Source: Candidatus Omnitrophota bacterium (GTDB lineage Bacteria; CAIJMQ01). From it: 64,000 nucleotides of DNA. The notes beneath the pieces were generated by a model. It made no database searches. It saw nothing but the letters and a program-made list of their open reading frames with translations, and was not told the origin of the DNA. Positions 1 to 64,000 of this stretch are shown in pieces (positions within the stretch are counted from its first letter, which is position 1; the number at the start of each line of letters is the position of its first letter). The position numbers and the translations under genes were made by a program. Where the stretch lies: the NCBI GenBank assembly GCA_018812925.1, contig JAHJCU010000004.1, positions 244,289 through 308,288 of the forward strand. The letters run 5' to 3'.

Positions 1-432
1 CCAAAAATGAACAGCAAGGTCTTCTTCATTTCCATCATTAGCCATTTTCAACCAACCTGCCGCTTTGGATAATTCACCTTTTAGAAAATAAACATAACCC
101 ATACCTTTGCAAGCACGCCAATCGTTGGAAGATAAAGAAAGCGCCTTTTCAAAATTTAAAAGCGCTTTGTCTTCTTCGCCTTTAATAATATTCACATTTG
201 CAAGTTCTATACGCGCCTTTACCGAACGGGGATTAAGAGCGATTTCCTTTGTGTACATTTCCTTAGCTATATCGAACCGACTTTGTTTTAGATTAATATC
301 TCCAAGCCCTAAATGCGCGCCTCTTATCTTCGGGTCTTGGACAAGCGCTTTTTTTAAATAATCTTCCGCTTTTTCCAATTGACCTTTAAGTTGACAGGTC
401 AGCCCAATATCCAATAGTTCTTCTGCATTCAT
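1..432 (-). CDS. TPR-repeat protein; gene truncated by window start. The N-terminus is encoded at 432. Minus-strand translation starts MNAEELLDIGLTCQLKGQLEKAEDYLKKALVQDPK...
   Basis: Reverse-complement translation is an uninterrupted ORF running off the window edge. Tandem 34-aa TPR-like periodicity (A/L/Y/G spacing, KAL..L..NP motifs). Not in the ORF track because no stop lies inside the window. Confidence 0.5.
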   Translation of the reverse strand, partial: MNAEELLDIGLTCQLKGQLEKAEDYLKKALVQDPKIRGAHLGLGDINLKQSRFDIAKEMYTKEIALNPRSVKARIELANVNIIKGEEDKALLNFEKALSLSSNDWRACKGMGYVYFLKGELSKAAGWLKMANDGNEEDLAVHFW

Positions 433-460
433 AATAATCTTGATTAGTTTTTTAGAAGTT

Positions 461-630
461 AATTACCATTTACTATTTACCCGAAGCACTCCTGTTGGAG
501 TGCGAAGTCCCCCCTGCTAGTTTTGCCCCGTGAAATTCGAAGAATTCCCTGCCCCTTGAAATTACATCCGCAATTTCTAAGGGTAAAAGCAAAACTAGGG
601 GGGATCGTTTATCCATTTACCAATTACGAG
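461..630. repeat. Composite intergenic repeat. Outer termini aattaccatttac / ccatttaccaattacg (family A). Internal hairpin core gaagtcccccctgctagttttgc...gcaaaactagggggg (family B).
   Basis: The terminus motif recurs at 2728-2862, 61891-61978 and 62588-62735. The core motif recurs at 37905-38097, 42030-42150, 42755-42835 and 47640-47760. Confidence 0.7.
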
Positions 631-652
631 TTTTTCATTTTACACTTTCTTA

Positions 653-1978
653 TTATATTTTTCTATTAAGAGCTGAAACCTTATCCCTTAATTTCCTTAT
701 ACTGCTAAACGAAAAGTTGCCCCGTATCAACGGTAATATAGTATCATTATGCCATAGCGGGTCTAAATTATCGTCTATTATTCCTTCATCTTTTAATATC
801 TTCTCATCCATTGTATGGGGAACAAGAGAATAGGTTACAAGTGTTATGTGAACTTTAAGGTTATGCAGAAATTTAATTCCTTCTTCAACTTCTTCTTGCT
901 TCTGATAAGGCATTCCTATCATCAGATATACTCCGATATCTTTACCGCTAAATCCGACACTTTTTAAATTTTCAACCGCTGTCTTGAATTCTTCGGTAGT
1001 AACTTTACCGCCTGTGTTTTTCTGGCGTATAGGATTAACCGTCTCAAAAGATAATGTTATAGTTTTGAAATTGGATTCTTTAAGTTTTTTAGCTAATTTT
1101 TTATCTATAAACCTTACGTGCAAACCATTTGGCGTATGAAAATTAACAGTAATACCCCTTCTCAAAACTCCGTCCAGAATGGGAATAATATGTTTATCGG
1201 CATTTACCAGTAGCGCATCATCATAAAAAGCAATATCTTTAACCCCGTATTTTTCACGGTAAAACTCAATTTCATCGACCACTTCTTTTGGTTGCCTTTG
1301 TACAAATTGTCCATGAAACAACTTGGAACCACAATAAGAACAATTAAAAGGGCATCCTTTAGAGGTCTCTACCACCAGGGAAGAAGTATCAGAGAGTAGA
1401 CTATATTCGGGATAAATATAGTACTTGGGAGATGCGATATTCTGACCTAAGATTGAGGACAACTGCACACAAACCGAAGACAAATCACTTCCTGAAATAA
1501 CATAACCTATTCCCTCTAAACTTTTTGCGTGTTCGGGAAGCAAGGTGGCGTATATACCACCCAAGAGAATCGGAACATCGGGGAATTCTCCTTTCAAAAA
1601 TTTTGCAGTATGTTCAACTCCTGGATACCAATATGTCATTCCCGAAGTCATAAAAATAAAGTCAGGTTTTAGAATATTTTTCACTTCTTCAATGGCAAGC
1701 TTTTCAGGTAACCCATAGATAGAATAAGGACGCTGGATATCTTTTATTGGCTCCGGTTTTTGAATTTTTCTTTTATAAAATTTACCGCAACCAAAACTAT
1801 CATTTCTCGCCAGATTTTTTATTTTGGGATGATTGCGGTTTAAAAAATCAATATACGAAAGATTACATCCGTGTGCTTTGAGCAGGGAGGCTATTCGTAA
1901 AAGTCCGACAGGCCTCATCCATAAATCATATGCCGCAAAATCACATATCCAGGGATTAACGAGTAGAATGTTTTTCAT
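653..1978 (-). CDS. B12-binding domain / radical SAM protein
   Basis: CPFNCSYCGS (CxxxCxxC radical SAM cluster motif). N-terminal Rossmann-like region typical of B12-binding radical SAM enzymes. Confidence 0.7.
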   Translation of the reverse strand: MKNILLVNPWICDFAAYDLWMRPVGLLRIASLLKAHGCNLSYIDFLNRNHPKIKNLARNDSFGCGKFYKRKIQKPEPIKDIQRPYSIYGLPEKLAIEEVKNILKPDFIFMTSGMTYWYPGVEHTAKFLKGEFPDVPILLGGIYATLLPEHAKSLEGIGYVISGSDLSSVCVQLSSILGQNIASPKYYIYPEYSLLSDTSSLVVETSKGCPFNCSYCGSKLFHGQFVQRQPKEVVDEIEFYREKYGVKDIAFYDDALLVNADKHIIPILDGVLRRGITVNFHTPNGLHVRFIDKKLAKKLKESNFKTITLSFETVNPIRQKNTGGKVTTEEFKTAVENLKSVGFSGKDIGVYLMIGMPYQKQEEVEEGIKFLHNLKVHITLVTYSLVPHTMDEKILKDEGIIDDNLDPLWHNDTILPLIRGNFSFSSIRKLRDKVSALNRKI

Positions 1979-2111
1979 AATAATTTAAAGATTGATGCTG
2001 GATGATAGATACTTGATACTAGTAAAAATCTTCTACCAGCAACTGAAATCTAGTATCTAGAATCGTTTTTATTTTAAAAAATAGTTTATCATTTTGATAT
2101 AATTAAAAACA

Positions 2112-2711
2112 ATGGAAATAGTGCTGGCTACTCAAAACAGAGATAAAATAAAAGAGATTAGGGAAATCTTAAAAGGTATTCCCGTTAAACTCATAACTTT
2201 TGATGAACATTCGCGGGAACTTTGCGTTGAAGAAGACGGGAAAACACTGGAAGAAAATGCAATAAAAAAAGCAGAAGTATGGATGAAAGAGACCGAAAAA
2301 CCCGCCTTAGCAGACGATTCGGGACTTGAAGTAGATTATTTAAACGGAGCGCCTGGTGTATATTCATCGCGTTTTGCAGGAGAAAATGTAAATTATGCAG
2401 ACAATAATGTTAAATTATTAAAAATGATGGAAGGTGTGCCAGAAGAAAAAAGAACAGCTCGGTTTAGATGCATTGCCGCTTTAATATTTCCCGACGGGGG
2501 AAAAGAACTGTTTGAAGGAACAATAGAAGGAATAATCATAAATGCTCCCCGAGGCGAATCAGGTTTCGGCTATGACCCGATATTTCTTATACCCGAATAT
2601 AACAAAACATTTGCGGAACTTGGAGATGAAATAAAAAATAAAATTTCGCATAGGGCAATGGCTTTCAGCAAGTTTAGGAAATACCTTGAGATTTATTTAA
2701 ACAAGGGATAG
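2112..2711 (+). CDS. rdgB: Non-canonical purine NTP pyrophosphatase (RdgB/HAM1 family)
   Basis: Full-length match to the HAM1 pattern: ATQNRDKIKE, DDSGLEVDYLNGAPGVYSSRFAG, GFGYDPIF, ISHRAMAF. Confidence 0.9.
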   Translation: MEIVLATQNRDKIKEIREILKGIPVKLITFDEHSRELCVEEDGKTLEENAIKKAEVWMKETEKPALADDSGLEVDYLNGAPGVYSSRFAGENVNYADNNVKLLKMMEGVPEEKRTARFRCIAALIFPDGGKELFEGTIEGIIINAPRGESGFGYDPIFLIPEYNKTFAELGDEIKNKISHRAMAFSKFRKYLEIYLNKG

Positions 2712-2727
2712 CTGATACATTGGTTAG

Positions 2728-2862
2728 ATTTCGTAATTGGTAACTCGCCCCGTGGAATCTAAAAGATTCCCGGGACCAAAGTCCTTGAGATTGCTCAGCA
2801 ATCTCTAAGGGTAAACTGTAATTCGTAATTTTTTAATTACCATTTACCATTTACTATTTGCG
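2728..2862. repeat. MITE-like element, family A. TIR tcgtaattggtaa ... ttaccatttac. Internal palindromes cccgtggaatct/agattcccggg and gagattgctcagcaatctc.
   Basis: The 70-bp core 2750-2820 is the near-exact reverse complement (1 mismatch by eye) of 62640-62710. Confidence 0.75.
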
Positions 2863-2868
2863 GGAATT

Positions 2869-3495
2869 ATGACTAAAATTAAAATCTGCGGTATAACAAA
2901 TCTGGAAGACGCGCTTTTTGCTGCATCACTTGGAGTAGATGCTCTCGGATTTGTATTTGCCAAAAGCAAGCGAAGAATAACTGCGGTGGATGCCAGCCAA
3001 ATAATCGATGAACTTCCGCAATCTGTGCTAAAAATAGGAGTATTTGTTAACGAAGAAGAACAAAGAGTGAGAGAGATACTTCAAGTCTGCCGCCTTAATA
3101 TGATCCAATTCCACGGCGATGAATCCCCCGAATATATATTGAAATTCAGAGAAGAAGTAATCAAATCTTTTAGAATAGAAAATGAAAATTCCTTAAAAGA
3201 TATTCCTAAATATAAAGCGATTGCATATCTTTTAGACACATATTCTAAAGAAAGTTATGGAGGTACAGGCGAAACATTCAACTGGGATTTGGCAGTCAAA
3301 GCCAAAAAATTCGGTCCGATAATCTTGGCAGGCGGTTTAACACCGGATAATGTTGTAGAAGCAATCAAGAAAGTCCAACCCTACGGCGTAGATGTTTCTT
3401 CAGGCGTCGAATCCTACCCCGGCAAAAAAGACCCGCAAAAGTTAGAAGAGTTTGTGAAGAGGGTGAGGGGGATTTCGAATACAGACATGACTTAA
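2869..3495 (+). CDS. trpF: Phosphoribosylanthranilate isomerase
   Basis: KICGIT...DA...GAD.LGFVF start and overall PRAI (TIM barrel) pattern. Length 208 aa. Confidence 0.85.
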   Translation: MTKIKICGITNLEDALFAASLGVDALGFVFAKSKRRITAVDASQIIDELPQSVLKIGVFVNEEEQRVREILQVCRLNMIQFHGDESPEYILKFREEVIKSFRIENENSLKDIPKYKAIAYLLDTYSKESYGGTGETFNWDLAVKAKKFGPIILAGGLTPDNVVEAIKKVQPYGVDVSSGVESYPGKKDPQKLEEFVKRVRGISNTDMT

Positions 3496-4430
3496 GGGGA
3501 TTTTACTTGAATGGATTCATCTGAAATGCAATCTGCGATCTTGCGATAAACGGTAGTAATTTCATCCGTAATGTTCCACGCATAACTCAGAGCGTCAATC
3601 TGTTTTTCAGAAGAAAACTTTTTATGAGAATAAGCTTTAGGATTGTCAGGAAGAATAATAGATACTGCCCATAAGTTGTCCCCCAGATGGTTCATTATAG
3701 GTAAAAGCCAACCCGTCTTAGTTAAAGTATAATAATGTTGTATGCAATCTCGATACTCTTTTGCTTTTGCTCCATAATTTCCCCAACTTTCATTCAGTCT
3801 ATCAATCAATAGCTTAGGCAATAAATTTGAGCGCTTACATACAGCGAGGAATTTCTCAAAAGACCTAGGACAACCTTCTTTCTTGAAAAAGACAGACCAA
3901 AGAACTATGCGTATCATTTCATAACAGCGTATCGCAACAGTAATAAGAGCATCAAATTCGTAAAGTGGCTCACAAGTATGCATTGGAGCAAATGTTTGAC
4001 CTGTTTCTTCCCCTTCGAATCTACCTTTTGAATTAGCAAATCGCAAAGCAATATCACAATAACTATACGCTAATCTTTTACAGTGATATTCCAAAGCTCC
4101 CAAAACATAAACTAAGTCATGAAACTGCTCAACAGACAGACCTTTCTTGCCTATAAGCAACGTCTCAGCTTCGAAATATAGATCCAAACAGGATGGATTT
4201 GTTGGAGATAATAAATCTTCTTGAAACCCTTGAGGTACCCAAAAGGCTTTTAATAATGGGCGAAGACCATATTTCTTTTCTATAAGTTGTGGCTTCCATG
4301 GGACGAAATTTCCACCTCTTACCGAACGATAGTGCCATATACCATTATCATTTAAAACTACTTCGATTCCTTTTTCATAGATTATACGAATTAAGCCATA
4401 TTTTTCTTTGGCAATCTTTTTAGATACCAC
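3492..4430 (-). CDS. Hypothetical protein. Possible HEPN/Abi-like (abortive-infection type) protein.
   Basis: 312-aa ORF converging on trpF (4-nt overlap). No housekeeping family recognised. Contains an R-x4-H motif (YRDCIQHY) as in HEPN RNase folds. Assignment tentative. Confidence 0.3.
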   Translation of the reverse strand: MVSKKIAKEKYGLIRIIYEKGIEVVLNDNGIWHYRSVRGGNFVPWKPQLIEKKYGLRPLLKAFWVPQGFQEDLLSPTNPSCLDLYFEAETLLIGKKGLSVEQFHDLVYVLGALEYHCKRLAYSYCDIALRFANSKGRFEGEETGQTFAPMHTCEPLYEFDALITVAIRCYEMIRIVLWSVFFKKEGCPRSFEKFLAVCKRSNLLPKLLIDRLNESWGNYGAKAKEYRDCIQHYYTLTKTGWLLPIMNHLGDNLWAVSIILPDNPKAYSHKKFSSEKQIDALSYAWNITDEITTVYRKIADCISDESIQVKSP

Positions 4431-4478
4431 GATTTTAATTTATACTCCGCTGTATTCAAAAAATCAATTTTCAGGCGT

Positions 4479-4694
4479 TTATTTTTTGTTTTTGTCGACG
4501 ATATTAAATACAAAGGTGAGCAGTAGTGATATGGTCACGCTAATAATAACGGAAATCAATACAATATGCAGAAGACTTAATCCCATAGTAATGCCGACAC
4601 CTACTGAAACTCCACCTGCAACACCGGATGAAATTCCTGTAATCATACCCGCTCGCCTTTTTATATTTATGCTATCTTCCCGTTTCAGAAACAT
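4479..4694 (-). CDS. Small glycine-zipper membrane protein (71 aa)
   Basis: Starts 3 nt after the arfB stop on the same strand. GxxxG-rich hydrophobic core GISSGVAGGVSVGVGITMGL followed by a second TM segment. Confidence 0.45.
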   Translation of the reverse strand: MFLKREDSINIKRRAGMITGISSGVAGGVSVGVGITMGLSLLHIVLISVIISVTISLLLTFVFNIVDKNKK

Positions 4695-4697
4695 TCT

Positions 4698-5117
4698 CTA
4701 TTCCTCCTTGATTCCTACTTTAGACCTAAGCGACTTTTTATCTGACTGTTTGTGTTTTGCCTCAAGCATCTTTTCTTTGGCGCGTTTGGAGCGTCTGCGT
4801 TTTTGTCTGCGGATTTTTTCAATGCGTTTTCTTTCCGCCGCAACAAAGCCTTTTTGTTTTTTTTCGATTAAATCAAGAATGCGTCTTCGCGCAAGGAGAC
4901 GGTTTAGCACTTGACTACGCGTTTCCTGGCATTTGACAGAAAGCCCTGTAGGAATATGGGTTAGTACAACGCAGGTTGAGGTTTTGTTGACATTTTGTCC
5001 GCCAGGGCCGGATGAACGGATAAATTTTTCTTCCATGTCGCTTTCTTTAACTCCGAGTTGCACCATACGCTTATCAAGTTCTTGCTGTTTTCCTGAAGAG
5101 ACATTGAATTGATTCAT
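4698..5117 (-). CDS. arfB: Peptidyl-tRNA hydrolase ArfB (class I release factor-like, GGQ domain)
   Basis: SGPGGQNVNK GGQ motif. Basic C-terminal tail (RRRSKRAKEK). About 139 aa, as in ArfB/YaeJ. Confidence 0.85.
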   Translation of the reverse strand: MNQFNVSSGKQQELDKRMVQLGVKESDMEEKFIRSSGPGGQNVNKTSTCVVLTHIPTGLSVKCQETRSQVLNRLLARRRILDLIEKKQKGFVAAERKRIEKIRRQKRRRSKRAKEKMLEAKHKQSDKKSLRSKVGIKEE

Positions 5118-5160
5118 TTGGAATGTATTATTCTAATTAACGCTATAGATTGCCCTGATT

Positions 5161-6354
5161 TCATCTCCTACCTATTTGGGAAAGAATTTTCATGTGCGGC
5201 TGGAAAATCATATCGTAAATATCCATAGCGTAACGGTCGGTCATACCTGAGATATAATCCGATATATATATTAATTCTTCCTTTTTGTTTTTTCTTATTC
5301 TTTCCTGCACATTTATAGGTAGAAGTTCGCGTTTATCTTTGAATTTGTTGAATAGCCGTCTTATTATTTCCCTGCCTTTTTCTATCATTAAAAGCACATT
5401 GGGATGCTGATACATCTCTTTCTCAAGTATATTTCTCAGTTGATTAAAATCTTCTATTTCATCTTTAGCAAAGCCGACTATGGGATGGGATAATTTTCTA
5501 ATATCAAGACAACTGTTTACTTTTTTCTTCTGCAGGTTTTCATAAGTCTGGGTCAGGACTTTCACATTGCAATATTCAATTAAATGTCTTACAGACCTGC
5601 GATATATAAGTTCTTTGTTTTGGGAACCTACTTCTTTTTTAGCTTTGGTAAAAACTTTTTTCCACAGCAGGTTACCGGATTCATTTAAAATATCGTCGGT
5701 TATAAGCCCCACCCTTAATCCGTCGTCCAAATCATGAGCCAAAAAAGCCAGTTCATCTGCCACTGAAACAATTTGAGCTTCTATACTTGGCTGGGGAAAG
5801 CGTAAAAATTCTTTTGGAGATGTAAATTTATCATAAGCGGTTAAATGACGCGCAATACCTTCTCTTACTTCCCATGTAAGATTTAAACCATCAAAATCAA
5901 CATATCTTTTTTCCAGTTTGTCCACAATGCGAAGACCTTGAAGATTATGGTTAAACCCACCGTTGGCTTTCATTAGTTCGCACAACTCTGCTTCCCCTGC
6001 ATGTCCAAAAGGCGTATGCCCAATATCGTGCGCAAGAGCAATAACTTCCACTAAATCTTCATTTACTTTCAAGGTTCTGGCCAAAGTTCGGGCGTGTTGC
6101 ATAACTTCTATCGTATGAGTAAGCCGTGTACGGTAAAAATCGGCTTCATCAATAAGGAAAACCTGTGTTTTATATTGAAGTCTTCTAAAAGCCGAGGAAT
6201 AGATTATTCTATCTCTGTCTCTTTGAAAGGCACTGCGATAAAAATCTTTACCTTCTTTAAAATGTCTTTTTGCGTTTTTGCTTTTGGAACTATACGAAGC
6301 CAACATATCTTCTGCTGATTCAATTCTTTCCCTGATAGATTCTTTTTTTGACAT
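5161..6354 (-). CDS. dGTP triphosphohydrolase-like HD-domain phosphohydrolase
   Basis: HD motif AHDIGHTPFGHAGE. Length and DLDD.. pattern of the Dgt family. Confidence 0.75.
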   Translation of the reverse strand: MSKKESIRERIESAEDMLASYSSKSKNAKRHFKEGKDFYRSAFQRDRDRIIYSSAFRRLQYKTQVFLIDEADFYRTRLTHTIEVMQHARTLARTLKVNEDLVEVIALAHDIGHTPFGHAGEAELCELMKANGGFNHNLQGLRIVDKLEKRYVDFDGLNLTWEVREGIARHLTAYDKFTSPKEFLRFPQPSIEAQIVSVADELAFLAHDLDDGLRVGLITDDILNESGNLLWKKVFTKAKKEVGSQNKELIYRRSVRHLIEYCNVKVLTQTYENLQKKKVNSCLDIRKLSHPIVGFAKDEIEDFNQLRNILEKEMYQHPNVLLMIEKGREIIRRLFNKFKDKRELLPINVQERIRKNKKEELIYISDYISGMTDRYAMDIYDMIFQPHMKILSQIGRR

Positions 6355-6451
6355 GTCTTATTGTAAGAAGATACTGTTTTATTGTCAAACCCCGCTGTCC
6401 CCGTTAAACTCTTTGAAATGAGTTCCCACGCCTCGGCTAAACAAAAAGCGG

Positions 6452-6480
6452 TTGTCTATGAAATATTCATCTGTTATAAT
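6452..6480 (+). promoter_or_regulatory. Putative sigma-70 promoter of ftsH (TTGTCT - 17 nt - TATAAT)
   Basis: Hexamers read directly about 20 nt upstream of the ftsH start. Confidence 0.4.
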
Positions 6481-6500
6481 GCCCGAAAATAGGGTTTAAA

Positions 6501-8447
6501 ATGGGAAAAAGAGAAAATTTTAAAAAGAAGGTTGCGCAAAAGAGTCGCGGGACGTTTCCACGAGCTCTTGTATTAGGAATTCTAATTTTTGGATTATTCC
6601 TGTATATGCTCAGTATGTTTAACCTAAATAAAGAAGAAATAATTCCGGTTACATATTCAGAATTCATACAACAGGTAAAAGATGGGAACATAGCCTCTGC
6701 AGTTGTTATAGAAAAGATTACCAGAGGAAGAGATATAAAAGGTGTTTTTACTTCTGGCAAATCTTTTGCTGTTTATGCGCCCGAAGACCCTGTATTATTT
6801 AAACTTCTCGATGAATATAATGTTAGTTATGACGCAAAGCCGGAAGATACGATATTAAAACAGATTCTTTCATTTCTTCCGTTTCTCCTATTTATCCTCT
6901 TTATATGGTTTTTTGTTTTTCGCCAAATGCAATCCACAGGCAATAAAGCGTTATCATTTGGCAAAAGCAGAGCCCGAATGGCTACAAACGATAAGCAGAA
7001 AGTGACTTTTAAAGATGTGGCAGGGGTAGATGAAGCAAAAGAAGAATTACAGGAAATTATAGATTTCTTAAAAAGCCCCCAAAAGTTTCAGAAATTGGGC
7101 GGTAAAATACCAAAAGGTGTTCTTATAGTAGGACAACCAGGTACAGGGAAAACATTATTGGCAAAAGCAATAGCAGGAGAAGCCAATGTTCCTTTCTTTT
7201 CTATATCCGGTTCAGATTTTGTGGAAATGTTCGTAGGGGTGGGAGCAGCCAGAGTGAGAGACCTATTTGAAAAAGCTAAAAAACAATCTCCTTCTATTAT
7301 TTTTGTGGATGAGATAGATGCGGTAGGAAGACAAAGAGGAGCTGGATTTGGTGGAGGACATGATGAAAGAGAACAGACTCTAAATCAGTTGCTCTCTGAA
7401 ATGGACGGTTTTGATACAAAAGCAGGTGTAATTATGATTGCTGCAACAAACAGACCCGACGTTTTAGACCCTGCACTTCTTCGCCCCGGCAGATTTGATA
7501 GACATATCGTAGTTGATATGCCCGATATAAAGGGAAGAGAAGAAATCATGCAAATCCACACCAGAGAAGTTAAATTGGGTAAAGATGTAGATTTGAAATT
7601 AATTGCGCGGCAGACACCCGGTTTCTCTGGAGCTGACTTGGCAAACCTCGTAAACGAAGCAGCTCTACTTGCCGCAAGAAGAAATAAACAAATGGTCAGC
7701 AATAACGAACTGGAAGAATCTATTTACAGAGTTATGGCTGGGCCCGAAAGAAAGAGCAGAGTTATATCTGAACATGAGAAGAAGTTGATAGCCTATCATG
7801 AATCCGGCCATGCTCTTATTGCTCATCTCTTGCCATTTGCAGATCCTGTTCATAAAATTTCCATCATTCCCCGGGGTATTGCTGCACTTGGATATACTTT
7901 GCAATTACCTCTTGAAGATAGATTTATAATGACAAAGAGCGAGATACTGGAAAAAATTACTGTCCTTATGGGCGGCAGAATAGCAGAGAATATATTTTTT
8001 AACGAGAGCACCACAGGAGCAAAAAGTGATTTAAAGGTAGCTACAGAAACAGTGCAGAAGATGATAACAGAATATGGAATGAGCGAGAAATTGGGTCCTA
8101 TAACCTTAGGTAAAAGTGATGAACTGGTATTCCTGGGCCGAGATTTCTCCAGAGAGAGAAATTTTTCGGAAGCTGTGGCTTCAGAAATAGATGAGGAAAT
8201 ACGAAGGATAATCAATGAATGTTACAAAAGAGGAGAAGATATTATAAAAAATAATAAAGCAAAAATAGAGAAATTAGTAAAAATACTACTCACAAAAGAA
8301 GTTTTGGATGCCGAAGAAATAGAAAAAATATTGGGCAAGTCTCCTAAAAAGAATTCTTTGCCTCTAACAAACTCAAAGCTATCAGGCAAAGAACAAAAAA
8401 CAAAAGTAATAGAGCCGCCCGTGATTCGCCAAAACGAGAAGGTTTAA
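6501..8447 (+). CDS. ftsH: ATP-dependent zinc metalloprotease FtsH
   Basis: N-terminal TM pair, Walker [12 protein letters not shown] region, HESGHAL zinc site. Confidence 0.95.
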
Positions 8448-8469
8448 AAAATCCATTATCTTCAATACA

Positions 8470-9339
8470 ATGGTTTGTCTTAAATGCGGTCGATATAATC
8501 TCAATTTAGAATCAAAAACCCATCTGATGGGGATTTTAAACATAACACCTGATTCGTTCTATGACGGCGGAAAATATTCATCTCTATCACAAACAGAAAA
8601 AAGAGCAATACAGATAGAAGAAGACGGAGCGGATATAATCGATATAGGAGGAGTTTCCACGCGCCCCGGTTCACAACCTCCCAGCGAAGAAGAAGAAACA
8701 AAAAGAGTCATCCCCTTAATCAAAAAAATAATCAAAAAAATAAATATTCCAATCTCTATCGATACTTATCGCGCAGAAGTGGCAAGAAAAGCGCTGGATT
8801 TAGGCGTAAGTATTGTGAACGATGTTACTGCTCTTAACGGTGATAAAAAAATGGTTGAAGTTGTTGCCGAATATAATGTCCCAATTATTTTAATGCACAT
8901 GAAAGGGGAACCTTGCAAGATGCAGAAAAATCCTTACTACAAAAATGTAATACAAGAAATAAGTCAATTTTTAAAAGAAAGAATTGATTTTTCTCTTGCG
9001 CGTGGCATAAAGAAAGAAAACATACTCATTGACCCCGGGATAGGATTTGGGAAAAGATTAGAAGATAATCTTGAAATCATAAGCAAGTTAAAAGAATTCG
9101 GCGGGTTAGGAAAACCTATCGTCCTTGGAGTTTCAAGGAAATCTTTTATAGGCAAGGTGCTTGATTTGCCGATAGAAGAACGACTTTTGGGCACTGCCGC
9201 ATCTGTAACAGCGGCAATTATGAACGGAGCCAATATTTTAAGAGTTCACGACATAGCCGAAATGTCTCAGGTAATCAAAATGACAGATGTGATACTACGA
9301 CCAAAGACTAAAGACTGTAGACCTAAGACTAGCAACTAA
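8470..9339 (+). CDS. folP: Dihydropteroate synthase
   Basis: GILNITPDSFYDGG, DIGG.STRPG pterin-binding motifs. Conserved ftsH-folP synteny. Confidence 0.9.
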   Translation: MVCLKCGRYNLNLESKTHLMGILNITPDSFYDGGKYSSLSQTEKRAIQIEEDGADIIDIGGVSTRPGSQPPSEEEETKRVIPLIKKIIKKINIPISIDTYRAEVARKALDLGVSIVNDVTALNGDKKMVEVVAEYNVPIILMHMKGEPCKMQKNPYYKNVIQEISQFLKERIDFSLARGIKKENILIDPGIGFGKRLEDNLEIISKLKEFGGLGKPIVLGVSRKSFIGKVLDLPIEERLLGTAASVTAAIMNGANILRVHDIAEMSQVIKMTDVILRPKTKDCRPKTSN

Positions 9340-9388
9340 AAATATGTTGCTTGTGTTTTGTAGGTCTTGAGTCTGTTGTCTTCAGTCT
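9305..9388. repeat. Imperfect palindrome built from AGAC(T/A) pentamer units (agactaaagactgtagacctaagact ... taggtcttgagtctgttgtcttcagtct)
   Basis: Overlaps the last codons of folP and the folP-rhomboid spacer. A similar AGACAG-unit tract lies at 22195-22255. Confidence 0.5.
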
Positions 9389-9403
9389 ATAGTCTATATT
9401 TAA

Positions 9404-10090
9404 ATGATACCTTTAAAAAACGATATCCCAAGAAATACTTTCCCTTTAATAGTCTTACTACTTATTCTAATTAATATCCTTCTTTTCTTTCATGAAATAT
9501 CTTTGGGAAAATCTTTAGAGTTATTTATAAAAAATTACGGCGTCATACCTGTAAATTTCTTTTCCAACAAAGCCGACTTATTTTCGAGGGGCTATACTTT
9601 AATTACCTCAATTTTTCTTCACGGAAGTTGGCTGCATCTTTTTGGAAATATGTGGTTTTTATGGATTTTTGGTAAAAACATAGAAGACAGGCTTGGGCAT
9701 CTGCGCTACATAATTTTTTATTTGGGATGCGGGATAGCAGGAGGATTGGCGCATATTTATGTCAATCCCGCTTCAGCTATACCGACTATAGGAGCTTCGG
9801 GAGCAATCTCGGGTATTCTCGGCGCTTATTTTATTCTTTATCCTTTTGCGCGCATTCTTACTGCAGTGCCAATTTTCTTCTTTTTTTATTTTATAAAACT
9901 CCCTGCTTTCTTTTTTTTAGGACTATGGTTTCTTATACAGTTTTTTTCGGGAACATCGTCTATATTAACCGAACCAACCTCAATGGGAGAAGTCGCCTGG
10001 TGGGCGCACGTAGGAGGTTTTGCTGCCGGTATAATTCTTGTCCCGTTTTTTTTAATAGGAAGAAAAAAGCCTGCCCGCTCGTTTACATAA
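9404..10090 (+). CDS. Rhomboid family intramembrane serine protease
   Basis: GASGAISGILGAYF (GxSG) and downstream HVGGFAAG catalytic His. Multiple TM helices. Confidence 0.8.
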   Translation: MIPLKNDIPRNTFPLIVLLLILINILLFFHEISLGKSLELFIKNYGVIPVNFFSNKADLFSRGYTLITSIFLHGSWLHLFGNMWFLWIFGKNIEDRLGHLRYIIFYLGCGIAGGLAHIYVNPASAIPTIGASGAISGILGAYFILYPFARILTAVPIFFFFYFIKLPAFFFLGLWFLIQFFSGTSSILTEPTSMGEVAWWAHVGGFAAGIILVPFFLIGRKKPARSFT

Positions 10091-10116
10091 ACAAGCAGGC
10101 AGGAAAAGTAAAACAA
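10081..10116. terminator. Bidirectional GC-rich hairpin between convergent rhomboid and mreB genes (cctgcccgctcgt...acaagcaggcagg)
   Basis: About 13-bp imperfect stem, 8-nt loop. Lies between convergent genes. Confidence 0.5.
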
Positions 10117-10224
10117 AATAATTAATTGTTTACCCCGTTTAGAGATAAAAAAAAAACAAACAAAAGGTCAAATCCCACTTAAAATTGTAAAAGCTGACGA
10201 GAAGACAGCGATATTACAGATAAG

Positions 10225-10275
10225 TTACGGTCGCCATTGTATATGTGGCGACCTATCTCTAACGGAGTTTATTCA
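10225..10275. repeat. Family D element: cggtcgccattgtatatgtggcgacctatctctaacggagtttattc
   Basis: Second copy at 25155-25197 contains a perfect 18-bp palindrome ggtcgccatatggcgacc followed by the same tatctctaacgg.gtttat tail. Confidence 0.7.
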
Positions 10276-11297
10276 AAAGTCGCGATTCTTCTTAAGAAAG
10301 CTATTTCGTCAAGACACTTACCTGCGCCAACTGCCACTGCAGTGAAAGGGTCTTCAGCCATAGTCACGGGAAGTCCTGTTTTTTCAGCAATAGTTTTATC
10401 CAACCCTTTAAGACAAGAACCTCCGCCGGCTAAAACTATACCCTTATCAACCAAATCTGCGGCTAATTCAGGCGGCGTTCTTTCTAATGTTTCTCTTATC
10501 ACTTTTAGAATTGCATCCACAGGAGGTTTTAACGCTTCCCTTACTTCTTCCGATGAGATAGTCAATGTTTTAGGAAGTCCCACAACCAAATCTCTTCCTT
10601 TAACTTGCATACTTGTCTCTTCTTCTTGTGGAAACGCGGAACCTATCTTTATCTTGACATCTTCGGCTGTTCTTTCTCCTATCATAAGATTATGTTTGTC
10701 TTTCATATGTTGAATTATTGCTTCGTTCATTTCATCTCCTGCAATTCTAATCATTTGACATTCCACAATTCCCGCCAAAGAAATGACTGCAACTTCACTT
10801 GTCCCGCCGCCGATATCAACAACCATATTCCCGCCTGGGGTTTGAACCGGCAAACCTGCGCCGATAGCCGCAGCCATGGGTTGTTCGACTAAATATACTT
10901 CCCGAGCACCTGCTTCTGTCGCGGATTCCTTAACAGCTCTTTTTTCAGCTTCAGTAATGCCGGACGCTATGGCTATTACCACTCTGGGACGAATAAGTTT
11001 TCTTCTACCATTGGCTTTGTTTATAAAATATCTCAGCATTGCTTCCGTCGCTTCAAAATCGGTAATTACTCCGTCTTTTAAAGGTCTTGTAGCCACAATA
11101 GAAGCAGGAGTTCTTCCAAGCATTTCTTTCGCTTCATTCCCTACCGCAAGTATGGTTTTAGAACCCTTATGAATAGCTATAACTGAAGGTTCGAACAAAA
11201 CAATACCTTTACCCTTAGCATATACCAAAGTATTGGCAGTGCCCAGATCTATACCCAGGTCATTAGAAGAAAAACCCCAGATACGATCAAATATCAT
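10269..11297 (-). CDS. mreB: Rod shape-determining protein MreB
   Basis: DLGTANTLVY, actin-fold phosphate 1/2 motifs. 342 aa. Confidence 0.95.
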   Translation of the reverse strand: MIFDRIWGFSSNDLGIDLGTANTLVYAKGKGIVLFEPSVIAIHKGSKTILAVGNEAKEMLGRTPASIVATRPLKDGVITDFEATEAMLRYFINKANGRRKLIRPRVVIAIASGITEAEKRAVKESATEAGAREVYLVEQPMAAAIGAGLPVQTPGGNMVVDIGGGTSEVAVISLAGIVECQMIRIAGDEMNEAIIQHMKDKHNLMIGERTAEDVKIKIGSAFPQEEETSMQVKGRDLVVGLPKTLTISSEEVREALKPPVDAILKVIRETLERTPPELAADLVDKGIVLAGGGSCLKGLDKTIAEKTGLPVTMAEDPFTAVAVGAGKCLDEIAFLRRIATFE

Positions 11298-11400
11298 ATT
11301 ATTACCTCCCGTTTTTTTAATTAAATATTAATTTTCTAAACATCCGCCGTAATTATATCCTTTTTTATAAAAAAAGCAAAACAAAATAAAATATAGTATA

Positions 11401-11769
11401 ATGTCGACCGATATGTTAAGGTCTCTATTAAAAACAAAAATAAACGGCGCTACCGTTACCCAAACACAACTTCATTATGAAGGAAGTATCACAATCGACG
11501 AAGAAATAATGGAGCAAGCCGATTTACTTCCTTTCGAAGAGGTTTGGGTATTGAATGTAAACAATGGCACGCGTTTTGTCACTTACTGCATAAAAGGAAA
11601 AAGAAATAGTGGGGCTATATGTCTAAACGGCCCCAGCGCAAGATTGACTCAAGTAGGAGATAAAATTATGATTGTCTGTTTTTCTTCCTTTTCACAGGAA
11701 GAGGCAAAAAATCATAAACCGAAATTAGTTTATCTTGGTGCAAGTAATAAAATTATAAAAATAACTTAA
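11401..11769 (+). CDS. panD: Aspartate 1-decarboxylase
   Basis: MLRSLLKTKINGATVTQTQLHYEGSITID matches the PanD N-terminus including the self-cleavage Gly-Ser. Confidence 0.9.
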   Translation: MSTDMLRSLLKTKINGATVTQTQLHYEGSITIDEEIMEQADLLPFEEVWVLNVNNGTRFVTYCIKGKRNSGAICLNGPSARLTQVGDKIMIVCFSSFSQEEAKNHKPKLVYLGASNKIIKIT

Positions 11770-11790
11770 GCTGATTTTTTCCATCAGGAT

Positions 11791-12576
11791 TTAGCATTCT
11801 TCTCTTATACTTTGAATTGTCTCTGCTTTTCCGTCTTCATTAACTTGAATAATTACCGCATTTAGCAAACCTGTTCCTGAAGAAGGTTTCATTCTGTAGG
11901 GAATTCCCGTAAGAAATCTTTTTAAAACAATATCCGCTTCAACTCCTATTATAGAATCAATTGACCCGGTCATCCCCACATCGGTAATATATGCGGTCCT
12001 ATCAGGTAAAACGCAAGCGTCTGCGGTCTGAACATGAGTATGGGTTCCTATAACTGCGGAGACTTTGCCGTCCAAAAACCTGCCCATAGCTACTTTTTCG
12101 GATGTTGCTTCTGCATGAAAATCCACAATTATTATAGAGGTATGTTTTTTTATCAAAGCAATTTCTTCTAAGGCTTTTCTAAAGGGACAATCTACGATAG
12201 GCATAAAAACTCTACCGGATAAATTTATTACACCTACGGATATTCCGTTATCTGTTTTTGCAACACAAGCGCCGCAACCTGGAACACCGGGCGGATAATT
12301 TGCAGGCCTCAGTATTTTCTCATTATTATCAAGATGAGGGATTATCTCTTTTTTATCCCAAATATGATTGCCTGAGGTAATAACATCAATTCCTAATTCG
12401 AAAAGCTCCTGGGCTGTTTGGGGCGTTAAACCTACTCCTCCGGAAGCATTTTCTCCGTTTGCTATGCAAAGATTAAACTCTTTCTTATGGCAAGCGAGAT
12501 AATTTTTGACTAAGGTTCTTCCTGCTTTGCCAATTATATCTCCTATCACCAGAATTTTTATCATTGTCGAGATCAC
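11791..12576 (-). CDS. ymdB: YmdB-like metallophosphoesterase (TIGR00282 family; 2',3'-cyclic nucleotide phosphodiesterase)
   Basis: KILVIGDIIGKAGR, GNHIWD, metallophosphatase His/Asp pattern. Lies immediately downstream of rny, as in many bacteria. Confidence 0.85.
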   Translation of the reverse strand: MISTMIKILVIGDIIGKAGRTLVKNYLACHKKEFNLCIANGENASGGVGLTPQTAQELFELGIDVITSGNHIWDKKEIIPHLDNNEKILRPANYPPGVPGCGACVAKTDNGISVGVINLSGRVFMPIVDCPFRKALEEIALIKKHTSIIIVDFHAEATSEKVAMGRFLDGKVSAVIGTHTHVQTADACVLPDRTAYITDVGMTGSIDSIIGVEADIVLKRFLTGIPYRMKPSSGTGLLNAVIIQVNEDGKAETIQSIREEC

Positions 12577-12616
12577 ATAGTATATGGTTGACAGTCAATT
12601 AACTATAAACTATCAA

Positions 12617-12651
12617 CCCCGCCTGCTCTCGACAAAGGAGAGCGGGCAGGC
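12617..12651. terminator. GC-rich hairpin ccccgcctgctctcgacaaaggagagcgggcagg in the rny-ymdB spacer
   Basis: Near-perfect inverted repeat. Member of the recurrent CCCGCCTGC...GCAGGCGGG hairpin family. Confidence 0.45.
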
Positions 12652-12665
12652 ATACACTATTTCTA

Positions 12666-14237
12666 TTATTTCGCGTAATCTATCGCTCTTTTTTCCCTAA
12701 TAACGGTAATTTTAATCTGCCCCGCATACTCCATTTCTTTTTGAATTTTCTGGGACAAATCATGAGCCAAAATAGCAGTCTGGTCATCGCTAATCGCTTC
12801 TGGTTCAACCATTACCCTAACTTCTCTTCCAGCCTGAATGGCATAAGATTTTTTAACACCGTCAAAAGAGTTGGCAATGCTTTCCAGTTTTTCTAATCTC
12901 TTAATATAATTTTCCAGACTTTCTCTTCTTGCTCCGGGTCTTGCAGCAGAAATTGTATCAGCCGCCTGCAAAAGTGCAGCGTAAACATTTGAAGCGGATG
13001 TTTCAGCTTCATGATGACTTCTAACAGCATCTATTAAAACAGCCGATTCGTTGAATTTTTCCGCTAACTGAGCGCCAATTTGGGCATGCGAACCTTCCAC
13101 TTCATGGTCAACCGCTTTACCCAAATCGTGCAAAAGTCCTATTCTTTTGGCTAATTTTATATCTAACTTTAATTCTCCGGCCATTATTCCCATTAGAAAA
13201 GCCATTTCCACGGAATGTTGCAATACATTCTGTCCATAGCTTGTTCTATACTTCAGTCTGCCCAAAAGAATCTTTTCTTCCGGTTTTAAATCGTGTATGC
13301 CCAATTCAAAACAAGCTTTTTCTCCTTCTTCTCTGATAGATGCCTCTATTTTTTCTTTAACTTTGGTTACGACCTCTTCAATTCTGGCAGGATGTATTCT
13401 CCCGTCTGAAATTAATTTTTCAAGAGACATTCGGGCAATTTCCCTTCTAACCGGGTCAAATCCCGACAAAGTTACAGCTTCAGGCGTATCGTCAACAATA
13501 ACATTTACCCCTGTTGCGTTTTCTAAAGCCCTTATATTTCTGCCTTCTCTACCGATAATTCTTCCTTTCATCTCGTCAGATGGCAAAGCAACTACCGAAG
13601 CAGTGCTTTCTACAACCTGATCCATCGCAATTCTCTGAATGGAAAAAGATATAATCTCCTGAGCTTTTTTCTCGGAAATTTCTTTTATTTCATCTTCCAT
13701 CCTCTTGGTTAAAATTGCCTTTTGCTCTTTGAGCTCTTGTTCTATCCTTTCAAGAAGCAATTTCTTAGCTTCCTCTTCGGAAAGATGAGAAATCCTTTCC
13801 AAATTAGTTTTTTCTTCCTGTATGATTTGTTGTAAAGTATTATCTTTTTCAAGCAGGACTCTTTCCTTATCTTTAATTCTATCTATCCTTGCTTCAAACT
13901 CCCTTTCTTTTTGCTCCCACAACTCTAATTTTCTGTCTAAATTCTCTTCCCGATGTAAAATCTTTTCTTCTCTTGCGAAAAGTTCTTGTCTTCTTTTTTG
14001 GATTTCCGCATCGGATTTAGACCTTAATTGATATAATTCCTCCTTAGATTCAAGCTGCAGTTCTTTGCGTTTTGTCTCTACCTGGCTTTCCGCATCGGCA
14101 ATTAGTTTTTTGACCTGTTCTTCGGCTCTTTTTATTTTTCTTTCGCTTACGAATTTTCGGGAGAAATACCCGACAAAAAACAAGGTTATTCCTGCGAACG
14201 CAGAAATAATCAAAAATTTAATTGGCAATCTAATCAC
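12666..14237 (-). CDS. rny: Ribonuclease Y
   Basis: N-terminal TM, long coiled coil, KH domain ([12 protein letters not shown]), HD domain (LLHDLGKA). Confidence 0.95.
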
Positions 14238-14643
14238 CCCCTTTAGACCGCAGAGGGGATTAACATTTCAAATCCTGCCCAATAGACAGAAAAATTCTAA
14301 ATAAAGAGATTCTTCAAGAAATAACTTACTGTCTTTTTGCTCATTTCTCTCTACCGAACTTCCCAGTTTGCCAAAAGGCAAGAAAATTTTCAAATTCAAA
14401 TGTTAAAACCTATTTAGTTTGTTCTCTATATTAAATCAATAATCTTTTTCTCTGCGGTAACAGAAGAATTATAAAAAATAGAAGAGTAAAAGTCAACCCC
14501 TGCCGCTTTTGCAACAGGCGGGAGAGCAAACCCGGGTTAGAGACAAATTTTACCTTCAAAGGCAGTATTTACTGCATTTTTGAATACAATTTATACGAAA
14601 TCTCATCCACAGAGAACCTAATTTCCAAAACCCTAATGCTTCG

Positions 14644-15750
14644 TCAAGACGAATCAGACCCAATAGATTTTCTGCCGATATGTTCAAGCAAAGCGATTAT
14701 GATAAATATTACAACAGCTTGCAGTAAAATTACCGTTGCTCCAAGTTTTCCAACCGCGAAAAGAAGCGTGGCATTTATTCCTATGCAAAAAGTGACCAGA
14801 TAAATAAAAGCAACAGCCTGCGGTTGAGTCATACCAAGCTGAACCAATCTATGGGAAAAATGATTTTTATCGCCAACAAAAAGAGGTTTTTTTCGAGATA
14901 ACCTAATAAGAACCACAGAAACCGTATCAAATATAGGTACTCCAAGAATAAGAAGAGGCATAACTACAGGCAAAAGAGTGGGGTTCCCTTTGGAATAAAA
15001 GGTGGACATAATAGTTAAAGTCGCTAACATAAATCCGAGCCACATACTTCCTGCATCGCCCATAAACATAGAAGAAGGATACCAATTAAAAATGAGAAAT
15101 CCCGCTAAAACGCCTGCAAAAATTACCAAAATAGAAGAAGTAAAAAGCTGATATTGTAAAGAAGTAATCCCCGCAAAGATTAATGTAGCAACCAGAGCCA
15201 CTCCACATGCCAACCCATCCATATTATCCATAAGGTTGAAAGAATTCATAAGAAGGACAAACCATAGGACTGTAAGCAATCCTCCGAAAAAAGTATTGGG
15301 CATAAAGAGGGTAATTCTCACTCCCCAAGAAACCATAAGAATGCCGATAACAGACGTGGAAAAAAGCTTGACATAAGCGTTCATACCCTTTATATCGTCG
15401 AACAAGCCAATAATCATAACTAATGTCCCTCCTAAAATAATTGGCAATATTTTAGAAATCACTCTTTGCAGGGGGGGTATTATCTCTATAATGGATTGCG
15501 GCATAAGCAACTTAAGACCGGGAGAATTCCAAAAAAATCTCAAGATAACTATGCCGATCACAATTGTCAGTATGAGAGAAAAGAAAAGCGCCAATCCGCC
15601 GAGAAGCGGTTTCGGCGATATGTGAACTTTTCTTTCAGAAGGAATGTCCAAAATATTGAATTTTAAGGCAATACTACGAAATAAAGGTGTTAATATCAGT
15701 GAGAAAAGAAAAGAAATAGCGAAAAGACCAGAATAGATAATTATCCACAT
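14644..15750 (-). CDS. Glycosyltransferase family 4 polyprenyl-phosphate sugar-1-phosphate transferase (MraY/WecA-like)
   Basis: NLMDNMDGLA and DDIKG motifs. 10 or more TM segments. Confidence 0.75.
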   Translation of the reverse strand: MWIIIYSGLFAISFLFSLILTPLFRSIALKFNILDIPSERKVHISPKPLLGGLALFFSLILTIVIGIVILRFFWNSPGLKLLMPQSIIEIIPPLQRVISKILPIILGGTLVMIIGLFDDIKGMNAYVKLFSTSVIGILMVSWGVRITLFMPNTFFGGLLTVLWFVLLMNSFNLMDNMDGLACGVALVATLIFAGITSLQYQLFTSSILVIFAGVLAGFLIFNWYPSSMFMGDAGSMWLGFMLATLTIMSTFYSKGNPTLLPVVMPLLILGVPIFDTVSVVLIRLSRKKPLFVGDKNHFSHRLVQLGMTQPQAVAFIYLVTFCIGINATLLFAVGKLGATVILLQAVVIFIIIALLEHIGRKSIGSDSS

Positions 15751-15813
15751 ATAATTTTATTAAAGATTTCAGATTAAAGATTTAAAATTCTTAAAATCTT
15801 GAATTTTTAATTA

Positions 15814-16785
15814 TCATTTACTTTTTTTCTTATAATACTCAATCACGTCTTTTATTATATCTTCCAAAGATTTTGTCGGTTTAAACCCGATTGTTTTAGA
15901 GATTTTTGATATATCGGGAACTCTATATTTCAAGTCTTCAAAATCATCACCGTAAACTTGTCTATAAGGAATATATTTAATTTGAGATTTGCTTTGAGTA
16001 AGTTGCTTAACCATTTCGGCTAATTGAGAAATATTAACAGGCTGAGGACTGCCCAAATTAAATATTTCACCATTTGTGTTCTCGTTTTCCATAAGAGAGA
16101 TTAAACCATTGACAGTGTCTTCTATATGGATAAAACTCCTCAATTGTTTTCCATCGCCATATACAGTTATCGGCTCGCCTTTTAACGCCTGTTCGACAAA
16201 CCTTGGAATAACCATACCATATTCCCCCACTTGTTTGGGACCGGATACGTTGAAAAGTCTTGTTATAACTATGGGCAACACTTTTTCTTTATGATAAGCA
16301 ATAGCCAAAAACTCATCTGTTGCTTTGCTGGCAGAATAACTCCATCTTAATTTTGTGGTTGGGCCCAGTATTCTGTCGGATTCCTCATTGAAAGGATAAT
16401 TTTCGCTTTTGCCATATATTTCCGACGAAGAAGTAATAAGTACCTTTTTTTTATCATGAGACGCAATTTCAAGAACATTTTCTGTCCCTTCAATATTAAT
16501 TCTTATGGATTTAATAAGATTTTCCATAATATATTTGACCCCAACTGCTGCTGCAAGATGATAAATTATCTCGCATTTATCTATTAGTTCTTTCAACAAG
16601 TCTTTATCTAATATGGAGCCCTGCTGGAAATGGAATCTGGGATTATTAAAAAGATGGGATATATTTTCTTTATTGCCCGTGGAAAAATCATCGATCGCAA
16701 ACACATCATTATTTTCTTTTAAAAGCAATCGTTCTGTTAAATTAGAGCCTATAAAACCAGCTGCGCCTGTTACCAAACATTGCAT
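15814..16785 (-). CDS. NAD-dependent epimerase/dehydratase (SDR; UDP-sugar 4-epimerase / UDP-glucuronate decarboxylase-like)
   Basis: TGAAGFIGSNL Rossmann motif, YSASK catalytic YxxxK. Confidence 0.8.
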   Translation of the reverse strand: MQCLVTGAAGFIGSNLTERLLLKENNDVFAIDDFSTGNKENISHLFNNPRFHFQQGSILDKDLLKELIDKCEIIYHLAAAVGVKYIMENLIKSIRINIEGTENVLEIASHDKKKVLITSSSEIYGKSENYPFNEESDRILGPTTKLRWSYSASKATDEFLAIAYHKEKVLPIVITRLFNVSGPKQVGEYGMVIPRFVEQALKGEPITVYGDGKQLRSFIHIEDTVNGLISLMENENTNGEIFNLGSPQPVNISQLAEMVKQLTQSKSQIKYIPYRQVYGDDFEDLKYRVPDISKISKTIGFKPTKSLEDIIKDVIEYYKKKSK

Positions 16786-16994
16786 TTTGTGCTCTTCCTT
16801 TTAATTAAAAAATAAAATTGTCGACGTATAACAATAACTCAAAAATAGAATATCACACATAAAGAATCTGCTACTCTTTCAAAAAGAGCAGCAGATTTTA
16901 TAAAACCCTTAGGATTAATTGTCTTGCCAGCCTGCTTGCTTCTACGTTACCTGCTCTAATATAAAATCGGAATGTTGAGCGGGCAGGCAATCAC

Positions 16995-17291
16995 CTATAT
17001 CTTACTAAGTTTGTCTAACCGCACCTTTTTTACAGAAGGCTTATTAATCATATTCGGCATCCAATCAGGCGCATTATCAGGTTTTTTTACTTTCACTACT
17101 TTACCCTTAAAAACATGTAATCTCCACTTGCCGTCTTTTTTTCTTGAATGTTCTCTTAATTTGATAAGACCTTCATTATCCTTTAAACCTCTTGAAGCGG
17201 CTTTTAATGCAGCAGCTCTCGGTGACCTACCCGTAAAAACATGTTTCTCCTTACTGCCTATTCTTAAAGAATACTGTTTAACTGTGTCCAT
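16995..17291 (-). CDS. MC1-family (archaeal non-histone chromosomal protein MC1-like) DNA-binding protein
   Basis: HVFTGRSPRAAALKAASRG, IKLRE...HVFKG and PDWMPNMINKPSVKKVRLDKL align along the whole length with Methanosarcina MC1 as I recall it (GVFTGKQPRQAALKAANRG, IRLRERGTKKVHVFKA, PDWMPEKISKPFVKKE). Confidence 0.7.
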   Translation of the reverse strand: MDTVKQYSLRIGSKEKHVFTGRSPRAAALKAASRGLKDNEGLIKLREHSRKKDGKWRLHVFKGKVVKVKKPDNAPDWMPNMINKPSVKKVRLDKLSKI

Positions 17292-17433
17292 AGCTCTACC
17301 TCCTTTTGTTAAAAATTAAAGTTGTTTCAAAATAATCTAAAAGCTTTCCAAATCATCTGCGGATTAATAACCCCTATGCACGCTTGTTTATATCCTTATA
17401 TCAAAAAGAAACAGCATTGACAAGTCTTGTTTT

Positions 17434-18207
17434 TTATTTCCCTTTCAAAAAAGTAGAAATTTTTTTAGAAAAACTCGCTATCTTTTCACTGTTTGGATTC
17501 AGTTGAAGAGCTTTTTTTATATATGCGCGCGCTTGAACATAATCTCCGTTTTCAAAATACCACACAGCCACCATATAATACGCTTCCTCTTTCTTGTTAT
17601 TGAACATAAACTTCAATATCTTTTCCCATTGGCTTTTACCATATACCTTTTCTATTACCTCTTTGTTTTCCACGATATATCTTACTGCAAGCTTGTTGCG
17701 CTTAAATGAAGGTAGCATTGACTTAAATAATTTTAAAGACGTTTCGAATAATTCTTTTGCAGATTCTATTTCTCCAGGCATTTCTTCTCTAATTTTTACC
17801 ATCAATTCCTTAAAATCTTCCAAAGCTTCCGACAATTCTTCGTCGGTTTTGTTAAATCTTTGTCTTACTATATGGTCGTATTGTTCCAAAACATAAATAT
17901 GTTCCTTGAAACTCATTAATTGATGGAAAATTAAATGTATTGCGCGTTCAAAAGCGATTTCATGCGTCAGGAATTGGTGAGGTTTGTCTAAAAGATCGCG
18001 TATCAAATCTTTTAAATTCCAAAGCGGTCCCCTTTTTTCTTCCGTTCCCACCCATTCGGCAAAATGAACAAATTTAATTTTCCCTTCGCTTTTAAACTGC
18101 CGATATTCTTTTTTAAAATGCAAATAAGCGTTAAAAAATTGTTGGATGACATCTCTTAAAAACTCATCCCTCCTTTCTTCTAACCACATATTATCTTTCT
18201 GTTCCAT
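17434..18207 (-). CDS. Hypothetical protein with C-terminal TPR-like helix pair
   Basis: 257-aa ORF with good coding texture. Only the C-terminal AYYMVAVWYFENGDYVQARAYIKKALQLNP resembles TPR. Confidence 0.4.
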   Translation of the reverse strand: MEQKDNMWLEERRDEFLRDVIQQFFNAYLHFKKEYRQFKSEGKIKFVHFAEWVGTEEKRGPLWNLKDLIRDLLDKPHQFLTHEIAFERAIHLIFHQLMSFKEHIYVLEQYDHIVRQRFNKTDEELSEALEDFKELMVKIREEMPGEIESAKELFETSLKLFKSMLPSFKRNKLAVRYIVENKEVIEKVYGKSQWEKILKFMFNNKKEEAYYMVAVWYFENGDYVQARAYIKKALQLNPNSEKIASFSKKISTFLKGK

Positions 18208-18281
18208 TTTTCACTCCCTATATAAAAAAGCGTATGGTTTGTAACTTATGGCAGAAACTATAAACCATAAACTATCAACTT

Positions 18282-18962
18282 TCAACTCTCAACTATTTTC
18301 CCGTCTACAATTCTTATAATACGGTCCATCTTAAGCGCCAACTCTTCCTGATGGGTGGCTATAAATAATGTCCCCCCCATATTTCGTATTAAATTTAACA
18401 TAAGCTCTACAATTTTTTCTGCCGTTGCCTTATCAAGATTACCGGTGGGTTCATCCGCAAATAAAATTATAGGTTCATTTATTATAGCTCTGCCAACAGC
18501 CACTCTTTGCTGCTCTCCACCGGATAAAGCATATGGATAATGAGAAGCTCTTTGTGTAAGTTTTAATTCTTTCAGAATTTCTTTTGCTTTTTCTTTGACT
18601 TCGAATAAAAGTTGTTTATCTATTAAACCTGGTAACATGATGTTTTCCAATGCAGAAAGTTCGGGCAATAAATTAAAAAACTGAAATACGAACCCCATGT
18701 CTTTTTTCCTCAAATCAGCTCTTTGTTCATCCGAAAATTTGAGAATATCCTGTCCCTTCCAATAAATTTTGCCTTTAGATGGTCTTTCCAGTCCCGCCAA
18801 AAGACAAAGAAGAGTAGATTTACCCGCACCCGAAGAACCCAGCAAAGCAATTGACTGGCCTTCGTAAATTTCCAAATCAATTCCTCTTATCACTTCCAAG
18901 GAACTTTCACCTACCGGATAACTTTTGTGTAAACCCACGGCTTTTATCAAAGGGCTACTCAT
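18282..18962 (-). CDS. lolD: Lipoprotein-releasing system ATP-binding protein LolD (ABC ATPase)
   Basis: Walker A GSSGAGKST, signature LSGGEQQRVA, Walker B ILFADEPT. Overlaps the upstream permease gene by 8 nt. Confidence 0.85.
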   Translation of the reverse strand: MSSPLIKAVGLHKSYPVGESSLEVIRGIDLEIYEGQSIALLGSSGAGKSTLLCLLAGLERPSKGKIYWKGQDILKFSDEQRADLRKKDMGFVFQFFNLLPELSALENIMLPGLIDKQLLFEVKEKAKEILKELKLTQRASHYPYALSGGEQQRVAVGRAIINEPIILFADEPTGNLDKATAEKIVELMLNLIRNMGGTLFIATHQEELALKMDRIIRIVDGKIVES

Positions 18963-20202
18963 ATCTTAAAGTCTCCCCAACTGTTAGTTTCGATGCTCTT
19001 GATGCGGGATAAATCGTTGCAAGAAGACATATGAATAACGCCAATAATCCCACTACGGCAAACATCGTCCACTCCAGTTTAATGGGTAGATACGGCATAG
19101 AATATATTTCTTCGGACAGAGCAATAAAATGATATTTTTTGAGCAATATCCCAAGAACAAGACCAACAAGGCAACCTAATACCGCCCCGCAAAAACCAAT
19201 AATCAAACCTTGATATAAAAATATTTTCCTGATATCGGCAGAAGTGGCTCCTATGGCTTTAAGTATTCCTATCTGTCTTTTCTTTTCCATCACCATTACA
19301 ATCAATGTGGAAGCGATATTGAAAGACGCAACGATTACTATAAGAGTAAGAATAGTAAACATTGCTATTTTTTCAAGTTTCAACGCCTCGAAAAGCGTTC
19401 TATCCGTTTCCTGCCAAGTCCTTACTATAGATGCAGGACCAAGAAGAACCTGCAGTTTTTCTTTTACGGCTGGCGCTTTAAATACATCTTCTATTTTAAC
19501 TTGTATTCCGTCATACTCGCTTCCCAATCCGAGTAAATCCCGCGCATCTTCCAAAGACAAAAACACAAGCGAATTGTCATATTCGTACATTCCGGAATTA
19601 AAAAACCCTTTAACTTTAAACTTCTTAACTTTTAACTGCGTGGAAATAAGAGATACTTCGTCGTAATCAAAGAGACCTAAACCCTTCGCAAGTTCTTCGC
19701 CGATTAAAATCCCGCCATCTAAATCCGCTAATTCTGCAGCGTTCTTTTGTGGTTCTAAAACAAATTCATCCATTAAAACAGGTTTAATATATTTCTTTAA
19801 ATCCGTAACTTTGATTTCTTTCTGGAAATCAATGCCTTTAATTATTATTCCCTTAGCTCTTTCACGACACTGCAAAATTCCTTCGCCCCAAAGAACAGGG
19901 GAACTGGCAACAACACCATCCACTTGCTCTATTTTTTCGATAGTGGAAGATAAACCGTTAGAATCAGGAGAAAACATATTGACAACAATGTGCGGTTTTA
20001 ATCCCAATATCTTGTTTCTGATTTCTTCGCTAAATCCATTCATCACGCCCATCACAACAATAATCGCCGCAACCCCAAGCGCAATACCCAATATTGAAAT
20101 AAAAGTAGCAAAGGAAAGAAACCTCTTCCCCTTGCTCTTCATATGCCTAACCGCTAAAAAAAATCTGTAATCCATAGGTTTTAAAGATAAATCAAATATC
20201 AA
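18955..20202 (-). CDS. lolE: Lipoprotein-releasing system permease LolC/E (FtsX-like)
   Basis: MacB-like periplasmic domain between TM1 and TM2. C-terminal FtsX 3-TM bundle. Confidence 0.8.
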   Translation of the reverse strand: MIFDLSLKPMDYRFFLAVRHMKSKGKRFLSFATFISILGIALGVAAIIVVMGVMNGFSEEIRNKILGLKPHIVVNMFSPDSNGLSSTIEKIEQVDGVVASSPVLWGEGILQCRERAKGIIIKGIDFQKEIKVTDLKKYIKPVLMDEFVLEPQKNAAELADLDGGILIGEELAKGLGLFDYDEVSLISTQLKVKKFKVKGFFNSGMYEYDNSLVFLSLEDARDLLGLGSEYDGIQVKIEDVFKAPAVKEKLQVLLGPASIVRTWQETDRTLFEALKLEKIAMFTILTLIVIVASFNIASTLIVMVMEKKRQIGILKAIGATSADIRKIFLYQGLIIGFCGAVLGCLVGLVLGILLKKYHFIALSEEIYSMPYLPIKLEWTMFAVVGLLALFICLLATIYPASRASKLTVGETLRYE

Positions 20203-20271
20203 AAATTAAAAATCAAATATACGTATAAAAAATTAAAAAATAGGATAGAGACCATAGCCCTTACAAACCCA

Positions 20272-22137
20272 TTATTCCCCTTTATCATCTCCAAAAAAAG
20301 CCGCAGGGCCAACTTTCTTTTTTATCTCGAAAGACTTTTTTGCCAAATCAAAAGCCATGCCTAAATCTGCTTCGTCACATTTGTGGCAAGCGACTCTAAC
20401 AAGACCCCCCATTGTATATTTCTTGCCCGTTATATCTCTAAATGGACAATCTATATCTAGTAAGTCTTTTGGTGTTAAGCGAAGTGGAGCAATAGTAAGT
20501 TTTGATTTTTGGGGAAAAATACTAAAAAAAGGACCAACACCAATTCCGTCGTCAAAACTAAATTGACTCCTATCAACACGGACACTTATATTGTTGCTTA
20601 AAGCCAATATTTTATAAGTCAACTGTTTACAAAAATCAAGATGATATTTTAAAAACTTCAAGTTTTTCATATCTGGACCAAATAAAGATGCTTGTCCCCA
20701 TAATAATCCTAATGATGTTTTATCAAACTTTCTCATATGGGTAGATATTATAGTTTTTGCCTCTTGTTTGCTGATGAAGTGGGCCGGTATCTCGTCAATT
20801 TCTCGTTTAATTACTTCCCCTCTCTGTTGTATATCTACAACTCTTAACAAACCTAGATTTCCCCGAGTAAAGTATTCCTTCGGGGTTTCCCATTTCGGGA
20901 ATTTAGATATATGCACTTCTAGTATCCGTTCCAATTCAGTAAACAACAAAAAAGTAGAATAGGAAGCGTTATCGGAGTGAAATACTATAGGAATATCTTC
21001 TAAGAACCTCTCTCTATTATGTCCTATTTCCCCTATTTCCTCGCATTTGCAACGGAATTTTACGATGTTTCGATGAAAGAAATACACATTTATTGGATAT
21101 CTAATCTGCTCTAAATACTGGGTGGAATATACTCCTCCCATTCTCCAGACAAATTTATCATGTTCAGAGATGAAATCTTCATAGATATCCATTTTCTTCC
21201 AACTATCTGTTGCAAGTAAAAATGCCATCTTTTTCTCCGGTAGAATCAGAAAAGGGTTCCCAATTTTCTGTTTAATTATTTCCCACTCACTATTAGTAAC
21301 TGGGAAATTCGTACCCTCTGGCCGTCTTAATATACTGAGATTTCTAAGCCCTTCTATGTTCTTTAGTTCTTTGCGCAGGATAGGATTGTTTATTAATTTT
21401 TTGATAATTTTTATTTTAGCCATCCATCGTTCCTTCATAAACTTTTTTTCGTCAATCCGATATTTGTCAGGTCCTGCTGGGTTAGAATTGAAGAAAGGTT
21501 CGGATATAACTTCTGCAATAGCATAAATACCAGCATCCTTACCTGACATCCAAATCAAAGCTATATCACCAATCTTGATCTTATCTTTATATTGGAAAAT
21601 GCTCCAGCCATCGATATTGCAATTGGGATCAGTCAACGCGTTCAAAATATCATATTTGTCTGGATTTGCCTGAAAAATCCAAATATTTCTGTCTTTGCTT
21701 AAAGTGACTGGCTTTTCTTCAACTTTGCTTTCTTTTGGTTGGGTTTGTTCAACATCATCAAGAAATTTATAATTATGTTTTTGCGCTAGGTTCGATATGA
21801 AAGCAAGCCCTAATTCTTTACACTCAATTCCTACGTTCTCCAAAAAAAGTTTTCTTTCGCTGGGGATAATGTTTGCGCATAGTAGAAGCTCGATTGTTTT
21901 ATGAGGATTCTGTTGCTTTAATAAGCCGTAATATTCAATGATTTGTCCGGAGGCATCTCTCGATAAAATCCCCCTTTTGACTTCAACTATAATAGTTCGA
22001 TTATATTTGTCTTCAAAAACTATATCAGCAAAACAACTTCCTATCTTAACTTGTTGCCCAATAAGCTTAAAACCAGAATTAGGGAAGAAATCTTCGGGAT
22101 ATTGGGCGATAAGATTTTCTATATCTTTTTCCAACAT
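20272..22137 (-). CDS. PD-(D/E)xK nuclease (NucS/DUF91-like) - EVE (PUA-like) domain fusion with a roughly 330-aa uncharacterised C-terminal domain. Candidate modification-dependent restriction enzyme.
   Basis: N-terminus GSCFADIVFEDKYNRTIIVEVKRG matches the D...(D/E)xK core. Residues around 150-215 (WIFQANPDKYDI...IGDIALIWMSGKDAGIYAIAEVISEP) match the EVE/PUA-like signature. The remainder is unrecognised. Confidence 0.55.
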   Translation of the reverse strand: MLEKDIENLIAQYPEDFFPNSGFKLIGQQVKIGSCFADIVFEDKYNRTIIVEVKRGILSRDASGQIIEYYGLLKQQNPHKTIELLLCANIIPSERKLFLENVGIECKELGLAFISNLAQKHNYKFLDDVEQTQPKESKVEEKPVTLSKDRNIWIFQANPDKYDILNALTDPNCNIDGWSIFQYKDKIKIGDIALIWMSGKDAGIYAIAEVISEPFFNSNPAGPDKYRIDEKKFMKERWMAKIKIIKKLINNPILRKELKNIEGLRNLSILRRPEGTNFPVTNSEWEIIKQKIGNPFLILPEKKMAFLLATDSWKKMDIYEDFISEHDKFVWRMGGVYSTQYLEQIRYPINVYFFHRNIVKFRCKCEEIGEIGHNRERFLEDIPIVFHSDNASYSTFLLFTELERILEVHISKFPKWETPKEYFTRGNLGLLRVVDIQQRGEVIKREIDEIPAHFISKQEAKTIISTHMRKFDKTSLGLLWGQASLFGPDMKNLKFLKYHLDFCKQLTYKILALSNNISVRVDRSQFSFDDGIGVGPFFSIFPQKSKLTIAPLRLTPKDLLDIDCPFRDITGKKYTMGGLVRVACHKCDEADLGMAFDLAKKSFEIKKKVGPAAFFGDDKGE

Positions 22138-22255
22138 AATTACCGTCTATTTTTGTAGGATTTTAAACTTAAAACTTATAACTTACCACTTAATACTATT
22201 TATCCCTTTTTCTCTTTTCTGACTTCTGTCCTCTGTCTTCTGTTATCTGTCTTTT

Positions 22256-23707
22256 TCACGCTTCCGGTCTAAGCAACGGAAACAGAATAACATCGCGGAT
22301 GGATTTGGAATCTGTAAGAAGCATTGTAAGGCGGTCGATTCCTATTCCCAATCCTGCGGTGGGCGGCATACCGTATTCCAACGCCGTTATGAAATCTTTA
22401 TCAAGAGGATGCGCCTCTTCGTCTCCTTTATCACGCATTTGTGTTTGTTTTTTAAACCTTTTTTCCTGTTCTCTCGGGTCGTTTAATTCCGTGTAAGCGT
22501 TGCCCAATTCAAGAGCGCCGATAAACGGCTGGAATCTTTCGACTATTTTACCTTCACTGCCTTTCTTTTCTTTTGCCAATGGCGAAAGTTCAATAGGGAA
22601 ATCCGTCACAAAAATCGGCTGAATAAAATTGGGGATTGCAAATTTTTTGAACAATGAATCCAAGATATGCCAAAAAGAATCGTCCGCGTCAACCCCTTTT
22701 TTCTTTGCTTCTTTTCTTATTTGTTCTTCCGAATCCTTCTCCACATCTATCCCGCAATATTTTTTAAACGCTTCTGCGTAAGTAATCCTTTCCCATTTTT
22801 CGGGGAAAGAGATTTTCTGGGATTGATAAATGACTTCATTACTGCCTTTAGTTTCTTTGACTAATTCATTGAACATTTGTTCTGTAAATTCCATTAAATC
22901 CTCGTAATCGGCATATGCCCAATAAAGTTCGAGCATCGTAAATTCCGGATTATGCCTTGTGGAAGTGCCCTCATTCCTGAAATTCCTGTTGAGCTCGTAG
23001 ATTTTTTCATATCCTCCGACAATTAACTTTTTAAGGTAAAGTTCGGGAGCAATCCTTAAATAAAGGTCAATATCTAAAGCGTTATGGTGGGTAATAAACG
23101 GCTTTGCTAAAGCGCCTCCGGGAAGTGGCTGCATCATTGGCGTTTCTACTTCTATAAAACTGTGCTTATTTAGAAAACTTCTCATACCGGTTATTATTTT
23201 GCTTCTTGTAAGAAAGATATCTTTAACTTCACCGTTCATTACCAAATCCAGATACCGCTGTCGGTATCTTGTTTCCACATCCTGTAGGCCATACCACTTT
23301 TGAGGAAGCGGATTTAAACACTTTGTTAAAGGCAAAAGTTCTTTTGCAACTATAGTAATTTCTCCGGTTCTTGTTTTAAAAACTTCACCGCTTACACCTA
23401 TATGGTCGCCAATATCCAATAATTGTAAAATTTCATAAGTTTCTTGCCCGACCGTATCCAGCTTGTAATAAACCTGAACTTTTGAATCTTTGTCTTGAAT
23501 ATCCATAAAAGTCGATTTGCCGTGTTCTCTAACACTCATTATCCTGCCTGCGACTTTTACGGGTTTGCCTTCAAATTCTTTGAATTGTTGATTAACTTGG
23601 CTTAACGAGCAGGAAATTGAAAATTTATTACTAAAAGGCTCTACGCCCTTTTCTTCCAATTTATTAAGTTTTTCTTCTCTTACCTTCGAAAGTTCGTCGC
23701 GTTTCAT
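22256..23707 (-). CDS. lysS: Lysyl-tRNA synthetase (class II)
   Basis: N-terminal OB anticodon-binding domain, class II motifs FRNEG, GLGIGIDRL. Confidence 0.95.
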   Translation of the reverse strand: MKRDELSKVREEKLNKLEEKGVEPFSNKFSISCSLSQVNQQFKEFEGKPVKVAGRIMSVREHGKSTFMDIQDKDSKVQVYYKLDTVGQETYEILQLLDIGDHIGVSGEVFKTRTGEITIVAKELLPLTKCLNPLPQKWYGLQDVETRYRQRYLDLVMNGEVKDIFLTRSKIITGMRSFLNKHSFIEVETPMMQPLPGGALAKPFITHHNALDIDLYLRIAPELYLKKLIVGGYEKIYELNRNFRNEGTSTRHNPEFTMLELYWAYADYEDLMEFTEQMFNELVKETKGSNEVIYQSQKISFPEKWERITYAEAFKKYCGIDVEKDSEEQIRKEAKKKGVDADDSFWHILDSLFKKFAIPNFIQPIFVTDFPIELSPLAKEKKGSEGKIVERFQPFIGALELGNAYTELNDPREQEKRFKKQTQMRDKGDEEAHPLDKDFITALEYGMPPTAGLGIGIDRLTMLLTDSKSIRDVILFPLLRPEA

Positions 23708-23890
23708 AATTTTTACCTTTATAAAGATTGAATGGATTATAGAAAACCCTTACTATATAAGTCAATTTTGATAAACTGTATTAAATACCCTTTTTTCATC
23801 AATTGTACGTCTGCCCATCATTTTTGCCGTTTAAGAATTTGAATGCTATTGACAGTCGTTGTAAAATGGTGATTGAGGATAAGATAAAAA

Positions 23891-24970
23891 ATGAAAAAGC
23901 TAGAGTTTATTGTACCCCCGCAAACTTATCAAAAAGCGGAGCCAAAGGGGAAAATAAAAAAAGAAAGCGTAGTAGACCCATACTTGCATCTTGTCAGAAG
24001 CCTAAGCCAACTTATGAGCACAAATAAACTTTATGGAACTAACCATAAAATATTCAAAGAGCATTTGAAGCAAGTCTTTCCGGAAGTCAGCAAATTGCTG
24101 TTGGAAAAGAAATCTATTTCTTTTTTTGAAACAGATAATACTCTTTTAGTAAACCGCAAAAAGATTGAAACTAACGATGGATTGACTAAACGGCTACTGA
24201 GAAGTCTTTGCGATCTATCAGTGGGATACCTAATATTAGAATCAGGACTAACCCTTGAAGAATTTATAGTTTTTATACGTCTGTTATGTAACGAAGAACC
24301 TCTAAAGGGAGAAGAAAATATAAAGCAATACTTAAAAGAAAAAGGGGCTAATCACGTACTTGTCCGTTCTGCTACTTACAAATTAGTTGAGGAAGACGAG
24401 AAAGTTGTAAAAAAAGGCGAGGTTCTGGCAATTGAAGAGCTCTCTTTTGAGATACGTAATAGATTTTTACAAGATTTGAAAAACGGAGAGGTAGGCAAAA
24501 AACTCGTAAAAGAAGAACGAAAATATAGAGAGTTAGCCCACGACCCTTCTTTCCTTTCTAAGGCAATATTTGATTTAGCCAAAAATAAAGATAACCCCGA
24601 AGACCTTGCAAAAATTATTTGGTTGATTGGCGACTATATGATAGGTGAAATTGATACCGCTAGAGAAGAAAAAATTAATCGTATAGCAATAGAGAAACTA
24701 AAAAAACAGATATTCATTTTATGGAGAGAGAAGATAAGTAAACCAGATATGGAGAAACATATTCAAAAAACCTTTACCGCAATAAGTCTTGCTTCAAAGA
24801 TTAAAGGATTAATCTTGCTTTATGAAAAATATACAAAAAACTTGGAAAAGAATGCGTCCCAAATTCAGAAAATATTAGAAACACTACCTAAAGAAAGCCA
24901 GTTATATCAGCAAACAAAAGAAAAATTAGACAAAATCGGCTTATTCCCTCCCCAAAAAACGAATAAATAA
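23891..24970 (+). CDS. Hypothetical protein (359 aa, K/E-rich, no recognised domain)
   Basis: Long ORF with coding-like composition. No family recognised by inspection. Confidence 0.4.
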   Translation: MKKLEFIVPPQTYQKAEPKGKIKKESVVDPYLHLVRSLSQLMSTNKLYGTNHKIFKEHLKQVFPEVSKLLLEKKSISFFETDNTLLVNRKKIETNDGLTKRLLRSLCDLSVGYLILESGLTLEEFIVFIRLLCNEEPLKGEENIKQYLKEKGANHVLVRSATYKLVEEDEKVVKKGEVLAIEELSFEIRNRFLQDLKNGEVGKKLVKEERKYRELAHDPSFLSKAIFDLAKNKDNPEDLAKIIWLIGDYMIGEIDTAREEKINRIAIEKLKKQIFILWREKISKPDMEKHIQKTFTAISLASKIKGLILLYEKYTKNLEKNASQIQKILETLPKESQLYQQTKEKLDKIGLFPPQKTNK

Positions 24971-25154
24971 ATTCACCCATCTTTTATATAGCAAAACCAC
25001 CCATTTTTAGTGTCTATTGCAATCTTTTAAAAACAATATGCTAAAATATTTTTATATTCAATGTATTTACCCCGTTAAAGATCGAAAAGAAGAAACTATG
25101 AATTGTCTATCGCTTCAGAAATAAAGGGGGAATGTCCAAAGGTTAAGTGTGATT

Positions 25155-25197
25155 CACGGTCGCCATATGGCGACCTATCTCTAACGGGGTTTACTTC
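25155..25197. repeat. Family D element with perfect 18-bp palindrome ggtcgccatatggcgacc + tatctctaacggggtttacttc
   Basis: Paralogous to 10225-10275. Confidence 0.7.
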
Positions 25198-25252
25198 TCA
25201 ATATGTGTTATATAACACAGTTCAAACAAGAAAAACGAACTAATTCCGATAT

Positions 25253-26011
25253 ATGAAATCAAATATATATATGCCCAGAACTTACAGAAAAACTTCCAAG
25301 CCAAAAGACCTTTATTGTTACGAGATAAAACATAAGGAAAGTGACCTGCTTATAAGTTCCGGGGAAAACCTTAAAGACACGGCTTTGAAAAGTTTAAAAA
25401 AATACAGAAACCAGATTGAGGAATATATAGAAAAAGACCCTCATTTTGCATCTGCTTTGATTCCTTATAAACTTTTAAAGAGTGCGCCGCTTATTACAAG
25501 AAAAATGCAGGAGGCGGGAAAAGTTTGCGGGGTGGGCCCAATGGCCGCAGTAGCAGGCGCCATCAGCCAATTTGTAGGGAAAGACCTTTTAAAATTAACT
25601 GACGAGGTCATCATAGAAAACGGGGGAGATATATTCATAAAAACTAAAAAGACACGCAAAATCGCAATATTTTCAGGTAACACTCCCTGGAAAGATAAAC
25701 TGATTTTAGTAATAAATCCCGAACAGACTCCGATTGGGATATGTACATCAAGCGGAAAAATAGGACACTCACTTTCTTTCGGGAAAGCAGACGCCGTTGC
25801 TGTAACATCCGACTGCGCAATATTAGCTGACGCTGTTGCTACCGCAGTAGGGAATATGATACAATCGCCCCACGATATCCCGAAAGCTATCCGTTATTGC
25901 AGGAAAATTAAAAATATCAAAGGTTTAGTTATAATTAAGGATAGTGATTTAGGAATATGGGGTGATATTCAGTTGGAAGATAGAGAAAGAAATACAATAG
26001 AAATACGGTAG
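25253..26011 (+). CDS. UPF0280-family protein (archaeal-type, ApbE-like fold). Assignment from memory.
   Basis: GVGPMAAVAGA motif and length of about 250 aa. Confidence 0.45.
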   Translation: MKSNIYMPRTYRKTSKPKDLYCYEIKHKESDLLISSGENLKDTALKSLKKYRNQIEEYIEKDPHFASALIPYKLLKSAPLITRKMQEAGKVCGVGPMAAVAGAISQFVGKDLLKLTDEVIIENGGDIFIKTKKTRKIAIFSGNTPWKDKLILVINPEQTPIGICTSSGKIGHSLSFGKADAVAVTSDCAILADAVATAVGNMIQSPHDIPKAIRYCRKIKNIKGLVIIKDSDLGIWGDIQLEDRERNTIEIR

Positions 26012-26061
26012 AAATGCAGTGGAAATACGTAGTAGAAAGGCAATATATTTCGATATATTTC

Positions 26062-26087
26062 CCCGCCTGCTTGCGAAGCGGGCAGGC
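26062..26087 (+). terminator. GC-rich hairpin ccccgcctgcttgcgaagcgggcagg after the UPF0280 gene
   Basis: Inverted repeat of the CCCGCCTGC family 50 nt past the stop. Weak T-tract. Confidence 0.4.
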
Positions 26088-26141
26088 ACATATTTCAATT
26101 TATTTCCATTGACGAATAATAAATGAGGGGGTGAAAATTTA

Positions 26142-26339
26142 GTGCCGCATGTTAAGTTAGATAAAGGTGAACCTTTAGATAAGGTCTTAAGAAAATTCAA
26201 GAGACAGCTGGAAAGAGAAGGCTTATTCAAAGAATTAAGAAGAAGAGAATTCTACGAAAAGCCCACGGAAAAAAGAAGAAAAAAATATTTGAAAACCGTT
26301 AAGAAAATCGCATATGCGAGAAGACACCCAGAAGCATGA
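26142..26339 (+). CDS. rpsU: 30S ribosomal protein S21 (GTG start)
   Basis: MPHVKLDKGEPLDKVLRKFKRQLEREGLFKELRRREFYEKPTEKRRKK is canonical S21. RBS gaggggg precedes the GTG. Confidence 0.9.
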   Translation: MPHVKLDKGEPLDKVLRKFKRQLEREGLFKELRRREFYEKPTEKRRKKYLKTVKKIAYARRHPEA

Positions 26340-26367
26340 TCCCATTAGAAGTCCCGCCATTAATGCA

Positions 26368-27636
26368 ATGTCGGGCAGTTCCAATACCCGCCTTGATGAG
26401 ATAAAGGCGAGGCAGGTAAAGCCGGAACTTACTTCTAACGGAACAAGTTTATTAAAAAAATTATCCAAGGCTACGTCGTCAAAGATTATTTTATTTGTGA
26501 TGGACGGTGTGGGCGGCTTGCCCATAGAAGGCAAAACAGAACTTGAACACGCCTTAAAGCCTAACCTTGATTCTTTGGCAAGACAAAGCGTATGCGGAGT
26601 AGTTGACCCGATATCAGCCGGAATAACTCCCGGTAGCGGTCCTGCGCATTTGGGACTGTTTGGATGTGACCCATTAAAATACAATATAGGACGAGGAGTG
26701 CTTGAAGCCTCAGGCATAAACTTTCCTTTGGAAAAAGACGATTTGGCTGTTCGCATAAATTTCGCGACAATTGACAAAGAAGGGAAAATTACCGATAGAA
26801 GAGCCGGCAGAATTTCTACCGAAATAAACGAAAAATTATGCGAAGAATTAAGTAGAATAAAGATAGATTCAGTAAAAATTTTCGTAAAACCTGTTAAAGA
26901 ACATCGCGCAGTGGTGGTATTTAGGGGCAAAAATTTATCGGAAGCAATTGCTGAAACAGACCCTCAAGTATTAGGAGCGCTTCCCTTGGAACCTATTGCC
27001 TTGTCCAAAGAAGCCCAAACCACCTCTGAAATTATAAGTAAATTCGTATCCGAAGCAAAAAAGGTCCTTGCGCCTCATCATCCTGCAAATATGTTATTGT
27101 TAAGAGGTTTTGCAAAACCGCCTTCTTTGCCTTCTTTTCAGGAAATATACCGTCTTAATCCTGCGGCCATTGCAACATATCCAATGTATAAGGGACTTGC
27201 CCGTCTTGTAGGTATGAAAGTTTTGCAGTTAAAAGGCGGTAATATTGAAGATGAGGTAACAGCTTTAGAAGAAAACTATAAAGACCACGACTTTTTCTTT
27301 ATTCACATAAAAGGAACAGATAGCGCCGGTGAAGACGGAGATTGGAAAAGAAAAGTGCAGGTAATCGAAAATGCGGATAAATTTATTCCTAGAATTCTTA
27401 AACTCAAACCCGAATCCTTAGTAATAACAGGCGACCACTCTACTCCATCTGTCCTTAAATCACATTCATGGCATCCTGTCCCGATACTTCTTTATTCTCC
27501 TACTTGCAGAGTTGATGATGTGAATAATTTTTCTGAAACCGCCTGCGTTAAAGGCGGATTAGGCAGAATCAAGGCGTTAGATATAATGCCTCTTGCTATG
27601 GCTCATGCGCAGAAATTAGAAAAATACGGGGCTTAA
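26368..27636 (+). CDS. apgM: Cofactor-independent phosphoglycerate mutase, archaeal type (ApgM)
   Basis: ILFVMDGVGG, metalloenzyme-superfamily motifs, DHSTP. Start moved to the internal Met after the rpsU stop. The ORF-track start at 26314 would overlap rpsU. Confidence 0.75.
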   Translation: MSGSSNTRLDEIKARQVKPELTSNGTSLLKKLSKATSSKIILFVMDGVGGLPIEGKTELEHALKPNLDSLARQSVCGVVDPISAGITPGSGPAHLGLFGCDPLKYNIGRGVLEASGINFPLEKDDLAVRINFATIDKEGKITDRRAGRISTEINEKLCEELSRIKIDSVKIFVKPVKEHRAVVVFRGKNLSEAIAETDPQVLGALPLEPIALSKEAQTTSEIISKFVSEAKKVLAPHHPANMLLLRGFAKPPSLPSFQEIYRLNPAAIATYPMYKGLARLVGMKVLQLKGGNIEDEVTALEENYKDHDFFFIHIKGTDSAGEDGDWKRKVQVIENADKFIPRILKLKPESLVITGDHSTPSVLKSHSWHPVPILLYSPTCRVDDVNNFSETACVKGGLGRIKALDIMPLAMAHAQKLEKYGA

Positions 27637-27680
27637 TAGCCGACTATCGCAATCAACGCCTTCTTTTTTAAAATAATATA

Positions 27681-28682
27681 ATGACATCCGAATACAAATT
27701 CAAACTCGCTGTTCTTCTGTTAATAATAGTTATCGCGGGCGGAATATTCGGTTATATGGCCATAGAAGATTGGACATTTCTGGATGCACTTTACATGACC
27801 ATAATAACCGTGGCAACAGTAGGTTTTGAAGAAGTTCATAATTTATCCACTACAGGTAGAATTTTTACTATAGGGCTGATAATATCAAGTATATCCATTT
27901 TAGCCTATGGTATTACTGCTATTTCCAGTTTTATTATAGAAGGTCAGTTCCGTGAAATAGGAAGGAGAAGAAAAATGGAAGCGAAAATCAAAAAGCTTAA
28001 AAATCATTTTATTGTATGCGGTGAAGGAAAAGTATGCTTGCAGGTCGTAGAAGAATTGCAAAGAGCAAAAGTTTCTTTTGTAGTGATTGCCAATAATATT
28101 CAGGCATTTGAAGAAGATCAGGGACTGACTTTAATACAAGGTGACGCAACGGACGACGAAATATTGAAAAAAGCAAAAATAGAGGATGCAAAGGGGCTAA
28201 TTGCGTGCCTTAATTCCGATACTGACAACCTATTTATTACCCTTTCAGCCCGAGCATTGAATCCCAAACTTAATATTGTGGCTGAAGCAAGAGAAGAGAT
28301 TTCGCAAAGCAAAATGCTTAAGGCAGGAGCAAATAATGTAATTTCCCCCGATATTATAGGCGGAAGAAGAATGGCTTCTGTACTATTAAGACCTACTGTC
28401 GTTTCTTTTTTGGATGTTATGACAAGAGGTGATAATGATGTTACCTTAAGGCTGGAAGAAGTTAAACTATGTCCTAACTCTACGCTAGTAGGGAAAACTC
28501 TAAACGATACGGAAATTCGCAAGAAAACAGGCACTCTTGTAGTAGCGATAAAAGATAATGAAACCGGTATAATTAAATACAACCCTCCGTCACACTCAAT
28601 ACTTAAGGCAGAAGATATTCTTTTAGTATTAGGAGAAGAAGAAACAATTAATAAATTGTCGCAACTTTGTAAAAAAGATTAG
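27681..28682 (+). CDS. Ion channel with pore loop plus RCK (TrkA-N/TrkA-C) domains. Atypical selectivity filter TVGFEE.
   Basis: Two TM segments flanking pore helix YMTIITVATVGFEEV. NAD-binding-like FIVCGEGKV. C-terminal TrkA-C. Confidence 0.7.
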   Translation: MTSEYKFKLAVLLLIIVIAGGIFGYMAIEDWTFLDALYMTIITVATVGFEEVHNLSTTGRIFTIGLIISSISILAYGITAISSFIIEGQFREIGRRRKMEAKIKKLKNHFIVCGEGKVCLQVVEELQRAKVSFVVIANNIQAFEEDQGLTLIQGDATDDEILKKAKIEDAKGLIACLNSDTDNLFITLSARALNPKLNIVAEAREEISQSKMLKAGANNVISPDIIGGRRMASVLLRPTVVSFLDVMTRGDNDVTLRLEEVKLCPNSTLVGKTLNDTEIRKKTGTLVVAIKDNETGIIKYNPPSHSILKAEDILLVLGEEETINKLSQLCKKD

Positions 28683-28789
28683 ATTTTCAAGAAAGAAAAA
28701 AGCGCCTTAGGACAGTTAAAAATTATATTACACATAAGTTTTTTCTATCTCTGCTAAATGTTCTGTTCCGGAAAAGAAAATCTTACATC

Positions 28790-29755
28790 CTAATATGGTT
28801 CCACATTGATAGTGCCTGTTACGGAAATAGGCATAGATATCGGCTGCTGTATTTCAGGAGACTGAACTATTATACTCCCGGTTAATCTCATATTTTGGTT
28901 AGAATGTTTTATCCAGCCCGTAGATTCTTGTATCTCCATAATTCCCGTCACAGAACCTGACATATTGTACTGAATTTTATCGGGTCCCATCTCTATCGGA
29001 CCGACGTCTCGATTAGTTTGAATCATTGCAAATACATCAATAACGGCTATCCCGTTTTTTCGTTCCTTTAATGTGTATATCGCATCAATAACCATGGGAA
29101 ATCCTTGATTCATGGTAGTTTTTCTCTGCCAGGTGTCTCCAATACCAATCGGGTTATCAGGATACATATTAAATGAGTTCTCCGTATTTGTTTTTAGCGC
29201 CTCTTCGCTATACTGCATTTTCATCTGAGTTTCCATACCGGCTCTCTCAGGTCCTCCTTCAGATAACTCATTAATTTTCTCCTGTATACGTTCCCAAAGT
29301 GCGTCTGCACCCTTAATTTCTTTTACATGTCCATCAGAAGTTATTGTTATTATTAAACTCTGTCCTGCAATAGCACCAAAGATAGATGCTATAGGATTAT
29401 CACTAGAAACAGAAGTATCAGAAGAATCATATTCAATATTCTGATTAGGATCAGGAATCCAAATTTTAGAAAGGATTGCATCATACGTAACTTTTAGCAC
29501 AAGAGTGCTATCAGCTTGCACATCTTCCACAGTATACATATTTCTCATCTCTGTTTTCTGGGTTATTGTCACTACTTGCCCCGGAACAGTTTGATTAATC
29601 TTCATATCTTGAGTAGTCTTCGTCTTATAAGATTGTCCTTTTTCTAACCGAAGTTTTAAATCTACCTTCTCTTCAGCATAAACACAAGAAATCATGACAC
29701 TGATAACCATTATTACAACTATAAGGATTCCCGATAAAATCCTTTTTTTTCGCAT
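28790..29755 (-). CDS. Secreted hypothetical protein, tandem paralogue A (signal peptide)
   Basis: N-terminal hydrophobic signal. About 65% identical by eye to the neighbouring ORF (shared EKVDLKLRLEKGQSYK, MYPDNPIGIGDTWQRKT). Confidence 0.5.
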   Translation of the reverse strand: MRKKRILSGILIVVIMVISVMISCVYAEEKVDLKLRLEKGQSYKTKTTQDMKINQTVPGQVVTITQKTEMRNMYTVEDVQADSTLVLKVTYDAILSKIWIPDPNQNIEYDSSDTSVSSDNPIASIFGAIAGQSLIITITSDGHVKEIKGADALWERIQEKINELSEGGPERAGMETQMKMQYSEEALKTNTENSFNMYPDNPIGIGDTWQRKTTMNQGFPMVIDAIYTLKERKNGIAVIDVFAMIQTNRDVGPIEMGPDKIQYNMSGSVTGIMEIQESTGWIKHSNQNMRLTGSIIVQSPEIQQPISMPISVTGTINVEPY

Positions 29756-29801
29756 ATTTCTCCTATCTTTTAAAAGTTTAGAGTATTTCGGTATTCTATC
29801 A

Positions 29802-30770
29802 TCAATATGGTTCTTGGGTGATAATGCCCGTTATAGACATCGGTATAGACATCGGCTGGGGTCTTTCAGGGTGGTTAACTATTACACTCCCCGTTAACCT
29901 CAAATTTTGATTAGAACGTATTACCCAACCTGTAGATTCCTGCATTTCCATAATTCCCGTCACAGAACCTGACATGTTGTACTGGATTTTCATATTACTC
30001 ATTTCCATTGGGCCTACTTCTTTATTAGTTTGAATCATTGCGAACACATCAATAACGGCTATGCCGTCTTTCCTTTCCTTCAATGTGTAAATAGAATCGA
30101 CAATCATCGGGAACCCCTGATTAATCTCAGTTTTTCTCTGCCAGGTGTCTCCAATACCAATCGGGTTATCAGGATACATATTGAATGAATTCTCTGTATT
30201 TGTTTTTAATGCTTCCTCACCATACTGCATTTTCATCTGAGTTTCCATAGCGACTCTCTCGGGTCCTTCTTCAGATAACTCATCAATTTTCTCCTCCATA
30301 CGTCTCCAAAGTGCATCTATCCCCTGAACTTCTTTTACATGTCCATCAGGAGTTATAGTTATTGTAAAACTTTGCCCCACGATAGCACCAAGAACTGGTG
30401 TCATAGGACCAACGGCAGTAGAGGTATCGGTGGAATCATACTCAACATTCCACCCAACAGTAGGATTCTCTTGTTTAAAAGAAATAGCGTCATACGTAAC
30501 TTTTATCACAAGAGTGCTGTCAGCTTGCACATCCTCCACAGTGTATATATTCTTCGCTCCTGATTTCTCTATTATTGTCATTGTTTGCTGTTGTCCCTGT
30601 TGCCCCGGGATTGTCTGTTTAATCTTCATCTCATTAAGGGTTCGCATTTTATAAGATTGTCCTTTTTCTAACCGAAGTTTTAAATCTACCTTCTCATCGG
30701 CATAGACAAAAGAAACTGCGACACTAAATGCCATCACAATAAACATTGCTAATATACGTTTAACTTTCAT
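29802..30770 (-). CDS. Secreted hypothetical protein, tandem paralogue B (signal peptide)
   Basis: See paralogue A. Confidence 0.5.
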   Translation of the reverse strand: MKVKRILAMFIVMAFSVAVSFVYADEKVDLKLRLEKGQSYKMRTLNEMKIKQTIPGQQGQQQTMTIIEKSGAKNIYTVEDVQADSTLVIKVTYDAISFKQENPTVGWNVEYDSTDTSTAVGPMTPVLGAIVGQSFTITITPDGHVKEVQGIDALWRRMEEKIDELSEEGPERVAMETQMKMQYGEEALKTNTENSFNMYPDNPIGIGDTWQRKTEINQGFPMIVDSIYTLKERKDGIAVIDVFAMIQTNKEVGPMEMSNMKIQYNMSGSVTGIMEMQESTGWVIRSNQNLRLTGSVIVNHPERPQPMSIPMSITGIITQEPY

Positions 30771-30957
30771 TAACTTTTTATCCTTTCGTATTTACGAGGG
30801 TACATTATGCCCCATCATAGTTAGAGGAATTATCCTCTTGCAAGTTTTTTTTATTATATTCAAAAAGTAAGGACTTGGCAAACTTTTTATTATCAATCCT
30901 TAAAGCAAATTGCATATTGCTCCCTAATCTGCGCTTTAGTATAATCTCATCGTAAAA

Positions 30958-31545
30958 ATGAAAAAATGGCAGCGTAATGTTTATCACTTAGGGACAGGAC
31001 TACTTTTCCCTATCGGTTATTATTTCGGAAATAAACCGGGAGCTGTAGTCACTATAGCAATTTTCTTTCTAATTCTCGTGGTTTTAGAAATATTCCGGTT
31101 TAAACATTCGGGATTTAATAAATGGGCATTTAAACATTTAAACCCTCTTTTCAAACCAAAAGAAAAATCTCATCTGGTAGGCACTACTTATTTTCTTTTG
31201 GGCACTCTTATCGCCGTAATATTTGCGCCGAAATATATAGCAATTTTATCTTTGACTTTTCTTGCCATATCCGACGTTGCGGCGGCTTTTGTAGGCGAAA
31301 GATATGGAAGGATAAAAATTTTCAATAATAAAACTCTTGAAGGCTCAATGGCTTTTTTCCTAACAGCTCTGCTTATCGGTATTGTTTTCATGCAACTGCC
31401 ATTGATGCGAACTGAAGGGCTTAATCTTCAATTGATTCTCTGGGGTAGTTTAACCGCAACTTTAGTCGAGCTTTTCTCTTATAAAGTCGACGACAATTTA
31501 AGCATTCCTGTTATTGCTTCACTGGTAATGACAATATTAGCTTAG
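30958..31545 (+). CDS. CTP-transferase family 1 membrane protein (CdsA / dolichol-kinase-like)
   Basis: Polytopic. NNKTLEGS resembles the CDS/dolichol kinase KTxEG motif. Confidence 0.45.
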   Translation: MKKWQRNVYHLGTGLLFPIGYYFGNKPGAVVTIAIFFLILVVLEIFRFKHSGFNKWAFKHLNPLFKPKEKSHLVGTTYFLLGTLIAVIFAPKYIAILSLTFLAISDVAAAFVGERYGRIKIFNNKTLEGSMAFFLTALLIGIVFMQLPLMRTEGLNLQLILWGSLTATLVELFSYKVDDNLSIPVIASLVMTILA

Positions 31546-32558
31546 ACAATTAACTCATTGCCGACTTTACGCGCGCGTTGGGGTTTATCTAAATTAACGC
31601 CGAGCGCTAAACCTATTTCAACTAAAAGATTCCAACCGGCGCATAAATAAACATACGGGTTCAGTTCACCTAAAGAAGGAACAAGTATTGTGGGGAAAGG
31701 TGTGTTTCTATTGGCGATAGCTATGACTTTGAGCCCAACACCCTTTGTTAAGACTTCCTGAAATTTTTCGATTTCCTCTTCAATCGGGTCAACGACAAAG
31801 ACGATATCATTTTTGTCCATAACCTCTTCAATTCCGTGGACGGCATAAGTGCCTTCCAAATAATCTGATTTCCTGCGGGTAATTTCGTTTGTCTTAAGGG
31901 TAAGCTCTTCTGCAACTCCGTCATTATAGCCGGCGAAATAAATAGTTGACGCTTTAGTAGCTGTTTCAACAATACTCGGGTCAATAGGCAGTGTAAGGGC
32001 TTTTTCAAGATTTGTTGCTAATTCCAAACACTTTTCTTTATTATTAACGCCTTTTATATTCCAGAGTATAGATTCATAAAACAGAGCTTGTTCAACAACA
32101 CTCTTCGTAGCGGCAACAGCATCTTCTTTTCCGCAGGAAAGAACAAATGTTTCCTTGCATTCTTTTTCTAATAGGGTGTTTTCATTAGCAGTTAAAGCGA
32201 ATCTGTTTTCATTTCCTATTTCAGCCAACTTCCTTGCAAGTAAAATAATTTCTTTGGTCCGCCCGGAATTTGACGCGCAGAACACTGCAAACTTTGATAA
32301 GTCATATCCAGCGGCTTGGCGTGAACTTTCCGTAATAATCTGAAGGTCTATCCCCGAAGTTAATGCTTTACGAATAGCATTCTTTGCTGGGAAAAGACGA
32401 CTTGAACCTTCTCCTGTTAATAGCAGCTTGCCTGCTAACTTGATTTTTTGCGCAATATCTTTGGTTTGTTCCGGATTGAAATCCTTTACGATTTCAACCG
32501 TATCCATCATTTCCCTGATAAGCGCATACTGGGAATATTTCTGTTCTTTTCTATTCAT
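31542..32558 (-). CDS. SIS-domain sugar-phosphate isomerase/aminotransferase-like protein (GlmS C-terminal-half-like)
   Basis: Two SIS-like Rossmann repeats (CASNSGRTKE). 338 aa. 27 nt downstream of the large LbH protein on the same strand. Confidence 0.55.
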   Translation of the reverse strand: MNRKEQKYSQYALIREMMDTVEIVKDFNPEQTKDIAQKIKLAGKLLLTGEGSSRLFPAKNAIRKALTSGIDLQIITESSRQAAGYDLSKFAVFCASNSGRTKEIILLARKLAEIGNENRFALTANENTLLEKECKETFVLSCGKEDAVAATKSVVEQALFYESILWNIKGVNNKEKCLELATNLEKALTLPIDPSIVETATKASTIYFAGYNDGVAEELTLKTNEITRRKSDYLEGTYAVHGIEEVMDKNDIVFVVDPIEEEIEKFQEVLTKGVGLKVIAIANRNTPFPTILVPSLGELNPYVYLCAGWNLLVEIGLALGVNLDKPQRARKVGNELIV

Positions 32559-32585
32559 TAGAGATATCTTTCATCAAAGTTAAAA

Positions 32586-34916
32586 TTAATTTCTACTTTT
32601 AATTTTTTCTACCAATTTTTCGAATTCTTTCGTCTCTTTTTGTACTTGTTTTACAAAACTGTTGTCTTCAACTTTACCAATAGCAGCTTTCATTTCGGCA
32701 TCGTTTCTATATGTTATTTTTCTGAAAGGATTATCAAAATCCTTTTTGCGGGAAATATAAACCTGACGGTTGATATCTCCTTGAATTTTCACCGCTTTAT
32801 TTAAAGCCGATGCCCACTCTTCCTTTGTAAGATTATCTGTCCCCAGAAGACTACAAAATGTTGCAAAAGCGTGTTTTTGTTTTTCGAGAGGATATTTATT
32901 CCATAGAATATTATATCTTTCATGAATTTTTTCCCAAGTCAAAAGCTTGCCTGAACCGATATCCAAACGCAGTTTATCCACATCTTTTTGAGAAGTGAGT
33001 TGTCCGCCAAGATTTACCCACTCTGTTTCACGGTTGCAACTTAATTCTTTGCACATTGATGAAAATGGTGCCTTGAGGTTTGTTTGCATATAGTCCAATA
33101 GATTTTTTACGGCATAATAATGCAGCATATCGCCATATGCATGATATGCCTGATATACCTTTAATATCACAACTTTTCGCCCAGATTTTTCCATTTGCTC
33201 GCCTAAAACCTCGAACCTGTTTATTTCTTTTTCTGTCTCTGAAAAAATTTCGCGCCCGAAATGGACAAGTTCTTTCTCGCTTCTGCCTTCAATACCCATA
33301 TTCTGCTTTCTTAAGTTTGCTTTTGCAAGCCATATTTCCAGTAACCTGCGGGCACTAAAAATTTCTTCTATTGTATCGGGGGCAAGGAAATCAAACTCAA
33401 CGTTTTGCGTTTTGTTGATTCGTTTATCGCGGTCTTGAAACTTCCGCATATTTCTTGCCAAAGCGTACATGTTATATAGCCACCAAAACGCAGGCAATAC
33501 TTCTAATTGGTCTTTTGAAGTATTGTTATTGACAAGTGAAAACGGCAACGGAATATCAAGTTCCGCAGGATAATCTGCTTTTGAAAGTAATACAAAAGAT
33601 GCAAATCTACAGGAATGTTTAATGCTTGCGCATAATCCCGGCCAAAAACCCCTTCCTGCCTGAACTTCGTTGTCATTTGCTCTGCTGTTATGGTTTGAAC
33701 CGAGCGTGGCGCCTGCGGCAATATTGCTTTGCCCCATAACTAAAGACGCTATAAGAAAAGAATTGTTGTGATGTTGTTCGTGCGCAGGGAATATAAGATT
33801 ATTTAAAACTTCACAACAGGAAATCGTTGAGTTTGGCCCAAGGAAAGAATTAATTAATCTTGCACCGTATTTAAGACTTGAATTGTTGCCCAAAATAAAC
33901 CGAACTGCTTTACAGCCATAAAAAATATGACAGCCGAAACCGATGATACCGTTCACCAACTCAACACCTTCGCCTATTTGGGTAGATTCCTCTTCGGAAG
34001 AATTAATTGTAAGATTTTTAAGTTTGTTCGCGCCTTTAATATAGCAATGTTCTCCTATTTTGACATCTTTCAAGATACGTGAATTCTTAATTACGCTTTG
34101 ATTGCCGACAGTTCCGTAAAAACCACGCCGGGAATCGAACCCTAAACCAGAACCAGTTCGATTCGGGGCAAGACTCTTTTGTGTAATTTCTTTTAGTTTT
34201 TTCTGTAATGGTGTATCATCGCGATACTTTGCCCAAAGATAAGCATCGGCGGGTATCATACCGTCAAAAGGCAGAACCTTGCGTGAACCCGCTTCATTAA
34301 TCAAATCAAGCCAAACTCTAACATCTTCCGATTCGCCTTCTTTTATAATTCCGTTGCCGAATTTCGCATGATTGGTTGTATGCATTTCATTGATGTTAAA
34401 AAGTATGGAACGCTCCTCTATAATATAATGTGCCAGATAATGGACATTGTGAATTGCCACATCATTGCCTATATCGCAAGAGATGATTACACTGTTTGTG
34501 ATGCCAACTGTCAATTGTAAATCGTGATGTTTAAGCGCGACTTGTCGAATATTTCCAATACGAACAAGCCCTATAAATTTCGTATTCTTTATTTGTTTGG
34601 GTTCAAACTTATCCGTAACAAATATTTCGCCCCAATTGTCTGTAGTATTATTATTCTTTATCAGTTCTTCAATTTCGTTTTTCTTAAGATGTCTGTATCG
34701 TGTTTTGGGGAATAATTTTCGTGCTTGATTTTTGCGAAGATAATATTCATCTTTGCCCTTAGGAAGATATTTCTTTGGAATAAAATTCCGACCGATATTT
34801 TTCGCACTTAGAATCGAAATATTGTCCATATTTCTTGCATCCCTTCTGTTTAGCTTAGAATTATAATCTTTCCCAACGAATTTTACTTCCCTCTTTAATC
34901 CCATATTGTTCGGCAA
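32586..34916 (-). CDS. Large left-handed beta-helix (hexapeptide repeat) protein, DUF4954-like. Recalled family, unverified.
   Basis: 776 aa. Central run of hexapeptide repeats (IKGANKLKNLTINSS..., IGFGCHIFYGCKAV...). N- and C-terminal regions unassigned. Confidence 0.4.
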   Translation of the reverse strand: MPNNMGLKREVKFVGKDYNSKLNRRDARNMDNISILSAKNIGRNFIPKKYLPKGKDEYYLRKNQARKLFPKTRYRHLKKNEIEELIKNNNTTDNWGEIFVTDKFEPKQIKNTKFIGLVRIGNIRQVALKHHDLQLTVGITNSVIISCDIGNDVAIHNVHYLAHYIIEERSILFNINEMHTTNHAKFGNGIIKEGESEDVRVWLDLINEAGSRKVLPFDGMIPADAYLWAKYRDDTPLQKKLKEITQKSLAPNRTGSGLGFDSRRGFYGTVGNQSVIKNSRILKDVKIGEHCYIKGANKLKNLTINSSEEESTQIGEGVELVNGIIGFGCHIFYGCKAVRFILGNNSSLKYGARLINSFLGPNSTISCCEVLNNLIFPAHEQHHNNSFLIASLVMGQSNIAAGATLGSNHNSRANDNEVQAGRGFWPGLCASIKHSCRFASFVLLSKADYPAELDIPLPFSLVNNNTSKDQLEVLPAFWWLYNMYALARNMRKFQDRDKRINKTQNVEFDFLAPDTIEEIFSARRLLEIWLAKANLRKQNMGIEGRSEKELVHFGREIFSETEKEINRFEVLGEQMEKSGRKVVILKVYQAYHAYGDMLHYYAVKNLLDYMQTNLKAPFSSMCKELSCNRETEWVNLGGQLTSQKDVDKLRLDIGSGKLLTWEKIHERYNILWNKYPLEKQKHAFATFCSLLGTDNLTKEEWASALNKAVKIQGDINRQVYISRKKDFDNPFRKITYRNDAEMKAAIGKVEDNSFVKQVQKETKEFEKLVEKIKSRN

Positions 34917-35343
34917 AACCAGCTTTCACCTCAACAACATATTTTGCAGAACCTTTTGAGCTATAGAGCTGGTCGGACATAGGTATAGTTTGTTTTGCGA
35001 TATTTACTATACTATAATCTTCATCCACAAAAACCATATCAAGTGAGGTCGGTGTATTTCTCATCCAGAAATTCCGCGGTTTAACATCCTTAAATATAAA
35101 TAACATTCCGCCTGAGAAATCCGGCAACTCTCTATTCATTAGCCCCATTCTTCTACTCTGGGGAGTGTCTGCAATTTCAATATTGATGGAAACAATTACA
35201 GAACTATCATCTCGCATAAAATCCAATCTGCCGTCTTTACGAATAGTATCTATTGGAGTAGCTTCTAAAGACGCATAACTTGTTAGAAGAAACAACACCA
35301 ACACTAACGAAGAAAAATATTTAAACAAAAATTGTCCTTTCAC
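34861..35343 (-). CDS. DUF192 (COG1430) domain protein, secreted
   Basis: Signal peptide. GGMLFIF...MRNTPTSLDMVFVDEDYSIVNI matches DUF192. Confidence 0.65.
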   Translation of the reverse strand: MKGQFLFKYFSSLVLVLFLLTSYASLEATPIDTIRKDGRLDFMRDDSSVIVSINIEIADTPQSRRMGLMNRELPDFSGGMLFIFKDVKPRNFWMRNTPTSLDMVFVDEDYSIVNIAKQTIPMSDQLYSSKGSAKYVVEVKAGFAEQYGIKEGSKIRWERL

Positions 35344-36530
35344 TTGTTCTGTTTCCCGGAAACTTTATAACCCAAGGCTTCTCTCATCACATAATAAAGG
35401 TCTGTATTATCAATCGCTCTACCCAATTTGTAACTTCCGGGACCCTGGCTCCACACAATGGTATCTTGAGCAGTATGGCCTTTACTAGTCCAACCCGCCT
35501 CTACAAATTCCCCGGCTTTGGCAAGACGACCATAAGGACCATTTACAGCAAAACCTCCGCAGTCATGGTCAGCTACAATAATTAATAATGTTTCCGACTT
35601 CCTCCTGGAAGATGCGTTAATCCAATCCAATGCCACCTTTACCGCTTCATCAAAAGCCAGAGTTTCAGTGATTTGATACTCTAAATCATTACCGTGATTA
35701 GCCCAGTCAACTTGAGAACCTTCCACCATCAGAAAGAAACCATTTCTGTTTTTCTCCAATAGAGCTAACGCCGCTTTAGTCATTTCAGGCAACCTCGGTT
35801 CTTCCGTGTCAACGGGACGGTCCTTTTCGGGAGTTAACGCATCATCGGCAAAAAGCCCAAGCAGTTTTTTAGCGCCGCGGCCTACGGCTTCTTCCATCTG
35901 CGACTTCGTATAGACTACAGCATACCCTTTCTCTTCCGCCATCTTAATAAAATCACCGGAAACACCGCATTTATCGGGCGTATCAGGATTGAATTTTTTC
36001 CTGCCGCCGCCAAACATCACATCAACTCCGGTTGCTTCAATGTATTGCCGCGCTATTTCAGTTTCACAAGAACGGGAATTAACGTGCGCCCCCCATACCG
36101 CAGGAGTAGCGTGAGTTATTGTAGAAGTAGCCACCAAGCCTGTGGCTTTACCTTTATACTTTGCTAATTCTAAGATAGTAGGATTATACGAACCATCTTC
36201 AGAATGATAGCCAATCTCATCATTATTGAATTTTTCACCGCAAGCCCAAGCAGAAGCCGCAGCAGCAGAATCAGTCACGGTGCTATTGGCAGAATGGGTT
36301 CGTTGATAACCGATATTCGGCAATGTTTCAAAATAAAGAGGGGCTCCGTTGGGCCCGTTTTTATAAATACGGGCGGCAGTCACATCAGACAGCCCCATCC
36401 CGTCCGGGATCATAATGATGATATTTTTAGCTCTATGGCTAATATAATCATTCGTCTGCGCAGAAGATAGTAATGGTATAAAACTTATACATATTAATAA
36501 GATGACGATTCTTTTAAATAACTTTTGCAT
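35340..36530 (-). CDS. Alkaline phosphatase (PhoA family), secreted
   Basis: Signal peptide. Active-site VTDSAAAASAWACGEK (DSA Ser). Metal-ligand HATPA, DHD. Confidence 0.8.
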   Translation of the reverse strand: MQKLFKRIVILLICISFIPLLSSAQTNDYISHRAKNIIIMIPDGMGLSDVTAARIYKNGPNGAPLYFETLPNIGYQRTHSANSTVTDSAAAASAWACGEKFNNDEIGYHSEDGSYNPTILELAKYKGKATGLVATSTITHATPAVWGAHVNSRSCETEIARQYIEATGVDVMFGGGRKKFNPDTPDKCGVSGDFIKMAEEKGYAVVYTKSQMEEAVGRGAKKLLGLFADDALTPEKDRPVDTEEPRLPEMTKAALALLEKNRNGFFLMVEGSQVDWANHGNDLEYQITETLAFDEAVKVALDWINASSRRKSETLLIIVADHDCGGFAVNGPYGRLAKAGEFVEAGWTSKGHTAQDTIVWSQGPGSYKLGRAIDNTDLYYVMREALGYKVSGKQNK

Positions 36531-36574
36531 TTTTTATAAACCTCTAACCTAAATTATTTTCAACCTAATTATTC

Positions 36575-37543
36575 TTACTTGAACATCTCAATATCCGCGC
36601 CGACTAATTCGCCGGCAACATCTTCCATCGTTATGATACCGGCACAACTACCCTTATGTCCCATAACAAATAATAGATGCTGTTTGTTTTGAATCATTGT
36701 AGTAAGAGCAACCATAAGATTATCGGACGACTGCACGCGAAGCATTGGCTTCGCCTGACTTATAATTTGCTCCAAGTCACTGGTAATAGTCGGCAGAACG
36801 CCTTTCATATTCACATATCCGTAAATACCCTGAATATCATCGGTATTGCTTATCGGATAACGCGTATGTTTAAAAGTATTTGCCAATTCAATAACATCTT
36901 CAATTCTATCGCTCTTTTTAATAAACTTGACCTTATCGCAGGCAATCATTGCTTTTTCGATAGTCGTATGACTTAATCGAATTGTATTCGCAATTATATT
37001 TTCCTGCTGCAGACCTATCACCTTGCCGGCACGCGCCATTGAAGCAAAAGTTACAATGTCTGCGGTTGTAATTTGTTCGTGTTCTCTGTCTCGCCCTATT
37101 CGGCTAAACATCATTTCACTTAAACGAACAACGGGATGAAGCGTTTTAGTTATTATTTCCAACGGTTTAGCCAAATACGGCGCCAATCTATCGCGGAACC
37201 TTACACCGATAATTTTGGGCAGTATTTCCGTTCCTAATAGGATAACTAATGTGAAAACTGCGGAAAAAATCCATATTGCGTTTTTTCCGTATAACTCGAC
37301 AAAAGCAGCGCCAGCCACAGTTGCGCCGCCAGTATGAGCAATTGTGTTTAATATCAATATTGCCGCTATCGGACGGGCAATGGTTTTCTTCATCCTTATC
37401 CAAGAATCTGCAACTTTCGGCCTATTGTGCTTCATCCTATTCATAGTAAGAGGATTAAGACTAAGTAATATGGCTTCAGCAAGCGAACATAGGAATGAGA
37501 CGACAACAGCAATAACAACACTAACAATGAATTTGGTAAACAT
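36575..37543 (-). CDS. CNNM/TlyC-family transporter-associated protein (DUF21 + CBS pair)
   Basis: N-terminal 4-TM DUF21, then tandem CBS domains. Confidence 0.7.
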   Translation of the reverse strand: MFTKFIVSVVIAVVVSFLCSLAEAILLSLNPLTMNRMKHNRPKVADSWIRMKKTIARPIAAILILNTIAHTGGATVAGAAFVELYGKNAIWIFSAVFTLVILLGTEILPKIIGVRFRDRLAPYLAKPLEIITKTLHPVVRLSEMMFSRIGRDREHEQITTADIVTFASMARAGKVIGLQQENIIANTIRLSHTTIEKAMIACDKVKFIKKSDRIEDVIELANTFKHTRYPISNTDDIQGIYGYVNMKGVLPTITSDLEQIISQAKPMLRVQSSDNLMVALTTMIQNKQHLLFVMGHKGSCAGIITMEDVAGELVGADIEMFK

Positions 37544-37641
37544 AGTTTTCCTCGTTTATATCTAATTATACAGAAAAACAAATGAAAAGAAATCTGTCTG
37601 CCCCCACATTTTCGCAAAGGCAAAACTATGGGGAGATGAGT

Positions 37642-37884
37642 CTATCTGATAATACTTAACACAATATAAGGAACAAGATTGCACGCAAATATAAACATCT
37701 TAAAAATAGCTATACCCGCGTAATGAATAGAATCAAACTTTTCCACAGACATCTTGAACCATTTACTATGCATTCTGTAAATAAAATCATGCATTAACAT
37801 AAAAGCCAGAAACCACCACAAAAGAAGCCCCATATTAATTACAAAACACCACCCAAACGCCTGACGTATAGCATCAATCGTCAT
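37642..37884 (-). CDS. Small membrane protein (80 aa, 2 TM)
   Basis: ORF bounded by the family B repeat upstream. Hydrophobic segments. Confidence 0.35.
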   Translation of the reverse strand: MTIDAIRQAFGWCFVINMGLLLWWFLAFMLMHDFIYRMHSKWFKMSVEKFDSIHYAGIAIFKMFIFACNLVPYIVLSIIR

Positions 37885-37904
37885 ATTACACCTCCTTAAA
37901 TTGG

Positions 37905-38097
37905 AACGTAGTTCCGATTTATCCCGCAGAGTATCGGAAAAATATCCCTTCTGGAAATTTTTCCGATGTCTTACGTCGCGGGATCCATCAACGTTTTAAT
38001 TACCCCCGCGGTTAGTTTTGCGAACACAGTGAGCAAAACTACGCCTGTCCCCGCGTCCAGATTTGCTTTGACAAATCTGCGGGGAGGGGTGTCATTA
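37905..38097. repeat. Family B composite hairpin element (three consecutive stem-loops; ends ggggaggggtgtcattac)
   Basis: atcggaaaaat...atttttccgat stem (also at 58948-59010). ttagttttgcgaacacagtgagcaaaacta stem. cagatttg...caaatctg stem. Confidence 0.7.
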
Positions 38098-38301
38098 CTT
38101 ATCCTTTTCATACTTTTCCACAATCTTTACTAGAATTGAACATATGCAATAAATAGACATGCAGATAAGCCCCGTACAAATTGCCATTAATCCGTGTAAC
38201 TTTGTTTGAGGATTAACTAGAATAATCAATCCGCAAACAATAAGAACCGCACCAAAAACCCATGGACAACCAACATATACCAACTTTTCCAATTTTGTCA
38301 T
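38095..38301 (-). CDS. Small membrane protein (68 aa)
   Basis: Two TM helices. Last gene of a same-strand string with the beta-lactamase-like and deaminase genes. Confidence 0.4.
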   Translation of the reverse strand: MTKLEKLVYVGCPWVFGAVLIVCGLIILVNPQTKLHGLMAICTGLICMSIYCICSILVKIVEKYEKDK

Positions 38302-38349
38302 CTCATTTCCCTCCTTTTAATTTTCAATTATACAAAAACCAAATCTGTT

Positions 38350-39567
38350 TCAACCCCCGCCTTTTCCATCTTTTTCCTTCTCTGAAAATAAAAGGCTTGG
38401 ATTATAGTTCGCATTACGCAGTGCTTCAACGAGTAACATATTGATTTCGCCGCCGGCTTTACTAGCTTCATCTCCGCCGATATTCATCATGACACAGGTT
38501 GCATAGTTCTGTTCAGGGACAATATGTACAATCGCATAACCACGAGATTGACTCTGCCCAGAATGCCAATAAACCGGACCTTTTGCCCAGTTTGTAGGCT
38601 GCACACGCCATCCTCCTGTTGTATAAAGCTTTCTTTTGCCCTTACCTATCTCAACCACTGTATAAAATTCCCTGAGCGTCTTTTGTGTGATTGGTAAACC
38701 TTCAGACTGCTTTGCTTGTGTTCCAAGCAGATGAAACGCGGCAAAGCGTCCAAGGTCAATTACAGAACAATGTATGCCTCCAACCGGACTTCGACAATAA
38801 ACAGAGTCCCCCGTTGGTGATAGGGGTGTGATTTTACCGTTGCGGAGTTGGTGATACCATGGAGCATCGATTAAATCTGGCGGTGTTGCCATCGGACCAA
38901 AACCAGCAGTATTCATCTTCAGCTTTTGGAATATAAGTTCATTGACAAAACTTTCCCACAATTTTCCAGTTAATCTCTCCTCCATACTTGCAACTATGAT
39001 TCCACCACCGCTATATATATAGGCACTACCCGGAATTGCTTCTTGTTTATCAGACAATGCCGCGGAAACATAAGCAACTCTCTGTTCCATAACGGTAGTT
39101 CCCCCTGCGTCTATATCTGCCTCTTTCATTGTGGGCTGATACGGAAGTCCGCTCGTATGACTTAGAAGCTGCCTAACCGTAACGTAGTGATAAAGGCTTT
39201 GATGACCAGGAAACATCTCAGGAAAAATCTGTCCTATTGTCGTATCCCAATCTAACTTATTTTGATCCTTCAAAATCGCGGTTAACGTTCCCGTTATCGG
39301 CTTTGTAATTGAACCTAACTCAAATGCATCATTACGCGTTACTGGAATATCTTCGCCCCATTTGCGAAGTCCAACCGCTGAGGCAACAACAACACGGTCT
39401 CCAATAACAATAGCAGCTGCTACAGCAGGTAACTTTCTCTTAATCCGTATCTCTTCAAGTTTCTTACGCAACAATGTGGGGTCTCTAATTAAAATCTCCC
39501 CACTAAAACAGGAGACAGTTATAAAGAAAATAACAAGGCAGAACAAAGAAAAACAAATCCGTTTCAT
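38350..39567 (-). CDS. Beta-lactamase-family serine hydrolase (AmpH/PBP4*-like), lipoprotein signal
   Basis: SITK (SxxK) active-site motif. Lipobox-like ITVSC. About 400 aa. Confidence 0.75.
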   Translation of the reverse strand: MKRICFSLFCLVIFFITVSCFSGEILIRDPTLLRKKLEEIRIKRKLPAVAAAIVIGDRVVVASAVGLRKWGEDIPVTRNDAFELGSITKPITGTLTAILKDQNKLDWDTTIGQIFPEMFPGHQSLYHYVTVRQLLSHTSGLPYQPTMKEADIDAGGTTVMEQRVAYVSAALSDKQEAIPGSAYIYSGGGIIVASMEERLTGKLWESFVNELIFQKLKMNTAGFGPMATPPDLIDAPWYHQLRNGKITPLSPTGDSVYCRSPVGGIHCSVIDLGRFAAFHLLGTQAKQSEGLPITQKTLREFYTVVEIGKGKRKLYTTGGWRVQPTNWAKGPVYWHSGQSQSRGYAIVHIVPEQNYATCVMMNIGGDEASKAGGEINMLLVEALRNANYNPSLLFSEKEKDGKGGG

Positions 39568-39594
39568 TTTAAGACCCTGACTCTTTTTTGCAAC

Positions 39595-40035
39595 TTAAAC
39601 TCCTATATCCTCGCTCCAAAGCTTTGGATTTTCGCTGATAAACTTTCGCATCATTGTTATGCATGTTTCATCCTGTAACACTTCCACATCTACACCTTTT
39701 GACTTGAGATATTCTTCCTCTCCCATAAACGTCTTGTTCTCGCCGATAACAACCCGCTTGATACCATACAATATTATGGCGCCCGAACACATAGGGCACG
39801 GTGAAAGCGTAGTATATAAAACGCATTCTTTATACACTGATGCCGGCCGGCGCTTCGCGTTTTCCAGAGCATCCATCTCAGCGTGCAAAATAACGCTTCC
39901 TTTCTGCACGCGCCTGTTGTGCCCCCGGCCGATTATCTTTCCACTATAAACAATAACAGCGCCTATGGGTATGCCTCCCTCACTTAAACCTTTTTTAGCT
40001 TCTTCTATAGCCGCCTTCATAAATTCATTTATCAT
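39595..40035 (-). CDS. Zinc-dependent cytosine deaminase, yeast Fcy1-like (CMP/dCMP deaminase fold)
   Basis: HAEMDALENA and LYTTLSPCPMCSGAIILYGIKRVVIGEN plus C-terminal ...ENPKLWSEDIG parallel yeast Fcy1 (HGEISTLEN, TTLSPCDMCTGAIIMYGIPRCVVGEN, ...RPQDWFEDIGE) as recalled. Confidence 0.7.
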   Translation of the reverse strand: MINEFMKAAIEEAKKGLSEGGIPIGAVIVYSGKIIGRGHNRRVQKGSVILHAEMDALENAKRRPASVYKECVLYTTLSPCPMCSGAIILYGIKRVVIGENKTFMGEEEYLKSKGVDVEVLQDETCITMMRKFISENPKLWSEDIGV

Positions 40036-40039
40036 AATT

Positions 40040-40192
40040 TTATTTTAACAAGACAATGCCGCTTACCACAGAAAATATTATTACTGCCCAATTATAAATG
40101 GTCCAAAAGGCATCCTTGTTAATAATCATACCCGCAATCGTAGCAACCGCTAAAACCAACAGCAACCCGCCAATAATCTTATTCTTTTTCAT
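40040..40192 (-). CDS. Small membrane peptide (50 aa), first gene of the deaminase/hydrolase string
   Basis: RBS GGAGGT 8 nt upstream. MKKNKIIGGLLLVLAVATIAGMIINKDAFWTIYNWAVIIFSVVSGIVLLK. Below the ORF-track length cut-off. Confidence 0.4.
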   Translation of the reverse strand: MKKNKIIGGLLLVLAVATIAGMIINKDAFWTIYNWAVIIFSVVSGIVLLK

Positions 40193-40202
40193 ATTAACCT
40201 CC

Positions 40203-40252
40203 ATTCAAGATTTGGGACTGTTTTTTCAATAATGTGTCATTGCAAGACCTGC
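40203..40252. repeat. Short form of the island punctuation element: aagatttgggactgtttttt + gtgtcattgcaagacc
   Basis: Both terminal motifs of the composite element adjacent to each other. Copies of each motif at 40625, 42010, 42735 and 42837, 47690. Confidence 0.7.
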
Positions 40253-40255
40253 TTC

Positions 40256-40588
40256 TTACCTCCCTCGTGAATTGTTGGACATATCTCTGTTGTTTATCTT
40301 AAGTATCGAAAACTTGCTTTCTAAATACTTGTCAAACGGAACCCCACTAAGCACTGCTCCAATGATCCAGCCATATAGAGTACCTGTGAAACCATATTTC
40401 ATGCCACCAAGATACGCCAAGGGAATGCCCGCAAAACAACACCCTAAAAACAACAGTGGCCAGTAGAACCAGTGATGTTTGCCAATAAGCCCTGTATGGC
40501 AAAGTGGACACGGAAATCGTCCGAAAGGAGCCTTGACATACCGCTTCCATGTCAACAGAAAATCACCATTGCATTGTGGGCATTTCAT
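40256..40588 (-). CDS. Zinc-ribbon (CPQC...CPLC) membrane protein, 110 aa
   Basis: N-terminal two CxxC pairs, then 2 TM helices. Confidence 0.45.
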   Translation of the reverse strand: MKCPQCNGDFLLTWKRYVKAPFGRFPCPLCHTGLIGKHHWFYWPLLFLGCCFAGIPLAYLGGMKYGFTGTLYGWIIGAVLSGVPFDKYLESKFSILKINNRDMSNNSRGR

Positions 40589-40624
40589 ACAATAATCCTC
40601 TTTTCAATTACACAAAATCCTTTT

Positions 40625-40644
40625 TAAGATTTGGGACTGTTTTT
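40625..40644 (-). promoter_or_regulatory. Conserved promoter-proximal motif AAAAACAGTCCCAAATCTTA 37 nt upstream of the start codon
   Basis: The same 20-mer sits 15-87 nt upstream of four consecutive transcription-unit starts (40207, 40625, 42010, 42735). Confidence 0.45.
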
Positions 40645-40675
40645 ATTTTAAAAGGCACCATCCCTTTTATTTTAT

Positions 40676-41923
40676 TTAAATAAAAAATAATGGCATAAAT
40701 AAGACGTTCCTTTTTTTGTCAAAAGCAAAATAATTTTCGGAAAGAACAACCATTTTATTCGGCGAATACTTTTCTTTAAAACTAAGTAAAGCTCTGCCGG
40801 TTTTATTGGAATGTAAAGTCGATTTTACCTCTACAGCAGTAATTTGCCCGCGTCTTTCCAATATAAAATCAATTTCCGCATTGGATTTTGTCCGCCAGTA
40901 ATTAATATTATCTTCTTCTTTTAATAATTGGCTCGCTACAAAATTCTCATTTAACTTACCTCTGTCAGTCCTTTGAACTAACTCCTGAAAATTATCTATC
41001 GCAACGTTTCGAAATCCGTTGTCACAAAAATAGACCTTAGGCGATTTGGCAATTTCAACCCTTTTATTTCTATAAAAAGGCATAACTTTTTTTATCAGAA
41101 AGGTCTTTTCCAAAATATTAATATGTTCCAATAGCTTTTTATAATTAAGAGAAGTAATCTGACTTAATTCATTATATACAACCAAAGAACCAGTCTGCAG
41201 AGCCAACGCTTTTATAAGCTTCTGCAATTCCAATTCTGTGCTTAATTGGAGTATATCTCTTATTTCCCTTAACAGATATATATTGTAGATATTTTTCAAT
41301 ACGGTGATTTTTTCTTCTTTGCCATCGGCAATCGCAACTCTGGGATAACCGCCATATATCACATATTCATAATAATATTTGCTTATTTCCTGTATTACTG
41401 CATCGGATACTAGAGGAGGTGTTTTTCTCTTATCCGCAAAATAATTATCTATTTTTTCTTTAACTTCCAAATAGAGATTTTCATAAAGCGCGGGGTTTCT
41501 AAAACTTAAAAATTCCTTAAAACTAAAAGGATAGAGTTGGAATGTAAAAATTCTGCCTACAAGATATTTAAGCGCTTGATTAGTTAAATCCAAAACAGAA
41601 GAACCGGAAATAATAATTTTTGTCTTATGAGTATCGTAAAGATATTTTAATTTCTGTCCGCCTTCTTTTGCATATTGGAATTCATCTATAAACAGATATT
41701 CGGCACCTTTTACATGCAGGTTATAAAATGTCTTAATATCATCATTAAACAAATTAAGAGTATCTCTGTCTTCAAAATCAATATATTTTGCTTTCTTAAG
41801 CGGTTTTGCTATTTGCTTTAAAAGCGTGGTTTTGCCCGATTGACGAGGACCAATAACCGCAAGAATTTCGGGTTTATTCAAATACGACTTGATTTTGTCC
41901 TCTAATTCCCTTTTGATATACAT
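40676..41923 (-). CDS. AAA+ ATPase with C-terminal DUF4143 (COG1373 family)
   Basis: Walker A GPRQSGKTTLL, Walker B FIDEFQ. About 415 aa, typical of this family. Confidence 0.75.
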   Translation of the reverse strand: MYIKRELEDKIKSYLNKPEILAVIGPRQSGKTTLLKQIAKPLKKAKYIDFEDRDTLNLFNDDIKTFYNLHVKGAEYLFIDEFQYAKEGGQKLKYLYDTHKTKIIISGSSVLDLTNQALKYLVGRIFTFQLYPFSFKEFLSFRNPALYENLYLEVKEKIDNYFADKRKTPPLVSDAVIQEISKYYYEYVIYGGYPRVAIADGKEEKITVLKNIYNIYLLREIRDILQLSTELELQKLIKALALQTGSLVVYNELSQITSLNYKKLLEHINILEKTFLIKKVMPFYRNKRVEIAKSPKVYFCDNGFRNVAIDNFQELVQRTDRGKLNENFVASQLLKEEDNINYWRTKSNAEIDFILERRGQITAVEVKSTLHSNKTGRALLSFKEKYSPNKMVVLSENYFAFDKKRNVLFMPLFFI

Positions 41924-42002
41924 AATTTTACCCCTGCTATTCTTTACTTTTGTTAAATTATAGCAGGTTTATTTTTAATGTCAAGGGATGAATTTCAAAA
42001 GA

Positions 42003-42155
42003 TGAAGAGTTAAGATTTGGGACTGTTTTTCGAAGTCCCCCTATTGGGGGACGAAGCCCCCATCGCCAGTTTTGCGAGCGGAGCGAGTGAAACTATGCAC
42101 TGTCCCCACTGCTAGTTTTGCGGAAGCAAAACTGTGGGGAGGGGTATACCCCTTT
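42003..42155. repeat. Composite element: ttaagatttgggactgttttt + family B hairpin core + ggggaggggtatacccctttttatttc
   Basis: Compare 42735-42858 and 504-606. Confidence 0.75.
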
Positions 42156-42698
42156 TTATTTCTTATCAACAGATTTATAATAAGCATTGGTGATTTTAAT
42201 TTCGTAATGGTCAAATTTGGGAATTGGCGCTTTATCACAGCCACTACAATCTACTACAAAATTCTCTTCCTCGCCAGGACGAAGGGTCCCTCTAATATAT
42301 TCAGAACATTCGTATACAAATTTCCCTTCTTTATCGAATAGTTCAACTTCAATATTAATTGAACCCCATGCATCGCTACCCGTATTAGCAACAACTCCAA
42401 CCACATTGAAGCTGTCTTCTGTTGGGAACCATTCGTGATGAGATTTGATTATCAGTCCTGAATCCTGACTAAAGTCTCTATACGTATAATCAAAACTTTT
42501 CTCAACCTTCTTCCCTATAAAATATATAGCTGTAAACATAATTGCAATGAATAAAAAACCATAAATGAAACCGGAGAGAGGATGATGTATAAAAACTGAA
42601 AACTTTGTCTGCCAATGATGGCAATGCGGACACCTTTTGGCACGACTATCAATCTGCTGATAACAAGACTTGCACTCCTTCATTTGTTTTTCATCCAT
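42156..42698 (-). CDS. Zinc-ribbon (CKSC...CPHC) membrane protein with about 120-aa extracytoplasmic domain, 180 aa
   Basis: Same architecture as 40256-40588 (N-terminal zinc ribbon, then TM) with a larger C-terminal domain. Confidence 0.45.
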   Translation of the reverse strand: MDEKQMKECKSCYQQIDSRAKRCPHCHHWQTKFSVFIHHPLSGFIYGFLFIAIMFTAIYFIGKKVEKSFDYTYRDFSQDSGLIIKSHHEWFPTEDSFNVVGVVANTGSDAWGSINIEVELFDKEGKFVYECSEYIRGTLRPGEEENFVVDCSGCDKAPIPKFDHYEIKITNAYYKSVDKK

Positions 42699-42734
42699 TT
42701 TCCCCTCCTTTTAATTTTTAAGAATATAGCATAG

Positions 42735-42858
42735 ATTAAGATTTGGGACTGTTTTTCGAAGTCCCCCTATTTGGGGGACGAAGCCCCCATCGCTAGTTTT
42801 ACGAGCGGAGCGAGTGAAACTATGGGGGTACTCTTCTGTCATTGCAAAACCTGACCAT
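42735..42858. repeat. Full-length composite element (ttaagatttgggactgttttt - gaagtccccc...gggggac - cccatcgctagttttacg...gaaactatggggg - tgtcattgcaaaacc)
   Basis: Near-identical to 42010-42100 over about 90 nt. Confidence 0.75.
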
Positions 42859-42880
42859 ATTTATTCGGTATTTCTTCATT

Positions 42881-44395
42881 CTAAAATTCGAATTGTTTTC
42901 CTTTTACTGCCGGAGCCCTTTTTAATACTTCTATTGAGTGTGAAGTAGGAATATTTAGTCTTGCGCCATTTAGCACTTCTTCAATTGTAACAATATTTAC
43001 AACAGGATATTTTGTCCCAGTTAAGTTATAAGCATAAGAACCTGCACTTTTAGATTCTGCAACCATAGGTTTTGTTGGAGATTCTAATGTTAAAAATATA
43101 CCCATAACTGCATCTTCCCTTCTCATGGCGCCTTCTAAATCTCTTATATCTCCCGATTTTATTTGTTCACCCGATTTAACCGAGAAAAGTATTTTTTTAT
43201 AAACATCCTTATCTTTTAATCTATCATCTAAAATAAAAGCAGTCCCATCTATACCCTTATCTGCCCCCTTCTTTTCGTTAATTATTGCTCTATTGTTTGT
43301 ATAAGTTAATACAGCCCATTTTTCAAATTCTTTTCTTAATCTGTCATCTTTTTTGTTTGCTAAAGCCCTTGCTGATTCTATGTCTTTAGGTATCCCATCT
43401 AAATGAATTTTATTCAAAACATCTTTACCAAAACTATCTTCAAGCCGTCTTAAAATAACACTGATACTTTGATAGGTAATATCAATTCCAACCCATCTTC
43501 TCTTTAATTTTTCTGCGACTGCAATAGAAGTTCCACATCCACAATAAGCATCTAAAATTATATTCCCTTCATTGCTACTTGCTTTGATTATTTGTTCTAA
43601 TAACTTTTCTGGCTTCTGTGTCGGATAACCTTGTCGTTCATTTCCAATTGGCGATATTTGAGGAATTATCCATACATCATTCATTTTTGTCCCATCTTCA
43701 TTAAAATAAACTTTGTATGGCGTTATATTCTTACCCTTTTTCCAGTAAAATTTCTTTCCATCTTCATCGTGTTCCCACGGATGGTTTTTAAGATTTGTTT
43801 CCTGATATGGTTGAAAAAGTGTATTAAATATAAAATCGTTTGTTTTTGAATATCTGAAAATAATGTCGTGCATTGTTTGAAAATCCCTACTCACGCCAGT
43901 ATATCTTCTATAATGCCAAATGAGTTCATTTCTAAAATCTCCCCCTTTAGGGCAAAATATTGCATCCAAAATTAACTTTAAATAATGACTTGCAGTAGGG
44001 TCGCAATGAAGATAAAAACTTCCTGTTGGTTTTAAAACTCTCTGAATTTCTGCAATTCGCAAAGTCATACTAACTAAATAAGCTAATAAACTTCCCTTAC
44101 CTAAGACTTTTGACAATCCCAATATTAAGTCAATGCTTTGTACAGTAAAAACTCCATTGTAATTTTCTGTTATTTGTTTAAGACCTTCATTCGCTTTATC
44201 GTCCCATTCCCAAGTATCAATAAATGCCTGTGCCTGTGCTTTGTCTTCCTCGCCCTTATTAAGATAAATTTGATTGTAAGTTCTTTTTGAATTAAAGGGA
44301 GGGTCAATGTAGCATAGGTCAATACTATTATCTTTAATCTTTTTCCTGAGTATTTCTAAATTATCGCCATAATAAAGTTTATTTTTGAATTCCAT
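42881..44395 (-). CDS. DNA methyltransferase (beta-class N6-A/N4-C; motif IV DPPF before motif I) fused to C-terminal Mrr-like restriction endonuclease domain
   Basis: CYIDPPFNS (motif IV). ILDAYCGCGTS (motif I). C-terminal GADKGIDGTAFILDD...ILFSVKSGEQIKSGDIRDLEGAM resembles the Mrr_cat GxDxGIDG...QxK core. Confidence 0.75.
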   Translation of the reverse strand: MEFKNKLYYGDNLEILRKKIKDNSIDLCYIDPPFNSKRTYNQIYLNKGEEDKAQAQAFIDTWEWDDKANEGLKQITENYNGVFTVQSIDLILGLSKVLGKGSLLAYLVSMTLRIAEIQRVLKPTGSFYLHCDPTASHYLKLILDAIFCPKGGDFRNELIWHYRRYTGVSRDFQTMHDIIFRYSKTNDFIFNTLFQPYQETNLKNHPWEHDEDGKKFYWKKGKNITPYKVYFNEDGTKMNDVWIIPQISPIGNERQGYPTQKPEKLLEQIIKASSNEGNIILDAYCGCGTSIAVAEKLKRRWVGIDITYQSISVILRRLEDSFGKDVLNKIHLDGIPKDIESARALANKKDDRLRKEFEKWAVLTYTNNRAIINEKKGADKGIDGTAFILDDRLKDKDVYKKILFSVKSGEQIKSGDIRDLEGAMRREDAVMGIFLTLESPTKPMVAESKSAGSYAYNLTGTKYPVVNIVTIEEVLNGARLNIPTSHSIEVLKRAPAVKGKQFEF

Positions 44396-44774
44396 TAATC
44401 CCTCCTTTTCTGTCCTTTAATTTTATTCATTAAATATAGTGAAAGGCTTAAGTAGCAGGTCACAACCATTGTCGGTTATAATTGTCTACACCTTGTTGTA
44501 TTTCGCCTATTAAAATTTCCCTTGGAATCTAAAAATACACCAAAGCAGGGGATAGCGCCTGCTATTCCTTTGCCAAGCCTTTCACAAAACACAACCCTTC
44601 TAGATCCCTTTAACAAGATTATCCAAAGACCCTGAGGAACAATCTCAGGGTTTTCTCTGGGTCTTAATTATGGGAAGGCATGGGTATGCTTCGTTAAAAA
44701 AGCACTTATGTGCTTCATAGCATACCTCCTTTCGGATTGTATCGTTATTAAAACTACTCTTTCAGAGAACGTAT

Positions 44775-44815
44775 GTGTATAATATAATCTCTTAAACAAT
44801 AATAATCAACAAAGA
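44775..44815. repeat. 40-bp direct repeat copy 1 (tgtgtataatataatctcttaaacaataataatcaac). Contains TATAAT.
   Basis: Copy 2 at 47818-47858 immediately upstream of cmk. The two copies bracket the SBP-like/GGDEF module. Confidence 0.7.
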
Positions 44816-44921
44816 TGTTATTGCGAGGTCCGATGACTTTGAAAAGAGCGAGCACCGGACTTCTTCTAACAGTATCTTAAATGCGAAATTTTTACTATAA
44901 TCGCTGATAGGTCTCATAAAA

Positions 44922-46151
44922 ATGGAAAAAGAAATTCTAAAATTCTGGCTGATGCCCAATTCGGGCTTTGAAACCGCAGAGATAATCGATACGGAAATTA
45001 AAGAGTTCACAAAAAAGAATCCATCCGTTGACGTTCAATACGATATTATTCCTTGGGCGCGCGCTTGGGAAAGGATTGTAGAGCACATTAAAAATAAATC
45101 CTGCCCCGATGTTATCCAAATAGGCAATTCGTGGAGCGGAACGCTTTCCATGTTTAAATCTTTTGCCGATATTTCAAAATATAAAAAAGAAATAGTAAAA
45201 AAGAATTTTTTGTTTGATGTTGTCGGCTCTTCTCCGCTGACGAGTAATGACGGCAACAACTGCCTTCCGTGGTTCGCTGATATACGCATTTTATATTATC
45301 GAAAAGATATTTTAGAGAAATACCATATCCCCACAGAATGGCTGGATACATGGGAAGGAATTGTTCGTGTTTGCGAGAAACTAAAAAAAATAGACGAACA
45401 AGGTATATCCCCAATTGGAGTTTCGGGACAATTTGAACAGACACTTGTCCAAGATATTGCCTGCTGGATATGGAACGCGGGCGGAGATTTCTTTTCTAGA
45501 GACAAGGGGAAAATCTTAATAAATCAAAAAGAGTCAATCAACGGCATGGAGTTTTATTTTGACTTAATTAACAACTATTCTTCTAAGGAAGCTCTGTTTA
45601 AAAACTACAGCTATGTCGCAGACAACTTTTTCTTAAGGGATAAATATGCGCTGTATTTCTCGAGTCCGTGGCACCTCGTGACCTTCCTGAGCAAAAACAA
45701 TCCGCATTTCAGTAAAAAGTTGCACAAAAAGATAGGCATAGCTTTATTTCCTAAGAGCACTCTTCAGAGAACTACTTTTCGCGGAGGTAGCGACCTTGCT
45801 ATTATGAGGTCTACTTCTATGTTTAAGGAATCTCTTGAATTGATTAAATTTCTGGTTTCCAGACAGTCCCAGGCAAGATATTGTAAGAATATCGGAATGC
45901 TCCCGTCAAATATGAAAGCTTTTGAATCAATATATATACAAAATACAACTCAGAAGAAAATACTAAAAGAATCCTATAAAATAGGTAGGGGATTCCCTAA
46001 TCATTTATACTGGGGCAGCATGGAAATAATTGTGGCGCGGTCTTTCTCCAAAATAATGAAGAAAATTGCGGAGAACAGATACAACCATAATATTTTAAAG
46101 AAAGAGATTGACTATCTTGCGGAACAGATGGAATACGTAATAAATTTATAA
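44922..46151 (+). CDS. Family-1 extracellular solute-binding protein homologue lacking a signal peptide (cytoplasmic SBP-like)
   Basis: The sequence begins directly with the mature-SBP beta-strand (EILKFWLMPNSG...IQIGNSWSGTL; cf. MalE LVIWINGDKG...FGGYA). No hydrophobic leader. Confidence 0.65.
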   Translation: MEKEILKFWLMPNSGFETAEIIDTEIKEFTKKNPSVDVQYDIIPWARAWERIVEHIKNKSCPDVIQIGNSWSGTLSMFKSFADISKYKKEIVKKNFLFDVVGSSPLTSNDGNNCLPWFADIRILYYRKDILEKYHIPTEWLDTWEGIVRVCEKLKKIDEQGISPIGVSGQFEQTLVQDIACWIWNAGGDFFSRDKGKILINQKESINGMEFYFDLINNYSSKEALFKNYSYVADNFFLRDKYALYFSSPWHLVTFLSKNNPHFSKKLHKKIGIALFPKSTLQRTTFRGGSDLAIMRSTSMFKESLELIKFLVSRQSQARYCKNIGMLPSNMKAFESIYIQNTTQKKILKESYKIGRGFPNHLYWGSMEIIVARSFSKIMKKIAENRYNHNILKKEIDYLAEQMEYVINL

Positions 46152-46160
46152 AAAGTATTC

Positions 46161-47627
46161 ATGATTAAAATAAAGAGAATAAAAGAGATTCTGCGGATTA
46201 ACAGGCACTTGAAAGCATTAAATCGAATCAGCCAGAGTTTCCATTTTCTCAACGATATAAAAATACCATTGAAGATGGTTATAGAAAATATCTTAAAAGA
46301 GATGAAACTTGATGAAACCACAATACTTTTATACAAGAAAGAAAGCAAAGCTCTCTACTCTATTTTATTTGCTACCGAAAGAGGCATTCAAGAAGGAGAA
46401 GAATTTATACTGATAGAGCCAAACGACTTTTTTGCTTCTCTTTTATCTAATGAAACAAAATATAAGTATTTGCCGAAAGAGTTTACCCTCTATATCCCGA
46501 TAAAGTATAGAAATTTGCCTATTGGTATTCTGCGGGCAAGAAACGACACATCAAAAAGACCGATTAATAAGAAATATATCCAACTTCTGGTTGATTACAC
46601 AAATATAATTGCATCAGGGATATATGATGTCAACAGGTCTTCTGAAAATCAGAAGTTTCTAAATAAGTTAGTGGCGTTATCAAACATCACTATATCAGCC
46701 ATCAGCACTCTGGAGAAAAAAAGAATATTGGGCATTATTTTAAAAGATATTGTTATGAGTCTCGGATTTGACAGGGTAAAACTTTATCTTATGAATGACA
46801 AAGGGGACTCATTAAACGGAGTTATGTCATTTGATATAAGGGGAAGAATAAAAATCATAAAAAATGAGAAATATCCTATCGGCAAGGGAACAAACAGGTT
46901 TTATAACGAGTTAATTGCGCGGCAAAAAAGAATGTTTAAATTAAATAAAGATATTTTTGGGCTAGTTAAAGTTTTCCCTATGAAAGTTAAAAACCAGATT
47001 ATTGGATTTATGGAAGTGGACAATATTTTCAGTCGTCAGATTATCAGCAAGGAAGACATAGATCATCTTAAATTATTCATCAATCAGACGAGCATTGCAA
47101 TAGAAAACGCCCGCCTTTACAACAGGGTAACGGAACTTTCAATAAAAGATGAACTTTCGGGTCTTTATAATGCCCGCCATTTCTATCAGCAATTAGAAAA
47201 TGAACTGGCAAGGATAGAAAGATACCAAAACCCTCTTGCTATAATTATGATAGATATCGACTACTTCAAAAAATACAACGATAATTACGGACATCTGACA
47301 GGCGACAATATTATAAGGGATATCGGTGAAATAATTTCCAACAGCGTGCGAACAATTGATATCCCGGCGCGTTACGGCGGGGACGAATTCATAGTACTAT
47401 TAGTTAACTGTTCGCTTGACCAGGCGGTTAAAGTCGCCCAAAGAATTAAAAGGGGAGTTGACAATAGCAATTTTACGTTTAAAGGAAAAAAATTAAAGAT
47501 TACAGTAAGTATGGGAGTAGCAGTCCATCCCCCCAGAAAAATATCAGGTAAGGAACTTGTGAAATTAGCAGACAGTTCTCTTTATAAAGCAAAACAGGCA
47601 GGAAGAAACAAAATCTACCCGAGTTAG
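46161..47627 (+). CDS. Diguanylate cyclase (tandem GAF-like N-terminal region + GGDEF), cytoplasmic
   Basis: RYGGDEF active site, IMIDIDYFKKYND. No TM segments. 9-nt gap from the SBP-like gene. Confidence 0.85.
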   Translation: MIKIKRIKEILRINRHLKALNRISQSFHFLNDIKIPLKMVIENILKEMKLDETTILLYKKESKALYSILFATERGIQEGEEFILIEPNDFFASLLSNETKYKYLPKEFTLYIPIKYRNLPIGILRARNDTSKRPINKKYIQLLVDYTNIIASGIYDVNRSSENQKFLNKLVALSNITISAISTLEKKRILGIILKDIVMSLGFDRVKLYLMNDKGDSLNGVMSFDIRGRIKIIKNEKYPIGKGTNRFYNELIARQKRMFKLNKDIFGLVKVFPMKVKNQIIGFMEVDNIFSRQIISKEDIDHLKLFINQTSIAIENARLYNRVTELSIKDELSGLYNARHFYQQLENELARIERYQNPLAIIMIDIDYFKKYNDNYGHLTGDNIIRDIGEIISNSVRTIDIPARYGGDEFIVLLVNCSLDQAVKVAQRIKRGVDNSNFTFKGKKLKITVSMGVAVHPPRKISGKELVKLADSSLYKAKQAGRNKIYPS

Positions 47628-47639
47628 AAATTCCACAAA

Positions 47640-47760
47640 AGCCCCCATTACCAGTCTCGCCATTATATCTTTGGTAGACTGTGGGGGAGTGTCATTGCAA
47701 GACCCGAAGTCCCCATTGCCAGTTTTGCGAACGCAAAACTATGGGGATGACCCCATTTTT
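47640..47760. repeat. Family B-type hairpin element ending in terminator-like stem (ccccattgccagttttgcgaacgcaaaactatgggg) + ATTTTT
   Basis: Shares gtgtcattgcaagaccc and cagttttgcg...gcaaaactatgggg with the island elements. Confidence 0.65.
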
Positions 47761-47817
47761 AGGCTATTTCTTATCGCCATTTTTTAGGTTCTCATATCCA
47801 ACAACTATACGGCAATT

Positions 47818-47858
47818 TTCCTGTATAATATAGCCTCTTAAACAATAATAATCAACTA
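47818..47858. repeat. 40-bp direct repeat copy 2 (tgtataatatagcctcttaaacaataataatcaac). Probable cmk promoter/leader.
   Basis: See 44775-44815. Confidence 0.7.
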
Positions 47859-47867
47859 AGGAGAGCA

Positions 47868-48536
47868 ATGAAAAAGAACACTATTATCACGATTGACGGG
47901 CCTGCTGGAGCGGGAAAGACAACTATTGCAAAAGAGGTTGCAAAACGCTTAGGATTTTTATATTTAGATACGGGAGCGATGTATAGGGCGCTCACTTTGA
48001 AGGCGCTAACAGAAGGTATAACGGTTGAAGAGGAAGAGAAACTTGTGGAAATGGTGAAGGAAACTATTTTAATAGCGAAGAAAGATGATAAGAAGGGAAT
48101 GAGGATATGGGTGGACGGAGAAGAAGTGACTGACAAGATACGAACCGAAGAGGTAACGAATAACATCTGGTGGGTGTGTAGAGTAAAAGATGTGCGGAAG
48201 AAGATGAAGAAGCTTCAGAGGGAAATCGGTTCAAGTGGCGGAATTGTTGTGGAAGGCAGAGATATCGGCACGGTTGTATTCCCCAAGGCACCTTTCAAAT
48301 TTTATCTGGATGCTTCTATTGATGAGCGGGCAAAAAGAAGATGGCTTGAACAAACTAATAAAGGAATACAAAGCGACCTTGAAAAAATTAAGCAGGATAT
48401 AAAAGAAAGAGATAATAAAGATTTCACAAGAGAAATTGCGCCCTTAAAAAAAGCAGAAGATGCTATTTCGGTGGATACGACGGGGCTCTCTATCGAAGAT
48501 GTAGTAGGGAAAATTATCGAGCAAGTAAGTCAATGA
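47868..48536 (+). CDS. cmk: Cytidylate kinase
   Basis: ITIDGPAGAGKTT P-loop and overall Cmk pattern. Confidence 0.9.
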   Translation: MKKNTIITIDGPAGAGKTTIAKEVAKRLGFLYLDTGAMYRALTLKALTEGITVEEEEKLVEMVKETILIAKKDDKKGMRIWVDGEEVTDKIRTEEVTNNIWWVCRVKDVRKKMKKLQREIGSSGGIVVEGRDIGTVVFPKAPFKFYLDASIDERAKRRWLEQTNKGIQSDLEKIKQDIKERDNKDFTREIAPLKKAEDAISVDTTGLSIEDVVGKIIEQVSQ

Positions 48537-48549
48537 CAATCAAAAAAAC

Positions 48550-48632
48550 GGTTATCGTAAAGATAAAACGGTTTGCGGTTTGCGTTAAAAATTATTTACG
48601 AAAACCGATAACCTATAACCGAAAACCGATTT
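48550..48632. repeat. Family E repeat (aaacggttatcgtaaagataaaacggtttgcggtttgcgttaaaaattatttacgaaaaccgataacctataaccgaaaaccg)
   Basis: Copies at 50027-50110, 50505-50550 (partial) and 53640-53755 (reverse orientation). Confidence 0.75.
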
Positions 48633-48639
48633 ATTTAAA

Positions 48640-50022
48640 ATGTTAAATAAATCTGATACTATCGCCGCTATCTCCACCCCTCTCGGCGAGGGCGGAATCG
48701 GTATCGTCAGATTATCGGGGAAGAAGGCGCTGACAATTGCGGATAAGTTATTTAAAGGCAGAAACGGCGCCACCCCTTCAAAACTTCCTTCATATACTAT
48801 TCATTACGGTCATATCATAAGAAACAAAGAAATCTTAGATGAGGTTATCCTCTCTATTATGAGAAAGCCGAAGAGTTATACCAGAGAGGATGTTGTTGAG
48901 ATAAATTGTCACGGGGGAATACTTCCACTTAGAAAAACGCTTGAAGCAGTCCTTGAATGCGGGGCGAGGTTGGCTGAACCGGGTGAATTTACCAAGAGGG
49001 CATTTTTAAACGGAAGGATAGATCTAACTCAAGCCGAAGCGGTTATAAATATCGTTGAAGCGAAAACAGAACTTGCGCTTAAGTCGGCAATATCGCAATT
49101 AAAAGGCGCATTTTCTAAAAAGGTACAAGAACTTAAAGACGAAACTTTAGAATTATTAACTTTGTTCGAAGCTGAATTGGATTTTCCCGAAGAGGATATT
49201 GAAAAAACAAAACGGAACAAACTAATAGAGAGGATTAAACGGATAACATCCGAAACTGATAAATTGTTAAGACAAAGCAGGGAAGGTGAAATTCTGCGTG
49301 ACGGCTTGTTGGTGCTTTTAATCGGCAAAGCAAATGTCGGCAAATCCACTTTCTTAAACCGCTTGGTAGGAAAAGAACGGGCAATAGTCACACATATACC
49401 AGGCACTACGCGGGATATTATTGAGGAATGGATTAATATCGAAGGCATACCCGTAAAAATAGTTGATACTGCAGGATTTAAAAAAATAGAAAATATAATT
49501 GATAAAAAGGCGCAAGAGAAAGTTGAAGAAAAACTGGCAGATGCAAACCTTGTTCTGTTTATGGTTGACGGAACAAAATCGTTATCAAGCCAAGATAAAG
49601 AAATTGCAAAGATTATAAAAGATAAAAAGATGCTGTGTCTGATAAATAAAGTTGACCTACCTGAAAAGATATCTAAAAATAAGCTCAAAAGTTTAATAGG
49701 CAATAAGAAGGTTCTTGAAATATCGGCGCTGAAAGGAAAAGGCATTAATGCGATTAAGAAGTTTATAAGGGATAGCGTGTTTGCAGGCGGGGTGTCAGCC
49801 GGCGAAAGCACTATTATGGTAAACGCCAGAAGCAGAGAATCTTTGAAAGACGCATATAACGGACTTCTTAAGGGTTTTGATGCGATAACAGAAGGTTTAA
49901 GTGAAGAATTTATTGCTGTTGACTTGAAAGAATCGCTGAATTCGTTTAAAAAGATTTTAGGCGAAACACTGGAAGAAGATATACTGGACAGAATTTTTCA
50001 AAAGTTTTGTATAGGAAAATAA
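48640..50022 (+). CDS. mnmE: tRNA modification GTPase MnmE (TrmE)
   Basis: G-domain GKANVGKST. C-terminal CIGK tetrapeptide. N-terminal THF-binding domain. Confidence 0.9.
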   Translation: MLNKSDTIAAISTPLGEGGIGIVRLSGKKALTIADKLFKGRNGATPSKLPSYTIHYGHIIRNKEILDEVILSIMRKPKSYTREDVVEINCHGGILPLRKTLEAVLECGARLAEPGEFTKRAFLNGRIDLTQAEAVINIVEAKTELALKSAISQLKGAFSKKVQELKDETLELLTLFEAELDFPEEDIEKTKRNKLIERIKRITSETDKLLRQSREGEILRDGLLVLLIGKANVGKSTFLNRLVGKERAIVTHIPGTTRDIIEEWINIEGIPVKIVDTAGFKKIENIIDKKAQEKVEEKLADANLVLFMVDGTKSLSSQDKEIAKIIKDKKMLCLINKVDLPEKISKNKLKSLIGNKKVLEISALKGKGINAIKKFIRDSVFAGGVSAGESTIMVNARSRESLKDAYNGLLKGFDAITEGLSEEFIAVDLKESLNSFKKILGETLEEDILDRIFQKFCIGK

Positions 50023-50026
50023 CTAA

Positions 50027-50110
50027 AAATCGGTTATCGTAAAGATAAAACGGTTTGCGATTTGCGTTAAAGATTATTTGCGAAAATCGATAACCTATAA
50101 CCGTCTTTTG
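50027..50110. repeat. Family E repeat, copy 2
   Basis: About 90% identical by eye to 48550-48632. Confidence 0.75.
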
Positions 50111-50130
50111 TTTTTGCGAATTATAAAGAC

Positions 50131-50493
50131 ATGAATATTATAAAAAGTTATAAAGATTTAGAAGTATGGAAGAAAGGCATTGAGTTGGTAAAAAAAGTTT
50201 ATCTCATCACAAAGAAATTTCCTAAGGAAGAAGTATATGGATTGACTAATCAGATGCGAAGAGCGGCGGTGTCTATTCCTTCAAATATTGCTGAAGGAAA
50301 AATGAGACAACATACTAATGAATATGTTCAATTCTTGTATATAGCACTTGGTTCTTGTGGGGAGTTAGATACCCAGTTGATTATTTCCGAACAATTGGGA
50401 TATATTTCTAAACAAGATGCATTAAGTTTTGCTGATGAAAGCGATCATATTTCACGAATGATAAGGAATCTCATTAAAACCATAAGAAAATGA
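50131..50493 (+). CDS. Four-helix-bundle protein (TIGR02436; 23S rRNA intervening-sequence protein family)
   Basis: YKDLEVWKK...A..L...I...T..FPKEE.YGLT.Q.RRAA.SI..NIAEG is the family consensus. 120 aa. Confidence 0.85.
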   Translation: MNIIKSYKDLEVWKKGIELVKKVYLITKKFPKEEVYGLTNQMRRAAVSIPSNIAEGKMRQHTNEYVQFLYIALGSCGELDTQLIISEQLGYISKQDALSFADESDHISRMIRNLIKTIRK

Positions 50494-50504
50494 ATCATTT
50501 ATTA

Positions 50505-50550
50505 TTGTTTTTGCGAAAACCGAACACCTATAACCGATAACCGTTATTTA
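50505..50550. repeat. Family E repeat, partial copy 3 (tttttgcgaaaaccgaacacctataaccgataaccg)
   Basis: Matches the 3-prime half of the family E element. Confidence 0.6.
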
Positions 50551-50556
50551 GAAGAT

Positions 50557-51165
50557 ATGAATATACTTTACGCTTTTGCGCATATTATACTTAATCCCAT
50601 TTTCAAGATTCTTTTCAGATGGGACATAAAAGGTAAAGATAACATTCCAAAAAGAGGCGGTGTTATTTTGGCGGCGCATCATGAAAGTTATCTTGACCCT
50701 ATGCTAGTAGGTACCGCCTCACCTCGACAGATTTATTTCTTGGCAAGGAAAGAATTGTTTCAACTCGGTTGTTTCTCGTGGCTTATAAAAAGACTGAACA
50801 CTATACCTATTTCAAGAGAACAGCTGCAAATCGGCACATTGAAAAAATCACTTCAGATTCTAAAGGAAGGTAAAGTCTTGCTCCTTTTTCCCGAAGGGAC
50901 AAGAAGCCCGGCAGGCACAATATCGGAAGGCGAAAAAGGAGTCGGGCTTATTGCCTCCAAGTCAAATGTTGCGGTAATACCTGTTTTAATAAAGGGTAGC
51001 GGCTATGCATTAACCAGAGATACGAATCGAATTACTCCTCATAAAATTTCTGTTGTATTCGGAAAACCGTTATATTTTGAAAACTTGGATAGTGAATCAA
51101 AGAAGGACGCTTATCAGGAATTTACCGATAGAGTTATGGAGGAAATGAGAAAGTTAGCCCCCTAA
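50557..51165 (+). CDS. plsC: 1-acyl-sn-glycerol-3-phosphate acyltransferase
   Basis: HESYLD (HxxxxD) and FPEGTRS motifs. Confidence 0.85.
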   Translation: MNILYAFAHIILNPIFKILFRWDIKGKDNIPKRGGVILAAHHESYLDPMLVGTASPRQIYFLARKELFQLGCFSWLIKRLNTIPISREQLQIGTLKKSLQILKEGKVLLLFPEGTRSPAGTISEGEKGVGLIASKSNVAVIPVLIKGSGYALTRDTNRITPHKISVVFGKPLYFENLDSESKKDAYQEFTDRVMEEMRKLAP

Positions 51166-51198
51166 GAAAAATTGTTGTTATAAAAAATAAAATCGGGA

Positions 51199-52083
51199 TT
51201 AGTGAATTTTAACTTTTAACAACCTGCTTAATTCTATAACAAGCGGCGAAGCGATATAAATACTGGAATATGTTCCCACCACTATTCCTACCGCTAAAGC
51301 AAAAGCAAAATCTTTTATTACCGGACCGCCTAAAAATAATAATGCAAGAACAGGAACAAGTGTGGTGCCGGAGGTAATTATTGTCCTTGGAAGCGTTTGA
51401 TTTATAGAAGCGTTGATTGTTTCCGGGATATGTTTATGGCGCGAAAGTTTCATGTTTTCTCTTATTCTGTCGAAGACTACTATTGTATCGTTTAAGGAAT
51501 ATCCCACAATCGTCAAAAGCGCGGCAACAACCGAAAGTGAAATTTCTTTTCTTGCAAGCGAAAATATGCCGACCGTAAACAACACATCATGGAAAAGACA
51601 TATAACAGCGGCAAATCCGAAAGTGAATTTAAATCTCCAAGCTGTATATATAAGAATACCGATTAGAGCAAAAAACACGGCGATAAGCGCTTGTCTTTTC
51701 ATTAAGTTGCCGACTACAGGACCTATTGTGATTTCTTCCTCCACTAGAGGAATAAAAGACACGAACTTACTATTAATAACTGTCTGAATTTCTTTTCTTG
51801 TTTCGCCGGCTGTCTTTATAAGGACTCCCTTTCCTGCGTTGTATGATTGAATAGTGCTTTTGGCAAGACCCGCTTCCGCCAAAGCATTCCTCACATCACC
51901 CGTATTTACCGATTCTGAAAACTTGTATCTGACAAGAGTGCCGCCTGTAAAATCAATCCCGAAATTAGCAGGACCTCTTAAGAAAAAACTTATCAGTCCG
52001 ATAAGGACTAAACTTGAAGACGCAATAAACGCAATCTTCCTGTATTTCATAAAATCTATATTTGTGTCTTTTATAAATCGCAT
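51199..52083 (-). CDS. secF: Protein translocase subunit SecF
   Basis: 6-TM SecF pattern, periplasmic loop, C-terminal SSD-like bundle. Confidence 0.9.
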   Translation of the reverse strand: MRFIKDTNIDFMKYRKIAFIASSSLVLIGLISFFLRGPANFGIDFTGGTLVRYKFSESVNTGDVRNALAEAGLAKSTIQSYNAGKGVLIKTAGETRKEIQTVINSKFVSFIPLVEEEITIGPVVGNLMKRQALIAVFFALIGILIYTAWRFKFTFGFAAVICLFHDVLFTVGIFSLARKEISLSVVAALLTIVGYSLNDTIVVFDRIRENMKLSRHKHIPETINASINQTLPRTIITSGTTLVPVLALLFLGGPVIKDFAFALAVGIVVGTYSSIYIASPLVIELSRLLKVKIH

Positions 52084-52186
52084 ATTTAACTACCTCAAAT
52101 CCAGATTCCAGATGCTTGATACCAGATTCTTGTTAATAAATTTTATCCTTCTGTTTTTGCTAGTATCCGGTATCTAGCATCAAGTA

Positions 52187-53638
52187 TCATATGCTCAATC
52201 TCTTTACTTTCCTTACATATATTAAATAGTCAAAAATTAGTTTGGTAACAACTAAAGCTGTAAACATGCTCGCAACTATCCCGATAGATAAAACAACCGC
52301 AAAACCTTTTATAGGGCCGGTTCCGAAATAGAACAGAACTAAAGCCGAAATAAGTGTAGTAATATTTGCATCAATAATGGTAATAAGCGCTTTGCTGTAA
52401 CCGGAATCCACTGCAGCTCTAATTGTCTTGTTTTGGGCAAGTTCTTCTCTTATCCTTTCAAATACCAGAACATTGGCGTCCACGCTCATGCCTATGGTCA
52501 AAACCAAACCTGCTATTCCTGGAAGAGTTAAAGTAGCGCGAAGACTCGCTAATGCTCCCAATATTAAAAGCAGACACAGACAAAGGGCAAAATTCGCAAT
52601 CACCCCGGAAAAAGCGTAGTAGATAGACATAAACAAAACCACCAGTATAATTCCCAGAAGAGCAGCTCTAAAGCCCTGTCTTATGGAATCTTCACCAAGC
52701 GTAGGACCCACCTTCATAATAGATAAAACTTCTATTGGAACAGGCAAAGCGCCTGCTCTCAATATGGAAGCCAAAGTACTTGCCTCTTCCATATCAAAAT
52801 TTCCGCTAATCCGCGCACTACCACCTGAAATTTTCTCGCTTATATTGGGAGCGGAATGCACTTTGCCGTCAAGAAGAATAGCTAATCTCCTATTTACGTT
52901 TTCGCCAGTCAACCTTGAGAAAATCCTTGCTCCGATTGTGTTGAATTGTAAACTTACTTCCGGCATACCTAAATTTCCAAAACCAACGAATGCGTTTGTA
53001 AGATATTCACCGCCAAGAGATGCTTCTTTACGTAACAACAATGCTTCCGTTTCACCATTTTCCTTGGTTAGATATTTAAGTTCTAAATTTGAAGGGATTT
53101 CTCCTTTTTTTGCTTTTTCTATTAAATCCGAATTATCGTTCACATCGGCTTCGACGAGTTTAAATTCCAAATAGGCAATTCTACTGACCACTTCCAAAGC
53201 TTTATCCGTATCAACCACTCCGGGAAGTTGAACAACAATTTGGTCTGCGCCTTGCTTTTGTATTTGCGGCTCGGAAACTCCAAACTCGTCTATCCTGTTT
53301 TTGATAATTTCTAAAGTTCTGTCAACCGCTTTGTTCCTTCTGGTTTTCTGCACCTGAAGAATTTCTTGTATAAGTTTCCCTTTATTTTTGTTGTTGGAGT
53401 CGATGCCCATTTTTCCTGATATCTTCTGTATTTCTTCAGGAGTGTTTGTTTCCAATACATCTTGCGTCATATTCATCATAGGGTCTAAATCAAGTTTCGC
53501 ACCCAAGACCAGATGTATTCCACCCTTAAGGTCAAGTCCTCTGTTGATTTTTGTTTGAGGCGGATACATGCTCCAGAAAGCAAGACCGACAACAATGACC
53601 ACTAATATGAGCCGATAGTTTAAACTTCTTGTATTCAT
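52187..53638 (-). CDS. secD: Protein translocase subunit SecD
   Basis: Large periplasmic domain then 5 C-terminal TM segments. Adjacent to secF. Confidence 0.9.
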   Translation of the reverse strand: MNTRSLNYRLILVVIVVGLAFWSMYPPQTKINRGLDLKGGIHLVLGAKLDLDPMMNMTQDVLETNTPEEIQKISGKMGIDSNNKNKGKLIQEILQVQKTRRNKAVDRTLEIIKNRIDEFGVSEPQIQKQGADQIVVQLPGVVDTDKALEVVSRIAYLEFKLVEADVNDNSDLIEKAKKGEIPSNLELKYLTKENGETEALLLRKEASLGGEYLTNAFVGFGNLGMPEVSLQFNTIGARIFSRLTGENVNRRLAILLDGKVHSAPNISEKISGGSARISGNFDMEEASTLASILRAGALPVPIEVLSIMKVGPTLGEDSIRQGFRAALLGIILVVLFMSIYYAFSGVIANFALCLCLLLILGALASLRATLTLPGIAGLVLTIGMSVDANVLVFERIREELAQNKTIRAAVDSGYSKALITIIDANITTLISALVLFYFGTGPIKGFAVVLSIGIVASMFTALVVTKLIFDYLIYVRKVKRLSI

Positions 53639-53639
53639 T

Positions 53640-53755
53640 GTTTTTCTAAAATCAGGTTTTCGGGGATCGGTGTTCGGTTTTCGTTAAAAAACGTTTTTCT
53701 TTTCACGCTAACCGTAAACCGTTTTATCTTTACGATAACCGTTTTTTACTGTTCT
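53640..53755. repeat. Family E repeat, reverse-orientation copy in the yajC-secD spacer
   Basis: Reverse complement reads aaacggttatcgtaaagataaaacggtttacggttagcgtgaaaag...cgaaaaccgaacaccgatcccc. Confidence 0.7.
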
Positions 53756-54066
53756 TTTGCTTTATTACCAATAGCATTTTTCAAAATATCTATTTCCACG
53801 CCTTTTGCTATTTCAATGACAAATTTATTTTCTTTTATATCAACTATTTTACCGTAGATGCCGCCATTTGTTATAACTTTGTCCCCTCTTTTTAAAGCTT
53901 CCAGCATTGTCTTATGCTCTTTATCTTTCTTACGTTGCGGCATAATAATCAGAAAATAAAATATGCCGAAGATAAGAATAAAAGGAAGAAAAGCAGTAAG
54001 AGAATTACCACCACCGGCTGTTCCACCAGCACCTGAAGCCATTGCATATAAATTTTCCATATTCAA
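53746..54066 (-). CDS. yajC: Preprotein translocase subunit YajC
   Basis: Single TM plus VITNGGIYGKIVDI...EIAKGVEI motif. Confidence 0.85.
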   Translation of the reverse strand: MNMENLYAMASGAGGTAGGGNSLTAFLPFILIFGIFYFLIIMPQRKKDKEHKTMLEALKRGDKVITNGGIYGKIVDIKENKFVIEIAKGVEIDILKNAIGNKAKEQ

Positions 54067-54133
54067 ACCCCCCTTTAATTAAAATTAAAAATCGAAAACA
54101 TCTATCAAAATATGTAAAATTTTACTATTTACA

Positions 54134-55258
<1,125 letters not shown>

Positions 55259-55329
55259 TCATTATAAACGAGTAAAAGAAGGGTTACAAGAAACAACCTT
55301 TGAATGTATCAGGAGTTCTTTGGTTAATT

Positions 55330-55914
55330 CTATTTCTTTGTTATTTGTTCAGCAAGTTCAGCAAGACGATATTCAATTCCCAGAAGTTTTTCGCGGGTGT
55401 TAAGTTCGGAGCGCACTATAACGGCTTGAAGCATCGCCACTGCTACAGCTACCTCACCAAAAAGTAGAAGAGCAAGCATCTGAACACCCATCAACCGATC
55501 TAATAATCCCCCTGAGATAACAAAAACTAAAATTGCTAATATTCCGAGGACAACCAAATCAAGTCCTGCTCGAGACAAGTAATCTTTCTTCAAATTAATA
55601 GTGCCTTTTTTGAGTATTCTGCCCTCAACTATGACAGTAATTAAACCGAAAACGGCACCCATTGCGCATATAAACCGACCCTGGAAGGGGAATCCCTTTT
55701 CAAGTATTGGCACAATTATCGCAAAAGCGCCAAAAAAAATAGTTAAGACCAAACCTGTAATTAGTCCTATTATATGAGGCAATTTTATGATACCTGTAAG
55801 TTTCCGTTCAATCATTGCTTGTACCTCCTTTTCGTATTTTTCTTTATAAGACAGATTAAATTGTTCGCTTTCTAATAGTTGGTCGCGGAAAGACTGGTAA
55901 GCGTTACTGTTCAT
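55330..55914 (-). CDS. Polytopic membrane protein, candidate anti-sigma factor (overlaps the sigma gene stop by 11 nt)
   Basis: Cytoplasmic N-terminal about 50 aa, then 4 TM segments. Translationally coupled to the ECF sigma gene. Confidence 0.4.
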   Translation of the reverse strand: MNSNAYQSFRDQLLESEQFNLSYKEKYEKEVQAMIERKLTGIIKLPHIIGLITGLVLTIFFGAFAIIVPILEKGFPFQGRFICAMGAVFGLITVIVEGRILKKGTINLKKDYLSRAGLDLVVLGILAILVFVISGGLLDRLMGVQMLALLLFGEVAVAVAMLQAVIVRSELNTREKLLGIEYRLAELAEQITKK

Positions 55915-56464
55915 TTCTCCCCTCCTTCTCTAATACAGTTCTAAGAGCACTTTTAGCATAATGGAGCCGTGATTTTACTGTTCCCATGGGAACTTCCAAA
56001 ACCTCTGCAATTTCTTCCAAGGAAAGGTCTTGTAGAAAGTAAAGCGTCAAAACATCCCTATGAGGTAAAGATATCCGGCTTAGTCCATAGTGAACCTGCT
56101 CTGCATCTTCAAAATGAAAATGTTCATTGTTCTCATCAATATAAGAAGTATTTTCATTCTCGTTAATTAAAACGAGTTTTGAATGTTGAGTTCTAAAGTG
56201 ACTCATAGCTGTATTTCGAGCAATTCTATATAACCATGGGGGTAAACTCCGTGGTTCACGCAACGATTTGATACCTCGAATGACTTTTAACCACACCTCT
56301 TGGAGAATATCCCAGGCATCTTGTTCGTTATCTACAAGTCTACGCACATAATAGAAAAGGCGCCTTTCCCAATTCCGAATCAATTCTTCCAAAGCATTCT
56401 TTTCTCCTCGCCTACAACGCAAGACAAGAAGTTCATAATAAATAGCTTCTTTTTCAGTTATCAT
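55904..56464 (-). CDS. ECF-type RNA polymerase sigma-70 factor
   Basis: Region 2 (DAWDILQEVWLKV) and region 4 HTH (LSLEEIAEVLEVPMGTVKSRLHYA). Confidence 0.85.
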   Translation of the reverse strand: MITEKEAIYYELLVLRCRRGEKNALEELIRNWERRLFYYVRRLVDNEQDAWDILQEVWLKVIRGIKSLREPRSLPPWLYRIARNTAMSHFRTQHSKLVLINENENTSYIDENNEHFHFEDAEQVHYGLSRISLPHRDVLTLYFLQDLSLEEIAEVLEVPMGTVKSRLHYAKSALRTVLEKEGRNEQ

Positions 56465-56620
56465 TATTTGGCTCTTTTATTATTATAGACGCAGAAAGAT
56501 ATGATTTGGTTCAATCCCTTTTAATTGATTTAATGAAGGAATCATAAGTCAAAAAAATTGTTGGGGATTTTACCATACACTATAAACCGTCAACTATAGA
56601 CTATCAACTATAAACTATCT

Positions 56621-57868
56621 TTAATACGGCGGGAATTTTTTGCACAGAGCTTTCACTTCTTCTCTGATTTGCTCAAGTTTTTTGTCGTCATTTCTGTTTG
56701 TTAACGCGCTATGAATAAATGAAACAATAAGTTCAATTTCTTTTTCACCCATACCTTGAGTCGTTACTGAAGGTGTTCCCAACCTGATTCCGGAAGTTAA
56801 TTTTGCCGATAGCGGGTCAAAGGGTATGGTATTCTTATTTATACATATATTAGCTTTTTTCAATATTTCTACTGTATCTTTACCGGTTATACCCTGAGGC
56901 CTTAAATCTACCAAAACAAGATGTGTATCCGTACCATCGGACACCAATCTGTAACCTAATTTTTTAAGAGAATCCGCCAATACTTTGGCATTGGCAATAA
57001 CTTTTTCCTGATATTTTTTAAATTCGTTAGTAGATGCCAAATGAAGAGCAATCGCCTTGGCCGCAATAACGTGCATAAGAGGACCGCCCTGAATTCCGGG
57101 AAAAACGGTAGAATCCACCTGTTTTGCAAATTTATTCTTGCACATTACGATACCTCCGCGAGGTCCCCTTAATGTTTTATGAGTAGTTGTCGTTGTAAAA
57201 TCCGTAAATGGATGCGGTGAAGGATGAAGCCCCGCCACAACCAATCCGGCAATATGCGCGATGTCGGCTAAAAGATATGCCTCCGTCCTTGACGCAATTT
57301 CCGAAAAAGTTTTAAAATCCACTTTTCTGGGATATGCAGTATAACCACATACAATCAATTTGGGCTTATGTTTTTTTGCCAGGTCTTCAACAATATTAAA
57401 ATCGATTGTTTCTGTTTTTTTATCTACACCATAAAAATAAGGTTTAAAAAACTTTCCTGAAAAATTTACACTGCTTCCGTGAGTAAGATGTCCGCCGGCA
57501 CGCAAATCCATAGCAAGAAACGCATCTCCGACTTTAAGAGTCGAAAAATAAACAGACATATTTGCCTGAGAACCAGAGTGCGGTTGGACATTGGCATATT
57601 CGCAATTGAACAGTTCTTTCGTTCTTTCAATCGCTATTTTTTCTACCTGGTCGATAAATTGACAACCACCGTAGTATCGGGCAAAAGAATAACCTTCAGC
57701 ATATTTATTCGTCAGAACAGAACCCTGCGCAGATAGCACAGGTAAGGAAGCAAAATTTTCAGACGCTATTAAGTTTATTGTCTCCTCCTCGCGTTCTACT
57801 TCTTTTTGAATCCACTTAAAAACTTCAGGGTCAGCAGTTTTTATGTCTTCATAATTCATTCTTTCCAT
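56621..57868 (-). CDS. glyA: Serine hydroxymethyltransferase
   Basis: PLP-lysine region TTTTHKTLRGPRGG. N-terminal LIASENF. Confidence 0.95.
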   Translation of the reverse strand: MERMNYEDIKTADPEVFKWIQKEVEREEETINLIASENFASLPVLSAQGSVLTNKYAEGYSFARYYGGCQFIDQVEKIAIERTKELFNCEYANVQPHSGSQANMSVYFSTLKVGDAFLAMDLRAGGHLTHGSSVNFSGKFFKPYFYGVDKKTETIDFNIVEDLAKKHKPKLIVCGYTAYPRKVDFKTFSEIASRTEAYLLADIAHIAGLVVAGLHPSPHPFTDFTTTTTHKTLRGPRGGIVMCKNKFAKQVDSTVFPGIQGGPLMHVIAAKAIALHLASTNEFKKYQEKVIANAKVLADSLKKLGYRLVSDGTDTHLVLVDLRPQGITGKDTVEILKKANICINKNTIPFDPLSAKLTSGIRLGTPSVTTQGMGEKEIELIVSFIHSALTNRNDDKKLEQIREEVKALCKKFPPY

Positions 57869-58899
57869 AAGAAGGGACCTCCTTCACTTTTCTTTGTTGA
57901 TGAGATTGTGGATGCTTCTTTAAAATCCTGTATTGATTCAAGCATGGCTGTATCACCGACAATAATTACTTTGAGTTTGTTGTTGTATTTGGGCAGGGCA
58001 AAAGCTCCAAAAGTAATATAGGCATCGGAATGAACTCTGTGATTAATCATCTCTACGACCTGACTTACTTCTCTAAAGTTTAAATCTTCTCCGCCCATAA
58101 CACTTATTAAAACTCTTTTGAGTTTTCTAACACTGTTTTTCTCAAGCCACGGTGAATTAACTGCCAAATCTACGGCAGATAAAACTCTATTCTCACCTTC
58201 TGCTTCGCCGATAGCCAAAAGAACTTCCCTTCCGCCTTCTATGACTTTTCTAAATGCCGCCATATCCATATTTACTATCCCGGGATTTATTAAATGAGAA
58301 GAAAGACTCTCGATAAGCTCTGCAAAAACATGGTTTGCCTTTTCGAAACTTTCGGTCAAGGATAAATTTTCCGTAAAATTTGCAAATAATTTGTCATTCT
58401 CGATTGCAATTACAGCGTCTACACTTCTTTTCAACTCTTCTTTGCCTCTTATAGCTTTCATCTTTTTCTTTTTCCCTTCAAAAGAAAAAGGAAGCGATAT
58501 AACGGCAATAGTCATTATTCCCAATCCGCTTGCAATTTCCGAAATAACAGGAGCAGCGCCGGTTCCGGTGCCTCCGCCCATACCCGCTACGATGAACACA
58601 AGATGAGCTCCTTTTAACACCTGCACAATTTCTTCCCTTTGTTCTTCACAAGCTCTTTTTGCAGCATCTAAATTGCCGCCTGTTCCCTCGCCTTTAGTTG
58701 TATATGTTCCCAATTCTATTTTTATAGGAGCCAATGAGGCCTTCAGAGCTTGAGAATCCGTATTGATATTAATGAATTCTATACCCGAAAAAGTATCTCT
58801 TGCCGCTAAATTTACGATATTGCCCCCGGCTCCGCCTACGCCGAAAACTTTGATACTTAAAGCGGATTTGCCGTTTATTTTATTATCTATTTTAAACAT
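57856..58899 (-). CDS. ftsZ: Cell division protein FtsZ (short form, 347 aa)
   Basis: GGGTGTGAAPVI tubulin signature, GVGGAGGN. Confidence 0.9.
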   Translation of the reverse strand: MFKIDNKINGKSALSIKVFGVGGAGGNIVNLAARDTFSGIEFININTDSQALKASLAPIKIELGTYTTKGEGTGGNLDAAKRACEEQREEIVQVLKGAHLVFIVAGMGGGTGTGAAPVISEIASGLGIMTIAVISLPFSFEGKKKKMKAIRGKEELKRSVDAVIAIENDKLFANFTENLSLTESFEKANHVFAELIESLSSHLINPGIVNMDMAAFRKVIEGGREVLLAIGEAEGENRVLSAVDLAVNSPWLEKNSVRKLKRVLISVMGGEDLNFREVSQVVEMINHRVHSDAYITFGAFALPKYNNKLKVIIVGDTAMLESIQDFKEASTISSTKKSEGGPFLWKE

Positions 58900-59036
58900 A
58901 TTTTTATTCCCAACTTATCTTATTTACTGAACCCCGCCTCGTAAAACATCGGAAAAATTTCTTCCCCGCCTGCCAATCTTTTGCAGGCAGAGATATTTTT
59001 CCGATACTCTGTGGGGTAATCGAAACTACATTTCGA

Positions 59037-60269
59037 TTAAAAGAAATTTTTTATCCAATTAAAAACTTTACCTATTGTTTTATCATAAATATTCTCTTTT
59101 TCCCACGGGAAATTTTTTTCTTTATCTCTAACACGTTTACCGTAAGCAATAAGCCCCAACGATGTCGCATATTCCATCGATTCTGAAGGTTTTTGAAAAA
59201 TAGACGGGTTAGCAATTAAATCTGTTCTAATTCCGCCGATTCTCACGGGCAAATTCATCTTCTGCTCTATGACTTCTTTTAATCCAACAAGATTGGATGT
59301 ACCACCCGTAAGCACAATACCCGAACCTAATAAAGGCAGATAATTTCCAATTCTTGCAAATATATGTGAAACCAACATTTCACTTTTCTCTTCTATGATT
59401 TCCGCCAACTCCAATTTTCTTATTTTTTTTGCAGTCGGTTTCCCGAAATTTATTTCTTCGTTATTGTCTAGCAGATACCTTAGGCAAACTCCATGACTCT
59501 TCTTGATTTCCTCGGCTTCTTTTAATGAAACATGCAGTCTGGTCGCTATTTCTCTGGACAAATTTTCTCCTCCATAAGGAAGCGAAGACAAATAAGCAGG
59601 ATATTCTCCTTTATAAATCGCAATATCTGTCAAATGTGAACCCAAGTCTATCAATCCCACCCCTAAATCTTTTTCTTCCGGATAAAGAATAGCTTCTCCG
59701 GTGGCAATCATATTTGCAATAACATGTTCTACATCTAATCCCGCTAAATGAACGCATCTTATTGCGTTTTGAATTGCCGTCGTAATCCCTATTACAGAGG
59801 TTAATTTAACTTTCAATTCTTTTCCGAAAAGTCCGATTGGATTTTTAACCCCCGCTACATTATCCAAGATAAACTCCGAGGGAAGAACATGCAACACTTC
59901 TAACCCTAAAGACGAAGGGCTTGTTTTGGCTTTAAAAATAACTTCTTTTAGATGTTGAACTCCAATTTCTTCCTGGTCAGTTGATAGAGATATCTTGCCT
60001 TCATTATTATTTGAATGAAGATGTTGTCCCGAAATGCCGATAAAGACTGAAGTGATTTCTGTTTTTGCTTTTTTCTCCGCTTTTTGGATTATCCTGCTAA
60101 TACATTCACAGGCAGCTTTCAAATCAACGATAACTCCCCCTCTAATGCCAACGGATTCTTCAATTTCATAACTTTTAAGATTGATTTCTCCGTCTTTACA
60201 ATCGCCTATAGCCACAGCAATTTTACTACTGCCTAAATCAATCCCGGTAATTAAATTTTTATTTTCCAT
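59037..60269 (-). CDS. ftsA: Cell division protein FtsA
   Basis: Actin-like ATPase. GIDLGSSKIAVAIG start. Adjacent to ftsZ. Confidence 0.9.
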   Translation of the reverse strand: MENKNLITGIDLGSSKIAVAIGDCKDGEINLKSYEIEESVGIRGGVIVDLKAACECISRIIQKAEKKAKTEITSVFIGISGQHLHSNNNEGKISLSTDQEEIGVQHLKEVIFKAKTSPSSLGLEVLHVLPSEFILDNVAGVKNPIGLFGKELKVKLTSVIGITTAIQNAIRCVHLAGLDVEHVIANMIATGEAILYPEEKDLGVGLIDLGSHLTDIAIYKGEYPAYLSSLPYGGENLSREIATRLHVSLKEAEEIKKSHGVCLRYLLDNNEEINFGKPTAKKIRKLELAEIIEEKSEMLVSHIFARIGNYLPLLGSGIVLTGGTSNLVGLKEVIEQKMNLPVRIGGIRTDLIANPSIFQKPSESMEYATSLGLIAYGKRVRDKEKNFPWEKENIYDKTIGKVFNWIKNFF

Positions 60270-60282
60270 TTTTCTCTAACAA

Positions 60283-60996
60283 CTAATATGGTTTTACCAC
60301 AATATCCTCTCCAAATCTAAAATCAATATATTCTACATTTTTGTAAGGTAATACTTCCATTAAAACCGACAAATAATATGATTCCTTTGCATGTTCTTCG
60401 CTATTCATCCTAATCTCGGTTTTTGCGTTTTCAAGAAGGAAAAACACTTCTGTTTCTGTTTTTACTTTTATAATTTTCACAGAAACTATATCTTTTATAG
60501 AAAGGTATGTTTTTATGGCTCTTTCAAACCCTATAAACGTTTGCCCCAACGGCAAATTTTCTTTCCCGTTTAGTTTCTCATAAACAAGTAGCGGATAAGA
60601 CTCGTTTTCATCGCCTCTGAAGGAGAAAATCGTTCCCTCTTGTGACACCGCCAACTTCATATTTTCCTTCAAAAGCGCGCGTGGGATATATTCATTCACT
60701 TCAACTATCAATTTATCAGGAAGTTCTTTTTTAACTACAACATTCTTTATTTCAGGAATTTCATTTACTCTATCCCTTAATACATCCATTCTGGCAAGAA
60801 AAATATTTTTGTTTTTTAATTGAGAAAAGCTCCCTTCGTCTATCAGGTCTGAATTTAAAATTTCTATATCCTTAATAAGGAACAAACTGGAGCCTATAAA
60901 AATATAGACAATGACAATGCCTGCAAAAAAGATTGCTGCAACTATTATGCTGAATCTTTTTAATAGAGGGGGAAAAAGAGCATTCTTTTTAAACAA
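60283..60996 (-). CDS. ftsQ: Cell division protein FtsQ/DivIB (TM + POTRA)
   Basis: Single N-terminal TM, POTRA-like region. Position between murB and ftsA. Confidence 0.7.
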   Translation of the reverse strand: MFKKNALFPPLLKRFSIIVAAIFFAGIVIVYIFIGSSLFLIKDIEILNSDLIDEGSFSQLKNKNIFLARMDVLRDRVNEIPEIKNVVVKKELPDKLIVEVNEYIPRALLKENMKLAVSQEGTIFSFRGDENESYPLLVYEKLNGKENLPLGQTFIGFERAIKTYLSIKDIVSVKIIKVKTETEVFFLLENAKTEIRMNSEEHAKESYYLSVLMEVLPYKNVEYIDFRFGEDIVVKPY

Positions 60997-61882
60997 TTTT
61001 TATCTCCGGTTCTAAAAATATGCCAAATTTTTTTTGAACTTTATCTTGAATAATATTTATCAATTCCAATATATCGTTTGAAGTTGCAGCGCCGGTATTT
61101 ACGATGAAATTAGCATGAAGCTTGGAAACTACAGCACCACCTTTAGATAAGCCTTTTAAGTTGGCTTCCTCAATGAATTTGGCCGCAGAACCTTCGGGAG
61201 GGTTTTTAAAAACACATCCCGCAGATTTCATGTTCCATGGTTGTCGTTTTTTTCGTTCCTTGATATTGTTTTTCATGTCTTCGTCTATCTTGTTTTTATC
61301 TTTTTCAAATAGGGAAAACTCTACTTCCACAACTATTTTCTTTTGTGTATCTATATCACTTTTCCTGTAAAAAAAACCTATTTGCTCTTTTAGAACTATT
61401 TTTTCACCTTGACAATCCATCACCGTTAATTTAGAAACAACATCTTCCATCTTTCCGCAAGATGTCCCGGCATTTGTAATTACTGCTCCTCCAATTGTTC
61501 CCGGAATACCTGCAAGCGGCTCTAATCCCCCCAGGGAATAACTCTTAACTTCTCTTAAAAGAGCACGGAGAGAAACTCCGGCACCTGCTGTAATCGTTTC
61601 TTTAGAACGAGTGATCTTTTTGAACCCGTCTCCCAGTTTAATTACTAAACCTTTCCATCCTTCGTCACTTATTAAAAGGTTGCTGCCATTTCCGATAGTC
61701 AAAAAAGGAATATTAACCTCTTTACACCAATTAAGAAGAATGCTCAAGTCCTCTTTTGTCTGGACTGTACAGAAATAATCCGCATCACCTCCTACCCCAA
61801 ATGTAGTATATCCTGCGAGAGAAACCTTTTCTTCTATTTTGCTAAAACCAAGTCCGAGTTTATTTTGTAGCGCTGTGCACAT
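60989..61882 (-). CDS. murB: UDP-N-acetylenolpyruvoylglucosamine reductase
   Basis: FAD-binding GGGSN-like motif (GNGSNLL). C-terminal MurB domain. 8-nt overlap with ftsQ. Confidence 0.9.
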   Translation of the reverse strand: MCTALQNKLGLGFSKIEEKVSLAGYTTFGVGGDADYFCTVQTKEDLSILLNWCKEVNIPFLTIGNGSNLLISDEGWKGLVIKLGDGFKKITRSKETITAGAGVSLRALLREVKSYSLGGLEPLAGIPGTIGGAVITNAGTSCGKMEDVVSKLTVMDCQGEKIVLKEQIGFFYRKSDIDTQKKIVVEVEFSLFEKDKNKIDEDMKNNIKERKKRQPWNMKSAGCVFKNPPEGSAAKFIEEANLKGLSKGGAVVSKLHANFIVNTGAATSNDILELINIIQDKVQKKFGIFLEPEIKIV

Positions 61883-61890
61883 ATATATAT

Positions 61891-61978
61891 CGTAATCCGT
61901 AAATGGTAATCGGTAATTAGTTCCCTTATCTTCTATCGAAAATAGAAAGGGGACGGTTTATGAGTTACCAATTACAAG
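61891..61978. repeat. Short MITE-like family A copy (cgtaatccgtaaatggtaatcggtaattag ... gagttaccaattacaag)
   Basis: TIR-like ends shared with 2728-2862 and 62588-62735. Internal hairpin cccttatcttctatcgaaaatagaaagggg. Confidence 0.6.
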
Positions 61979-62319
61979 ACAAATTTACGCCTATTTTCTT
62001 TGAACGAAAAATATAAACCCGCCTGCTTGCTCCGCATCCCCGCCTGCCAACAAACCTTTTGGGCGGGCAGGAAAGCCGGGCAGACTTATGCAAAAATAGG
62101 GCAGGTATGATAGAATAATCCATCAAATTAAGTGTTAAGAATTATAGCATAAATCTTCTGTCTTAAGGGAAAAAGTGAGACTTGATTGCACTGTTGAAAA
62201 ACCACAGATTATACGGTTCAAAATAGAGTTTTAAAGCCGTTATTTCTTTAATGTGTGTAATCCGTGAGAAATATTCACAATCTGTTTCTCGGAAAAAAAG
62301 GAAGGAGGTGAGAGAATTC

Positions 62320-62577
62320 ATGAAAGAAGAACAAATAGGTAAAATCACCCATTTCTTTCCTCATATACCCGCAGGAGTAATAGAACTTGAGAAAGAGTTG
62401 AAAATCTCGGATAAAATACATATTAAAGGTCATACCACAGACTTAACTCAAATTATAGATTCTATGCAGATAGATAACGTGTCCGTTCAGGAAGGCAAAA
62501 AGGGAGATGATGTAGCCATAAAATTGAAAGACCGTGTAAGAATTCACGATTTAGTTTATAAAGTAATAGAGGAATAA
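62320..62577 (+). CDS. Small hypothetical protein (85 aa), beta-barrel-like. Start placed at ATG after RBS GGAGGTG.
   Basis: The ORF track starts at 62251, but the strong RBS precedes the Met at 62320 (MKEEQIGKITHFF...). Confidence 0.4.
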   Translation: MKEEQIGKITHFFPHIPAGVIELEKELKISDKIHIKGHTTDLTQIIDSMQIDNVSVQEGKKGDDVAIKLKDRVRIHDLVYKVIEE

Positions 62578-62587
62578 CTAATCTACT

Positions 62588-62735
62588 AACGTAATTGGTA
62601 AGGGGTAATTTGTAAATAGTAATTACGAGTTACTGATTACCCTTAGAGATTGCTGAGCAATCTCAAGGACTTTGGTCCCGGGAATCTTTCAGATTCCACG
62701 GGGCGAATTACTAATCGCGATTTACGGGTTACGAT
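62588..62735. repeat. MITE-like family A element, inverted orientation relative to 2728-2862
   Basis: 62640-62710 is the reverse complement of 2750-2820 with a single mismatch by eye. TIR cgtaattggtaa / ttaccc... Confidence 0.75.
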
Positions 62736-62818
62736 ACTCCAACTTAATACATAAGAACTGAATACAAAATACCCATAACAAGTCTTTAAATCACTACATT
62801 TGAATTGAAATATTATCT

Positions 62819-64000
62819 ATGTCTGAATATATCCTTCAATCTTCTAAAAGATTCACGGCAAGCGGAGATTATCTTAAAGACTTAAACCCGCAACAGCTCC
62901 AAGCAGTTACCGCCGAAGATGGCCCATGCATGGTAATTGCAGGCGCGGGTAGCGGCAAAACAAGAGTCGTTACTTGCAGAGTCGCCTATCTTATGGAAAA
63001 AGGCATCCCCGCGGAAAATATTCTTCTTGTCACCTTTACGCAAAAAGCCGCAAAAGAAATGTTGCAACGCGCTTCAGGCTTAATCAGTAACGATATTTCC
63101 AAATTATGGGGAGGTACTTTCCACCATATAAGCAATTTAATTTTGAGAAAACACGCTTCCAAAATAGGATTCAAATCCGATTATACAATTTTGGATAACG
63201 CAGATTCTCAAGACCTCATAAATATATGTAGACAGGAAACAACCCCAAAACAAACCGGCAAATTATTCCCCAAGGCCAGAGTACTTCAAGATATTCTGGG
63301 TCTTTCAATAAATACTCGGGAACATATAAAATTAGTAATAGACAAAAAATATCCCCATCTGGATGAATTTACTCAAGACATTCAAAGAGTTTTCTCGAAA
63401 TACGAGAAAAAGAAAAAAAATATAAACGCGCTTGATTTTGACGACTTACTTGATAAATTCCTTATTCTTTTGAGCGAAAACGAAAACATAAGAGAATTTT
63501 ATTCTAACTCTTTTAGATATATTCTTGTAGATGAATATCAGGATACAAATCTTCTGCAATCCGAAATTCTTGATATCTTGGCTTCACGTTGGCGCAATTT
63601 GATGGTTGTGGGAGACGATTTTCAATCCATTTATTCTTTCAGGGGAGCAAGATACGATAACATCCTCGAATTTCCCCAAAAATATACCGATGCAAAAGTG
63701 TTCACGGTAGATATAAATTATCGTTCTACACCGCATATTTTAAATTTCGCAAATTGTGTAATTTCATCCGCCCGTCACAAATTTAAAAAAGGACTTATCC
63801 CACAAAGAAAAGAAGGGGTAAATCCAATCGTAGTCCCTACCATAGATGTTTACCAGCAAGCTTCTTTCATCGCGCAGAGAATATTTGAACTATACGAAGA
63901 AGGCATACGCTTATCAGACATCGCCGTCCTTTACAGGGCACACTTTCACTCGATGGAACTTCAAATGGAACTTACAAAAAGAGGGATACCTTTCTGGACA
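62819..64000 (+). CDS. UvrD/PcrA/Rep-family ATP-dependent DNA helicase (C-terminus beyond window)
   Basis: Walker A GAGSGKT, motif II VDEYQDTN, motif III, YRST. ORF open to the window end. Confidence 0.9.
   Translation, partial: MSEYILQSSKRFTASGDYLKDLNPQQLQAVTAEDGPCMVIAGAGSGKTRVVTCRVAYLMEKGIPAENILLVTFTQKAAKEMLQRASGLISNDISKLWGGTFHHISNLILRKHASKIGFKSDYTILDNADSQDLINICRQETTPKQTGKLFPKARVLQDILGLSINTREHIKLVIDKKYPHLDEFTQDIQRVFSKYEKKKKNINALDFDDLLDKFLILLSENENIREFYSNSFRYILVDEYQDTNLLQSEILDILASRWRNLMVVGDDFQSIYSFRGARYDNILEFPQKYTDAKVFTVDINYRSTPHILNFANCVISSARHKFKKGLIPQRKEGVNPIVVPTIDVYQQASFIAQRIFELYEEGIRLSDIAVLYRAHFHSMELQMELTKRGIPFWT

Follow-up and report, generated by a model that had tools for sequence, protein, structure and literature searches.

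In bacteria, c-di-GMP signalling can be coupled to solute-binding proteins (SBPs). The cases closest to the locus described here are NspS-MbaA of Vibrio cholerae and ScrB-ScrC, in which c-di-GMP signalling depends on an SBP; a transporter-independent protein of the SBP fold (SBP_bac_8 in NspS), whose gene neighbours that of a GGDEF enzyme, serves this enzyme as ligand sensor (PMC8050422), an arrangement that the present locus would share. In reviews, SBPs are extracytosolic by definition, and wherever the action of an SBP on c-di-GMP has been characterised it is periplasmic (PMC8050422, PMC9602780); cytosolic proteins that match SBP profiles have been noted (PMC9602780). Here we analyse a locus within a 64-kb stretch of Candidatus Omnitrophota DNA (hereafter the window), in which a gene for an SBP-like protein without a leader peptide is followed by a gene for a soluble diguanylate cyclase. 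Judged from its sequence, the pair would extend SBP-coupled c-di-GMP signalling, which is a known kind, by a leaderless soluble variant.

Results

Layout of the locus

The features between the upstream non-coding region and cmk are collected in Table 1. The hairpin block at 47642-47760 has a fold z of -4.0 and terminates in GGGGAUGACCCCAUUUUU, in agreement with the initial annotation, which had placed a hairpin element with a terminator between two direct repeats. The X region (44403-44775; fold z = -4.8) is about 97% identical to positions 13305-13678 of the related locus L012, where it abuts the cmk promoter; it may be a candidate sRNA. The SBP-operon leader (44815-44921) is about 91% identical to that of a second relative, L015; for coding DNA, the identity to this relative is about 85%. 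Its fold is not significant (z = -1.3), and we therefore make no riboswitch claim. Rfam gave zero matches over the whole window at the gathering threshold, and none at E<=1 over 44350-44960, which covers the X region and the SBP leader, so that no known riboswitch or leader RNA, for example of the c-di-GMP type, matched here.

Table 1. Coordinates of the features of the SBP-cyclase locus in the window.
Feature	Position	Strand	Remarks
X region, non-coding, highly structured, conserved	44403-44775	+	abuts promoter copy 1
Promoter/leader repeat copy 1: TGTATAAT -10-like box and ~25 nt of leader	44776-44814	+	upstream of SBP operon
SBP-operon leader	44815-44921	+	21-codon uORF at 44815-44880; second TATAAT at 44896-44901
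Leaderless SBP-like protein, 409 aa	44922-46151	+	CbpB/betaGlyBP-type sugar-binding fold
Soluble diguanylate cyclase, 488 aa	46161-47627	+	starts 9 nt past SBP stop
Hairpin 1, 3' end of conserved cassette	47642-47688	+	homology to L012 stops at 47687; from fold
Hairpin 2 (repeated element family) and terminator-like GGGG-AUGA-CCCC-U5	47708-47761	+	from fold
Promoter/leader repeat copy 2, native cmk promoter and 5'UTR	47822-47860	+	orthologous sequence 5' of cmk in L008, L009, L012
cmk (cytidylate kinase)	47868-48536	+	followed by mnmE, 48640-50022

The leaderless SBP-like protein

The SBP-like open reading frame matches the Pfam families SBP_bac_8 (E 3e-23; 83.3 bits, cut-off 27) and SBP_bac_1 (E 1e-20; 74.9 bits, cut-off 26), scores that place it among the family-1 SBPs. 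No signal peptide or lipobox was found on it, as judged from upstream stops and hydropathy. An in-frame TAA lies upstream at 44898-44900 and stops occur in all three upstream frames, which rules out a hidden leader; the maximum Kyte-Doolittle hydropathy over 19 residues is 0.64. The homologue lacking a signal peptide that the initial annotation had described is thereby borne out, and the stops leave no room for the alternative start with a signal peptide that it had named as grounds for revision. Homologues P0001-P0037 begin 3-12 residues from the first beta-strand, and among 145 best representatives of the family that were added later, 84 have no N-terminal hydrophobic segment; the Firmicutes homologues carry lipoboxes. 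Altogether, these comparisons show that the leaderless, TM-less state is conserved, and the SBP-like protein is predicted to stay in the cytoplasm. No MalF/G-type permease was found in the window region. An SBP of F. succinogenes, FSU_1047, which is 31% identical to CbpB and has no signal peptide listed (PMC6851124), might be a cultured example.

In the PDB the protein matches CbpB best (E 1e-52), followed by the T. thermophilus beta-glycoside-binding protein (betaGlyBP, E 1e-42). Its AF2 model (pLDDT 88), a two-lobe type II binding-protein fold, superimposes on both with TM scores of 0.86-0.91. As reference for the pocket we used the ligand-contacting residues W41, W67, E117 and W177 of betaGlyBP and W90 and W296 of CbpB (stacking residues in PMC9601137). 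W45 and W71 are invariant in the SBP family, and 29 of 30 members have D120; in the alignment these three correspond to betaGlyBP W41, W67 and E117, and W45 also to CbpB W90. The equivalent of betaGlyBP W177 is replaced by Q or K across the family, and W250, present in the window protein, is found in 11 of 30 members, so that the ligand may differ. Elsewhere, in loci L004, L025 and L027, the module sits among GH94, GH2, GH35/42 or GalT-like genes, and the latter two loci additionally carry a secreted SBP and permeases; no sugar genes were found near the pair in this window. From homology, pocket residues and sugar-gene neighbourhoods, the most likely ligand is predicted to be a beta-linked gluco-oligosaccharide of the cellobiose, cellodextrin, laminaribiose or sophorose class.

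The tandem-GAF cyclase

The downstream protein has a strong GGDEF match (Pfam E 7e-48; PF00990, 163 bits; TIGR00254, 186 bits), with RYGGDEF at residues 404-410 (GGDEF at 406-410) and an RTID I-site at 397-400. GG(D/E)EF and RxxD are invariant across the cyclase family; with both motifs intact, the enzyme is predicted to be catalytically competent and subject to feedback inhibition. Neither of the two proteins contains an EAL domain, and no TM segment was found in the cyclase (maximum hydropathy 1.29). Its GAF_3 match scores 25.1 bits, slightly below the gathering cut-off of 27. Membership in the tandem GAF sensory domains is nevertheless established from three sides: homologues match GAF, GAF_2 and GAF_3, an hhalign comparison identifies the two N-terminal domains as homologues of one another (probability 99.5%, E 1e-22), and the AF2 model has two alpha/beta GAF-like domains in the order helix, GAF-like 1, helix, GAF 2, helix, GGDEF. 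The initial reading of a TM-less tandem-GAF diguanylate cyclase 9 nt downstream of the SBP gene was thus correct. As a family, the partner cyclases are discrete: they score 297-400 bits, after which there is a drop to at most 112 bits for generic GAF proteins. Members from Elusimicrobia MAGs are included. A profile was needed to reach this family, as a single-sequence search with the N-terminus retrieved 5 proteins only.

Conservation of the gene pair

The two genes are directly adjacent at all 15 informative leaderless loci (29-37% identity, GC 35-58%), that is, loci of the leaderless 'WxMPNxG' clade with at least 1.4 kb of downstream sequence. At each of the 15 the partner is a cyclase whose tandem-GAF N-terminus is homologous, separated from the SBP gene by -4 to +269 nt, and the cyclase N-terminus is also visible on three further short contigs. 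None of 36 secreted homologues has such a partner. ABC permeases lie within 5 kb of 26 of the 36 secreted loci and of 2 of the 18 module loci. A natural fusion, P0324, joins a leaderless SBP to GAF, HisKA and HATPase domains; its hydrophobic peaks are barely over the threshold and are confined to the interior of the SBP and GAF folds. From these comparisons, the SBP-cyclase pairing is a recurrent arrangement in many uncultured bacteria, with more than 30 natural pairs at hand for alignment, and the idea of a sensor module is well supported. The undescribed ligand-sensing c-di-GMP module suggested by the initial annotation therefore holds up as a conserved gene pair.

SBP and cyclase distances correlate with r = 0.99 in a mirror-tree comparison, which reflects co-inheritance and in which interaction is not separable from shared phylogeny. 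That the genes are paired and inherited together is not proof of physical contact between SBP and cyclase. Other leaderless subclades occur without a cyclase, as in L007, and as tandem arrays in L028 and on the contig of P0015.

A proposed model for cytoplasmic sugar sensing

We propose that the two genes, as one operon, encode a sensor made of two cytoplasmic proteins. The SBP-like protein would bind an imported or internally produced beta-gluco-oligosaccharide, and would pass on its ligand-dependent opening or closing to the cyclase by direct contact with the tandem-GAF/helical stalk. Since GGDEF and RxxD are intact in the cyclase, c-di-GMP synthesis would then track the sugar, and the operon probably links internal sugar to c-di-GMP. 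We infer the ligand, the SBP-cyclase interaction and the direction of signalling from sequence comparison and predicted structure. The explanation as a whole, a cytoplasmic two-protein sugar sensor operon together with the paralogous, recombining promoters described below, is one that we favour with moderate confidence.

The most serious alternative is that the SBP-like protein is not the sensor of the cyclase at all. It could be a cytoplasmic sugar-binding or sequestering protein, or an effector or target of c-di-GMP, that is merely co-expressed with the enzyme. GAF domains are bona fide small-molecule sensors, and those of the cyclase could be the true ligand sensors, with the enzyme responding to a ligand of its own; the leaderless paralogues without a cyclase, some of them in tandem arrays, would also fit this reading. 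It is harder to reconcile with the strict adjacency of the two genes, often with overlapping or near-abutting stop and start, across very divergent genomes, with the SBP domain in sensor position in P0324, or with the retention of putative sugar-stacking Trp residues. We therefore consider it unlikely, although it is the strongest competitor of the two-protein sensor.

The promoter/leader repeat and the island

The sequence TGTATAATATANNCTCTTAAACAATAATAATCAAC occurs twice in the window as an exact match, at 44776-44810 and 47822-47856, where shuffled sequences lead one to expect 0. The extended repeat is 39 nt long and 36/39 identical (92%; 44776-44814 versus 47822-47860), and neither of its halves recurs elsewhere in the 64 kb with up to 4 mismatches allowed. 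The direct repeat first reported was accurate in sequence, while the coordinate given for its second copy was about 4 nt off; with two occurrences only in the window, the repeat does not behave as the generic promoter that had been considered as an alternative. Copy 2 lies directly upstream of cmk, as had been stated, ending 7 nt ahead of the ATG at 47868 and merging into the AAGGAG of cmk. A sigma-70 scan was at chance level (14 found versus 13.1 expected), so promoter function is assigned from the TATAAT box and conservation only, and the second TATAAT at 44896-44901 may be the actual SBP promoter.

The same promoter/leader stands 5' of cmk in the relatives L008, L009 and L012. This sequence also precedes the SBP operon of L012 and that of L015, neither of which adjoins cmk, and the duplication is therefore older than these lineages. 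Both L012 copies have three derived substitutions in common (AAAAAGCAAA versus AATAATCAAC elsewhere), which indicates that they underwent gene conversion. In the window, copy 1 is flanked upstream by sequence corresponding to the region ahead of cmk in L012, and downstream by the SBP leader. Copy 1 is thus, by its flanks, a hybrid or recombinant joint, and its origin points to homologous recombination between two paralogous promoters that were already present. On this comparative evidence, the flanking repeats are two old paralogous copies of one promoter/leader and not an insertion scar.

A deaminase gene and cmk delimit the locus, which is a variable island. In L012 and L015 the SBP operon adjoins the deaminase gene, and in L012 four genes and 4.5 kb separate it from cmk. 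Neither one reciprocal exchange nor one deletion connects the arrangements of the window and L012. In our model, the native promoter/5'UTR copy would drive cmk and the old duplicate the SBP operon; the two copies would undergo gene conversion and serve as recombination handles, and recombination through them would have moved the 2.9-kb cassette (44776-47687) inside the hypervariable deaminase-cmk island, to end up immediately 5' of cmk in the window genome. The cmk leader of L012 seemingly keeps a vestige of the SBP leader (AAAGAT..TGCGA), and duplication followed by differential loss is therefore also a possible history of the island.

The initial annotation had instead seen a 3-kb insertion that captured or duplicated the cmk leader. 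A recent insertion of a mobile cassette into this leader, with the 39-nt repeats as target duplication or captured leader, would account for the precise bracketing of the cassette, for a variable island with candidate defence genes, and for L008, in which the cassette is missing between the deaminase gene and cmk, the comparison of relatives that the annotation itself had suggested. However, the same leader precedes the SBP operon in a different context in L012 and L015, in L012 away from cmk; the repeat therefore pre-exists. Typical target duplications are far shorter than 39 nt, no transposase, integrase or recombinase gene was found near the cassette, and the upstream flank of copy 1, being the cmk upstream region of L012, marks a homologous-recombination joint. 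The locus thus lacks the features of a mobile-element insertion with target-site duplication, and a simple insertion is improbable and, by these sequence comparisons, largely refuted already.

The island neighbours of the pair, a PDC-S01-like ATPase and a type II MTase-Mrr fusion, are candidate defence genes and could suggest that the pair itself has an anti-phage function. Neither PADLOC nor NCBIfam returned a specific family for either protein, and we therefore rejected this reading; the pair sits elsewhere amid housekeeping or sugar-utilisation genes, which also makes a role in defence very improbable. Least credible of all is that the SBP-like protein is in fact secreted, through a mis-called start or a non-classical route, and signals from outside: the Pfam family names do say 'extracellular', but every upstream frame carries stops, the leaderless N-terminus is kept in dozens of lineages and the partner cyclase has neither a TM nor a periplasmic domain.

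Discussion

If the model is correct, a diverse, conserved clade of leaderless SBPs and soluble cyclases would extend sensing through a partner SBP into the cytoplasm, and in uncultured phyla of which little is known c-di-GMP would gain a definite sugar input that can be put to the test. As both proteins are soluble, the biochemistry (binding, complex formation and cyclase assay) should be straightforward. The promoter pair would be a clean natural case of a short regulatory sequence that is both a duplicated promoter and a substrate of recombination and gene conversion reshuffling an island. More tentatively, and with somewhat less confidence than we place in the model itself, stand-alone cytoplasmic SBPs may be receptors that dock onto GAF transmitters (in cyclases and, when fused, in a histidine kinase), an undescribed mode that would convert beta-glucan oligosaccharides into a c-di-GMP signal in Omnitrophota- and Elusimicrobia-like bacteria, with a 35-39-nt promoter/5'UTR kept identical by gene conversion so that cmk and the operon are co-regulated.

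Compared with known systems, the pair shares gene adjacency with NspS-MbaA, but a periplasmic SBP acting on a membrane GGDEF-EAL protein is not what we found. The SBPs of NspS-MbaA and ScrB-ScrC are periplasmic, and they are partnered by GGDEF-EAL proteins that sit in the membrane and carry periplasmic domains; compared with these systems, the window pair has no signal peptide or TM segment, its cyclase is a GGDEF-only tandem-GAF protein and its SBP belongs to the sugar (CbpB) type. CbpB of C. thermocellum and betaGlyBP of T. thermophilus, binders for ABC importers of cellodextrins and beta-glucosides, are the top sequence and structure matches, with stacking Trp and an acidic residue conserved at W45, W71 and D120. 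Unlike them, the window SBP has no lipobox or signal peptide, has lost the W177 equivalent and is partnered by a cyclase, and at 16 of 18 module loci neither permeases nor an ATPase lie next to it.

On the cyclase side, SiaC-SiaD of P. aeruginosa is a precedent for a cytoplasmic GGDEF enzyme under the control of a stand-alone protein, and the SiaD/SiaC complex is among the fold matches. However, SiaC is not known to have an SBP fold and is itself controlled by phosphorylation, and there is no sequence relationship outside the GGDEF domain. The top full-length fold matches are the GAF/PHY-linked cyclases Dcsbis PA2771 and IsPadC, in which GAF-type sensors are joined to GGDEF through a helical stalk; unlike these, the window-type N-terminal GAF pair belongs to a distinct, fast-evolving family that is always paired with an SBP. 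The periplasmic-binding-protein fold is also reused as an intracellular ligand sensor in LacI/LysR-type regulators. There it is fused to DNA-binding domains, whereas the window SBP is full-length and stands alone beside a separate signalling enzyme; its nearest fused analogue is the SBP-GAF-kinase protein P0324.

A leaderless SBP is paired with a soluble diguanylate cyclase

The solute-binding protein (SBP)-like ORF, which matches SBP_bac_8 and SBP_bac_1, is preceded by an in-frame TAA at 44898 and by stops in all three frames, which excludes a hidden signal peptide. The GGDEF ORF starts 9 nt past the SBP stop, and hydropathy analysis found no transmembrane (TM)-grade segment in either protein. 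The N-terminal half of the cyclase is a tandem duplication (hhalign, 99.5%), and its AF2 model (pLDDT 85.6) runs helix, GAF-like domain, long helix, GAF, long helix, GGDEF. Over its full length the fold comes closest to IsPadC and Dcsbis, with the SiaD-SiaC complex also among the matches. The initial annotation of an SBP homologue without leader peptide, followed by a TM-less cyclase with tandem GAF-like domains, was thus correct.

To assess the pairing across genomes, we added 80 loci from a metagenome profile scan and analysed the loci by scripted ORF and HMM searches. In the leaderless 'WxMPNxG' clade, a cyclase partner was present at all 15 loci whose downstream sequence extended for 1.4 kb or more, and its N-terminus was visible on three more short contigs; none of the 36 secreted SBP homologues had one. 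An ABC permease lay within 5 kb at 2 of 18 loci of the leaderless clade, as against 26 of 36 for the secreted homologues. The paired loci are 29-37% identical to the window (GC 35-58%), the SBP-cyclase intergenic distance ranges from -4 to +269 nt, and the cyclase N-termini are homologous to that of the window cyclase. In profile searches the partner cyclases form a discrete family (297-400 bits, next matches at most 112 bits) that includes Elusimicrobia MAGs, with the GG(D/E)EF and RxxD I-site motifs invariant. Pairwise SBP and cyclase distances correlate with r = 0.99, which shows co-inheritance of the pair. The cyclase is absent from the loci of other leaderless subclades (L007, L028 and the 27.6-kb JGI contig of homologue P0015); on the latter two, between two and four leaderless SBP paralogues stand in tandem, and neither a cyclase nor a transporter lies close by. 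Judged from sequence, the SBP-cyclase pair is a conserved, predicted cytoplasmic module.

The SBP family is large, with 836 representatives at E<=1e-30 in a profile search, and an N-terminal hydrophobic segment is absent from 84 of the 145 newly fetched best representatives. Seventy-one homologues fall into two kinds, leaderless proteins of ~410 aa, including one from Omnitrophica WOR_2 SM23_29, versus lipobox-bearing Firmicutes proteins of ~460 aa. One metagenomic homologue, P0324 (808 aa), is a natural leaderless SBP-GAF-HisKA-HATPase fusion, a domain order that places the SBP in the sensor position, N-terminal to the GAF transmitter. Its hydrophobic peaks barely exceed the threshold and all lie within the SBP and GAF folds; the protein looks cytoplasmic. 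In two further fusions, P0246 and P0267, a secreted SBP and TM segments are combined with a histidine kinase or SpoIIE phosphatase at the C-terminus; P0246 has an additional weak dCache-like match. The SBP module seems to have been co-opted for signalling more than once. On computational grounds, the conserved pairing and the P0324 fusion substantially strengthen the earlier proposal of a ligand-sensing c-di-GMP module.

Probable ligand

The closest solved relatives of the SBP-like protein are CbpB (cellodextrins, E 1e-52), the Thermus thermophilus beta-glycoside-binding protein betaGlyBP (E 1e-42) and the sophoro-oligosaccharide binder Lin1841; its AF2 model (pLDDT 88.4, pTM 0.89) superposes on CbpB and betaGlyBP with TM 0.86-0.91. 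W45 and W250 align to W90 and W296, the stacking residues of CbpB (PMC9601137), and W45, W71 and D120 align to W41, W67 and E117 of betaGlyBP. W45 and W71 are invariant in the family and D120 occurs in 29 of 30 members; W250 is retained in just 11 of 30, and the equivalent of betaGlyBP W177 is lost. Sugar clusters enclose the module at three independent loci, in the orders GH35/42, module, GH94, GH2_C (L004); secreted SBP, two permeases, module, GH2, GH94 (L025); and secreted SBP, permease, module, GalT-like gene (L027). Our best guess at the ligand is a beta-linked gluco-oligosaccharide.

The flanking repeats are paralogous promoters

Near-identical direct repeats do bracket the SBP and cyclase genes, as initially annotated. 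A pattern search of the window with the 35-mer core (two free positions) gave two exact matches, with 0 expected; the extended repeat is 39 nt at 92% identity. TGTATAATATA is restricted to these two sites, and no third copy of the leader half CTCTTAAACAATAATAATCAAC was found in the window with up to 4 mismatches allowed. The window sequence is identical to a MAG contig in GCA_018822305.1. Each repeat begins with a TATAAT box, and copy 2 continues into the cmk Shine-Dalgarno sequence and ATG. Between the copies lie the two ORFs and the hairpin block, whose annotation as a terminator-bearing element holds: it folds strongly (z = -4.0) and has a terminator-like 3' end, GGGG-AUGA-CCCC-U5.

The repeats had been read as the scar of a 3-kb insertion. 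Relatives retrieved via cmk or via SBP argue instead for recombination between paralogous promoters. At L008 (cmk 78% identical to the window), a minus-strand deaminase gene and unrelated genes precede ...TTTTCC-TGTATAATATAAGCTCTTAAACAAC...AAGGAG-cmk, without SBP or cyclase, and at L009 (cmk 77%) the promoter/leader lies directly 5' of cmk. At L012 (SBP 96%) a minus-strand deaminase gene is followed by the promoter/leader with SBP and cyclase; four genes on the minus strand and a non-coding 'X region' of 370 nt then separate this operon from a second promoter/leader and cmk. L015 (SBP 79%) has a deaminase remnant, promoter/leader and SBP. In alignments the promoter/leader stands 5' of cmk at five loci (window, L008, L009, L012, L013), and three lineages have it 5' of the SBP operon; it therefore precedes both, whether or not they are adjacent.

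By blastn, window 44403-44809 is the counterpart of the L012 cmk upstream region (95%), the sequence from 44808 on is that of the L012 SBP leader and genes (97%), and homology to L015 begins exactly at the 5' repeat edge, 44777. Since the flank matches switch at the repeat edges, copy 1 is, on these alignments, a recombinant joint with its breakpoints there. In L012 the two copies have a derived AAAAAGCAAA in place of the AATAATCAAC of the window copies, L015 and L009; three derived changes common to two paralogues of one genome indicate gene conversion. Within the L012 cmk leader, AAAGAT..TGCGA looks like a remnant of the SBP leader, so the copies may also have arisen by duplication and then been lost differentially. 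As a case of promoter duplication with gene conversion and recombination, the repeat is neat but ordinary.

Several observations concern the adjoining non-coding DNA. The X region is ~97% identical between window and L012, versus ~90% in flanking genes, folds strongly (z = -4.8) and has no Rfam match; in L012 a plus-strand terminator-like hairpin within it differs by two mutually compensating changes, C>T and G>A. The X region adjoins a promoter copy in the window, where that copy drives the SBP operon, and likewise in L012, where it drives cmk; it may represent an sRNA or regulatory element not described before. A 21-codon uORF (MLLRGPMTLKRASTGLLLTVS*) begins directly after copy 1; its frame is also uninterrupted in L012 and L015, where synonymous changes occur alongside non-synonymous ones. 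At 110 nt, the SBP-operon leader is ~91% identical to L015, versus ~85% for coding DNA, and a second perfect TATAAT lies 5' of the SBP-like ORF.

A variable island between the deaminase gene and cmk

The cargo of this interval differs in every genome compared: the window cargo resembles a small defence island, L012 has four unknown genes and L008 an FGE-sulfatase-like gene. No recombinase gene was found in the interval. Composite hairpin repeats of a single family (gatttgggactgttttt...ccccctattggggg...ccccatYgccagttttgcg...) recur along it and mark the block boundaries of the window island in a REP/MITE-like manner. A gene for a small hydrophobic protein recurs at island edges, twice in L008. 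The 23S rRNA-intervening-sequence-protein gene (four-helix bundle), another small mobile-looking neighbour, differs between window and L012 in its position relative to cmk and mnmE; the slot that it takes up in L012, between these genes, contains a 127-aa ORF in L008.

Coordinates of features in the window and at comparison loci
Feature	Window	Other loci
~50-aa hydrophobic protein gene	40040-40195	L008 5400-5550, 7600-7756; L012 5317-5469
Composite hairpin repeats	~40205-40250, 42020-42150, 42735-42830, 47640-47760	L008 7780-7880; L012 10790-10900
Island cargo	40256-44395	
PDC-S01-type AAA_14/DUF4143 ATPase (cargo)	40676-41923	
FxLYD-domain zinc-ribbon membrane protein (cargo)	42156-42698	
Type II N6/N4 methyltransferase fused to Mrr-like nuclease domain (cargo)	42881-44395	
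X region	44403-44775	L012 13305-13678
X region terminator-like hairpin	~44638-44668	
35-mer repeat core, copies 1 and 2	44776-44810, 47822-47856	
Extended repeat, copies 1 and 2	44776-44814, 47822-47860	
Conserved cassette (blastn)	44776-47687	
uORF	44815-44880	
Second TATAAT	44896-44901	
SBP-like ORF	44922-46151	
GGDEF ORF	46161-47627	
cmk ATG	47868	
23S rRNA-intervening-sequence-protein gene or slot counterpart (L008)	50131-50493	L012 14635-15030; L008 8885-9268

Comparison with known systems

The module is a conserved two-gene operon whose products are both soluble: an SBP with an intact fold of the sugar-binding type, and a tandem-GAF cyclase that is likewise intact and has an I-site. The P0324 fusion provides a precedent. 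We propose that the SBP would bind a sugar in the cytoplasm and, ligand-bound or apo, would touch the GAF/stalk region of the cyclase, and that this contact would alter cyclase output. Alternatively, the SBP could be an effector, or could be only co-expressed with the cyclase. Reviews treat SBPs as extracytosolic by definition, with ~1% of SBP-profile proteins predicted to be cytosolic and to have other functions (PMC9602780), and no account of a soluble cyclase partnered by a cytoplasmic SBP turned up in full-text literature searches. SBP-to-c-di-GMP signalling is known just for NspS-MbaA and ScrB-ScrC (PMC8050422), in which a periplasmic SBP acts with a membrane GGDEF-EAL receptor, whereas the window encodes a cytoplasmic SBP and a soluble cyclase.
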